Shown in pieces: positions 1 to 33,537 of a stretch of 33,537 nt of DNA (position 1 is the stretch's first letter; the number at the start of each line of letters is the position of its first letter). The stretch covers positions 1 to 33,537 of the forward strand of contig JAEOTZ010000060.1 in NCBI GenBank assembly GCA_016839585.1. The letters are read 5' to 3'. The position numbers were made by a program, and so were the translations under genes. The notes beneath the pieces are model-generated. The model ran no database searches and was not told the origin of the DNA. It worked only from the letters and a program-made list of their open reading frames with translations. The stretch is from Promethearchaeota archaeon (lineage in GTDB: Archaea > Asgardarchaeota > Lokiarchaeia > Sigyniarchaeales > SOKP01).

Positions 1-85
1 AGTTTTAAAAAAATATCAATAACAAATATTAATATTATTAAACATTCTCCTTTCTTAATAGATTTTAATTACTAATCATTTTAAT

Positions 86-1525
86 ATGAAAGTTTACAAT
101 AGTTTAACGTTTAAAAAAGAAGAATTTAAGACTATAACACCCCAAGAGGTTAAAATGTATGTTTGTGGAATCACTGCTTATGATTCAGCACATTTAGGGC
201 ATTTAAAATCAGCTATCTCATTTGATATAATCCATAGATACCTAAAATTTAAAGGATTTAAGGTAAATATAGTTAAGAATTACACTGATATTGATGATAA
301 AATAATAAATCGATCAAATGAGTTGGGTATTGATTTTAAAGAATTAAGTGAGAAATATATAGGAGAATATGAAGAATTTATGGAGATAATAAATGTAGAA
401 AAAGAGACAAGAAATCCGCGAGCTACTGAAGTTATACCCTTTATTATTAATTTTATCAAAGAACTAATTAAAAAAGGTCATGCATATGAAAGAAATGGTT
501 CTGTTTATTTTTCTGTTAAATCTTTTCCAAAATATAAAACCATCTTTCAAAACATAAAACTAGAAGATTTAGAAGATGAGGAGGAAGATTATCTTGAAGA
601 TCAAGATACAATTGGAGAAGATAAAATCGATCCTCGAGATTTTGCCTTATGGAAAAAGATGAAAGAAGGAGAGCCTTATTGGGAAAGCCCCTGGGGCAAA
701 GGGAGACCTGGGTGGCATATAGAGTGTTCAGCAATGGTGCTACAATACTTAGGAGATACAATCGACATCCATGGGGGAGGACAAGACTTAAAGTTTCCAC
801 ATCATAGAAATGAAATTGCTCAATCAGAATCATATACAGGGAAACCCTTTGCGAACTATTTTATTCATAATGGATTTGTGAATGTTGATAATGAAAAAAT
901 GTCAAAAAGCCTTGGAAATTTCTTTTTAGTCTCAGATTTATTAAAGCAATATGATCCAATGGTTATCCGATTTTTTTTGATTTCAAGTCATTATAGAAGC
1001 TCAATAAATTATTCACTTGAAAATTTAAAACAAGCAGAGAAAAATTATAATAAATTAATAAACATAATTAAAAAAATAAATGATTTAACTACTGTTAGCA
1101 AGAGCTCTAAAGAATTTAAGAAATTAATTTCTCAAATTGATAAAGCAGCATCGAACATTATAAAGGCTATGGATGATGATTTTGATACACCAGTAGCGAT
1201 CGCAGAAATTATGTCGTTAATTAGAGAGCTCAATAAAGCTATTTTAGAGCAAAAAGTAGAAATCACAGAGGAATTTAAAGATCGATTTTTTAAATTTATT
1301 GAAAATATAGATTTAATTTTTGGATTTTTCCCAACTTTAAAGAAAGAACTTAAATCAGGTGTAATGGGTACTACTGATGAGAAGGATAAATTAGTAAAAG
1401 ATTTAATCGAGATAATATCTGCCATTAGGACTCAATTAAGAAAGAGAAATATTTATGATCTAAGTGATAAAATTCGAGAAAAACTTAGAGAACTCGGGAT
1501 AAATATTGAAGATCCAAAAATCTAA
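86..1525 (+). CDS. cysS: Cysteinyl-tRNA synthetase
   Basis: [14 protein letters not shown] (HIGH-like), [26 protein letters not shown] and KMSKSLGN motifs of class I CysRS. Confidence 0.97.
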
Positions 1526-1540
1526 TAATCTATTTCAAAA

Positions 1541-1834
1541 TTATCTTTCTGTATATCCAACAAAACCAGCAATTAATACTAAAATTCCTCCTATTGTACT
1601 AATATAGATAATCATTACTACTCCCAAAACTACATAGACAATCCAATTCATAGGAATTGGTTTATTAGGGCTAATTACACTTAATAATATTATCACTGCT
1701 AGAATAATTCCTATTATTAAGGTAATTACTTTAACATTTTCCAATCTTTTATCTCCAAAACCCAAAATAGCCTCAATTAAAGTTATTACACCACCAAGTC
1801 CAGCTAAAAGTCTCATTAATTCCTCATTTCTCAT
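1541..1834 (-). CDS. Small hydrophobic membrane protein (about 3-4 TM), unknown function
   Basis: 97-aa ORF made almost entirely of hydrophobic helices; fills the gap after cysS; ATG start. Confidence 0.75.
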   Translation of the reverse strand: MRNEELMRLLAGLGGVITLIEAILGFGDKRLENVKVITLIIGIILAVIILLSVISPNKPIPMNWIVYVVLGVVMIIYISTIGGILVLIAGFVGYTER

Positions 1835-2045
1835 TTTAATTACCGTGATTGTTATTATTTATTTTTAATTTAATTTTTGAAGCATATTAATTTTTTTTTA
1901 TTTTTCCCATGAATAAATCCAAGAAAAATTGGACTCCCGATCTCTTTTAATTTTCTGATTATATTATAGATTAGAATATAATATATCAATATTAAAAATT
2001 AAAAGATATCAAACTTAAAAGTATAAGATAAATAAGGTGGAAATA

Positions 2046-2744
2046 ATGGCAGAATTTAAAGATTATGTTTGGCTATTCCCATTTATTGGTGCCATCCTGG
2101 TTGCAATTGGTCTTTTTACTCCTGCTGTGATATATCATATTACAGGATATCCAATAACCGAACTTTATTGGATGAATGGTGTTGTTGTAACGACAGGTGG
2201 ATTAGATGGCCCTGATGTTCAATTTGTTGATAGCCTAGGAATACTGATTCCTGGAATTATAAGTTTAATATTGTTAACAATTTGTACAATCACAATGTTC
2301 GTATCAGCTCTTACTCATAGGGGAAAAGAAACACCTGGTTCATGGATTGCCTTAGGCATTCTTCTAATTGGAGGGGCAATTTATTTTATAGCAGGAACAG
2401 CAGTAGGTTTTGCAATAAACAGGATGATAGAGCTTGATATTACAGAATGGGTTAGATTTTGGGACCACCGTACCCCTGGTTTCGCAGTTATTGCTCCTTT
2501 TATAGGGGGTGGATTGGCGCTTTTAGGAGCAATTTTAGGTAAAACGATTGGTAGCCAAGAAGGTATTAGTAAACCAAAAGCTGTTCCTCAAGTAGAGAAA
2601 CTAATTCCTGTAGTAGAAACTCCTTCTCTCACTCCAAATCCTGCTGTTGAAGAAGTTAAGGTTGTTCGCTTTTGTCCTGAATGTGGTACAAAAATTGAAC
2701 AAGAGCGTAGCGCATTTTGTTCAGTTTGTGGCTTTAAATTTTAA
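2046..2744 (+). CDS. 4-TM membrane protein with Pro-rich linker and C-terminal zinc ribbon
   Basis: Four hydrophobic segments, then CPECG-x10-CSVCG. Start moved to ATG 2046 because the GTG at 2037 lies within an SD-like AGGTGG. Confidence 0.85.
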   Translation: MAEFKDYVWLFPFIGAILVAIGLFTPAVIYHITGYPITELYWMNGVVVTTGGLDGPDVQFVDSLGILIPGIISLILLTICTITMFVSALTHRGKETPGSWIALGILLIGGAIYFIAGTAVGFAINRMIELDITEWVRFWDHRTPGFAVIAPFIGGGLALLGAILGKTIGSQEGISKPKAVPQVEKLIPVVETPSLTPNPAVEEVKVVRFCPECGTKIEQERSAFCSVCGFKF

Positions 2745-2752
2745 TCTTAACA

Positions 2753-2772
2753 TTTTTTTTATTTTATTTTTT
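2753..2772 (+). terminator. Oligo-T archaeal-type terminator candidate
   Basis: T8 and further T tracts immediately after the stop at 2744. Confidence 0.4.
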
Positions 2773-2957
2773 GAAAATAATATTATAGAGAACTAGGAAT
2801 TTTTAGTTTTAATCAAAAGCTCAGTTAAATGAATTCTAAAAGAAAATAATATAAATAATTTAGAAGTGAGAAAAGTGAAGAAGGGACCTGTTTGTTATAT
2901 TTATTATGCTATAAAGTATTCTAAATATAAAAAGAGAAAATTGTTTTTGAAATTTGG

Positions 2958-4685
2958 TTATAGCTTTCCGTTAACTACTATTTCTTTCGGTGCATATTCA
3001 TCTTGTATGGCGTAATTGTTAAAATTGATACTGTAATGATTTCGCCAATGAAGTTTAACTTCTTCTAACATTGCGTTATAAACGCTTTCTTTTATCTTTC
3101 CTTCAGCTCGAATTAAGGTACCCATTGGAGTAGCTACTATTTCACCATCTTTTACGACGATTTGTCCATCCTTTATAGTGTACATTGCTGATGAAAATGC
3201 TTTTTCAACATCATGTCCAGTATATTTTTCCGGATTTAAATTGTAAATGGCCACATCACCAATTGCACCATTACCTAAATGCCCTCTGTCCGTAAGACCT
3301 AATATTTTAGCATTCCCACTACGGGTAACTATGCATAACTCATTTAATGTATATTCCCTGTCTATATCTGGTAATGTTGTTGCTGTACTAGCCTTTTGTG
3401 AAATATTTTCTAACATCTCCTTCCGTGCCTTGCGATCCACCAACCATTTAAATACTTGCGGATAAGTTGTGAAAGGAGCACCGTTAGGATGGTCTGTTGT
3501 TATTGCTATCTGATATGGATTTTTAACTAAAAGCAATAATTCAAGGCCTATAGCCCATTGTACAGCATTAACTCCAACTTTTGGAGAAAAGAAATATGGT
3601 ACAATTCCTGATCCCGATTCTGCTTCAACCTGTCCATTTATCCACTTAACTCCTGGTTTATTTCCCCATGCACTCGTGCCTCCCAAGTGATGTAGTGCGA
3701 ATTCCCAAGGCCCGTCTCCGGTCATGGTAGTTGTAGCATATTTAGTGAAAACAACTTGACCTGCATCAATTGTTATATGCTTATTTAAGTTTATATATTC
3801 AGCTATTTGAGAAGCACCTGATTCAAAATCTCTCCAGCTTGTTCCAGCATAGGCATTAAATTGAACATGAGTACAATGAAAGTTTGTTTTTCTTCCAACT
3901 GAACTTTTAGGTTTAATATTTTTTGTTAATTCAAAAGTTTCAAGTGAGTGTTTAAAATTTCCTGGATGTCCAAGATTATTACAATGGACATGAATTGAAT
4001 GGGGTAATTCTAACATTTCATTCGCTTTTGCTAAACTTTCAACAATATTTCTAGGAGAAACTCCCCAGTGAAAAACCTCATCATCTATTGAGTTAACATT
4101 TTTGCCCCAAGCCCAGTTTTCCACTCCACCTGGATTAACTAGTTTAATTGCAAAACCTTTTGTAGCTTTTAAGATCCATGCAACATAAGCTGCCAATTTC
4201 TCTATCTCACCATTTTTAACGTATTCCATTACAAACCAGTTGTTTCCAAAAAGAGGAAAAGCCAATTTATCTATAATAGGGGTTTCTAAAAATTCTTCAT
4301 GGGTATGTCGCGCTTCGAGTAAGGGCATTGCAGGTTCTGCTACAGTTGTGAATCCTAATTGGGCATATTTATATCCAGTGAGCCATGTGGATGGAACAGA
4401 GAACCCTGTTCCACTTCGAGTTAATTTAGTCCTTTTCATAGTTGCTTCGAAATGTTTATCTTCAGGGCGCATTGATCGACCGGCATTAACTTTCGCGCCG
4501 GCAATGTGAGAATGAAGATCGACTCCACCCGGCATAACAATCATACCGGAAGCATCAATAACTTTAGCATCACTATTAACTTTATCAACAATAACACCAT
4601 CTTTAATATGGATTTCTTTCTTCTCGCCATCAATGTTATTTAAAGGGTCATAAACTAAACCATTTTTTATTATTAAATTACTCAT
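2958..4685 (-). CDS. fwdA: Formylmethanofuran dehydrogenase subunit A (amidohydrolase subunit)
   Basis: PGGVDLHSHIAG, GFAIKLVNPGG, HSIHVHCNNLG, THVQF and TTDHPNG motifs; 575 aa. Confidence 0.95.
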   Translation of the reverse strand: MSNLIIKNGLVYDPLNNIDGEKKEIHIKDGVIVDKVNSDAKVIDASGMIVMPGGVDLHSHIAGAKVNAGRSMRPEDKHFEATMKRTKLTRSGTGFSVPSTWLTGYKYAQLGFTTVAEPAMPLLEARHTHEEFLETPIIDKLAFPLFGNNWFVMEYVKNGEIEKLAAYVAWILKATKGFAIKLVNPGGVENWAWGKNVNSIDDEVFHWGVSPRNIVESLAKANEMLELPHSIHVHCNNLGHPGNFKHSLETFELTKNIKPKSSVGRKTNFHCTHVQFNAYAGTSWRDFESGASQIAEYINLNKHITIDAGQVVFTKYATTTMTGDGPWEFALHHLGGTSAWGNKPGVKWINGQVEAESGSGIVPYFFSPKVGVNAVQWAIGLELLLLVKNPYQIAITTDHPNGAPFTTYPQVFKWLVDRKARKEMLENISQKASTATTLPDIDREYTLNELCIVTRSGNAKILGLTDRGHLGNGAIGDVAIYNLNPEKYTGHDVEKAFSSAMYTIKDGQIVVKDGEIVATPMGTLIRAEGKIKESVYNAMLEEVKLHWRNHYSINFNNYAIQDEYAPKEIVVNGKL

Positions 4686-4889
4686 CGTAAATTTCCTTAA
4701 CTATAGTTGCAGTTTCAATAAATCTAAAATTAATATTTAATTTTGAAATAGTCCTAATACTTTTAAAAATCTATTATTTTTATAAAGATTTATTATTAAT
4801 TTATATAAGGGAATTTGTTTATTCATTTTAAAACCTTATTTTAATAAAAAATTAATTAAATTTGTTAGAATAAAATATAAGGGAATATC

Positions 4890-5738
4890 ATGAACGTAAA
4901 AGAATTATATCAGAAACTCGATGAGGATTTTGAACTTGAACTATGTAAAGATGATTGGTCTAGAATGGATTACAATGAATATATCAGTGTCAACTTTAAA
5001 AATAGATATATGGGGGTTCTTTTAGATAATTCAATAAATATTAAGAGTGTTTATACTGCTGTTTTCCCTTCTGATCTAGTTTTAGATAAAATATTGAAAT
5101 CTGGTAAAAAAAACGTGCTTCTAGTTACCCATCACCCAATGGTTTGGGATATTAGAAAAGCTCCTCAAATTTTTACTGATATTAATCCTAAGTTTCTTCC
5201 AATACTCAAAGAAAGGCAAATATCGATTTATACTATTCATGTACCTTTGGATAAAAACAGCAAATATTCAACAACTACAAATTTAGCTAAAGTATTAGAG
5301 ATTGATATGGAAGGAGAGTTCTATGAATATTTTGGTGTAAAAGTAGGTATATATGGAAAAACAGAGCTAAGTACCGCTGAAGAATTAGCCGAAAAACTTA
5401 GAACTGTTGTTGGACATAAGATAAAATTATGGCATTATGGATCTAACAAGATAACAGATAATAAAGTAGCTTTAGTAGCAGGAGGAGGTAATGAAATTGA
5501 TATAATTCAAGAAATATTAGATTTAGGAATTAATACTTACATAACTGGCGTTACATTACTAAATGATTATTCAAAACCAACACACGATTTTGAAAAAAAC
5601 CATAAAATAAACCTAATTGGCGGTACGCATTATTCAACTGAAAAATTTGCTTGTATTGCTTTATGCGACTACTTTAAAAATGTTAATCTCCCCTGCGAAT
5701 TTATAGAAGATTTTCCTATTTTAGAGGATTCAGAGTAA
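4890..5738 (+). CDS. NIF3/YbgI-family (DUF34) dinuclear metal-binding protein
   Basis: THHP, HxPLD, VALVAGGG, YITG and HYSTE motifs. Confidence 0.85.
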   Translation: MNVKELYQKLDEDFELELCKDDWSRMDYNEYISVNFKNRYMGVLLDNSINIKSVYTAVFPSDLVLDKILKSGKKNVLLVTHHPMVWDIRKAPQIFTDINPKFLPILKERQISIYTIHVPLDKNSKYSTTTNLAKVLEIDMEGEFYEYFGVKVGIYGKTELSTAEELAEKLRTVVGHKIKLWHYGSNKITDNKVALVAGGGNEIDIIQEILDLGINTYITGVTLLNDYSKPTHDFEKNHKINLIGGTHYSTEKFACIALCDYFKNVNLPCEFIEDFPILEDSE

Positions 5739-5847
5739 AATAATTGATTAAACAAAAATATTAATAAAATATGGATTCTGCTTTAGTTTTATAAATAAAT
5801 TAGAATAATTTTAAATATAATTTTCAATTGAATGAAGGTGTTATTTT

Positions 5848-6363
5848 ATGTACATAGGAAAAATTTTAAGTATAATAGCTGGAATATTAACTCTTATCGC
5901 TACTTTTATATTTTCTTGGATTGCAATTGATTCAGGAGGAGTAATTTATTATGCTAATGGTTTTGGGATAATTAAGAATTTGCCTACTATGTTTACTGAC
6001 ACAGAAACCTTAGAAGCCGTATTAGATATACCTGCCTTCGCATTTTTTATTATTGCCGCTGTTTTTATTCTATTCTTAGCTTCAGGTGTTTTACAAATTT
6101 TAGGAGCTTACCATCGAGTACCTATAATAATTGGGACACTTGTTGTACTTTGTATTACGTCTTTACTCTTTTTGGGCAGCCTTGATATAATTAATAGAGA
6201 AGATTGGATAGTCAATATTTTAGGTACAGATGAACCCTTAATAGAGGATATTATTCCATATCAGTTACTTGATGTCAATCAACTCGATTTGGGAGTGTTT
6301 CTATTATATGCGGGTGGAATTGTAGGACTTGTTGCTGCTATTTATGGACCCTCAGAATTTTAA
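5848..6363 (+). CDS. 4-TM membrane protein, unknown function
   Basis: Four hydrophobic segments; SD-like AGGTG upstream; T-tract downstream. Confidence 0.8.
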   Translation: MYIGKILSIIAGILTLIATFIFSWIAIDSGGVIYYANGFGIIKNLPTMFTDTETLEAVLDIPAFAFFIIAAVFILFLASGVLQILGAYHRVPIIIGTLVVLCITSLLFLGSLDIINREDWIVNILGTDEPLIEDIIPYQLLDVNQLDLGVFLLYAGGIVGLVAAIYGPSEF

Positions 6364-6379
6364 TTTTATAATTTTTATC

Positions 6380-6388
6380 TTTTTTTTT
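6380..6388 (+). terminator. Oligo-T terminator candidate
   Basis: T9 run 17 nt after the stop at 6363. Confidence 0.35.
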
Positions 6389-6402
6389 AATAAAACATGA
6401 TA

Positions 6403-7071
6403 TTATTTATTTTGAGACAACTCCATTAATTTTTCAATATCTTTTTGTGTGTTGATGTTTAAAAAAGAAAGCAATTTTTTATCAAGAAGTTTAATGGTTT
6501 TTTCAATTGATACGTATTGGATTTTCCAATTTTTATCTAAAAGATTAGTTAATTTATAGGCTTTTTTTTTAAAATTTTCTTTAGCTCTTACATATGCTTC
6601 TTTTATAGGATATATAGCAAATAATGGTTCTAAGAAACCTTTGTTCCATTTAGGAATACAACAGTCAAATCCTTTAGATTCTTTTATCAAAAGTTTAACT
6701 GCTTCCTTTTGAATTAAAGGAATATCACATGATAAGGCAAATAGCTTCTTATATCCTAGTAAATTTAATTCTTTAAATGCAGAATACAATCCTAACATAG
6801 GAGAATGAATATCTTGATCTGAAAGAATTTCTTGATCATCAATAATAAAGGCTGTTACTAATTCATACTTAATTTTTTCAATATATCTGGCAACTTGTTG
6901 TTTAGAATTTGCAATTAAAAAAATATTATAATCTAATTGAGCTAAAATATCAAGTTGGTAAGAGATTAAAGGTTTTCCTTTAAATTCAAAAAGCCCCTTA
7001 TCGCTTCCAAAACGGATACTTTTTCCTCCAATTAATATAACTATTGCAAGATTCTTTTTGTTTATACTTAT
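6403..7071 (-). CDS. mobA: Molybdenum/tungsten cofactor guanylyltransferase (about 222 aa; the ORF track shows only the C-terminal 131 aa)
   Basis: Frame stays open upstream of 6798 to a TAA at 7075-7077 and encodes IVILIGGKSIRFGSDKGLFEFKGKPLI (LAGGxSxRxGxDK signature). C-terminal half has SCDIP, EPLFAIY and FLNINT. No in-frame ATG/GTG/TTG before the motif; ATA at 7071 or 7065 is the best start. Confidence 0.9.
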   Translation of the reverse strand: MSINKKNLAIVILIGGKSIRFGSDKGLFEFKGKPLISYQLDILAQLDYNIFLIANSKQQVARYIEKIKYELVTAFIIDDQEILSDQDIHSPMLGLYSAFKELNLLGYKKLFALSCDIPLIQKEAVKLLIKESKGFDCCIPKWNKGFLEPLFAIYPIKEAYVRAKENFKKKAYKLTNLLDKNWKIQYVSIEKTIKLLDKKLLSFLNINTQKDIEKLMELSQNK

Positions 7072-7188
7072 TTTTTACCACTTTTTAGTAGAAATCATTA
7101 ATAAACCATTAAACCAATAATTAAAAGTTATACATGATTTAAATTAATTGAAGATAATAAAATTGCCTTTCTTATCCTAATAATTATC

Positions 7189-8712
7189 ATGCCCATTAGA
7201 AAAAAGAATTATAAAAAGAGGCATAGCCTTCGAGAAAATTGCGCAATTTTTGGGGTTACATGCGATGATATTGGATTTTCGGTATCAAAACTTTTATATC
7301 AGGGATTAATTGCTTTACAACATAGAGGTCAAGAGTCTGCAGGGATTTCTGTGTTAAAAACTGGTGGAAATATTCATACTTATAAAAAAAACGGATTAGT
7401 ATCAAGAGTTATAAATAATCAAGTATTATCTCAATATTGGGGAAATGTTGGGATAGGTCATAATAGATATGCTACTACAGGATCTACAGGTTATAAATCA
7501 ACTGATTATATTCAGCCTTTTCACTTTAAAAACAATGAAATTGAATTCGCTATGGCTTTTAATGGTACGATTGCAAATTTTTCTGAAATTAAAAAAAGTA
7601 TGGATGAGATGGGACGTGTTTTCATAACTGATACCGATACTGAGGTACTGGCACAATTAATTGGTTCCATTGCATTAGGAACAGAAGATTGGCCAGAAGT
7701 TCTGAAATTAGCTAGTAGATTATTAGATGGTTCATACTCATTAATTCTTATGACAGATCAGGGTGATATCTATGCAATGAGAGATCCACTTGGATTTAAA
7801 CCTCTATGTATTGGGGAGTTAAAGTCTCAACAAAGAAATTTATATTTTGTCTCATCTGAATCATGTGCCATAGATGTTGTTGGAGGAAAACTTTTGAGAG
7901 ATGTAAAACCAGGAGAGATTGTACATCTAAGTCATCAAAAGGATATTCATTCAGAAATGGTAATTAACTCAAACAGAACAGCAATATGTCAATTTGAATA
8001 TGTCTACTTTGCAAGACCAGATTCCGTTATCGATGGTGTTTCAGTCGCGGAAGCAAGATTTAGGTTAGGAAAGAATTTAGCAAAAAATGATCCCATTTTA
8101 AATAATCCCGAAATAAGAGAAAACGCAATAGTAGTTCCTGTTCCGGATTCTGGAAGAAGTGTGGCTGTAGGATATGCTACAGAGTCTAAATTACCATATG
8201 CAGAAGGATTAATGAAAAATAGGTATGTACATAGAACATTTATCATGCCTGGTCAATTAAAGCGAAAAATTGCTGTAAAAGAGAAATTGAATCCTATAAA
8301 AAGTATTGTTAAAGGTAAAGATGTTATTCTTTTAGATGATTCTATTGTTAGGGGTACAACAACTCAGCAAATTGTTTCATTATTAAGAGAAAAAGGGGAA
8401 GCTAAACGTGTTCATTTACGTATAAGTTGTCCTCCTATTATTAGTCCATGCTATATGGGGATCGATTTTCCAACTAGAAATGAATTAATTGCGGGAAGAT
8501 TTCAAAATTATTATGGTGAGGCATATATAAAAGAAATTCAGAAAAAAATTGGGCCAGATACATTATTATATCAAACAATTGAGGATTTAACTAAAGCAAT
8601 TAGAAAAAGTCAAAATCAATTATGTTTGGCATGTTTAACAGGAAAATATCCAATAAAATCGGTACAAAAATTAGCAGAATTAGAAAAATCTATCGTGAGA
8701 AGTAGAACTTAA
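7189..8712 (+). CDS. purF: Amidophosphoribosyltransferase, canonical Fe-S type with propeptide
   Basis: Propeptide then Cys18 (RENCAIFG), LQHRGQESAG, GHNRYAT, CQFEYVYFARPDS, DDSIVRGTT, PCYMGID and CLAC. Confidence 0.96.
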   Translation: MPIRKKNYKKRHSLRENCAIFGVTCDDIGFSVSKLLYQGLIALQHRGQESAGISVLKTGGNIHTYKKNGLVSRVINNQVLSQYWGNVGIGHNRYATTGSTGYKSTDYIQPFHFKNNEIEFAMAFNGTIANFSEIKKSMDEMGRVFITDTDTEVLAQLIGSIALGTEDWPEVLKLASRLLDGSYSLILMTDQGDIYAMRDPLGFKPLCIGELKSQQRNLYFVSSESCAIDVVGGKLLRDVKPGEIVHLSHQKDIHSEMVINSNRTAICQFEYVYFARPDSVIDGVSVAEARFRLGKNLAKNDPILNNPEIRENAIVVPVPDSGRSVAVGYATESKLPYAEGLMKNRYVHRTFIMPGQLKRKIAVKEKLNPIKSIVKGKDVILLDDSIVRGTTTQQIVSLLREKGEAKRVHLRISCPPIISPCYMGIDFPTRNELIAGRFQNYYGEAYIKEIQKKIGPDTLLYQTIEDLTKAIRKSQNQLCLACLTGKYPIKSVQKLAELEKSIVRSRT

Positions 8713-8714
8713 CT

Positions 8715-10112
8715 TTATTCTACTCCATCCCAACAATATGTACAGATCTTCTCTTTAGGTAATCCAATAGCTTTAACTAAGTCTTCAAGTCTCTGGTATT
8801 GTAAGGTTGTCAATTGTAATTTTTTACGAATTACATTAACCATAGCCTTATATTTATCAGATTCTGGATTGGTATATTCTGCTGGATCTTCAATGTTCCT
8901 ACCAATTAACTCTTTTATAGCCCATCGTCCAGCTAAATCCAATTCAGAGTGAGACCTAGAAAAATTAAGAAATTTGCAACTATACACAAGTGGAGGACAA
9001 GCCGGCCTCATATGGACTTCCTTGGCTCCAAATCCATATAATCTTTGAATTGTCTTTCGAAGTTGAGTTCCTCTTACAATAGAATCTTCACAAAATAGCA
9101 ATCGTTTTTCTTTTATCAGTTCTTTAATAGGGATAAGCTTCATTTTAGCAACTTCGTCTCTAATCTCTTGATCTTGAGGCATGAAGCTTCTTGGCCAAGT
9201 TGGAGTATATTTTACAAATGGGCGTGAGAATGGTATTTTTGCTTCACTTGCATAACCTAATCCATGCCCCGTTCCAGAATCAGGAATACCTGCCACAAGA
9301 TCAATTTCTATATTATCGTTTTTTGACAAGTATGACCCACATTTATAACGAACAACTTCTACATTAATACCCTCATAAGTAGATGCAGGATATCCATAAT
9401 ATACCCACAAAAAACCACAAATTTGTAGTTTATCGCCAGGTGTGATTTTCTGTTTTGGACCGTTTTCACTTATAAAAATAACTTCACCTGGTCCGAGATA
9501 TTTTGTTATTTCATACCCAAGATTCGGAAATGCACAAGTTTCCATAGTAATTGCATAAGATCCAGATTTCTTCCCTAAAATGAGAGGTGTTCTCCCTAGT
9601 TTATCTCTAGCAGCATAAATTCCTTCACTTGTTAATATAAGCATGGTACAAGAACCATCAATAATATCTTGAACTTTCTGAATCCCGTCTTCAAAGGTAA
9701 TACCTTGACTAATTATCGTTGCGACCATTTCTGTAGGGTTTATTTCCCCCCCATGCATCTCTGAGAAATGAGATCCATTTTTCAGTGCGTGTTCTGCTAA
9801 TTCCTTTAAATTATTTATTTTTCCTACCGTTGTAAGGGCAAATACACCTAAATGTGAATTTATTATCAAGGGTTGATCGTCATAATCACTGATTACCCCG
9901 ATACCTTTATTCCCGTGCATCTTCGTAATATCTTTTTCAAATTTCGACCGAAATTGAGATGTGGTGATATCTTTAATGAACCTTTGAAAACCACCTGCAT
10001 TCTTTACTGCCATACCGCCTCTCCTGGTTCCTAAATGTGAATGATAATCTGTCCCGTAAAAAAGATCTTCTAAACAATCAGTATTTGAAAAAACTCCGAA
10101 GAGACCTCCCAT
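8715..10112 (-). CDS. Amidophosphoribosyltransferase paralogue lacking the N-terminal Cys nucleophile
   Basis: PurF fold (RDKLGRTPL, GIPDSG, EDSIVRGT, RPACPP, CTYC) but starts MGGLFG and has HLGTRRGG in place of HRGQE. Confidence 0.9.
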   Translation of the reverse strand: MGGLFGVFSNTDCLEDLFYGTDYHSHLGTRRGGMAVKNAGGFQRFIKDITTSQFRSKFEKDITKMHGNKGIGVISDYDDQPLIINSHLGVFALTTVGKINNLKELAEHALKNGSHFSEMHGGEINPTEMVATIISQGITFEDGIQKVQDIIDGSCTMLILTSEGIYAARDKLGRTPLILGKKSGSYAITMETCAFPNLGYEITKYLGPGEVIFISENGPKQKITPGDKLQICGFLWVYYGYPASTYEGINVEVVRYKCGSYLSKNDNIEIDLVAGIPDSGTGHGLGYASEAKIPFSRPFVKYTPTWPRSFMPQDQEIRDEVAKMKLIPIKELIKEKRLLFCEDSIVRGTQLRKTIQRLYGFGAKEVHMRPACPPLVYSCKFLNFSRSHSELDLAGRWAIKELIGRNIEDPAEYTNPESDKYKAMVNVIRKKLQLTTLQYQRLEDLVKAIGLPKEKICTYCWDGVE

Positions 10113-10206
10113 AAAAATCCACTGTATTTTTAATTTGATTTAAAACTTTTAAATAAAACTATTAATACAATATGATTTGAAAAAACTAAGAGCTATTAAG
10201 AAAAAG

Positions 10207-12612
10207 TTAATTCTTCTTGAAGTATTGAAATAATCCACCAATTAATTGTCCAGTACTTATACCAGCATCACCTGGAGCCACTAGATCATGCTCTAAAAAT
10301 GTATATCCTGCTTGATTAACTACATTTTTAACTGTTTTTGAAAAAGAATAATTATAAGCTACTCCACCTGATAATCCGATTTTTTTAATATTATTTTCTT
10401 TTGCAATTTTAATAGCAATATTGGCAAAAATTTTACCAAATTCAATTTGAAATTTCGCAGCAATATCTTTTCTTTTATTTTTAGAATGTTCTAATAAATC
10501 TAATATATTTAAAACTAATTTTGATGTATTAATAATATAATTTCCATTTTGTCTATAAAATTCAACATTTAGTTTAATTTCCTTCGGATTTCCTCTCGAT
10601 GCTAATCCCTCAAGCCTCATTGCAGGTTCTCCCCTATATGTTTTAATATCCGATGCTCCTAATAAATATGATATTACATCAAATATTCTACCAGTTGAAC
10701 TTGTTAAAGGAATATTTTCTGAAGAAAATTTAGTTTTTCCCATTTCAAATTGTGATAATAAAGCATTCAGTTCAGTTTCCTTATATTCTAAATCATCTGC
10801 TAAGCCTAATTTTTTAAAAATCTTTTGTGCTTCTTGGCTACCAAGATTATTAATTATAATTGAAGCAGCCATTCGAGCAGGATATTTAGTACATCGATCT
10901 CCACCAATCATTGGTTGATATTCTAAATGACCTACTCGTTGATATTTATCATAAGAACATAACAAAATTTCTCCTCCCCAAACATTACCATCATCACCAT
11001 AACCAACACCATCTACACTGATTCCGACAATTTTTTCATCAATTTTTATATTATTTTCAACCATTAAGCTTAATACGTGAGCAAAGTGATGCTGAATTTG
11101 GTACAAATCGACGTTAAATTGCGAAGCGAGCTCATTCGCAAGTTTAGTAGTTATAAAAGCAGGATGTAAATCACACGTTATAAATTCAACTTCAGAATCT
11201 TTTATCTGTAATAGATTTTTCATATGAAGAAGTGAATTTCTTAAAAATTCATATGTTTCAAGGTGAGTTACATTTCCAATATGTTGAGTTGGAAAAATCC
11301 GATTTCTCCTTAAAATAGCTCCAGTAACAGCTAATTCAGGTCCTGTTGAAAGAGCTGCTGGTATTTCTACATTAAAAGGTAAGGGTAAATATTCGGGGAC
11401 ATAACCTCTAGATCTTCTTATTAATTTAACTTTATTATCGTGAATTCTTAAAACACTATCATCAGCTCGTTGAAAGATTGGTCTATTATGAAGAAGAAAT
11501 ACATCTGCAAGATTTTGAAGTTGATTAAAAATCATATCATTTTCAATACCCATTGGAATATTTGATTTATTGCCACTAGTATAAACTAATGGTTTCTCTC
11601 CGATATAATCAAATAACAAATGATGGATTCCTGAATAAGGAAACATAACACCTACATTATTTAAACCCGGAGCAACTTGTTTACTAATACTCGAATTATT
11701 AGAAGAATTTTTTCTCTCTAGTAGAACAATAGGTCGACGAAAAGAGGTCAAAATTTCTCGTTCTTTTTCTGAGATATAAAAGTCCTTTTCAATTAATCTA
11801 AAATTTGGCACCATTAAAGCAAACGGTTTGAATTTCCTTTCTCCTTTTCTTTTTCTAAGCTTTAGAATAATTTCATCATCATCTGCTAAACAAACTAAAT
11901 GAACACCACCTATACCTTTAACTGCTATAATTTCTCCATTATTAATCCTGTTTGATGTTTCTTTTAGAATTTCTTTTATGGAGGCTTGCTCGATTACATT
12001 ACCTGATATATTGTAAAGTTGATAATTTGGACCACATATAGAACAAGCATAAGTTTGAGCGTGAAATCTTCTATTATTGAAATCAGAATATTCTTGAATA
12101 CAGGACTCAGGTTCAGCTTTGTCACAGAAAGGGAAATTTATCATCGTTGTACGTTCTCTGTCATATGGTAACTCTTCTACAGTAGTAAATCGAGGGCCAC
12201 ATACTGCACATGCGATAAATGGATAATTATAATACTTTAATAAATTCTTATTTCTCATATCTTCTAAACAATTATTACAAATAGCGATATCAGGAGGAAG
12301 AGTTAAACTTATTCCTCGTCCTTGTTCACTTTTCTTAATTTCTAAATTACTAAATTTCTTTTTGAAATCTATTTCTTTTACTTTAAAATGCTCAATATAA
12401 GATATTTTGGGTTTATTATTTTTTACTTCTACAATAAAATTTTCAATACTTTTTGATTCACCTTGTAAGATTAATCGAACTCCTGCATTTCCTCGATTAA
12501 GAATATACCCTGTTAAATCGTTATTTCGTGCTATATTAAATAGGAAAGGTCTAAATCCTACCCCTTGAACAATTCCAGTAATCGTTATTTCTACTGTCCT
12601 AATATCATTCAA
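10207..12612 (-). CDS. hypF: Carbamoyltransferase HypF
   Basis: GIVQGVGFRPF acylphosphatase domain, CxxC Zn fingers, CDLHP, QHHFAH, DGVGYG and GDAGISTGQ; TTG start. Confidence 0.97.
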   Translation of the reverse strand: MNDIRTVEITITGIVQGVGFRPFLFNIARNNDLTGYILNRGNAGVRLILQGESKSIENFIVEVKNNKPKISYIEHFKVKEIDFKKKFSNLEIKKSEQGRGISLTLPPDIAICNNCLEDMRNKNLLKYYNYPFIACAVCGPRFTTVEELPYDRERTTMINFPFCDKAEPESCIQEYSDFNNRRFHAQTYACSICGPNYQLYNISGNVIEQASIKEILKETSNRINNGEIIAVKGIGGVHLVCLADDDEIILKLRKRKGERKFKPFALMVPNFRLIEKDFYISEKEREILTSFRRPIVLLERKNSSNNSSISKQVAPGLNNVGVMFPYSGIHHLLFDYIGEKPLVYTSGNKSNIPMGIENDMIFNQLQNLADVFLLHNRPIFQRADDSVLRIHDNKVKLIRRSRGYVPEYLPLPFNVEIPAALSTGPELAVTGAILRRNRIFPTQHIGNVTHLETYEFLRNSLLHMKNLLQIKDSEVEFITCDLHPAFITTKLANELASQFNVDLYQIQHHFAHVLSLMVENNIKIDEKIVGISVDGVGYGDDGNVWGGEILLCSYDKYQRVGHLEYQPMIGGDRCTKYPARMAASIIINNLGSQEAQKIFKKLGLADDLEYKETELNALLSQFEMGKTKFSSENIPLTSSTGRIFDVISYLLGASDIKTYRGEPAMRLEGLASRGNPKEIKLNVEFYRQNGNYIINTSKLVLNILDLLEHSKNKRKDIAAKFQIEFGKIFANIAIKIAKENNIKKIGLSGGVAYNYSFSKTVKNVVNQAGYTFLEHDLVAPGDAGISTGQLIGGLFQYFKKN

Positions 12613-12750
12613 TTAGATATCTCAGATTTTAAAAAAATAATTTTAGGTTAAAATTAATTAATCATGCTTTTAAAAAAAAATCTAATATTATATTAGGAAA
12701 ATTATTAAAACGATTAGATTATTTTTTATTATCTATTACTCCTTAGAATT

Positions 12751-13632
12751 ATGATACAAATGAACTCGAAAGTAAATAAATGGGATGTTCCATATCATAA
12801 AGCCTTCTTTAAAACAAGCCATAATTCATATGAGCACTCAATTAGAGAACAATTAAACAAAGGAGTACGAGGGCTCGAATACGATATTCACGATGAAAAA
12901 ATTCAAGAATTGAACAATTTTGAGGTATATCATCTCCAGAATCATTACGACGTAATGCTTAATGTAGATGGAAACCCAAACGATTATTTATTTTCAAATT
13001 GGTTACAAATAATTAAAGAGTGGTCTAATGAACAAAATAATGAACACGCACCAATAACTCTCTTTATCGAATTAAAGGATAGCATTGTTGATTCAAACAA
13101 CAAGCCAGATGAGCTTTATGGAATTAAAAAATTTAATAACGTACTTGTTGAGTCACTCTCTCTGGATAAATTATATACATATAAAAATTTCAGACAAAAC
13201 AATTTTCAATGGCCAACAGTGAGAGAATTAAAAGGGCGAGTAATAATTGTTCTTACAAGTTATTGGGGAGGCTATTGGGCGTCAAGTGAGGGTGGGTTTG
13301 AATCTAGATTGAGATATCTAAAAAACTCTTTAGAAAGTAAGGATGATATTAGCTTCGTTTCATGGATAGAAGAAGATCATGGTGATGAGGTTCAATTTTT
13401 AAAAGATAAAACATATTTTTGGAAATGTAGCCTTGATTATAGTTTTAAAGAATATCAAAAAATAGCTATATCTCAGAAATTAACTAGAGTTGATTTTGAT
13501 AAAATTGTATTTGGAAGGCATGTAAAAACTTATTATTTAAAAAATTTTAAAGCAGGATATCGTTGTAATTTTCCAGTAACAGACTCTTGGGCTGATGAAA
13601 TGTATAATAAATCATTTCCATGGTCTATTTAG
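12751..13632 (+). CDS. PI-PLC-like (PLC-like phosphodiesterase TIM-barrel) protein
   Basis: SHNSY, QLNKGVRGLEYDIH, EVYH, HAPITLFIELKD and WPTVRELKGRVIIV match PI-PLC X-box-type motifs. Confidence 0.75.
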   Translation: MIQMNSKVNKWDVPYHKAFFKTSHNSYEHSIREQLNKGVRGLEYDIHDEKIQELNNFEVYHLQNHYDVMLNVDGNPNDYLFSNWLQIIKEWSNEQNNEHAPITLFIELKDSIVDSNNKPDELYGIKKFNNVLVESLSLDKLYTYKNFRQNNFQWPTVRELKGRVIIVLTSYWGGYWASSEGGFESRLRYLKNSLESKDDISFVSWIEEDHGDEVQFLKDKTYFWKCSLDYSFKEYQKIAISQKLTRVDFDKIVFGRHVKTYYLKNFKAGYRCNFPVTDSWADEMYNKSFPWSI

Positions 13633-14731
13633 GATACTCCTCTTTATAATACTTAAAATAAATACTACATGTCCCTTCCATTGAAACCATACATGGTCCT
13701 ATTGGATTAATTGGAGTACATTCCTTTCTAAACAACTTACATTCATAAGGATATAATTTTCCTATCATAACTAAATGACATGAACATCCTGGAGGAATAT
13801 CTTGTGATTTTTCTATATCGATATCAAATTTCTTGTCCGTATCATATTCCGCATATTCTTTCTTGATTTTTAAACCGCCATCAAGAATACGTCCTATACC
13901 TCTCCAAGGTGAAGAAATCGATTCGAACACATTAGAAATAATTTCTTGTGCCTTTTTGTTCCCTTCTGGTTTTACAACTCGAGAGTATTCATTTAAAGTC
14001 TCATATCTTTTTTCTTTTTTTTGTTTTAAAAGCATTAAAATTGCTACCAATACATCATTCGGCTCAAAACCAGCAATTACATTAGGTACTCTATATGCAT
14101 CTGAGAATAATTTAAAAGGTTTTAAACCAATTATAGTCGAAACATGACCTGGTGATATAAATCCATCAATTTTCAATTGAGATTGAGAAATTAGAAGTTC
14201 TAATGCCGCAGGAATTAATTTATGGGCACAAATTACTGAAAAATTTGAAGGTGGCTTTGATTGAATCTCATATCCGATTAAAGGTACTGTAGTTTCAAAA
14301 CCAATTGCAAAAAAAATGACTTCTTTTTCAGGATTTTCTTTAGCTATTTTTATAGCATCGTGAGGACTATATACTATTCTTATATCTCCACCTTTTGCTT
14401 TTAACTCTGCTAAAGAAATGTTTGTTGCTGGAACCCGAATCATGTCCCCGAAAGTGGTAATTATTGTATCGTCTCTTTTTCCGAGCTCAATGGCTTTATC
14501 AATATCGGCTGCAGGACACACACAAACAGGGCACCCCGGACCAGATAATACCTCAAGTTCTTTAGGTAATAATGATCTTAGACCATACTTTGAAATCGTA
14601 TGTTCGTGTGTTCCACAAACATGCATTATTTTTATGGGTGTATTCAAATCTTTTATAATCCTATTGATGGACTTAACAATCTTTTCTGTAAATATCTTAC
14701 TTTTAAGCAATTCAGTTCCAGGGATTTCCAT
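13625..14731 (-). CDS. hypD: Hydrogenase maturation protein HypD
   Basis: HVCGTHEH, GPGCPVC, GFETT, PGHVS and C-terminal Fe-S Cys (GPCMVSMEGTC); ATG 14731 (TTG 14737 alternative). Confidence 0.97.
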   Translation of the reverse strand: MEIPGTELLKSKIFTEKIVKSINRIIKDLNTPIKIMHVCGTHEHTISKYGLRSLLPKELEVLSGPGCPVCVCPAADIDKAIELGKRDDTIITTFGDMIRVPATNISLAELKAKGGDIRIVYSPHDAIKIAKENPEKEVIFFAIGFETTVPLIGYEIQSKPPSNFSVICAHKLIPAALELLISQSQLKIDGFISPGHVSTIIGLKPFKLFSDAYRVPNVIAGFEPNDVLVAILMLLKQKKEKRYETLNEYSRVVKPEGNKKAQEIISNVFESISSPWRGIGRILDGGLKIKKEYAEYDTDKKFDIDIEKSQDIPPGCSCHLVMIGKLYPYECKLFRKECTPINPIGPCMVSMEGTCSIYFKYYKEEYPK

Positions 14732-14768
14732 AATCAATATTTTTAGTTTAATAAAACTTTTTAATTTA

Positions 14769-15821
14769 TTAACAAATTCGAGGTATTAATTCTCCTAATG
14801 GCATATCTATAAATCGAGTACCTCCAACAATAGTTTTTAATAAAACTTGTTTAGGATTTTCACTTTTAACTTCACCAATAATCTCTGCACCCTTTCCAAT
14901 TTGAGTAGACTTTATTTTTTTTAATATTACCTCAGCGAATTGAGGATCAACTGATAAGAGAGCTCTTCCTTCGGAGGCTATATTGTATGGGTCTAAACCT
15001 AACATATCACATATTGCAGTTACTTGCTTTTTTATAGGAATTTTCTCTTCTTCAATATAGATTCCTACATTTGATTTTTTCGCCCAATCATTTAAATTTC
15101 CAGCAATTCCTCCCCTTGTAGGATCTTTCATTGCATGAATATAATTATTTTTTATTTCAAACCCTAGTATATTATTAATTTCTAAAAGGAAGCCTAAGTC
15201 AGATTTTAAATCTGTAGAAATATTCAAACCTTCACGACTAGCCATTAAAGCAGTACCATGGTCACCAATACTTCCAGTAATAATTATTTTGTCTCCAATT
15301 TTTAGTCCATTATCCAATATTTTTATTTGTTTATCTTTTATTCCAATTCCTGTGGTGGCCATAATTATTTCATTTAAACTTCCATTAGGCATAACTTTTG
15401 TATCTCCAGCAATAATTGCAATATTTGCTTCTTTTGCTTTTAAATTAAACGAATGTATAATTTTTTCTAAAGTATCAAATTTAAAACCTTCTTCTATAAT
15501 AATAACTGATGTAATGGCAATAGGTTCAGCACCCATCATTAATAAATCGTTAACTGTACCACAAACACTTAATGAACCTAAATCTCCTCCTGGAAAAAAT
15601 ATTGGATAAACAGTGTGCCCATCTGTAGTAATTACAATTTCTTGGTTATAATCTTTTAATGGAATCGTAGCACCATCATCCAATTCTTCAACACCTATAC
15701 CATTAGAAATTTTCTTAATAGCAATGTCTTTAATGATAAAATTAATGAGTTCTTCTTGTAAAAACCCACCTGCTCCGTGTGCTAAACGGATAATATTTGA
15801 GCTCTCTTTTTGACTACTCAT
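14769..15821 (-). CDS. hypE: Hydrogenase maturation protein HypE
   Basis: LAHGAGG, FFPGGDLG, GDTKV, DPTRGG and terminal PRIC. Confidence 0.97.
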   Translation of the reverse strand: MSSQKESSNIIRLAHGAGGFLQEELINFIIKDIAIKKISNGIGVEELDDGATIPLKDYNQEIVITTDGHTVYPIFFPGGDLGSLSVCGTVNDLLMMGAEPIAITSVIIIEEGFKFDTLEKIIHSFNLKAKEANIAIIAGDTKVMPNGSLNEIIMATTGIGIKDKQIKILDNGLKIGDKIIITGSIGDHGTALMASREGLNISTDLKSDLGFLLEINNILGFEIKNNYIHAMKDPTRGGIAGNLNDWAKKSNVGIYIEEEKIPIKKQVTAICDMLGLDPYNIASEGRALLSVDPQFAEVILKKIKSTQIGKGAEIIGEVKSENPKQVLLKTIVGGTRFIDMPLGELIPRIC

Positions 15822-16123
15822 AATAAAAAGAAAGAAAGGAAGGTTAAAAGAATTTAGATAATTTAATAATTAAATTATTTACAATACAATTATTGGTTAT
15901 AAGTCTTTTTCATATCAATAAAAAAAATCTGTCAAGGGTCAAAAGGAACTAAAGTTATTTTTCAATTTTGAATATTTATTCATATAGACATATAAAAGTA
16001 ATTTTTGAGAAATGAAAATGAATCAGAAGCTTTTAATAAAGTTATTAATACATTATTTCAACTAATTTTTTTTTAACAAATTAGCTAATTATTAAAATTA
16101 AATAACAAAAAAAATGAGAGAAA

Positions 16124-17449
16124 ATGGCAGTTAAAGTAGCTTTTATGCAATGTTCAGATTGCTGGGGCTGCCACCAATCCCTATTGAATGCTCATTTGGG
16201 ATTATTACCGGTACTCCCAGCGCTTGATATTGTGTATTGGCCAGCTGTAGTCGATTTTAAGCACGACTCGTTGAAAGCAAGACCAGATGGTGATATATTA
16301 GTTGGTTTCGTAGAAGGTAGTTTAAGAACTAACGAAGATGTTGAGAACGCAAAATTAATGAGAGCAAAATGTCAACTCATTATATCATTTGGCAGTTGTT
16401 CATGTTATGGTAATGTACATGGCTTAGCTAACCAATGGGATATACAAAAAGTAATTAATAGGAAATTTGTTGAAACAGAGAGTATTACCAATGAATCTCC
16501 ACATGAACCTAAGGAACATATGCCTGGTTTCACAGAAAAGATTATGCCTTTAGATGAGGTTATTAAGGTTGATGCTTACATCGCAGGATGTCCACCTAAA
16601 CCAGAGGCAATTATCAGTTCTGTGGTTTTTCTATTAGGACAAAAACCACAACCTATGAACGATTTAGCATTCTGCAATGAATGTCCTTTAAATACCGAAG
16701 GATGTTTATTAGATAAAGGAGTAATGTGTTTTGGACCTATTACAAGTTCTGGATGTACATTAAAATGTACAAGCAATGGAGATCCATGTGTAGGTTGTTT
16801 TGGACCATCAAAAACCGTAGCATCAAGGGCAGAGAAATTAAATGGAATGGTAAAAAACCTAAGTACAATTTCTACAGGAAACAAGAAAAATTTATTTGAA
16901 TTTTTAACCTTGTTTTTAAACGTACCATTAATGGCGGGGTTTGATCTCGCAGGAGATGTCTTAAAGCAAATTAAAAAACGAGGTGCCCCTGAAAGTCCTT
17001 TAGCTAACCTTCCACCTACTACAGAAGATATTGCTTCGAGTATAATGGCATACTTAAGAGATAATAGAGATTTCACAGAAATTTCTAATGTTTGTGATAC
17101 ATGTCCGAGAATTATTGGTAGTAAATCACGAATGACTAAAGTGAAGAGAGATTATGAAGGTCTTCCAAATATGGATGATTGCTTAATTGAACAAGGATAC
17201 ATTTGTATGGGACCAGTCACTAAAGCTGGTTGCGGTGGTTTATGCCTTCGAGTTAACGCTCCTTGTAGCGGCTGCTATGGTCAAACTGAATGGGTTGCAG
17301 ATCAAGCAAGCAGATTTGCTGATGTTGTAATTAAAGGCTTTAATGTTGATGTATCTAAAGAAGAATTGCTAAGTCAGGTAAAAGATCATTTAGGAACTTT
17401 TCAAAAGTTTACTTTAGCATCAAATAGAAGTTATAAAGGAGGCGAATAA
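16124..17449 (+). CDS. vhuG: F420-non-reducing [NiFe(Se)] hydrogenase small subunit (VhuG/MvhG), with duplicated C-terminal Fe-S domain
   Basis: CWGC, VEGS, FGSCSCYG and GCPP proximal-cluster motifs; two 8-Cys CxxCP...CxGP...GC...C...PCxGC modules. Confidence 0.92.
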   Translation: MAVKVAFMQCSDCWGCHQSLLNAHLGLLPVLPALDIVYWPAVVDFKHDSLKARPDGDILVGFVEGSLRTNEDVENAKLMRAKCQLIISFGSCSCYGNVHGLANQWDIQKVINRKFVETESITNESPHEPKEHMPGFTEKIMPLDEVIKVDAYIAGCPPKPEAIISSVVFLLGQKPQPMNDLAFCNECPLNTEGCLLDKGVMCFGPITSSGCTLKCTSNGDPCVGCFGPSKTVASRAEKLNGMVKNLSTISTGNKKNLFEFLTLFLNVPLMAGFDLAGDVLKQIKKRGAPESPLANLPPTTEDIASSIMAYLRDNRDFTEISNVCDTCPRIIGSKSRMTKVKRDYEGLPNMDDCLIEQGYICMGPVTKAGCGGLCLRVNAPCSGCYGQTEWVADQASRFADVVIKGFNVDVSKEELLSQVKDHLGTFQKFTLASNRSYKGGE

Positions 17450-17454
17450 AAAAA

Positions 17455-18759
17455 ATGGTAAAAGAAATAGTAGTTGAACCAGTCACTCGATTAGAGGGAC
17501 ATGGAGGTTTAAGAATTGTCTTGGGAGATGATGGAAAGGTTAAAGATGCGCAATTTAATATTACTTCGACAAGATTCTTTGAGAAGTTCTGTGAGGGCAG
17601 ATATGCAGAACACGTGCCTCGTATTACACCTAGAATTTGTGGTATTTGTCCAATTCCTCACCATTTAACACCTACAAAAGCAGTAGAAGATGCCTGGGGC
17701 GTTGAAATTCCTGAGCCAGCAAGAAAATTAAGAATATTATTACAAAATGCTAAACAATACTCTTCTCATGTATTACACTTTTATGCTTTGGCAGCACCTG
17801 ATTTCTTACTTGGACCTTTCGCAGACCCTGCATTAAGAAATGTCGTCCATGTTATCAATAAGATGCCTGATGTTGGAGCAATGGCTCTGAAAATGATGGA
17901 TTTTGGACAAAAATTATGTGCTGAGATTGGTGGTAAATCAGTTCATCCTATTTCTGCAATTGTCGGTGGAATGAAAAAACCAATGGATGAAGATGCAAGA
18001 GATAAATTTCTTAAACAAGTTGGTGAACAGATAGAATTTACAAAGAAGACAGTAGAAATTGGCTTAAAAGTAGTAGAAGATTATTGGGACGTGGTAGCAA
18101 ACGTTGCTGTCGTACCTACATATTATCTTGGGATGACAAAGAATGGAGTACATGACATTTATGAAGGAGATATAAGAATTGTTACACCTAACGGTGAGAA
18201 AAAGGATTTTGATATCCATAAATATTTGGATGTACTTGGCGAACATATTCCAGAACACTCTTATGCCACTCACATGTATTATAAGCCAGCAGGATATCCC
18301 GATGGGATATATCGAGCAAATTGTTTAGCAATGATTAATGCTGCAGATAAAATGGCAACACCACTAGCAGATGAGGCATTAAAAGCCTTTAGAGATAAAA
18401 CAGGACCAATTTCCCATCACACATTTGCGTATCATTGGGCACGATTAATTGAAACTGTAGAAGCAATTGAAATAATTGCAACGTTACTTAAGGACCCTGA
18501 CGTTGTAAATCCTGATTGTAAGACTTTAGATGTAGAGCCGAGGGAAGGAAATGGTGTAGGTGTAACAGAAGCCCCAAGAGGTCTATTGTTATACAATATC
18601 TGGTCTGATGCTGCTGGAATCTGTAAAAAATTAAATCTATTAGTAGCAACTAATCATAATATTGCAGGAATAGAAAAAACTCTTATGCACACCGCAAAAC
18701 AGGTATTTGAAGATAAGGCTTTAGACGGATTAAAATTACCAGACCCATGGATTAAATAA
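17455..18759 (+). CDS. vhuA: F420-non-reducing hydrogenase large subunit, split type (VhuA)
   Basis: PVTRLEGHG, RFFEKF, PRICGICPIPH (L1) and EAPRG; ends at PDPWIK with no DPCxxCxxH (L2) motif. Confidence 0.95.
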   Translation: MVKEIVVEPVTRLEGHGGLRIVLGDDGKVKDAQFNITSTRFFEKFCEGRYAEHVPRITPRICGICPIPHHLTPTKAVEDAWGVEIPEPARKLRILLQNAKQYSSHVLHFYALAAPDFLLGPFADPALRNVVHVINKMPDVGAMALKMMDFGQKLCAEIGGKSVHPISAIVGGMKKPMDEDARDKFLKQVGEQIEFTKKTVEIGLKVVEDYWDVVANVAVVPTYYLGMTKNGVHDIYEGDIRIVTPNGEKKDFDIHKYLDVLGEHIPEHSYATHMYYKPAGYPDGIYRANCLAMINAADKMATPLADEALKAFRDKTGPISHHTFAYHWARLIETVEAIEIIATLLKDPDVVNPDCKTLDVEPREGNGVGVTEAPRGLLLYNIWSDAAGICKKLNLLVATNHNIAGIEKTLMHTAKQVFEDKALDGLKLPDPWIK

Positions 18760-18798
18760 ATTTATTGAAAATAAAATATCAAAAGCGTGAACAAAAAA

Positions 18799-18903
18799 AT
18801 GAGTGATATACCAGAAGGAATGGTAAATCTCTTAGAAATGGTAGTCCGCTGTTTCGATTGCTGACTATCATGTGCCGCACACATCACGGTTGTTGATGAG
18901 TAA
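18799..18903 (+). CDS. vhuU: Selenoprotein VhuU: MSDIPEGMVNLLEMVVRCFDC-U-LSCAAHITVVDE (TGA at 18862-18864 read as Sec)
   Basis: Supplies the L2 motif missing from VhuA, with TGA at the Ni-ligand position (DxUxxCxxH); directly downstream of vhuA; SECIS-like hairpin follows. Absent from the ORF track. Confidence 0.93.
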
Positions 18904-18933
18904 GGCACTGAGATTTACTCTCGAAAATTAAAC

Positions 18934-19005
18934 GTAGGCTTAGGATGAATATCCAATAAAAATAATAGATTGGATATAACTGCCCACGCAAGGGTTAAAG
19001 CCTAC
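18934..19005 (+). promoter_or_regulatory. SECIS-like RNA structure for vhuU
   Basis: GTAGGCTT (18934-41) pairs with AAGCCTAC (18998-19005); ATGA at 18945-48; ATATCCAAT (18949-57) pairs with ATTGGATAT (18969-77); the apical loop begins AAAAA. Confidence 0.75.
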
Positions 19006-19033
19006 CAATACAAAATAATAAAAAGGAGAAAAA

Positions 19034-19549
19034 GTGAAAAAAATGAGTATAGATTTCGAATTTCGAAAATTAGTAATGGATTTTCATCAAGGGTCTGATT
19101 TAATCAAATATTGTTATCAATGTAGCCGTTGTGCAGATAATTGCCCTGTTACAAAAGTATCAGCTGATTTCTATGGAACTACTGGATATAATCCAAGAAA
19201 TAATATCTTAAATGCGTTATTAGGTTATAAGGATCTGATATTTACAGAAGATGAATTGATAATTTGGGGTTGTACGGTATGTGATACATGTGATGAGGTA
19301 TGTCCACAAGACATTGAGTTAACAGAGATATTTACGTTCTTAAAGAATCAATCTATTGAGCAAGGGAAAGGACCAGAGTTTATATATTCTCAAGCAAAGG
19401 CGATATTTGATAGTGCTAAAGCAATCCCTTCACAACCTGCGATTGAGAGGAGAAGAGAACAGATGGGATTACCTGCAATTGTTATACCTGATGTCAATGA
19501 GTTGCAAACATTATTAAAAAATATTGGAGCAGCCAAAAAATTAAAATAA
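19034..19549 (+). CDS. hdrC: Heterodisulfide reductase subunit C
   Basis: CYQCSRCADNCP and CTVCDTCDEVCP 2x[4Fe-4S] motifs; AGGAG upstream; start GTG 19034 or ATG 19043; adjacent to hdrB. Confidence 0.92.
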   Translation: MKKMSIDFEFRKLVMDFHQGSDLIKYCYQCSRCADNCPVTKVSADFYGTTGYNPRNNILNALLGYKDLIFTEDELIIWGCTVCDTCDEVCPQDIELTEIFTFLKNQSIEQGKGPEFIYSQAKAIFDSAKAIPSQPAIERRREQMGLPAIVIPDVNELQTLLKNIGAAKKLK

Positions 19550-19567
19550 TTCGAGGGTAAGAAAAAA

Positions 19568-20440
19568 ATGACAGAATTTAAAATGTTTGAAGGATGTACG
19601 ATTGGTAATAGAATTCCTTTCATAGAAGCAGCATCTAGAAAAGTTTTTGAAAAGGTTGGGATTGAAACTTCCCAAGCAGCATTCTCATGCTGCCCAGATC
19701 CTACTGGAATGAAAAGTTTTGATAACAATGCGTGGTTAACCATCGGTGCTATGAATTTATGTTTAGCTGAAGCAGAGGGAAAAGATATAATCTCATTATG
19801 TAACGGTTGCACCAATACTTTACGAGGTGTACAACATCAATTAAAACACGATTCTTTGAAAAAAGAAAAAGTCAATAAAGAATTAGCCAAAATCGGTAAA
19901 GAATTTAAAGGTACAATTGATGTTAAGCACTTTGTAGATGTATTACAAGAGCACCTTGATAAAGTCAAAGGTTCCATTACAAAACCATTAAATGGTTTAA
20001 AAGTTGCTTGTCATCCTGGGTGTCATTACATGCGACCAGCAGAGTGGATGGAATCTGATGATCCTATGAGACCAGAAACGTTAAAAAAGCTTGTGGCAGC
20101 AAGTGGAGCGACTGTTGTGGATTATGATGAGTTAGTTTTATGTTGTGGTTCTGCTGTGACAAATGCATATGAAGAACATGGTCTAGCAAATCTTAAAAAT
20201 AAATTAGATAGTATAAAAAATGCAGGAGCAGATATTATCTGTGTAAATTGTCCAGCTTGCTTTCAACAATTTGATACTAGACAACGCGATTTATCTAAGA
20301 AGTATGAAAAAGAGTACGATATTCCAGTATTATATATAACTGAGCTATATGCTTTAGCTATGGGATATAGTGCTGATGAGATTGGCTTAAAATTTCATAG
20401 AACCCGCTTGAAATCCATTTTAGAAAAATATGGTTTGTAA
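19568..20440 (+). CDS. hdrB: Heterodisulfide reductase subunit B
   Basis: Two CCG domains: GC...SCCP...CNGC and HPGCH...CCGS...CPAC, plus QFD. Confidence 0.95.
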   Translation: MTEFKMFEGCTIGNRIPFIEAASRKVFEKVGIETSQAAFSCCPDPTGMKSFDNNAWLTIGAMNLCLAEAEGKDIISLCNGCTNTLRGVQHQLKHDSLKKEKVNKELAKIGKEFKGTIDVKHFVDVLQEHLDKVKGSITKPLNGLKVACHPGCHYMRPAEWMESDDPMRPETLKKLVAASGATVVDYDELVLCCGSAVTNAYEEHGLANLKNKLDSIKNAGADIICVNCPACFQQFDTRQRDLSKKYEKEYDIPVLYITELYALAMGYSADEIGLKFHRTRLKSILEKYGL

Positions 20441-20462
20441 TTTTTAAATTTATTAAATTTAC

Positions 20463-20490
20463 TTTATTTTTTTTTATTTTATTTTTCTTT
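20463..20490 (+). terminator. T-rich terminator candidate ending the vhu-hdr operon
   Basis: Consecutive T tracts including T9 (20467-20475) after the hdrB stop. Confidence 0.45.
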
Positions 20491-20795
20491 AGCGTAAAAC
20501 TTTTTTTTAGGAATAATAGTAGATTCTTTTCGCAATTTAAATAATAACTACTACTGGAAAACTATTTTCCAATTACAGAATATTTAAATGAAATCCTATT
20601 AAAAATTAACTCATTACATGAGAAATATAAACTTAATGGATTAATTAACCTCTTTATAGTATTTGTTAAATCTTTTTGATTAGAATGTAAAACGTATGTA
20701 AAGTTTAAATAATACCGAATAAAATTATAAATAGTTTTTTCATTTTTTTCAATTAAAATAAGAATATAATTAAATAATGATTAGAAGATAAAAGC

Positions 20796-21602
20796 ATGTC
20801 GTTATACAATTTAAAACGCGATCCCTCATGGTTTTTTTCTTATATTGAGAATTATTATCATTTATTTTTGGATATAAAGTTTGATAATAAAGTTGTTTCT
20901 AACGCAGTTATTAATTTTTCAATGGAACTGGGTTTACAGGGTTTTGAAGGATTGCTATTTTACATTTATAAACCACATTCTAAGAAAATAAAGTTTGATC
21001 TGATTAAACACTCAATTGATCAAACACACCATATTGAAAATTTGAACTATAATTTAAGTGAGAGTTCTATAAATTCACTAGATTTAATTATCATTCCATT
21101 TGGATACTTTAAAGATGAACATAAATTAACCTTATCTGTCCTATCTGAAAAATCAGAAGCAGGTTTTGAAATATATGCTTGGTCACCGTCAAGCCTTTAT
21201 AAACATGTGAAATCAGTGATTAGAATCGGCAATCAATATAATGAATTAATTCCTATTGCTGATTACAAGGGATATTATTTTCAAACAGATAGTGCTTTTA
21301 AAGGAAATGAAACTGGACGTCTTTTTGATCTGATAAATTTACTGGTAGAAATAGATAATAGTAAAGATGAATTTACTAATGAGCCAATAATTGAGCCAAT
21401 GGATTCAGATATAAAAGCTCTAGTTAAAAAGAGTAATGAATTCTTATTTGAACTCTGTCAAACATCTGTTCCATTAGAAATAAAAAATATAGTACGAGAA
21501 TTAGAAAGATTAAAATTTAATATAGATAGCTTATCAAAAGTAGAAATTTTTAATTGGCTTGATGATTTAATTACCTTCTATTCAGAAAAACCCGAAAAAT
21601 AG
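20796..21602 (+). CDS. Hypothetical protein
   Basis: 268-aa ORF in AT-rich DNA; no motif recognised. Confidence 0.75.
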   Translation: MSLYNLKRDPSWFFSYIENYYHLFLDIKFDNKVVSNAVINFSMELGLQGFEGLLFYIYKPHSKKIKFDLIKHSIDQTHHIENLNYNLSESSINSLDLIIIPFGYFKDEHKLTLSVLSEKSEAGFEIYAWSPSSLYKHVKSVIRIGNQYNELIPIADYKGYYFQTDSAFKGNETGRLFDLINLLVEIDNSKDEFTNEPIIEPMDSDIKALVKKSNEFLFELCQTSVPLEIKNIVRELERLKFNIDSLSKVEIFNWLDDLITFYSEKPEK

Positions 21603-21639
21603 TTATTTTCTAAATTAAAATAAAATAAAGATTATTCAT

Positions 21640-22188
21640 TCACTTTTTCTTAACTTTTTTTATAAGTAGGATAATTAGTGCTAAAACAAAGAAAATAATC
21701 GCTGCTATTAAAAATCCAAATTTAATTGTGGCACTTAGAGAAGCAATAAACGAATTAGTAGATGAAACGGATGTTGGTGTGTCTAACATTAAGAGTAAAT
21801 TGATATTCTCTATTACATCAAATAATCCTGAAATTGTGCCTAATAGGGTCATAAATATCCCAAAATTTTGCAGATTTCCATCTAATCTTCTTGAAACTAG
21901 TAGATTGAGACTAAAAGCAATAGATACATATCCAATAATGAATATAAAATCCCAATATATTGCTAAAGTTTGTTTATTTCTTCCACTAGACCCCCACGCA
22001 AACATGATTGCTTCAGCCCTTTCTGAAGACCATGCAAATTCGAAATCTAGGATTCCATAATCATTCAAGGTTGCTTCAATTGGAATAAAAACTAAAAGAT
22101 AAATTAGAATAACGATAACAACACCAATAATAGTAGTTAATATCAATAGTTTGTCCTTTGGAGTATTTTTTAATTTATTTAAGAACAC
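21640..22188 (-). CDS. 4-TM membrane protein, unknown function
   Basis: Hydrophobic helices with polar motifs (FEFAW, WDFIFIIGY, FDVIEN, KF); GTG start preceded by SD-like GAGTGA. Confidence 0.8.
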   Translation of the reverse strand: MFLNKLKNTPKDKLLILTTIIGVVIVILIYLLVFIPIEATLNDYGILDFEFAWSSERAEAIMFAWGSSGRNKQTLAIYWDFIFIIGYVSIAFSLNLLVSRRLDGNLQNFGIFMTLLGTISGLFDVIENINLLLMLDTPTSVSSTNSFIASLSATIKFGFLIAAIIFFVLALIILLIKKVKKK

Positions 22189-22356
22189 AATAAATCACTC
22201 TTTACAGATTAATAATTTCTAAACTAAATAATAAATTATTTTTGTTTTCATTATATATTAAGATTAAAATCTTCTCTTTTCAAAGTAAATCAATAATTTT
22301 ATTTTATCATAAGTATTATAATTATAATATAACTTTAAATTCATTAGAAATTAATA

Positions 22357-22599
22357 ATGTGCCTTGCTATACCTGGAAAGATTGTAGAAATAAATGACAA
22401 TTGGGCTCTAGTTGATTTTGATGGCATTAAACAAAATGTAATAATAGCATTGATCCAAAATCCAGAAGTAGGAAAGTATGTCATAGTTCATGCAGGTTAT
22501 GCAATTGAACAAATGGATGAGAAAGATGCTTTAGAAGCTATAGAGCAATGGAAAGAACTTGCTCAAGATCAGGATTTAAATCTTGAAGATATCTTATAG
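22357..22599 (+). CDS. hypC: Hydrogenase maturation chaperone HypC
   Basis: MCLAIPG N-terminus and VIVHAGYAI. Confidence 0.97.
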   Translation: MCLAIPGKIVEINDNWALVDFDGIKQNVIIALIQNPEVGKYVIVHAGYAIEQMDEKDALEAIEQWKELAQDQDLNLEDIL

Positions 22600-23397
22600 A
22601 TCAAACAAATCCTTTTTTAAATCTTTTAACTTTTTGTATAAAATTTTTATTGAGTCAATTGCTTTTGAATTTGGGTTAAATTCTAACGGGGATATGCCAT
22701 TTAAATCTGCTTTACCTATATCTGAATCGAATGGAATTGAGTGATAAAGCGGGATTTCCCATTTTTGGACTCTTTTATTAATTATATCTAATTGAGATTG
22801 ATCTAATACCTTATTAGCTACTAAAAAAATATTTATGATTCCTAATTTTTTAGACAATACTATAATTTTTGAACAAAGATCTAATGATTTTTGAGATGGC
22901 TCAGACATAACTAACATAACATCAATCCCCTTTGCAGTACCTCGTCCTAAGTGTTCTAAACCTGCTTCAAAATCGACAATAACAACCTCATCCCTTTTAA
23001 CAAACAAATTATATAATAAAGTTCTAATTAAAGCATTTTCTGGACATAGGCACCCTGTTGCAGGTTCTTCAATAGATCCGAGAACAAGTAATTCTAGGCC
23101 GTCAGGCCCATTAACTTTGAACCTATCAGGAATATCAGAAACCTTCGGATTGATATTATATACCCCTGAAACTCCTCCTGGGACTGATGTCCGTTCTTTA
23201 ATCATTTCTTTCATTTCTGAGATAGGCACTATTTTTTCTTTCACATCTTGGTTAATTCCAAGTGTATAACTTAAATTCATGGCGGAATCGTTATCAATAG
23301 CTAAAACTTTAAAGCCATCTTTAGCAAATAATCTTGCTAGAATTCCAGCAATTAAAGTTTTACCAACTCCGCCCTTTCCTGAGACAGCAATCTTCAT
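22594..23397 (-). CDS. cooC: CooC/AcsF-type nickel-insertion ATPase
   Basis: GKGGVGKT deviant Walker A, GCLCPEN CxC Ni site and DFEAGLEHLGRG. Confidence 0.92.
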   Translation of the reverse strand: MKIAVSGKGGVGKTLIAGILARLFAKDGFKVLAIDNDSAMNLSYTLGINQDVKEKIVPISEMKEMIKERTSVPGGVSGVYNINPKVSDIPDRFKVNGPDGLELLVLGSIEEPATGCLCPENALIRTLLYNLFVKRDEVVIVDFEAGLEHLGRGTAKGIDVMLVMSEPSQKSLDLCSKIIVLSKKLGIINIFLVANKVLDQSQLDIINKRVQKWEIPLYHSIPFDSDIGKADLNGISPLEFNPNSKAIDSIKILYKKLKDLKKDLFDL

Positions 23398-23560
23398 GGT
23401 ATTAGTTATTTTTTTAATGAAATTAAATGTTTAGGTTAGTTTTAATAAAATTATAGTTGTAATTATTTAAATTTAATAAGAAAATTAAATAATAATTCAT
23501 GAGATATTAAGTTCCTTAATGAAATAAACTCTAAAAATAATTTCTTCAAAAGGTTGAAAG

Positions 23561-24283
23561 ATAATTAATAGCAAATTATGTGAAAAGCATAACCTAGATT
23601 ATAACTATGTATGCCCTAAATGCGTTGAACCTTTTCTAAAAAGAACTCAATTTTTGAATTTAAATGAGATAAGGGAATATCAAAAAGTAAATGCGCTAAA
23701 AGTTAATACAAACGATATTTTAGACGAAGTGTGTATATTAGGATTTATAAAAATTAGAAATATTAAAGATAAAGCTTATTCTGGTTTAATATTATATGAT
23801 TGTAGAGAGAAAATGATAATCAAATCTTATTTTAAAACGTATAAGCCCAAAATTAGTGAATATCTTCCTTCAATTTTATTTCTAACTCAAACAGATATTT
23901 TTTTAGATTTAGTTGAAAATATTAAAGAAAAACCAGATTGCTATATTATTAATTCAAGTGGTCAAGTACATCCATTTCTTTATGGAGCTGCCTGTGATTT
24001 TGGTTTGAAAATTAGTACACCAGTTATAGGTTATACAAAAAAATTATTATTTGGAGTTTTAAAAGCACATGAAGAAACATCAAACTTTCTTGGAATTTAT
24101 TCTAATGATCAAATAATTGGTTATGCTATTCCTAAACCTAATTCGCAAAAATTGCTTTATATTTCTATCGGGAATAACATCTCTCTCCCAACAGCACTTA
24201 AAATATTCTTAGAACTTGACTTAGGTTTAATTAACAAATTAAATACAAAACTAAGCAATTACATTTTAAATAAAACAAAATAA
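23561..24283 (+). CDS. Endonuclease V-like protein with degenerate active site and N-terminal C-x2-H-x7-C-x2-C motif
   Basis: YLPSILF, GQVHPFLYGAAC, PVIGYTKKLL and LYISIGN align to EndoV motifs. The frame is open upstream of TTG 23654 to TGA 23555 and encodes LCEKHNLDYNYVCPKC. Start codon uncertain (ATA 23561, ATT 23564 or TTG 23654). Confidence 0.75.
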   Translation: MINSKLCEKHNLDYNYVCPKCVEPFLKRTQFLNLNEIREYQKVNALKVNTNDILDEVCILGFIKIRNIKDKAYSGLILYDCREKMIIKSYFKTYKPKISEYLPSILFLTQTDIFLDLVENIKEKPDCYIINSSGQVHPFLYGAACDFGLKISTPVIGYTKKLLFGVLKAHEETSNFLGIYSNDQIIGYAIPKPNSQKLLYISIGNNISLPTALKIFLELDLGLINKLNTKLSNYILNKTK

Positions 24284-24302
24284 ATGAATTTTACTGAAGA
24301 TC

Positions 24303-24566
24303 TTATGTATTTTCCTTTCTCATACACTGCATTTTCTTGGAAATTCTTATCATTTCATCAAAAATCCTATCATTTTCTTCTGAATCATTTGTTTTCAATA
24401 ATCTTTCATTAAGATCTTTTATTTTCAGTGTTAAATCAATAAATTCTTGTGGAGGTTCCATTTGATAGAAATATTCATTATCTCCTTTCTCATCTAATTC
24501 TATGTATACCCATTTTCTTTCTTCTTGAGACCAATTCCATCGATTAGGTGTGAGTTTTCTAGGCAT
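24303..24566 (-). CDS. Small hypothetical protein
   Basis: 87-aa ATG ORF filling the gap; aromatic beta-like N-half and helical C-half. Confidence 0.7.
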   Translation of the reverse strand: MPRKLTPNRWNWSQEERKWVYIELDEKGDNEYFYQMEPPQEFIDLTLKIKDLNERLLKTNDSEENDRIFDEMIRISKKMQCMRKENT

Positions 24567-24731
24567 TATTTAAAGAATTAATAAAAGGTTATTACTTAAA
24601 TTAAATTTTCATAATAATTGATTAACTCTGTTATAAATTATAATTTCTATAAGATTTTTTATAATTTTTTTATTTTCTAATATTAACAGATTAATACTTT
24701 TTAAACTAATAAAAATAGGTCCCTTAAGGTA

Positions 24732-25934
24732 TCATTCTGAAAATTCTTTTAAATTTTTTTCAGCAAGTTCTCTAACATCCACATCGGTGTCTTTTGAGAG
24801 TTTTTCTAACAAATTCTTTAATTCCTCTCCCTTTTCTTCGAATTTACCAATTGCTTTAATTAAATTATATCTAATTAACCAATCTTTATCATGAATTAAC
24901 TTAAGGAATGCATCATATACTTTTTTATCTTTTATTTCACTTAAAATTTCTATTACACTTCTTTTAATCTCATTATTTTGATTCTTTAAATCCATGATAA
25001 GGAATTCTATTACTTTATCTTTATTTTTTTCATCTAAAAGTTTGTACATATTCATGAAGAGAGAAATTTGATATGATTTAGGAAAACTAGAAGGGACTTT
25101 TAACTGCTGATAAGATTGAATAGAGATACTCGAAGATTTTTTTTCCTTTAACTCTAATAATGATTGACTTAATTTCTCATTTTCCTTTTGAAATTTTAAT
25201 AATTCATTTTTGATCTCTTCAATTTCTTTTGTACTATCAGCTATTTCTTTTTCTTTTGCCTGTAAATAATTGATCTTAGCTTTAAATTCTTCTATCTCGG
25301 CAATCAGAGTCTCGATTTCTTTATTTGCTGAATCAATTTTTTCTGATTGCACATTTTCAGTCGCTTCTTGGATTTTAGCTTTTAATGCTTCGATTTCAAC
25401 ACGTAATAATCCATTTTCTTCCATTAATTGAAAATTCAATTTTTTAGCCTCAATTAATTCTTGATTTTCAACTACTTGATGATCATAAGCTTGCTTTTTC
25501 TCAATTTGTTCTTTTAGAGATTGAATTTGAATTCTATTTTGTTCATTTTCTTCAGTTAACTGAACAATAATTTTTTTAGTATTAATTAATTCTTCATTTA
25601 CTTCAGATGGTGAATTCAGCTCTTTATAATTTTCTAAATGGTTTGTTAGTTCTTGAATTTGCTGATTTAGGGAGTTGATATCTTTATATCTTTTTACTAA
25701 ATCTTGTTTTTGAGTCGCGATAGTGTCTTTTAACTCTTTAATATTCTCAGGTGTTTTTTCTTGAAATTCAAAAAGTTTATCTTTTTGATCTTCAATTAAT
25801 AATTTTTGTTCTTTTATTGTAAAATTTAACTTATTAATTTCTTCCTTTAAACCATCAATTGTTTGCTCGAATTCTGCTCGAACTTTGTTTCCTTCTTCAA
25901 CAGTATCAATTAAATTCTTTATATCTTTAGTCAT
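24732..25934 (-). CDS. Long coiled-coil protein with C-terminal HEAT repeats
   Basis: About 265 aa of E/K/Q/L/I heptads with an internal repeat; C-terminal DLKNQNNEIKR, LIHDKDWLIRY and LSKDTDVDVRE HEAT motifs. Confidence 0.85.
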   Translation of the reverse strand: MTKDIKNLIDTVEEGNKVRAEFEQTIDGLKEEINKLNFTIKEQKLLIEDQKDKLFEFQEKTPENIKELKDTIATQKQDLVKRYKDINSLNQQIQELTNHLENYKELNSPSEVNEELINTKKIIVQLTEENEQNRIQIQSLKEQIEKKQAYDHQVVENQELIEAKKLNFQLMEENGLLRVEIEALKAKIQEATENVQSEKIDSANKEIETLIAEIEEFKAKINYLQAKEKEIADSTKEIEEIKNELLKFQKENEKLSQSLLELKEKKSSSISIQSYQQLKVPSSFPKSYQISLFMNMYKLLDEKNKDKVIEFLIMDLKNQNNEIKRSVIEILSEIKDKKVYDAFLKLIHDKDWLIRYNLIKAIGKFEEKGEELKNLLEKLSKDTDVDVRELAEKNLKEFSE

Positions 25935-26232
25935 AGTTTTGACAGCAATTATAAATAATTAATAATAGTTTTATATCAATTTATATATAATGAATTGAAT
26001 TCTAATAACTCTTTACATAATTCAATAAATAAACTTTGAATATTTATTTCTTAATTCCTCTTTTTTATATTAATTTCATTAAGAATATTAATTATATTAA
26101 TTTCCTTAAGAGATAATTCAATTTTCCAAAAGTGTCTTTTTTTGAACTACTCATATAGAAATCTTTAAAATAGATATTAAAATATATTTCAATTGATATA
26201 ATTAGATGTAAAAAACGGGAGGATTTTATATA

Positions 26233-26382
26233 ATGACATATGAGGATTATGAAGGAGTAAATAAAGATAAAGAATATGAAGATGATGATGATGAGGACTA
26301 CGATGATGAATTTAATGATGGTGATTGGGATTATGATGATGACGATGATTTGGAAGACGATGATGACGAGGAGGATTGGTGA
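26233..26382 (+). CDS. 49-aa ultra-acidic peptide MTYEDYEGVNKDKEYEDDDDEDYDDEFNDGDWDYDDDDDLEDDDDEEDW
   Basis: ATG preceded by GGGAGGA (26217-23); synonymous GAT/GAC/GAA/GAG variation in a single frame; G-rich island in AT-rich intergenic DNA. Absent from the ORF track. Confidence 0.8.
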   Translation: MTYEDYEGVNKDKEYEDDDDEDYDDEFNDGDWDYDDDDDLEDDDDEEDW

Positions 26383-26481
26383 ATCTAATATATATAATAC
26401 TTATAGTTTTTCAAAATAGAGTATAAGAACATTCCAGGTTAAAAAATAAAAAAATAATTAGAATCTTTTTACTCCATTATG

Positions 26482-26958
26482 TTATACAATCCTAATTTCG
26501 ATAATTTTATCTCCTTGTTGAATTGAATTTACAACTGCTTGATCCTTAGAACTTTTTGCTTCTCCAAATATCGTATGCTTATTATTAAGATGTGGTGTTG
26601 GAACATGTGTAATAAAGAATTGAGAGCCATTGGTATTTGGTCCAGCATTAGCCATTGCCAAAATCCCTGGTTTATCAAATTTTCTCCCACTCTGAAACTC
26701 ATCTCTAAAAGGATATGAAATACTTTGACCTTTGAATGGAAAGAATGTAATTCCTTTATCTTTTGGACCACCAAAACCTTTTCCCAGGGGATCACCCCCT
26801 TGAATCATGAAATCAGCAATAACTCTATGAAAAATTATTCCATTATAGAAGCCCTGTTGTGCTAGATATAAAAAGCTGGCTACTGTTATAGGAGCTCCAT
26901 CATCGAAAAGTCTTAGATTAATATTACCTTTATTTGTAATAATAATGATTTCAGTCAA
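26482..26958 (-). CDS. Cyclophilin-type peptidyl-prolyl cis-trans isomerase
   Basis: FHRVIADFMIQGGDP, LAMANAGPNTNGSQFFIT and HTIFG; start moved to TTG 26958 after a GGTGA SD (track start 27009). Confidence 0.95.
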   Translation of the reverse strand: MTEIIIITNKGNINLRLFDDGAPITVASFLYLAQQGFYNGIIFHRVIADFMIQGGDPLGKGFGGPKDKGITFFPFKGQSISYPFRDEFQSGRKFDKPGILAMANAGPNTNGSQFFITHVPTPHLNNKHTIFGEAKSSKDQAVVNSIQQGDKIIEIRIV

Positions 26959-27103
26959 TGATTTTTCACCTATTTTTGTAATAATATACTCTATGAAAAG
27001 TTCTAACATTTTTTAACCTTTTTACTCAATGAAAAGATTAAAAATTATTGTAATAATACACTTTTATAACACTTAAAATTTTAAATTACTGCACATAAAA
27101 AAA

Positions 27104-29272
27104 ATGACGATTAAGCGTAATGCTTCCTTTTTTTTCAATCCAAAATCAATTGCAATTATTGGTGCTAGCAGTACACCTGGAAAAGTGGGATATAATGTAT
27201 TAAAAAATATAATTGATTCTAGCTATTCTGGAAAGATTTTTCCCATAAATCCAAAAGCTGGTGAGATTCTTAACTATAAGGCTTTTAAAAGTGTACTAAA
27301 GGTTCCAGATGAAATTGATATAGCTATTTTTGTAATTCCTGGAAAGCATGTAAATTCAATTGCAGAAGAGTGCGGTAAAAAAAATATTAAGGGTTTAGTT
27401 GTAATCTCAGCTGGTTTTAAAGAAATTGGTGGAGAAGGTATATTACGTGAAAAAAAGCTTATTGAAATTGCTAAAAAATATAATATGAGAATAATAGGTC
27501 CAAATTGCCTAGGATTTATTGGAATCAATTATAATGGGTCATTCGCAACTGAAACTCCTAAAAAAGGACATATTGCTATGATTTCCCAGTCTGGAGCAAT
27601 GTTAACCGGGATGATGGATTATTCCATGGAACAGGCGTTTGGTTTTTCATGTAATATTAGCTTAGGGAATAAGGCTGATTGCTCCGAGGTCGATTTCATT
27701 GAATATTTAGCAGATGATGAGGATACTAAAGTGATTCTTTGTTATTTAGAGAGTATAGAAAATGGAGAAAGATTTTTAGAAATTCTTCCAAAAGCAACAA
27801 GAAAAAAGCCAATAGTGATATTAAAAGCGGGAGTTAGTGAAGCAGGTGCTAGAGCAGCCTCGAGTCATACCGGGGCATTAGCAGGATCTGATATAGCATA
27901 TGATTTAGCATTCGAAAAATGTGGAGTAATTAGAGCAAATTCGATTGGAGACCTTTTTGATTTTGGTGAAGCCTTTCTTTATCAACCAATACCAGAAAAA
28001 AATTCCTTTGCTATTATTACAAATGCTGGGGGGCCCGGCATAACAGGGGTCGATGCTTTTGAACGTGAAGGCTTAAAATTAGCCCAATTTTCAGAACCCA
28101 TATTACATAAATTAAGAGATAATTTACCCCCAGAAGCAGCCATTTTTAATCCAGTAGATATCATTGGAGATGCGTCACCAGAAAGATATCGATTTGCTAT
28201 TGAATCTATTTTTGGTATAAACAACAAAAATGTTGAAGGAATATATGAAGATTCAATTACTACATATGGTGCATTAATAATTATGTCTCCACAGGCTCAG
28301 ACAAAACCAATTGAAGTTGCTAAGTTAATTTATGATATCTCTTCGAATCATTTATCAACCAAGCCGATATTATGCGCTATGATAGGCGAAAAATCTATTA
28401 AAGAGGCAAGAAAATATTTAAAACAACATCACATCCCTTGTTTTCCCTTTCCAGAAAGAGCTGCTCACTCCTTAAAAACATTAGTAAGATATAAAGACTT
28501 TTTAGACTCAAAACCTTTGGAAAAATTAGAAATTTCTGAATTTAAAGTTAATAAGGATAAAGTTAAAGAAATCTTTGATGCTGTCAGGAAAGATGAGCGA
28601 ACCGTACTTTTAAGCCATGAAACGAGCGAAATTTTTGAATGTTATGGGATTAAATCTCCAAAATCAAGATTGGCAAGGACTCCAAGAGAGGCCATGAAAT
28701 TACAAAAAGAAATTGGGAAATCGGTTTTGAAGATTGTCAGTCCACAGATAATTCATAAAACTGATGTAGGAGGGATTGTTCTAGGTGTTGAATCTGAGAT
28801 AGATGCCTTTGAAGCTTTTATCCAAATTGTGGATAGTGCTAAAAAATTTGGCCCCCAAATAGCTAAAATTTATGGAGTTGAAGTGCAAGAGATGATTGAC
28901 TTTAAAAAAGAAAAAAAGTTTATTGAACTTATTATAGGTATGTCTCGTGACCCGCAATTTGGCCCAATGTTGATGATTGGTTCTGGGGGAATTTACGCTA
29001 ATTTTCTAAGAGATGTTTCATTCGCGTTAGCATATAAATTTACAGAACAGGATGCAAAAAACACACTTCAAAAAACTAAAATATACAGTTTGTTACAAGG
29101 AGTTAGAGGAGAACCAGCTTCCGATATTGATTCAATTATAGAAGTATTGTTAAGATTATCACAGCTAGTAAATGATTTTAAAGATATTGTTGAGTTAGAT
29201 ATTAATCCATTATTATCCTTTATTAAAGGATATAGTGCAGTAGATATTAAAATTACTATAAGCCGAGGATAA
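27104..29272 (+). CDS. acd: ADP-forming acetate/acyl-CoA ligase, fused alpha-beta
   Basis: AIIGAS CoA-binding, GPNCLG, SQSG, SHTGALAG phospho-His, NAGG, NPVD, HKTDVGG and DINP ATP-grasp motifs. Confidence 0.9.
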   Translation: MTIKRNASFFFNPKSIAIIGASSTPGKVGYNVLKNIIDSSYSGKIFPINPKAGEILNYKAFKSVLKVPDEIDIAIFVIPGKHVNSIAEECGKKNIKGLVVISAGFKEIGGEGILREKKLIEIAKKYNMRIIGPNCLGFIGINYNGSFATETPKKGHIAMISQSGAMLTGMMDYSMEQAFGFSCNISLGNKADCSEVDFIEYLADDEDTKVILCYLESIENGERFLEILPKATRKKPIVILKAGVSEAGARAASSHTGALAGSDIAYDLAFEKCGVIRANSIGDLFDFGEAFLYQPIPEKNSFAIITNAGGPGITGVDAFEREGLKLAQFSEPILHKLRDNLPPEAAIFNPVDIIGDASPERYRFAIESIFGINNKNVEGIYEDSITTYGALIIMSPQAQTKPIEVAKLIYDISSNHLSTKPILCAMIGEKSIKEARKYLKQHHIPCFPFPERAAHSLKTLVRYKDFLDSKPLEKLEISEFKVNKDKVKEIFDAVRKDERTVLLSHETSEIFECYGIKSPKSRLARTPREAMKLQKEIGKSVLKIVSPQIIHKTDVGGIVLGVESEIDAFEAFIQIVDSAKKFGPQIAKIYGVEVQEMIDFKKEKKFIELIIGMSRDPQFGPMLMIGSGGIYANFLRDVSFALAYKFTEQDAKNTLQKTKIYSLLQGVRGEPASDIDSIIEVLLRLSQLVNDFKDIVELDINPLLSFIKGYSAVDIKITISRG

Positions 29273-29340
29273 TTTTTAAGAAAATATAAAAAACCTATAA
29301 AATAAAATTAAATGGTAAAGAAAAAAGATTGTAGTGATTT

Positions 29341-30408
29341 ATGATGGTTAAAACAATTTATCTATGCTCGTTAAGGGAAAGAGTAGGAAAGAGTTTAATT
29401 TCGATCGGAATTATGCAAAAATTACAAAATGAAGGCAAGAAGGTTGCCTATTTCAAGCCTATAGGAATTCCTAAAGGAGCGTTCACTAATAAAGCAGATC
29501 GTGATGTCGGATTTATACAAAATACTATTTTTAAGACGACACTTCCATATGACATAATATCTCCTGTTTCTATTCCGGATTGTTATTATGTAGATCTTAT
29601 AGATGTTAAAAGAAAGGAGGAGAATTTAGGAACGATTAAAAATGCTTACGATGAAATCGCTAAAAATTTCGAATATGTCATTATTGAAGGTTCTCCAAGC
29701 ATTAAAAGATATACACGTGTAGGCTTAGATGATGTGACTATAGCGAAATCAATAGGTATTAATGATCTAGTTTTCATAGAGACTCAATCTTCTGATAAAT
29801 GTATTGATAATATATTTTTCTCTAAGAATTATTTTGAATTTAGAAAGATCAAAATAAAAGGAATTATCTTTAATAAGATTGATTATGACTATAAAGCAAG
29901 GATTGAAGAATTAGAAGAAAATCATATTAAAAGATATGGGATCCCAATACTAGGAATTATTGAAAAAAGCATTGAGTTGTTTGCACCTCGAGTAATCGAA
30001 ATTCAAGAAGGAATTGGTGGAGAATTAATTAACGAAATAGCATCTGCGAGTTTAAACAATAGGGTTGAAACAACAATAATTGGTGCGATGAATGCTCAAG
30101 CTGCTTTGAAATATTTAAGACAAATAAAAGCAGCAGCAGTTATTACCGGTGGAGATCGTACAGATTTAGCCTTAGCCGCGTTAAATGAAGATGTTAAATG
30201 TTTAATTTTAACCGGGTTTATAAAACCTGATATCAAGGTTATTCATACAGCGAATGAAAAAGGAATTCCAATAATACTTAGTCCATCTGATACATACACA
30301 ACACTTAGAAATATGGATAGAGTAAAGCCTGGAATTCAAGAAGATGAGATAGATTTAGCTTTAAAATTAATAGAAAATGTTATTGATTGGGATTTGTTAT
30401 TAAATTAG
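29341..30408 (+). CDS. Phosphotransacetylase N-terminal-like protein (BioD-like P-loop plus DRTGG domain)
   Basis: VGKS, YFKPIG, IIEG and ITGGDRTD; no Pta catalytic domain; co-oriented with acd. Confidence 0.88.
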   Translation: MMVKTIYLCSLRERVGKSLISIGIMQKLQNEGKKVAYFKPIGIPKGAFTNKADRDVGFIQNTIFKTTLPYDIISPVSIPDCYYVDLIDVKRKEENLGTIKNAYDEIAKNFEYVIIEGSPSIKRYTRVGLDDVTIAKSIGINDLVFIETQSSDKCIDNIFFSKNYFEFRKIKIKGIIFNKIDYDYKARIEELEENHIKRYGIPILGIIEKSIELFAPRVIEIQEGIGGELINEIASASLNNRVETTIIGAMNAQAALKYLRQIKAAAVITGGDRTDLALAALNEDVKCLILTGFIKPDIKVIHTANEKGIPIILSPSDTYTTLRNMDRVKPGIQEDEIDLALKLIENVIDWDLLLN

Positions 30409-30664
30409 ATTGTTATAGATAAAAACTACTTTTCATTTGAATATTTTCATTCTTTTCTTTTTCCTTAAGATTAGATTAATAGTTATTTTTTTCTTCGATA
30501 ATTTCCAACTTTATTAAAATAAAAGACTTAATATGATATTTTAAAAATAATTATTAAAATTTTTATCAAATAGATTCAAATTTTATTAGTGAATTTAATT
30601 TTATTTGATATATTTTTTTAATTAAATTTACATGTTCAAAATATTGAATTGTCTTGAATGAAAA

Positions 30665-31780
30665 ATGATAATAGGTATTCCCAAAGAAATAAAACCTGGT
30701 GAGGGAAGAGTAAGTCTCTCACCATATAATATTGAAGAACTTATTAATATGGGTCATAATGTATTAATTGAACGCAATGCGGGAAGAAAAGTAGGATTTA
30801 CTGATGACCAATATATAAATGCTGGTGCAAAAGTTTATGAGACTAAAAAAAAGATTTATAGTGATTCAGATATCCTTGTTAAAGTTAAAGAACCAGTTTT
30901 AGAAGAATTAAATTATTTTAACCCTGGACCAATACTTTTTTCTTTCTTACATTTATCTGCTGTGAAAGAATTGACAGATATTTTCATGAGAGGTAAAGCT
31001 ACTGCAATTGCTTTTGAATCAGTTGAATTGGATGATGGGCATTTACCGATTTTAATACCAATGTCTGAGATTGCAGGAAGAATGGCATTGATTAAGGGTG
31101 CTAATCTACTTACAATACACAATAAAGGTAAAGGAGTTTTATTAGGTGGTGCTGCCGGCGTATATAAAGGTAATGTTACTGTATTAGGTGGAGGTACTGC
31201 AGGTTTAAGTGCTGCGTTAGCTGGATATGGCTTGGGTGCCCATGTAACAATCTTAGAAAGAAATATATTTCGGATTAGATATTTAAAAGATATTTTAACT
31301 AAAGGAATTAATGTTATTATGTCCAATATAAGAAATATAAGAAAAACTGTTAAAAAAACAGATATCTTAATAGGTACTGTTTTAATTCCAAACGCTAAAG
31401 CACCTAGAATCGTTTCAAGAGAAATGGTTAGATCAATGAAATCGGGATCTGTAATTGTAGATGTTTCGATTGACCAAGGAGGTTGTATTGAAACTAGTAA
31501 ACCTACAACTCACGAAGATCCAACTTATTTAGATGAGGGTATAATTCATTATTGTGTAACAAATATGCCTGGTGCTTATCCAAGAACATCTACAGAAGCC
31601 CTTTCTGAAGCCCTATTTCCATATTTAATGCACTTAATATCAGATGAAGATATTGTAAAAGTTCTTAAGAAAAGCCCCCCAATAAGAAGAGGTGTTAATC
31701 TCTTTAGAGGTAATATAACAATAAAAGAAATAGCAGAAACTTTTAATTATCCTTATAAACCTATAGAAGATATTTTATAA
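30665..31780 (+). CDS. ald: Alanine dehydrogenase (bacterial Ald type)
   Basis: [39 protein letters not shown] and [11 protein letters not shown]. Confidence 0.95.
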
Positions 31781-31974
31781 TTCCTTTTGATTTTAACCTA
31801 TGTAACCTTACTGGAGTAGTTTATAGCAGAAAGAAAAATTATATATAATCTCCTAGAAGATTTTATTAAATATCTAACTAAAGTTTGACAATTTAATAAT
31901 TGCATATTAGTATTAAAAAAATATTTAATTAAATTCTATTATATCCATTTTATAAGAAAGGATTAAAAAAAATT

Positions 31975-32253
31975 ATGCCTAAGTGGAATAAAGAGAAAAA
32001 TATAAGAGCCGCAATTTATGTTGATTGTGTATTAGGTATTATATCATCAATAATATCACTAACTGGGATCTTTTACTCAGCTATAATAACTAAGACAACA
32101 GGTGATTTTTGGGTAATTGGGCTTAGTTTTTGGACAGCTTATTTACTTGTTTCTATATATTTAATTTTTTTAGGAATCTATACTTATTTTCGAGAAAAAA
32201 AATATGGTGTGAAAAAGCCCAAAAAAGATTTAAAACCACCTATAGTATCATAA
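31975..32253 (+). CDS. Small 2-TM membrane protein
   Basis: Two hydrophobic segments, basic tail; AGGA upstream. Confidence 0.7.
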   Translation: MPKWNKEKNIRAAIYVDCVLGIISSIISLTGIFYSAIITKTTGDFWVIGLSFWTAYLLVSIYLIFLGIYTYFREKKYGVKKPKKDLKPPIVS

Positions 32254-32408
32254 CAAAACAAATTAGAAGTATAATACAAGATCAAAAAGTTATTTATATG
32301 ATTTTATAATACCTTTTAATAAAATTATTCTAATAAATAAATAATTTTGATAAGAATATTATTAAATATTTTAATACTTAAAATTCTGTAAAAAAATAGT
32401 AAAGTAAT

Positions 32409-33392
32409 ATGCCAGAAAGTAGTCGCCAATTAAATGATCTCAATAAAGTATTTATCCCATGTCGAACAGTTTTAGAAATGGAAACTCTAACTTCCTTATA
32501 TTTATCGACTCAAAATTATGATCAAATTAAAGACTTGCCAGAGAGTCAGCCATCAAGCCAAAAAGTCGCACAGATTTTTGGTGTAGAAGAAACTAAACCT
32601 CTCTTGAGTATAGTTGACTATTTCATAAATTGTGCCATACCAAAAGTTAAACCAGTTGTGATGTATGAAAGAGAACATCATGATAGATACAGGATGGGAA
32701 ATATTGAAGCTTACACTAAAACACGTGTTTGTCTGTATCTTGCTCTACATCGACTAAAATTAAAGTTCTTAATCTTGAAGAACTTCTTAGATAGATTTAA
32801 AAAAAATCAATATGAACTTGATTTTTATCAATCTCAGAATTCAGGTGTGAATCAAACCATGCTCTCAACATTGTATAAATTCTATCATGATAAAAACAAG
32901 ATGAATCTAATATTAATGCTTCCCAAAAAAAAAATCTCAGAAAGGGTTAGTAAACTAATAGATACTCAAGACTCTATTACTACAGATAAATTATTAAATA
33001 TGGTCGCTACCCGTTTATTTACAAATGAAAAAAATCAAGTAAAATTTATTATGAGAGAAATAAAAGCATCTCTGTTTGTTTGTAAGCTTATTTTTGCTAC
33101 AATGGATGTTAAGAATCCATTTTTACGAGCAAAAGATACAATGATTAGTCCTGAGGAAACAATGGTTAGTAATGATTTTATTCCAGAATTAATTCCCGCT
33201 ATGTCAAAATGCTTTTCTGATAATAATTACGTTCAATTGGAAGAATGTATAAATGCTTTTGATTTTTTAATGAATAAGGTATTAGATGGAATTAACTATG
33301 CTTATGAAGTAGCTTCTGGAGGTATTATAAAGTTAGAATTAGACGAAACATTATATAATACAGGAAATATTTTTACGGAATTAGTATCATAA
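32409..33392 (+). CDS. Hypothetical protein (helical)
   Basis: 327-aa ORF; no motif recognised. Confidence 0.8.
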   Translation: MPESSRQLNDLNKVFIPCRTVLEMETLTSLYLSTQNYDQIKDLPESQPSSQKVAQIFGVEETKPLLSIVDYFINCAIPKVKPVVMYEREHHDRYRMGNIEAYTKTRVCLYLALHRLKLKFLILKNFLDRFKKNQYELDFYQSQNSGVNQTMLSTLYKFYHDKNKMNLILMLPKKKISERVSKLIDTQDSITTDKLLNMVATRLFTNEKNQVKFIMREIKASLFVCKLIFATMDVKNPFLRAKDTMISPEETMVSNDFIPELIPAMSKCFSDNNYVQLEECINAFDFLMNKVLDGINYAYEVASGGIIKLELDETLYNTGNIFTELVS

Positions 33393-33469
33393 TTAAAATT
33401 TTATGAATAACTTTGCTTCTGAATTAATAAATGAAAAATAAAAAAATAAGGAATTAATTTTTAATAGCT

Positions 33470-33535
33470 TTATTTATCTGGTGCTTTTTTCCCTAACCAT
33501 TTCTCATAGAATGCATCAATATCAGGTAAAAAATT
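33470..33535 (-). CDS. 3' end of a gene running in from beyond the window (...NFLPDIDAFYEKWLGKKAPDK*)
   Basis: Open frame from the window edge to TAA at 33470-72, followed on the minus strand by T tracts. Confidence 0.5.
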   Translation of the reverse strand, partial: NFLPDIDAFYEKWLGKKAPDK

Positions 33536-33537
33536 AA

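Follow-up and report, generated by a model that had tools for sequence, protein, structure and literature searches.

Five genes of the window, i.e., of the whole stretch of 33,537 nucleotides that was analyzed, follow one another head to tail on the forward strand and, judging from this arrangement, are probably transcribed as one mRNA: vhuG (16124..17449), vhuA (17455..18759), vhuU (18799..18903), an hdrC-like gene (19034..19549), and an hdrB-like gene (19568..20440). VhuG, of 441 amino acids, is the small subunit (Pfam Oxidored_q6, E 5e-23), VhuA the large subunit; the hdrC-like gene encodes a 4Fe-4S dicluster subunit (Fer4_8 and related Pfam families) and the hdrB-like gene a protein with two CCG domains (Pfam CCG, E 8e-27, and HdrB-like_C). 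Divergent from vhuG, three maturation genes for the NiFe(CN)2CO cofactor are located on the reverse strand, i.e., hypE (14769-15821; Pfam AIRS/AIRS_C), hypD (13625-14737; HypD, E 4e-145), and hypF (10207-12612; HypF domains). VhuG, VhuA, HdrC, and HdrB are thus the parts of a group 3c Mvh/Vhu-Hdr system encoded in the window, VhuD and HdrA being encoded on other contigs. The short frame from 18799 to 18903 very probably represents vhuU from an Asgard archaeon of the Lokiarchaeia type, encoding the detached C-terminus of the large subunit of a group 3c (Mvh/Vhu-type) [NiFeSe] hydrogenase.

VhuU has been known for decades as a split-off selenopeptide of Methanococcales. The VhuA protein of the window comprises 434 amino acids, contains the L1 motif (PRICGICP), and ends in ...LKLPDPWIK; an L2 motif (CxxCxxH) was looked for near its end and is absent, and the Pfam family NiFeSe_Hases covers only the N-terminal part. 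Its best match among all PDB chains is 9sfi_g, the split VhuA (418 amino acids) of M. maripaludis (E 3e-123), residues 4 to 418 being aligned to residues 3 to 417 of that chain; 9SFI is the VhuADGU-Hdr-Fwd structure of Methanococcus maripaludis (PMC13518236). The unsplit MvhA chains in the PDB (472 to 475 amino acids) are matched by VhuA just to their residues 407 to 419. The end of VhuA corresponds approximately to residue 418 of unsplit MvhA, beyond which about 55 MvhA residues remain.

The ATG of vhuU at 18799 follows the stop codon of vhuA at a spacing of exactly 39 nt. Its frame reads MSDIPEGMVNLLEMVVRCFDC-UGA-LSCAAHITVVDE-TAA and, with TGA translated as U, yields the 34-residue peptide MSDIPEGMVNLLEMVVRCFDCULSCAAHITVVDE, which includes the L2 ligands in the order D-C-U-L-S-C-A-A-H, followed by a six-residue extension. 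When this peptide was compared with the PDB, MvhA C-termini and chain 9sfi_M were matched with E values of 6e-5 to 7e-4, residues 4 to 29 aligning with residues 2 to 27 of 9sfi_M and residues 424 to 451 of MvhA. The former chain is a 27-residue VhuU containing L-R-A-Y-D-P-X-Y-S-C-A-A-H (X = Sec), for which the MvhA counterpart is R-A-Y-D-P-C-L-S-C-A-T-H. The UGA at codon 22 (18862..18864) is aligned to the Sec of 9sfi_M and to the Cys of the DPC motif of MvhA. According to the alignments to 9SFI and MvhA, VhuA plus VhuU is colinear with MvhA, with the same split point as in Methanococcales. These results agree with the first-pass annotation, which had described a VhuA with RICGIC and without L2, a short TGA-containing frame 39 nt 3′ of it (exact on retranslation), a TGA at a Ni ligand, and a Methanococcales-like split into VhuA and VhuU. 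A DNA pattern corresponding to R-x-[FY]-D-x-U-x-x-C-A-x-H was furthermore searched in 400 genomes of the phylum and in a control read backwards. It occurs once in the present genome, in 145 of the 400 phylum genomes, and not at all in the control, and TGA is found at the Sec codon in each of the matches listed from the 145 motif-bearing genomes. The PDB matches and the absence of the pattern from the control argue that the vhuU frame is not a chance product. An antisense open reading frame at 18762-18908 (reverse strand, 48 amino acids) was rejected, as the wobble pattern of conservation matches the forward frame.

The spacer between vhuU and hdrC contains a candidate selenocysteine insertion element of the lokiSECIS type (18945..18979, forward strand), located 81 nt downstream of the UGA and 41 nt after the TAA. 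As defined by Mariotti 2016 (PMC4989117), a lokiSECIS carries AUGA directly 5′ of a 9-bp stem with an 11-nt loop, in which an A-rich pentamer comes first and (A)G last; GA follows the stem, or AA in the case of VhuU. All of these features, including the VhuU-specific AA, are present in 18945-18979: AUGA at 18945-48, a perfect stem of 9 bp formed by 18949-57 and 18969-77 (strands AUAUCCAAU/AUUGGAUAU), an apical loop of 11 nt at 18958-68 (AAAAAUAAUAG) that starts with AAAAA and ends with AG, and AA at 18978-79. The minimum free energy fold of 18945-18977 exactly reproduces the AUGA, the 9-bp stem, and the 11-nt loop. A scan of the window with Rfam gave no match to a SECIS family, and the element was identified via the published description instead. 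When the 3.45-Mb genome was scanned for AUGA + 9 bp + 11 nt + [GA]A, seven perfect matches were obtained, six of them with an A-rich loop, versus two in the reversed-sequence control. Among 66 distinct VhuU SECIS sequences aligned and evaluated with MAFFT/RNAalifold, six of eight predicted pairs show compensatory double changes; this count was used in place of a fixed-register tally, which is blurred by indels of 1 to 2 nt. Just 3′ of the element, at 18980-18995, lies a G+C-rich hairpin, CCC-N6-GGG (within ACUGCCC...GGG), which is conserved in most relatives; it may form a lower helix belonging to the SECIS or else act as a processing or termination signal ahead of hdrC.

For comparison, 80 loci from Promethearchaeota (Lokiarchaeial) metagenome-assembled genomes (MAGs) with VhuA proteins 84 to 93% identical were collected; codons were tallied in 77 sequences, i.e., the window and the 76 related loci reaching far enough. 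With respect to the end of the frame, the present genome differs from all others: codon 35 (18901..18903) is a TAA stop here alone, whereas in the 76 related loci it is a sense codon (D/E/N/R/S/K). In the closest relative, L022, this codon is GAA, a single G-to-T change away from TAA. The frames of the relatives continue for 14 codons, G-x-E-I-Y-S-R-x-L-N-V-G-L-G, which are conserved at the protein level with synonymous variation, and in most related loci the stop codon is the UGA contained in the AUGA of the SECIS itself, a feature noted for VhuU.1 by Mariotti 2016 (PMC4989117). In the window, a remnant of this ancestral C-terminal extension (GTEIYSRKLNVGLG + TGA, 18904..18948, forward strand) is still intact and in frame; if the TAA is real, it is now untranslated. 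The extension after His28 thus comprises 6 residues here versus 21 in the relatives, and a gene for a HycI-family protease is present in the genome. The first-pass annotation had placed the frame at 18799-18903, and the coordinates are exact; the truncation by the TAA relative to all 76 relatives had been missed.

These data raise the question of whether vhuU, while genuine, is damaged, such that a real TAA removes 15 conserved residues from the extension, compromises Ni insertion or proteolytic maturation, and leaves the sole Vhu enzyme impaired or on its way to being lost. We regard this as unlikely, yet it has several points in its favor: the TAA is unique among the 77 loci, the lost codons 36 to 49 are conserved at the amino acid level in relatives, the genome possesses a single vhuA copy, and the remnant is perfectly in frame, suggesting a recent event. 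On the other hand, the rest of the operon and the SECIS are intact, six residues remain after the cleavage-site His, and the C-terminal peptide is sometimes dispensable; it is absent from some hydrogenase groups, and the membrane-bound hydrogenase MBH of R. eutropha is still matured in its absence, though with a somewhat reduced yield (PMC12134894). Since some enzymes depend on this peptide more than others, a loss of function was not deduced from the TAA. The TAA itself may be a single-base assembly error or a minority variant, or else maturation may be affected. A search of the deposited contigs found no identical VhuA on another contig, and metagenome contigs scanned for the exact sequence flanking the TAA, the variable base being given as N, contained no match.

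Our preferred reading, an intact vhuU whose UGA is decoded as Sec, is supported by the same set of loci. Codon 22 is TGA in 77 of 77 sequences and a Cys codon (TGC or TGT) in none, relatives with TGC/TGT at 18862-18864 having been proposed beforehand as a check. Downstream of the UGA, the residues L-S-C-A-A-H-I-T-V-V are almost invariant across the 77 loci, while each of them is encoded by two to four synonymous codons (e.g., TCG/TCA/TCT and GCC/GCT/GCA/GCG), and codons 23 to 34 as a whole are kept at the protein level with two to four synonymous codons each. Protein invariance combined with synonymous variation indicates that translation continues past the UGA.

The genome also encodes the components for decoding UGA as Sec, another point that the first-pass annotation had suggested examining. 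The gene for SepSecS was detected with 489 bits and lies directly beside that for tRNA-Sec, which has a UCA anticodon and a 31-nt intron in the T-loop. The Rfam covariance model matched this tRNA over its full length with 34.6 bits versus a curated cut-off of 47, a shortfall attributed to the intron, and ARAGORN did not call it; the same 31-nt T-loop intron has been reported for tRNA-Sec of Lokiarchaeota (Mariotti 2016, PMC4989117). EFsec/SelB (244 bits) is encoded 3 kb from the tRNA-Sec/SepSecS genes. A full-length PSTK-like gene (E 2e-42) reached 146 bits versus a curated cut-off of 290, which is ascribed to divergence, and two SelD/SPS genes are arranged in tandem, each with one in-frame TGA. 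On the basis of these gene predictions, the Sec machinery (tRNA-Sec, PSTK, SepSecS, EFsec, and SPS) is complete in the genome. Further selenoprotein genes became apparent in a SECIS scan allowing one stem mismatch, with one lokiSECIS behind each of four HdrA-VhuD (MvhD) pairs (contigs C45, ~34027-36520; C47, ~148587-151085; C59, ~33880-37763, reverse strand; and C79, reverse strand, ~46909). In each pair, HdrA contains two to three and VhuD two in-frame TGAs at known Sec/Cys positions. Two more SECIS-like elements, C31:25965 and C60:22053, are likewise preceded by short frames containing TGA. Contig C59 additionally carries, at 48561-49793 on the forward strand, a 436-codon open frame for a second, distant [NiFe] large-subunit homologue with 24% identity to VhuA.

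Three independent lines of evidence, i.e., the comparative data, the SECIS, and the Sec machinery, therefore support the predicted recoding of UGA 18862-18864 as Sec, by which the peptide would make the group 3c hydrogenase a [NiFeSe] enzyme, as proposed at the outset. It would be very surprising if the UGA were instead a true stop, leaving VhuA truncated and inactive and the short frame a decaying remnant of its C-terminus. Other frames of this genome do end in TGA, and a gene caller would terminate the vhuU frame at this codon, but such a remnant is hard to reconcile with an almost invariant LSCAAHITVV whose third codon positions are free to vary, with a conserved and covarying SECIS, with the Sec machinery and the other selenoprotein genes, and with the solved Methanococcus structure, in which the same split architecture works. 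A global reassignment of TGA was rejected, since TGA terminates 168 of the 1359 long frames in the genome as an ordinary stop. The notion that TGA, one base away from TGC/TGT, results from faulty sequencing or from a general change of the code, with Cys as the actual residue as in a Vhc/Mvh-type [NiFe] enzyme, is the least credible of all, given TGA in all 77 independent assemblies and in the matches listed from 145 genomes, the absence of a global reassignment, and the dedicated tRNA-Sec.

With UGA read as Sec, the following mechanism can be proposed. A ribosome reaching the UGA at codon 22 of vhuU would not terminate; rather, the kink-turn-type lokiSECIS 81 nt downstream would recruit EFsec and Sec-tRNA(Sec), and Sec would be inserted, a step suggested by homology, conservation, and the machinery present. 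Translation would stop at the UAA 13 codons past the UGA. VhuU would then dock on VhuA and supply Sec22 as terminal Ni ligand and Cys25 as bridging ligand, which together with the two L1 Cys residues of VhuA would complete the four-ligand site. The metal center would be loaded by HypC-F/HypAB, and cleavage after His28 is expected from the HycI-family protease, whose gene lies in another part of the genome. Partners of VhuAGU would be the Sec-containing VhuD/HdrA pairs from the other contigs and the neighboring HdrBC; by flavin-based electron bifurcation, this assembly could link H2 with ferredoxin and an acceptor of the heterodisulfide type, or operate in reverse with release of H2. Flavin-based electron bifurcation with H2, ferredoxin, and a disulfide has been proposed for Asgard group 3c hydrogenases (PMC11291895). 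Unless the 34-codon vhuU is recognized, the main H2-handling enzyme of this genome looks truncated and dead, and metabolic reconstructions of Lokiarchaeia therefore depend on its correct reading.

The first-pass annotation also stated that VhuU selenoproteins of Lokiarchaeota had already been reported, and the literature confirms this. The Lokiarchaeota VhuU and its SECIS were described in 2016 (Mariotti, PMC4989117); a VhuU-type protein was found in 68.3% of the Sec-using Asgard archaea, with the AUGA_AA core being noted (Huang 2024, PMC11227280), and a VhuU of about 50 amino acids is listed among the Asgard selenoproteins (Valentin-Alvarado 2024, PMC11291895). Like the published Asgard cases, the present locus comprises a gene for a small peptide with one Sec, a SECIS with AUGA, 9 bp, 11 nt, and AA, and an intron-bearing tRNA-Sec in the genome, and, as in the published HdrA-VhuD pairs, one SECIS is common to each pair. 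In contrast to published and related Asgard vhuU genes, which have about 50 to 55 codons and are usually terminated by the UGA within AUGA, the TAA occurs 15 codons earlier here. This vhuU is one more copy of an already described gene family and recoding signal; as publications already cover the family along with its SECIS and distribution, one more confirmed copy adds little beyond annotation.

In comparison with VhuA/VhuU of Methanococcales (M. voltae and M. maripaludis; 9SFI, PMC13518236), the split is the same, VhuA having 434 amino acids here versus 418, and the VhuU peptides align residue for residue with Sec at the same ligand position. Differences concern the sequence before the Sec (R-C-F-D-C-U here versus R-A-Y-D-P-U in Methanococcus), the SECIS, which is of the kink-turn type here and of the GAA_A-bulge archaeal type in Methanococcales (PMC4989117, PMC11227280), an extra Fe-S-like insert in VhuG, and the host, which is not a methanogen. 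With the unsplit MvhA of the MvhADG-HdrABC complex of Methanothermococcus thermolithotrophicus (5ODC) and relatives, the system has L1, L2, and the hdrCB neighborhood in common, whereas MvhA is one polypeptide with Cys in a canonical DPC and the counterpart here is split, with Sec in DCU. The periplasmic [NiFeSe] enzymes of Desulfovibrio and Desulfomicrobium (2WPN, 1CC1) also have Sec in place of the same terminal Ni-ligand Cys; unlike the present enzyme, they belong to group 1, have an unsplit large subunit, and use a bacterial in-frame SECIS, and VhuA resembles them in sequence only over the N-terminal ~175 residues.

The alignment to 9sfi_M and MvhA further revealed that the L2 segment, C-F-D-C-U, is noncanonical, with Cys21 at the Pro position of DPC/DPU and Cys18 at an Ala position; the Pro of the canonical L2, D-P-C/U-x-x-C-x-x-H, is thus missing from this VhuU. 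Cys precedes Sec in almost all of the Asgard matches listed, the exceptions having Pro (genomes G131 and G132) or Phe (G220, G279, and G281), and no discussion of a Cys for Pro next to Sec was found in the Asgard VhuU/hydrogenase literature cited here. It is tempting to regard Asgard VhuU as a distinct [NiFeSe] active-site variant (C-x-x-C-U) and, at the same time, the present genome as a natural experiment on the maturation peptide; that both hold together appears unlikely to us. As a speculation, a reversible selenenylsulfide bond within the Cys-Sec dyad might serve to gate or protect the active site. If the combined proposal were true, then in the TAA-bearing genome 15 of 21 conserved residues of the maturation peptide would be dispensable or the enzyme would be in the process of being lost. 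For hydrogenase biochemistry, the Cys for Pro beside Sec and the shortened maturation peptide provide leads, albeit modest ones.

A further peculiarity concerns the small subunit. VhuG has 441 amino acids, compared with 288 to 308 in solved MvhG/VhuG proteins, owing to an insert of about 130 residues (residues ~183-320). VhuG matches MvhG (PDB 5odc_E, E 2e-55) over residues 3-189 and again over 321-433, and residues 183-189 (F-C-N-E-C-P-L) and 321-329 (N-V-C-D-T-C-P-R) align to one and the same CxxC of MvhG. Within the insert, the Cys residues are spaced as in the C-terminal Fe-S domain, and VhuG of L022 is similarly long (466 amino acids). From its sequence, the insert looks like a tandem duplication, through which the electron relay could gain further Fe-S clusters.

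Other observations relate to the gene neighborhood and its distribution. The interval between hypF and hypD carries, on the other strand (12751-13632, forward), a PI-PLC-like gene with a phosphoinositide phospholipase C X-domain, a eukaryote-flavored family in an odd location among hyp genes. In some relatives, a second gene order occurs, vhuG-vhuA-hdrC-hdrB-vhuU, with vhuU and its SECIS located ~1.5 kb from vhuA (L022:3862-5544; also L025, L029, L044, L047, L054, L062, L067, L084, and L092), and some MAGs contain both arrangements, e.g., SDNW01 with L025 and L036. Finally, Lokiarchaeial vhuA-vhuU genes (85 to 91% identical) were found on contigs L027 (DATKTW010000156.1), L085 (JAHWGK010000121.1), L026, L060, L062, and L083, which bear names such as Nanopelagicaceae bacterium, Thermoplasmata, and Odin-, Thor-, Hod-, and Hermodarchaeota; these six contigs are probably misbinned or mislabeled.

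Follow-up and report, generated by a model that had tools for sequence, protein, structure and literature searches.

The window, by which we mean the whole stretch of 33,537 nucleotides that was analysed, has a GC content of 30% and corresponds to contig C49 of a 3.45-Mb, 99%-complete Promethearchaeota assembly. On its plus strand, an ORF starting with ATG and ending with TGA was found at 26233..26382 (stop codon included), and its translation is a peptide of 49 amino acids, MTYEDYEGVNKDKEYEDDDDEDYDDEFNDGDWDYDDDDDLEDDDDEEDW. This peptide contains 22 Asp and 9 Glu (31/49 residues, 63% D/E) together with 5 Tyr, 2 Trp and 1 Phe, and its net charge is approximately -30. The sequence DGDWDY lies inside the peptide, and DDDDEEDW is followed directly by the TGA. 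Two parts of the ORF recur below: the codons for F-N-D-G-D-W-D, residues 27-33, at 26311..26331, which form an invariant core by alignment and codon comparison, and the C-terminal codons for E-D-W at 26371..26379, both on the plus strand.

Three candidate expression signals, all on the plus strand, were read from the sequence. A Shine-Dalgarno (SD) sequence, GGGAGGA, lies at 26217..26223, 9 nt 5' of the ATG; a candidate archaeal TATA box, CTTTAAAA, lies at 26163..26170, approximately 63-70 nt 5' of the ATG; and a T5 run lies at 26407..26411, 25 nt 3' of the stop. When the four closest species were aligned, the upstream block ATAGAAA.CTTTAAAA.AGATATTAAAATA was invariant or nearly so, and this conserved block may act as the promoter. 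The T5 run may be an archaeal oligo-T terminator. A bacterial-type promoter and terminator scan found no hairpin terminator, bacterial models being uninformative for an archaeon. The first-pass annotation had described the peptide at 26217-26382 with its 49 residues, 63% D/E, GGGAGGA, ATG, DGDWDY and EEDW-stop, and every one of these features was seen again.

Both adjacent genes are on the minus strand. The divergent neighbour at 24732..25934 encodes a coiled-coil protein of 400 aa with a C-terminal HEAT_2 domain (Pfam, E = 1.1e-11), and the convergent neighbour at 26482..27009 encodes a cyclophilin-type peptidyl-prolyl isomerase (Pfam Pro_isomerase, E = 2e-42). We used these two genes, hereafter the HEAT gene and the cyclophilin gene, as syntenic anchors. 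An ADP-forming acetyl-CoA-synthetase-like (ACD) gene is a further neighbour.

The 49-aa ORF ranked first in acidity among the 10,453 ATG-started ORFs of 25-120 aa in the 3.45-Mb genome, and a 20-aa segment with at least 15 D/E was found in only three ORFs in the 3.45 Mb. Its acidity is far beyond chance for its genome. The acidic residues are encoded by a mixture of codons (GAT 18, GAC 4, GAA 5 and GAG 4), and the 3-nt periodicity of the tract is degenerate, with 63% matches in TRF analysis; a clean microsatellite was not seen.

Orthologues of the HEAT gene were found in 52 of the 54 genomes of the genus (g1), and in most genomes of g1 the spacer between the HEAT and cyclophilin genes is 80-200 bp long and ORF-free. 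The spacer is approximately 520 bp in G057 and G056, whose neighbour genes are 80% and 79% identical, respectively. This spacer contains an ORF for a 63-aa orthologue that starts with MTYED, contains FNDGDWDY and ends with EDW. Relative to the window peptide, these orthologues show indels in multiples of three, that is, in frame. In the closest relative, G043, with a neighbour gene 88% identical, the upstream region, the SD, the start codon and approximately 30 codons are deleted, and the deletion leaves a start-less remnant, NDGDWDYDDDDDW, followed by the stop.

Furthermore, 37 syntenic loci were collected through the HEAT gene, presence of the peptide not being required; one of them, L073, comes from a contig of g22 type that had been placed in the bin of the g1 genome G057. 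Of these 37 loci, which represent the sister genus g22, 29 have a small acidic ORF in the syntenic position, and genus g13 has an acidic ORF in the same HEAT/cyclophilin arrangement. The acidic ORFs at the loci fetched in this way all contain N-D-G-[EDGK]-W. The placement, divergent to the HEAT gene and convergent to the cyclophilin gene, is thus common to three genera (a g1 subclade, g22 and g13), and the synteny check that had been proposed with these two neighbours found orthologues in place in G057, G056, g22 and g13.

In an alignment of 37 sequences, only the initiator Met and the core residues N, D, G and W were invariant. The core element of the family can be written as [YF]-N-D-G-[DE]-W-[DE], and we refer to its members as the YNDGEW family. 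The N-terminus follows the motif M-x-[ND]-E-[ED]-L, repeats of the type (D/E)DDW(D/E)D occur, and the tail is variable. On average, the members consist of 56% D/E, 14% W/Y/F and 5% K/R. Some members carry a basic leader, PKKRK in forms from genus g15 and KSKKK in the form typified by G012. Cys is absent from the window peptide and from most family members. The core Y-N-D-G-E-W looks like a tight Asn-Asp-Gly turn held between two aromatics. Two other short motifs were considered and rejected as family features: the LIR/AIM-like W-x-x-[ILV] (WDEI or WDEV) is confined to one g22 clade, and the HbYX proteasome-activator motif has a penultimate Tyr, whereas the Tyr here is terminal.

The core codons were then compared in 40 sequences. 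The first and second positions of the N, D, G and W codons were fixed and the third position varied: AAT/AAC was counted 30/10, GAT/GAC 31/9 and GGA/T/C/G 19/12/6/3 (n=40). The dN/dS values calculated by the Nei-Gojobori method were 0.08-0.61 in 17 close pairs, and 0.10-0.39 among the window ORF and its G057 and G056 orthologues. An SD 5-mer, part of AGGAGGTGA, was found at -17..-4 in 22 of 40 member starts, vs 2.7% of random genome ATGs. These comparisons point clearly to purifying selection on the family in dozens of Lokiarchaeial species, and we regard 26233..26382 as very probably a real protein-coding gene. The view that selection acts on the protein, and that the tract is not a microsatellite, had been based on mixed codons; it gains from the TRF result, from the third-position variation and from dN/dS values of 0.08-0.61.

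As for expression, a 237-nt contig from a sediment metatranscriptome covers 26328-26564 with one mismatch, reaching from the final 55 nt of the ORF across the spacer to the 3' end of the cyclophilin gene; it is a single unstranded contig from a library that may contain DNA. The same metatranscriptome held 8% of the sampled words. Other cover over the GAT-rich tract was low-identity sequence from other organisms. The contig is a weak indication that the 49-aa gene is expressed.

To define the extent of the family, relatives were found with a profile of the three orthologues and synteny-guided retrieval, followed by DNA motif patterns. Approximately 45 related ORFs of 32-75 aa were obtained from at least seven genera of one family of Promethearchaeia (Lokiarchaeia). 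In 154 genomes of the order, the DNA pattern [YF]NDG[DENK]W gave 81 matches vs 6 for the reversed control. The YNDGKW matches were discarded, being located in unrelated folded proteins (a protein of approximately 150 aa and an aminotransferase-like protein), after which further small acidic members were recognized in genera g14, g15, g16 and g23. Relocated variants exist in g1 as well: in four species the form has 57 aa and a basic leader, and another form has 32 aa. A second, distinct acidic-Trp family was noticed in the same genome at C3:72173-72307; its product has a basic leader, (D/E)nW repeats and the end ..WEEYDEEY, and at least 12 related genomes share this family. Since basic leaders are found in some YNDGEW members too, a common origin of the two families is possible.

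A stricter DNA pattern was scanned across one genome per GTDB species. All archaeal small acidic ORFs bearing the motif were on low-GC contigs, titled Promethearchaeota/Promethearchaeia, 'uncultured archaeon', Hermodarchaeota, Hodarchaeota or Nanopelagicaceae, the last title being that of L127 alone. Hermodarchaeota, Hodarchaeota and Nanopelagicaceae are apparently wrong labels, since these contigs match already-fetched loci of the same Lokiarchaeial family (L127 = G130:C156). The sole small acidic ORF with the motif outside the archaea was bacterial (L163). In the other bacterial matches the motif lay within large GH2-like, ABC-ATPase and other proteins, and these were set aside as chance or unrelated.

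Protein databases hold very little of the family. The exact window peptide is absent from a collection of 15 billion proteins, and a search of 1.84 billion proteins with the family profile retrieved no more than 4 representatives, including an NCBI 'hypothetical protein' from a Lokiarchaeota MAG. These searches are consistent with the description of the peptide as unannotated. Single-sequence protein searches of the relatives with the window peptide gave only weak matches, the sequence being low-complexity. When the G057 orthologue was used as the protein query, no match was returned, not even the query itself, and with the 37-sequence alignment as the query none of 171 pattern matches was confirmed by tblastn, presumably owing to low-complexity masking. 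Look-alikes in the ESM Atlas belong to 'highly acidic protein' clusters and score only 0.78-0.81, which is too weak for use. On the evidence of these searches, the YNDGEW microproteins appear to be an undescribed family found in one Lokiarchaeial family only. The earlier view of the peptide as a stand-alone microprotein of an Asgard archaeon is supported by the evidence for a genuine gene and by contigs with Promethearchaeota titles.

The distribution of the gene is uneven. One g22 subclade is without the peptide gene, most of g1 is also without it, and tandem duplicates were found at three loci (L063, L064 and L068). Judging from the loci compared, the gene evolves fast: GAT/GAA codons are gained and lost in frame, and the gene is duplicated in tandem, relocated and deleted. 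Because it is lost or patchy, as in the G043 remnant, the g22 subclade and most of g1, the gene is accessory and not essential. Its context varies among genera, and consequently guilt by association indicates no consistent partner.

The first-pass annotation drew attention to the C-terminus of the peptide, and it named non-conservation of the terminal Trp as grounds for giving up its own reading. The terminal EDW is kept in the three closest species only; elsewhere the ends are DWEDY, DWGDF, ..DDY, ..EDF or ..EED, and those of the nearest g22 clade are DWEDY, DWEDF or DWGDF. The last residue among 40 members is D in 13, Y in 12, F in 8, W in 3 and another residue in 4, so that an aromatic residue (Y, F or W) ends 23 of them. 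The expectation of a conserved terminal Trp was therefore not upheld. A DWEDY element farther upstream is kept in the orthologues of the window peptide and in g22 and is lost in the window form. Short forms of the family end directly after the core (...YNDGEWDEED), and many long forms extend for 15-35 residues beyond the core Trp.

AlphaFold2 with the 37-sequence alignment predicted no secondary structure (mean pLDDT 62, pTM 0.15), and the proteins of the family are predicted to be intrinsically disordered. When the 37 members were searched against Pfam, no meaningful family match was obtained at E <= 10, and DSS1_SEM1, WH2 and EF-hand types were among the models that did not match. The DSS1/Sem1 model PF05160 matched nothing in the whole genome at E <= 1. 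Similarly, the family profile matched none of the PDB chains at E <= 10, among which we assume DSS1/Sem1 chains to be present.

On the basis of composition, predicted disorder, the one aromatic motif that is sharply conserved and analogies with known proteins, we tentatively favour a reading in which the peptide would mimic nucleic acid as a polyanion and bind or chaperone basic proteins, docking through the YNDGEW turn and the other aromatic anchors. As a class of function, a polyanionic chaperone or nucleic-acid mimic seems the most plausible one by analogy. In this mechanism, the Asp/Glu chain would mimic a phosphate backbone, and the aromatic residues would mimic bases or serve as anchors. 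The target would be a basic surface, probably one that binds nucleic acids, on one or several partner proteins, and there the peptide would act as a competitor, a shield or a chaperone. The YNDGEW turn would be the specific docking knob. DSS1/Sem1, prothymosin-alpha and the acidic tails of SSB and T7 gp2.5 act in a comparable way. No basic protein adjoins the 49-aa gene, the pI being 5.1 for the HEAT protein and 8.8 for the cyclophilin. The five histone-fold genes of the genome are candidate basic clients, and none of them is nearby.

The same residues could also be read as a metal site. The invariant N-D-G-x-W with its acidic flanks could equally be a cation-binding loop, and the peptide might bind or buffer Ca2+/Mg2+ or transition-metal ions: D-x-x-N-D-G-x-W-D...D would form an EF-hand/DxDxDG-like coordination loop, with the poly-Asp/Glu chain taking up cations at low affinity and high capacity in the manner of calsequestrin-type tails. 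With Gly taken as loop position 6, positions 1 (D/E), 5 (D), 6 (G), 8 (hydrophobic, W), 9 (D/E) and 12 (D/E) fit in most members, and D/E make up 56% of the residues of the family. However, where over half of the residues are D/E, a match at an acidic position is uninformative, and position 3 of the loop, normally a D/N/S ligand, is the invariant aromatic Y/F. Moreover, AlphaFold2 predicted no flanking helices, and the EF-hand, dockerin and Excalibur-type Pfam models matched none of the 37 members even at E <= 10. We consider metal binding or buffering rather unlikely.

The conserved synteny raises another explanation, in which the peptide is a dedicated partner or regulator of the divergent coiled-coil/HEAT protein. 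The peptide would occupy the concave side of the HEAT solenoid, and a single bidirectional promoter region would serve both genes. The head-to-head order is indeed kept in the three genera (the g1 subclade, g22 and g13). Nevertheless, the HEAT gene occurs without the peptide in most g1 species and in one g22 subclade, and the peptide gene occurs in unrelated contexts in g14, g15, g16 and the relocated g1 variants. The HEAT protein is also acidic to neutral, with a pI of 5.1 overall and 6.6 for residues 271-400. A complex prediction of HEAT residues 271-400 with the peptide gave a score of 0.00, which amounts to no verdict. We consider a dedicated HEAT partner distinctly improbable.

A bolder reading takes the YNDGEW proteins as Asgard-born carriers of an acidic-aromatic short linear motif, a free-standing forerunner or analogue of the acidic-Trp docking modules of eukaryotes that engages a eukaryote-like partner in Lokiarchaeia. 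The modules meant here would be DSS1/Sem1, the WASP A motif and the DEF/Y anchors of histone chaperones, and the partner could be an actin-related protein, a histone or an RPA-like OB fold. If this were true, disordered, charge-driven regulation of the eukaryotic kind would have been operating already in the archaeal relatives of eukaryotes. We regard it as a long shot.

The ORF might instead be no gene at all but a by-product of a GAT/GAA-rich, low-complexity or slippage-prone tract, the real feature alternatively being on the other strand or an RNA. The degenerate 3-nt periodicity would agree with this, all antisense frames are open across the tract (100-135 aa in some relatives), and weak sub-threshold matches to C/D-box sRNAs were obtained. 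These matches are caused by ATGATGA strings and reach 15-20 bits in Rfam, far under the gathering thresholds of 39-50, and the antisense frames have no conserved start. In the sense frame, on the other hand, the ATG, the SD, the stop and the non-repetitive N-terminal motif are conserved, the core varies at the third position only and dN/dS is well below 1. We therefore judge a non-genic origin to be very improbable.

The first-pass annotation had raised, as an alternative to a polyanionic chaperone, an actin/Arp regulator resembling the acidic 'A' motif of WASP/WAVE/Arpin. An Asgard version of this motif would dock on an actin-related protein and regulate actin assembly; in its favour, the window peptide ends in EEDW, short members end in ...DDYNDGEWDEED and the genome encodes four actin-family proteins. 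This is scarcely credible now, since the conserved Trp is internal (YNDGEW) and not terminal or near-terminal, many long forms end in Y, F or D, WH2 is absent from the 37 members (Pfam, E <= 10), AlphaFold2 predicts no connector helix, the ARPC2, ARPC3 and ARPC4 profiles match nothing in the 99%-complete genome in searches without a positive control, and the family, unlike the actin genes, is limited to one Lokiarchaeial family and often lost.

What the polyanionic binder or chaperone of basic proteins would mean depends on its partner. A partner among histones, OB-fold proteins or actin-related proteins would connect the family with the origin of charge-driven regulation in eukaryotes, whereas a role as cation buffer or generic 'shield' would make it a modest curiosity of one lineage. 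Small disordered proteins are systematically missed by archaeal annotation, and the YNDGEW family is nearly absent from protein databases. The family moreover lends itself to studying how disordered polyanionic regulators originate and are replaced as codon repeats expand and genes are duplicated, relocated or lost. In addition, a peptide of 45-65 aa with one invariant six-residue motif can be synthesized and could serve as a probe for fishing basic or eukaryote-like Asgard partners.

Finally, we compared the family with known small acidic proteins and acidic motifs. The carriers LysW and ArgW have an N-terminal four-Cys zinc ribbon and a C-terminal EDWGE, and are encoded beside the ATP-grasp enzymes LysX and ArgX. 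We rejected this identity for the window peptide: it contains no Cys, its end is not EDWGE, and its neighbours are the HEAT, cyclophilin and ACD genes without a LysX-type ligase.

The A-motif ends of WASP/WAVE/Arpin proteins are acidic-Trp-acidic, and the short ends of the family resemble them superficially. The likeness consists of an acidic run with a Trp near the C-terminus (EEDW in the window peptide, ..GEWDEED in short forms). However, a Trp within approximately 3 residues of the acidic C-terminus was found only in the window peptide and its two closest orthologues, and the A motif belongs to a larger protein, in which it comes after an amphipathic connector helix and usually WH2, whereas the YNDGEW peptide stands alone.

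The acidic tails of SSB (...DDDIPF in E. coli) and of T7 gp2.5, which ends in Phe, are ssDNA mimics and protein-docking handles. A run of Asp/Glu with an aromatic end is common to these tails and the YNDGEW family, in which 23 of the 40 members have Y, F or W as their last residue. The tails are appended to an OB-fold domain, whereas the YNDGEW family has no predicted folded domain and its invariant element is internal. Prothymosin-alpha and the acidic motifs of histone chaperones, with anchors of the DEF/Y type, are polyanionic and disordered and bind very basic chromatin proteins. They resemble the family as polyanionic disordered chains with aromatic anchors, and there is no sequence relationship between them and the YNDGEW proteins.

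DSS1/Sem1 is a eukaryotic acidic disordered adaptor of 70-90 aa that mimics ssDNA and binds PCI-domain pairs (proteasome lid, TREX-2) or the OB folds of BRCA2 and RPA. Like DSS1/Sem1, the YNDGEW proteins are small, stand-alone, strongly acidic and predicted to be disordered, with conserved Trp/Phe/Tyr within D/E runs, and the pattern [DE]-x-W-D-[DE] is common to the family and the DSS1 sequence. Wrapping around basic or OB-fold surfaces with nucleic-acid mimicry is a plausible common mode of action. On the other hand, the YNDGEW family lacks the C-terminal helix of DSS1, has a core of its own and occurs in one Lokiarchaeial family only. Membership in DSS1/Sem1 is not supported, and the relation is one of functional analogy only. 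Taken together, these comparisons suggest that the type of molecule is, by analogy, a familiar one: a small disordered polyanion with aromatic anchors, of which DSS1/Sem1, prothymosin-alpha, the acidic motifs of histone chaperones and the SSB/gp2.5 tails are examples.

In the closest relative of the window's genome, G043, the acidic microprotein gene was found only as a deletion remnant (L006:2721-3057; G043:C54, about 25650-25990). This remnant reads NDGDWDYDDDDDW-stop, and the start codon, the SD sequence and the promoter are all gone. It is a recent loss of the microprotein gene, caught mid-event. Elsewhere the gene was duplicated in tandem with the copies lying about 290 bp apart (L063, L064, and L068, in G111, G110, and G123). 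In two of these three genomes, Ile replaces the start Met of the first copy at the corresponding position of the second copy; accordingly, the second copy may use a non-ATG start or may be decaying.

We also observed a relocated variant of the family with 57 amino acids at four loci, L002:1468-1641 (+), L083, L086, and L095 (genomes G012, G001, G004, and G069). This variant has a basic leader (MEKKDLNKSKKK...), the core EEYNDGNWYDEEEDD, and a His-rich terminus (KYHSHD), and its copy in G012 adjoins genes for a small GTPase and a thioredoxin-like protein. In G057, a genome of the window's genus, a second locus with the HEAT gene and the acidic ORF was found (L073; G057:C17:8280-9360). It was nearly identical to L066 of G131, a genome of the sister genus, and is probably due to bin contamination or a mixed MAG.

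In the window itself, an 87-aa ORF (24303-24566, -) shares the strand of the HEAT gene, lies immediately downstream of that gene and may be co-transcribed with it; a search for a Pfam match to this ORF gave none. The window also encodes a fused ADP-forming acetyl-CoA synthetase (27104-29272, +) and, next after it, a stand-alone protein that combines BioD-like and DRTGG (Pta N-terminal-like) parts (29341-30408, +).

The window's genome encodes a second hyper-acidic Trp microprotein (G000:C3:72173-72307, -; L035:2674-2808, -), which consists of 44 amino acids with a basic leader followed by DEEEWDEDEDEDEDEDEDWEEYDEEY and lacks the YNDGEW core. At least 12 genomes from the archaeal family of the window's genome carry homologues of it, which have 40-55 amino acids and show a KKK leader, (D/E)nW repeats, and termini of the type ..WEDY.. 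or ..DDY. Furthermore, a small bacterial ORF of 62 amino acids, acidic and rich in aromatic residues, was found in a Fimbriimonadales MAG with 61% GC (L163:1634-1837, -). It contains EYNDGEWEYY and ends in DSDW, and among all GTDB species scanned it is the sole non-archaeal small acidic ORF carrying the motif.
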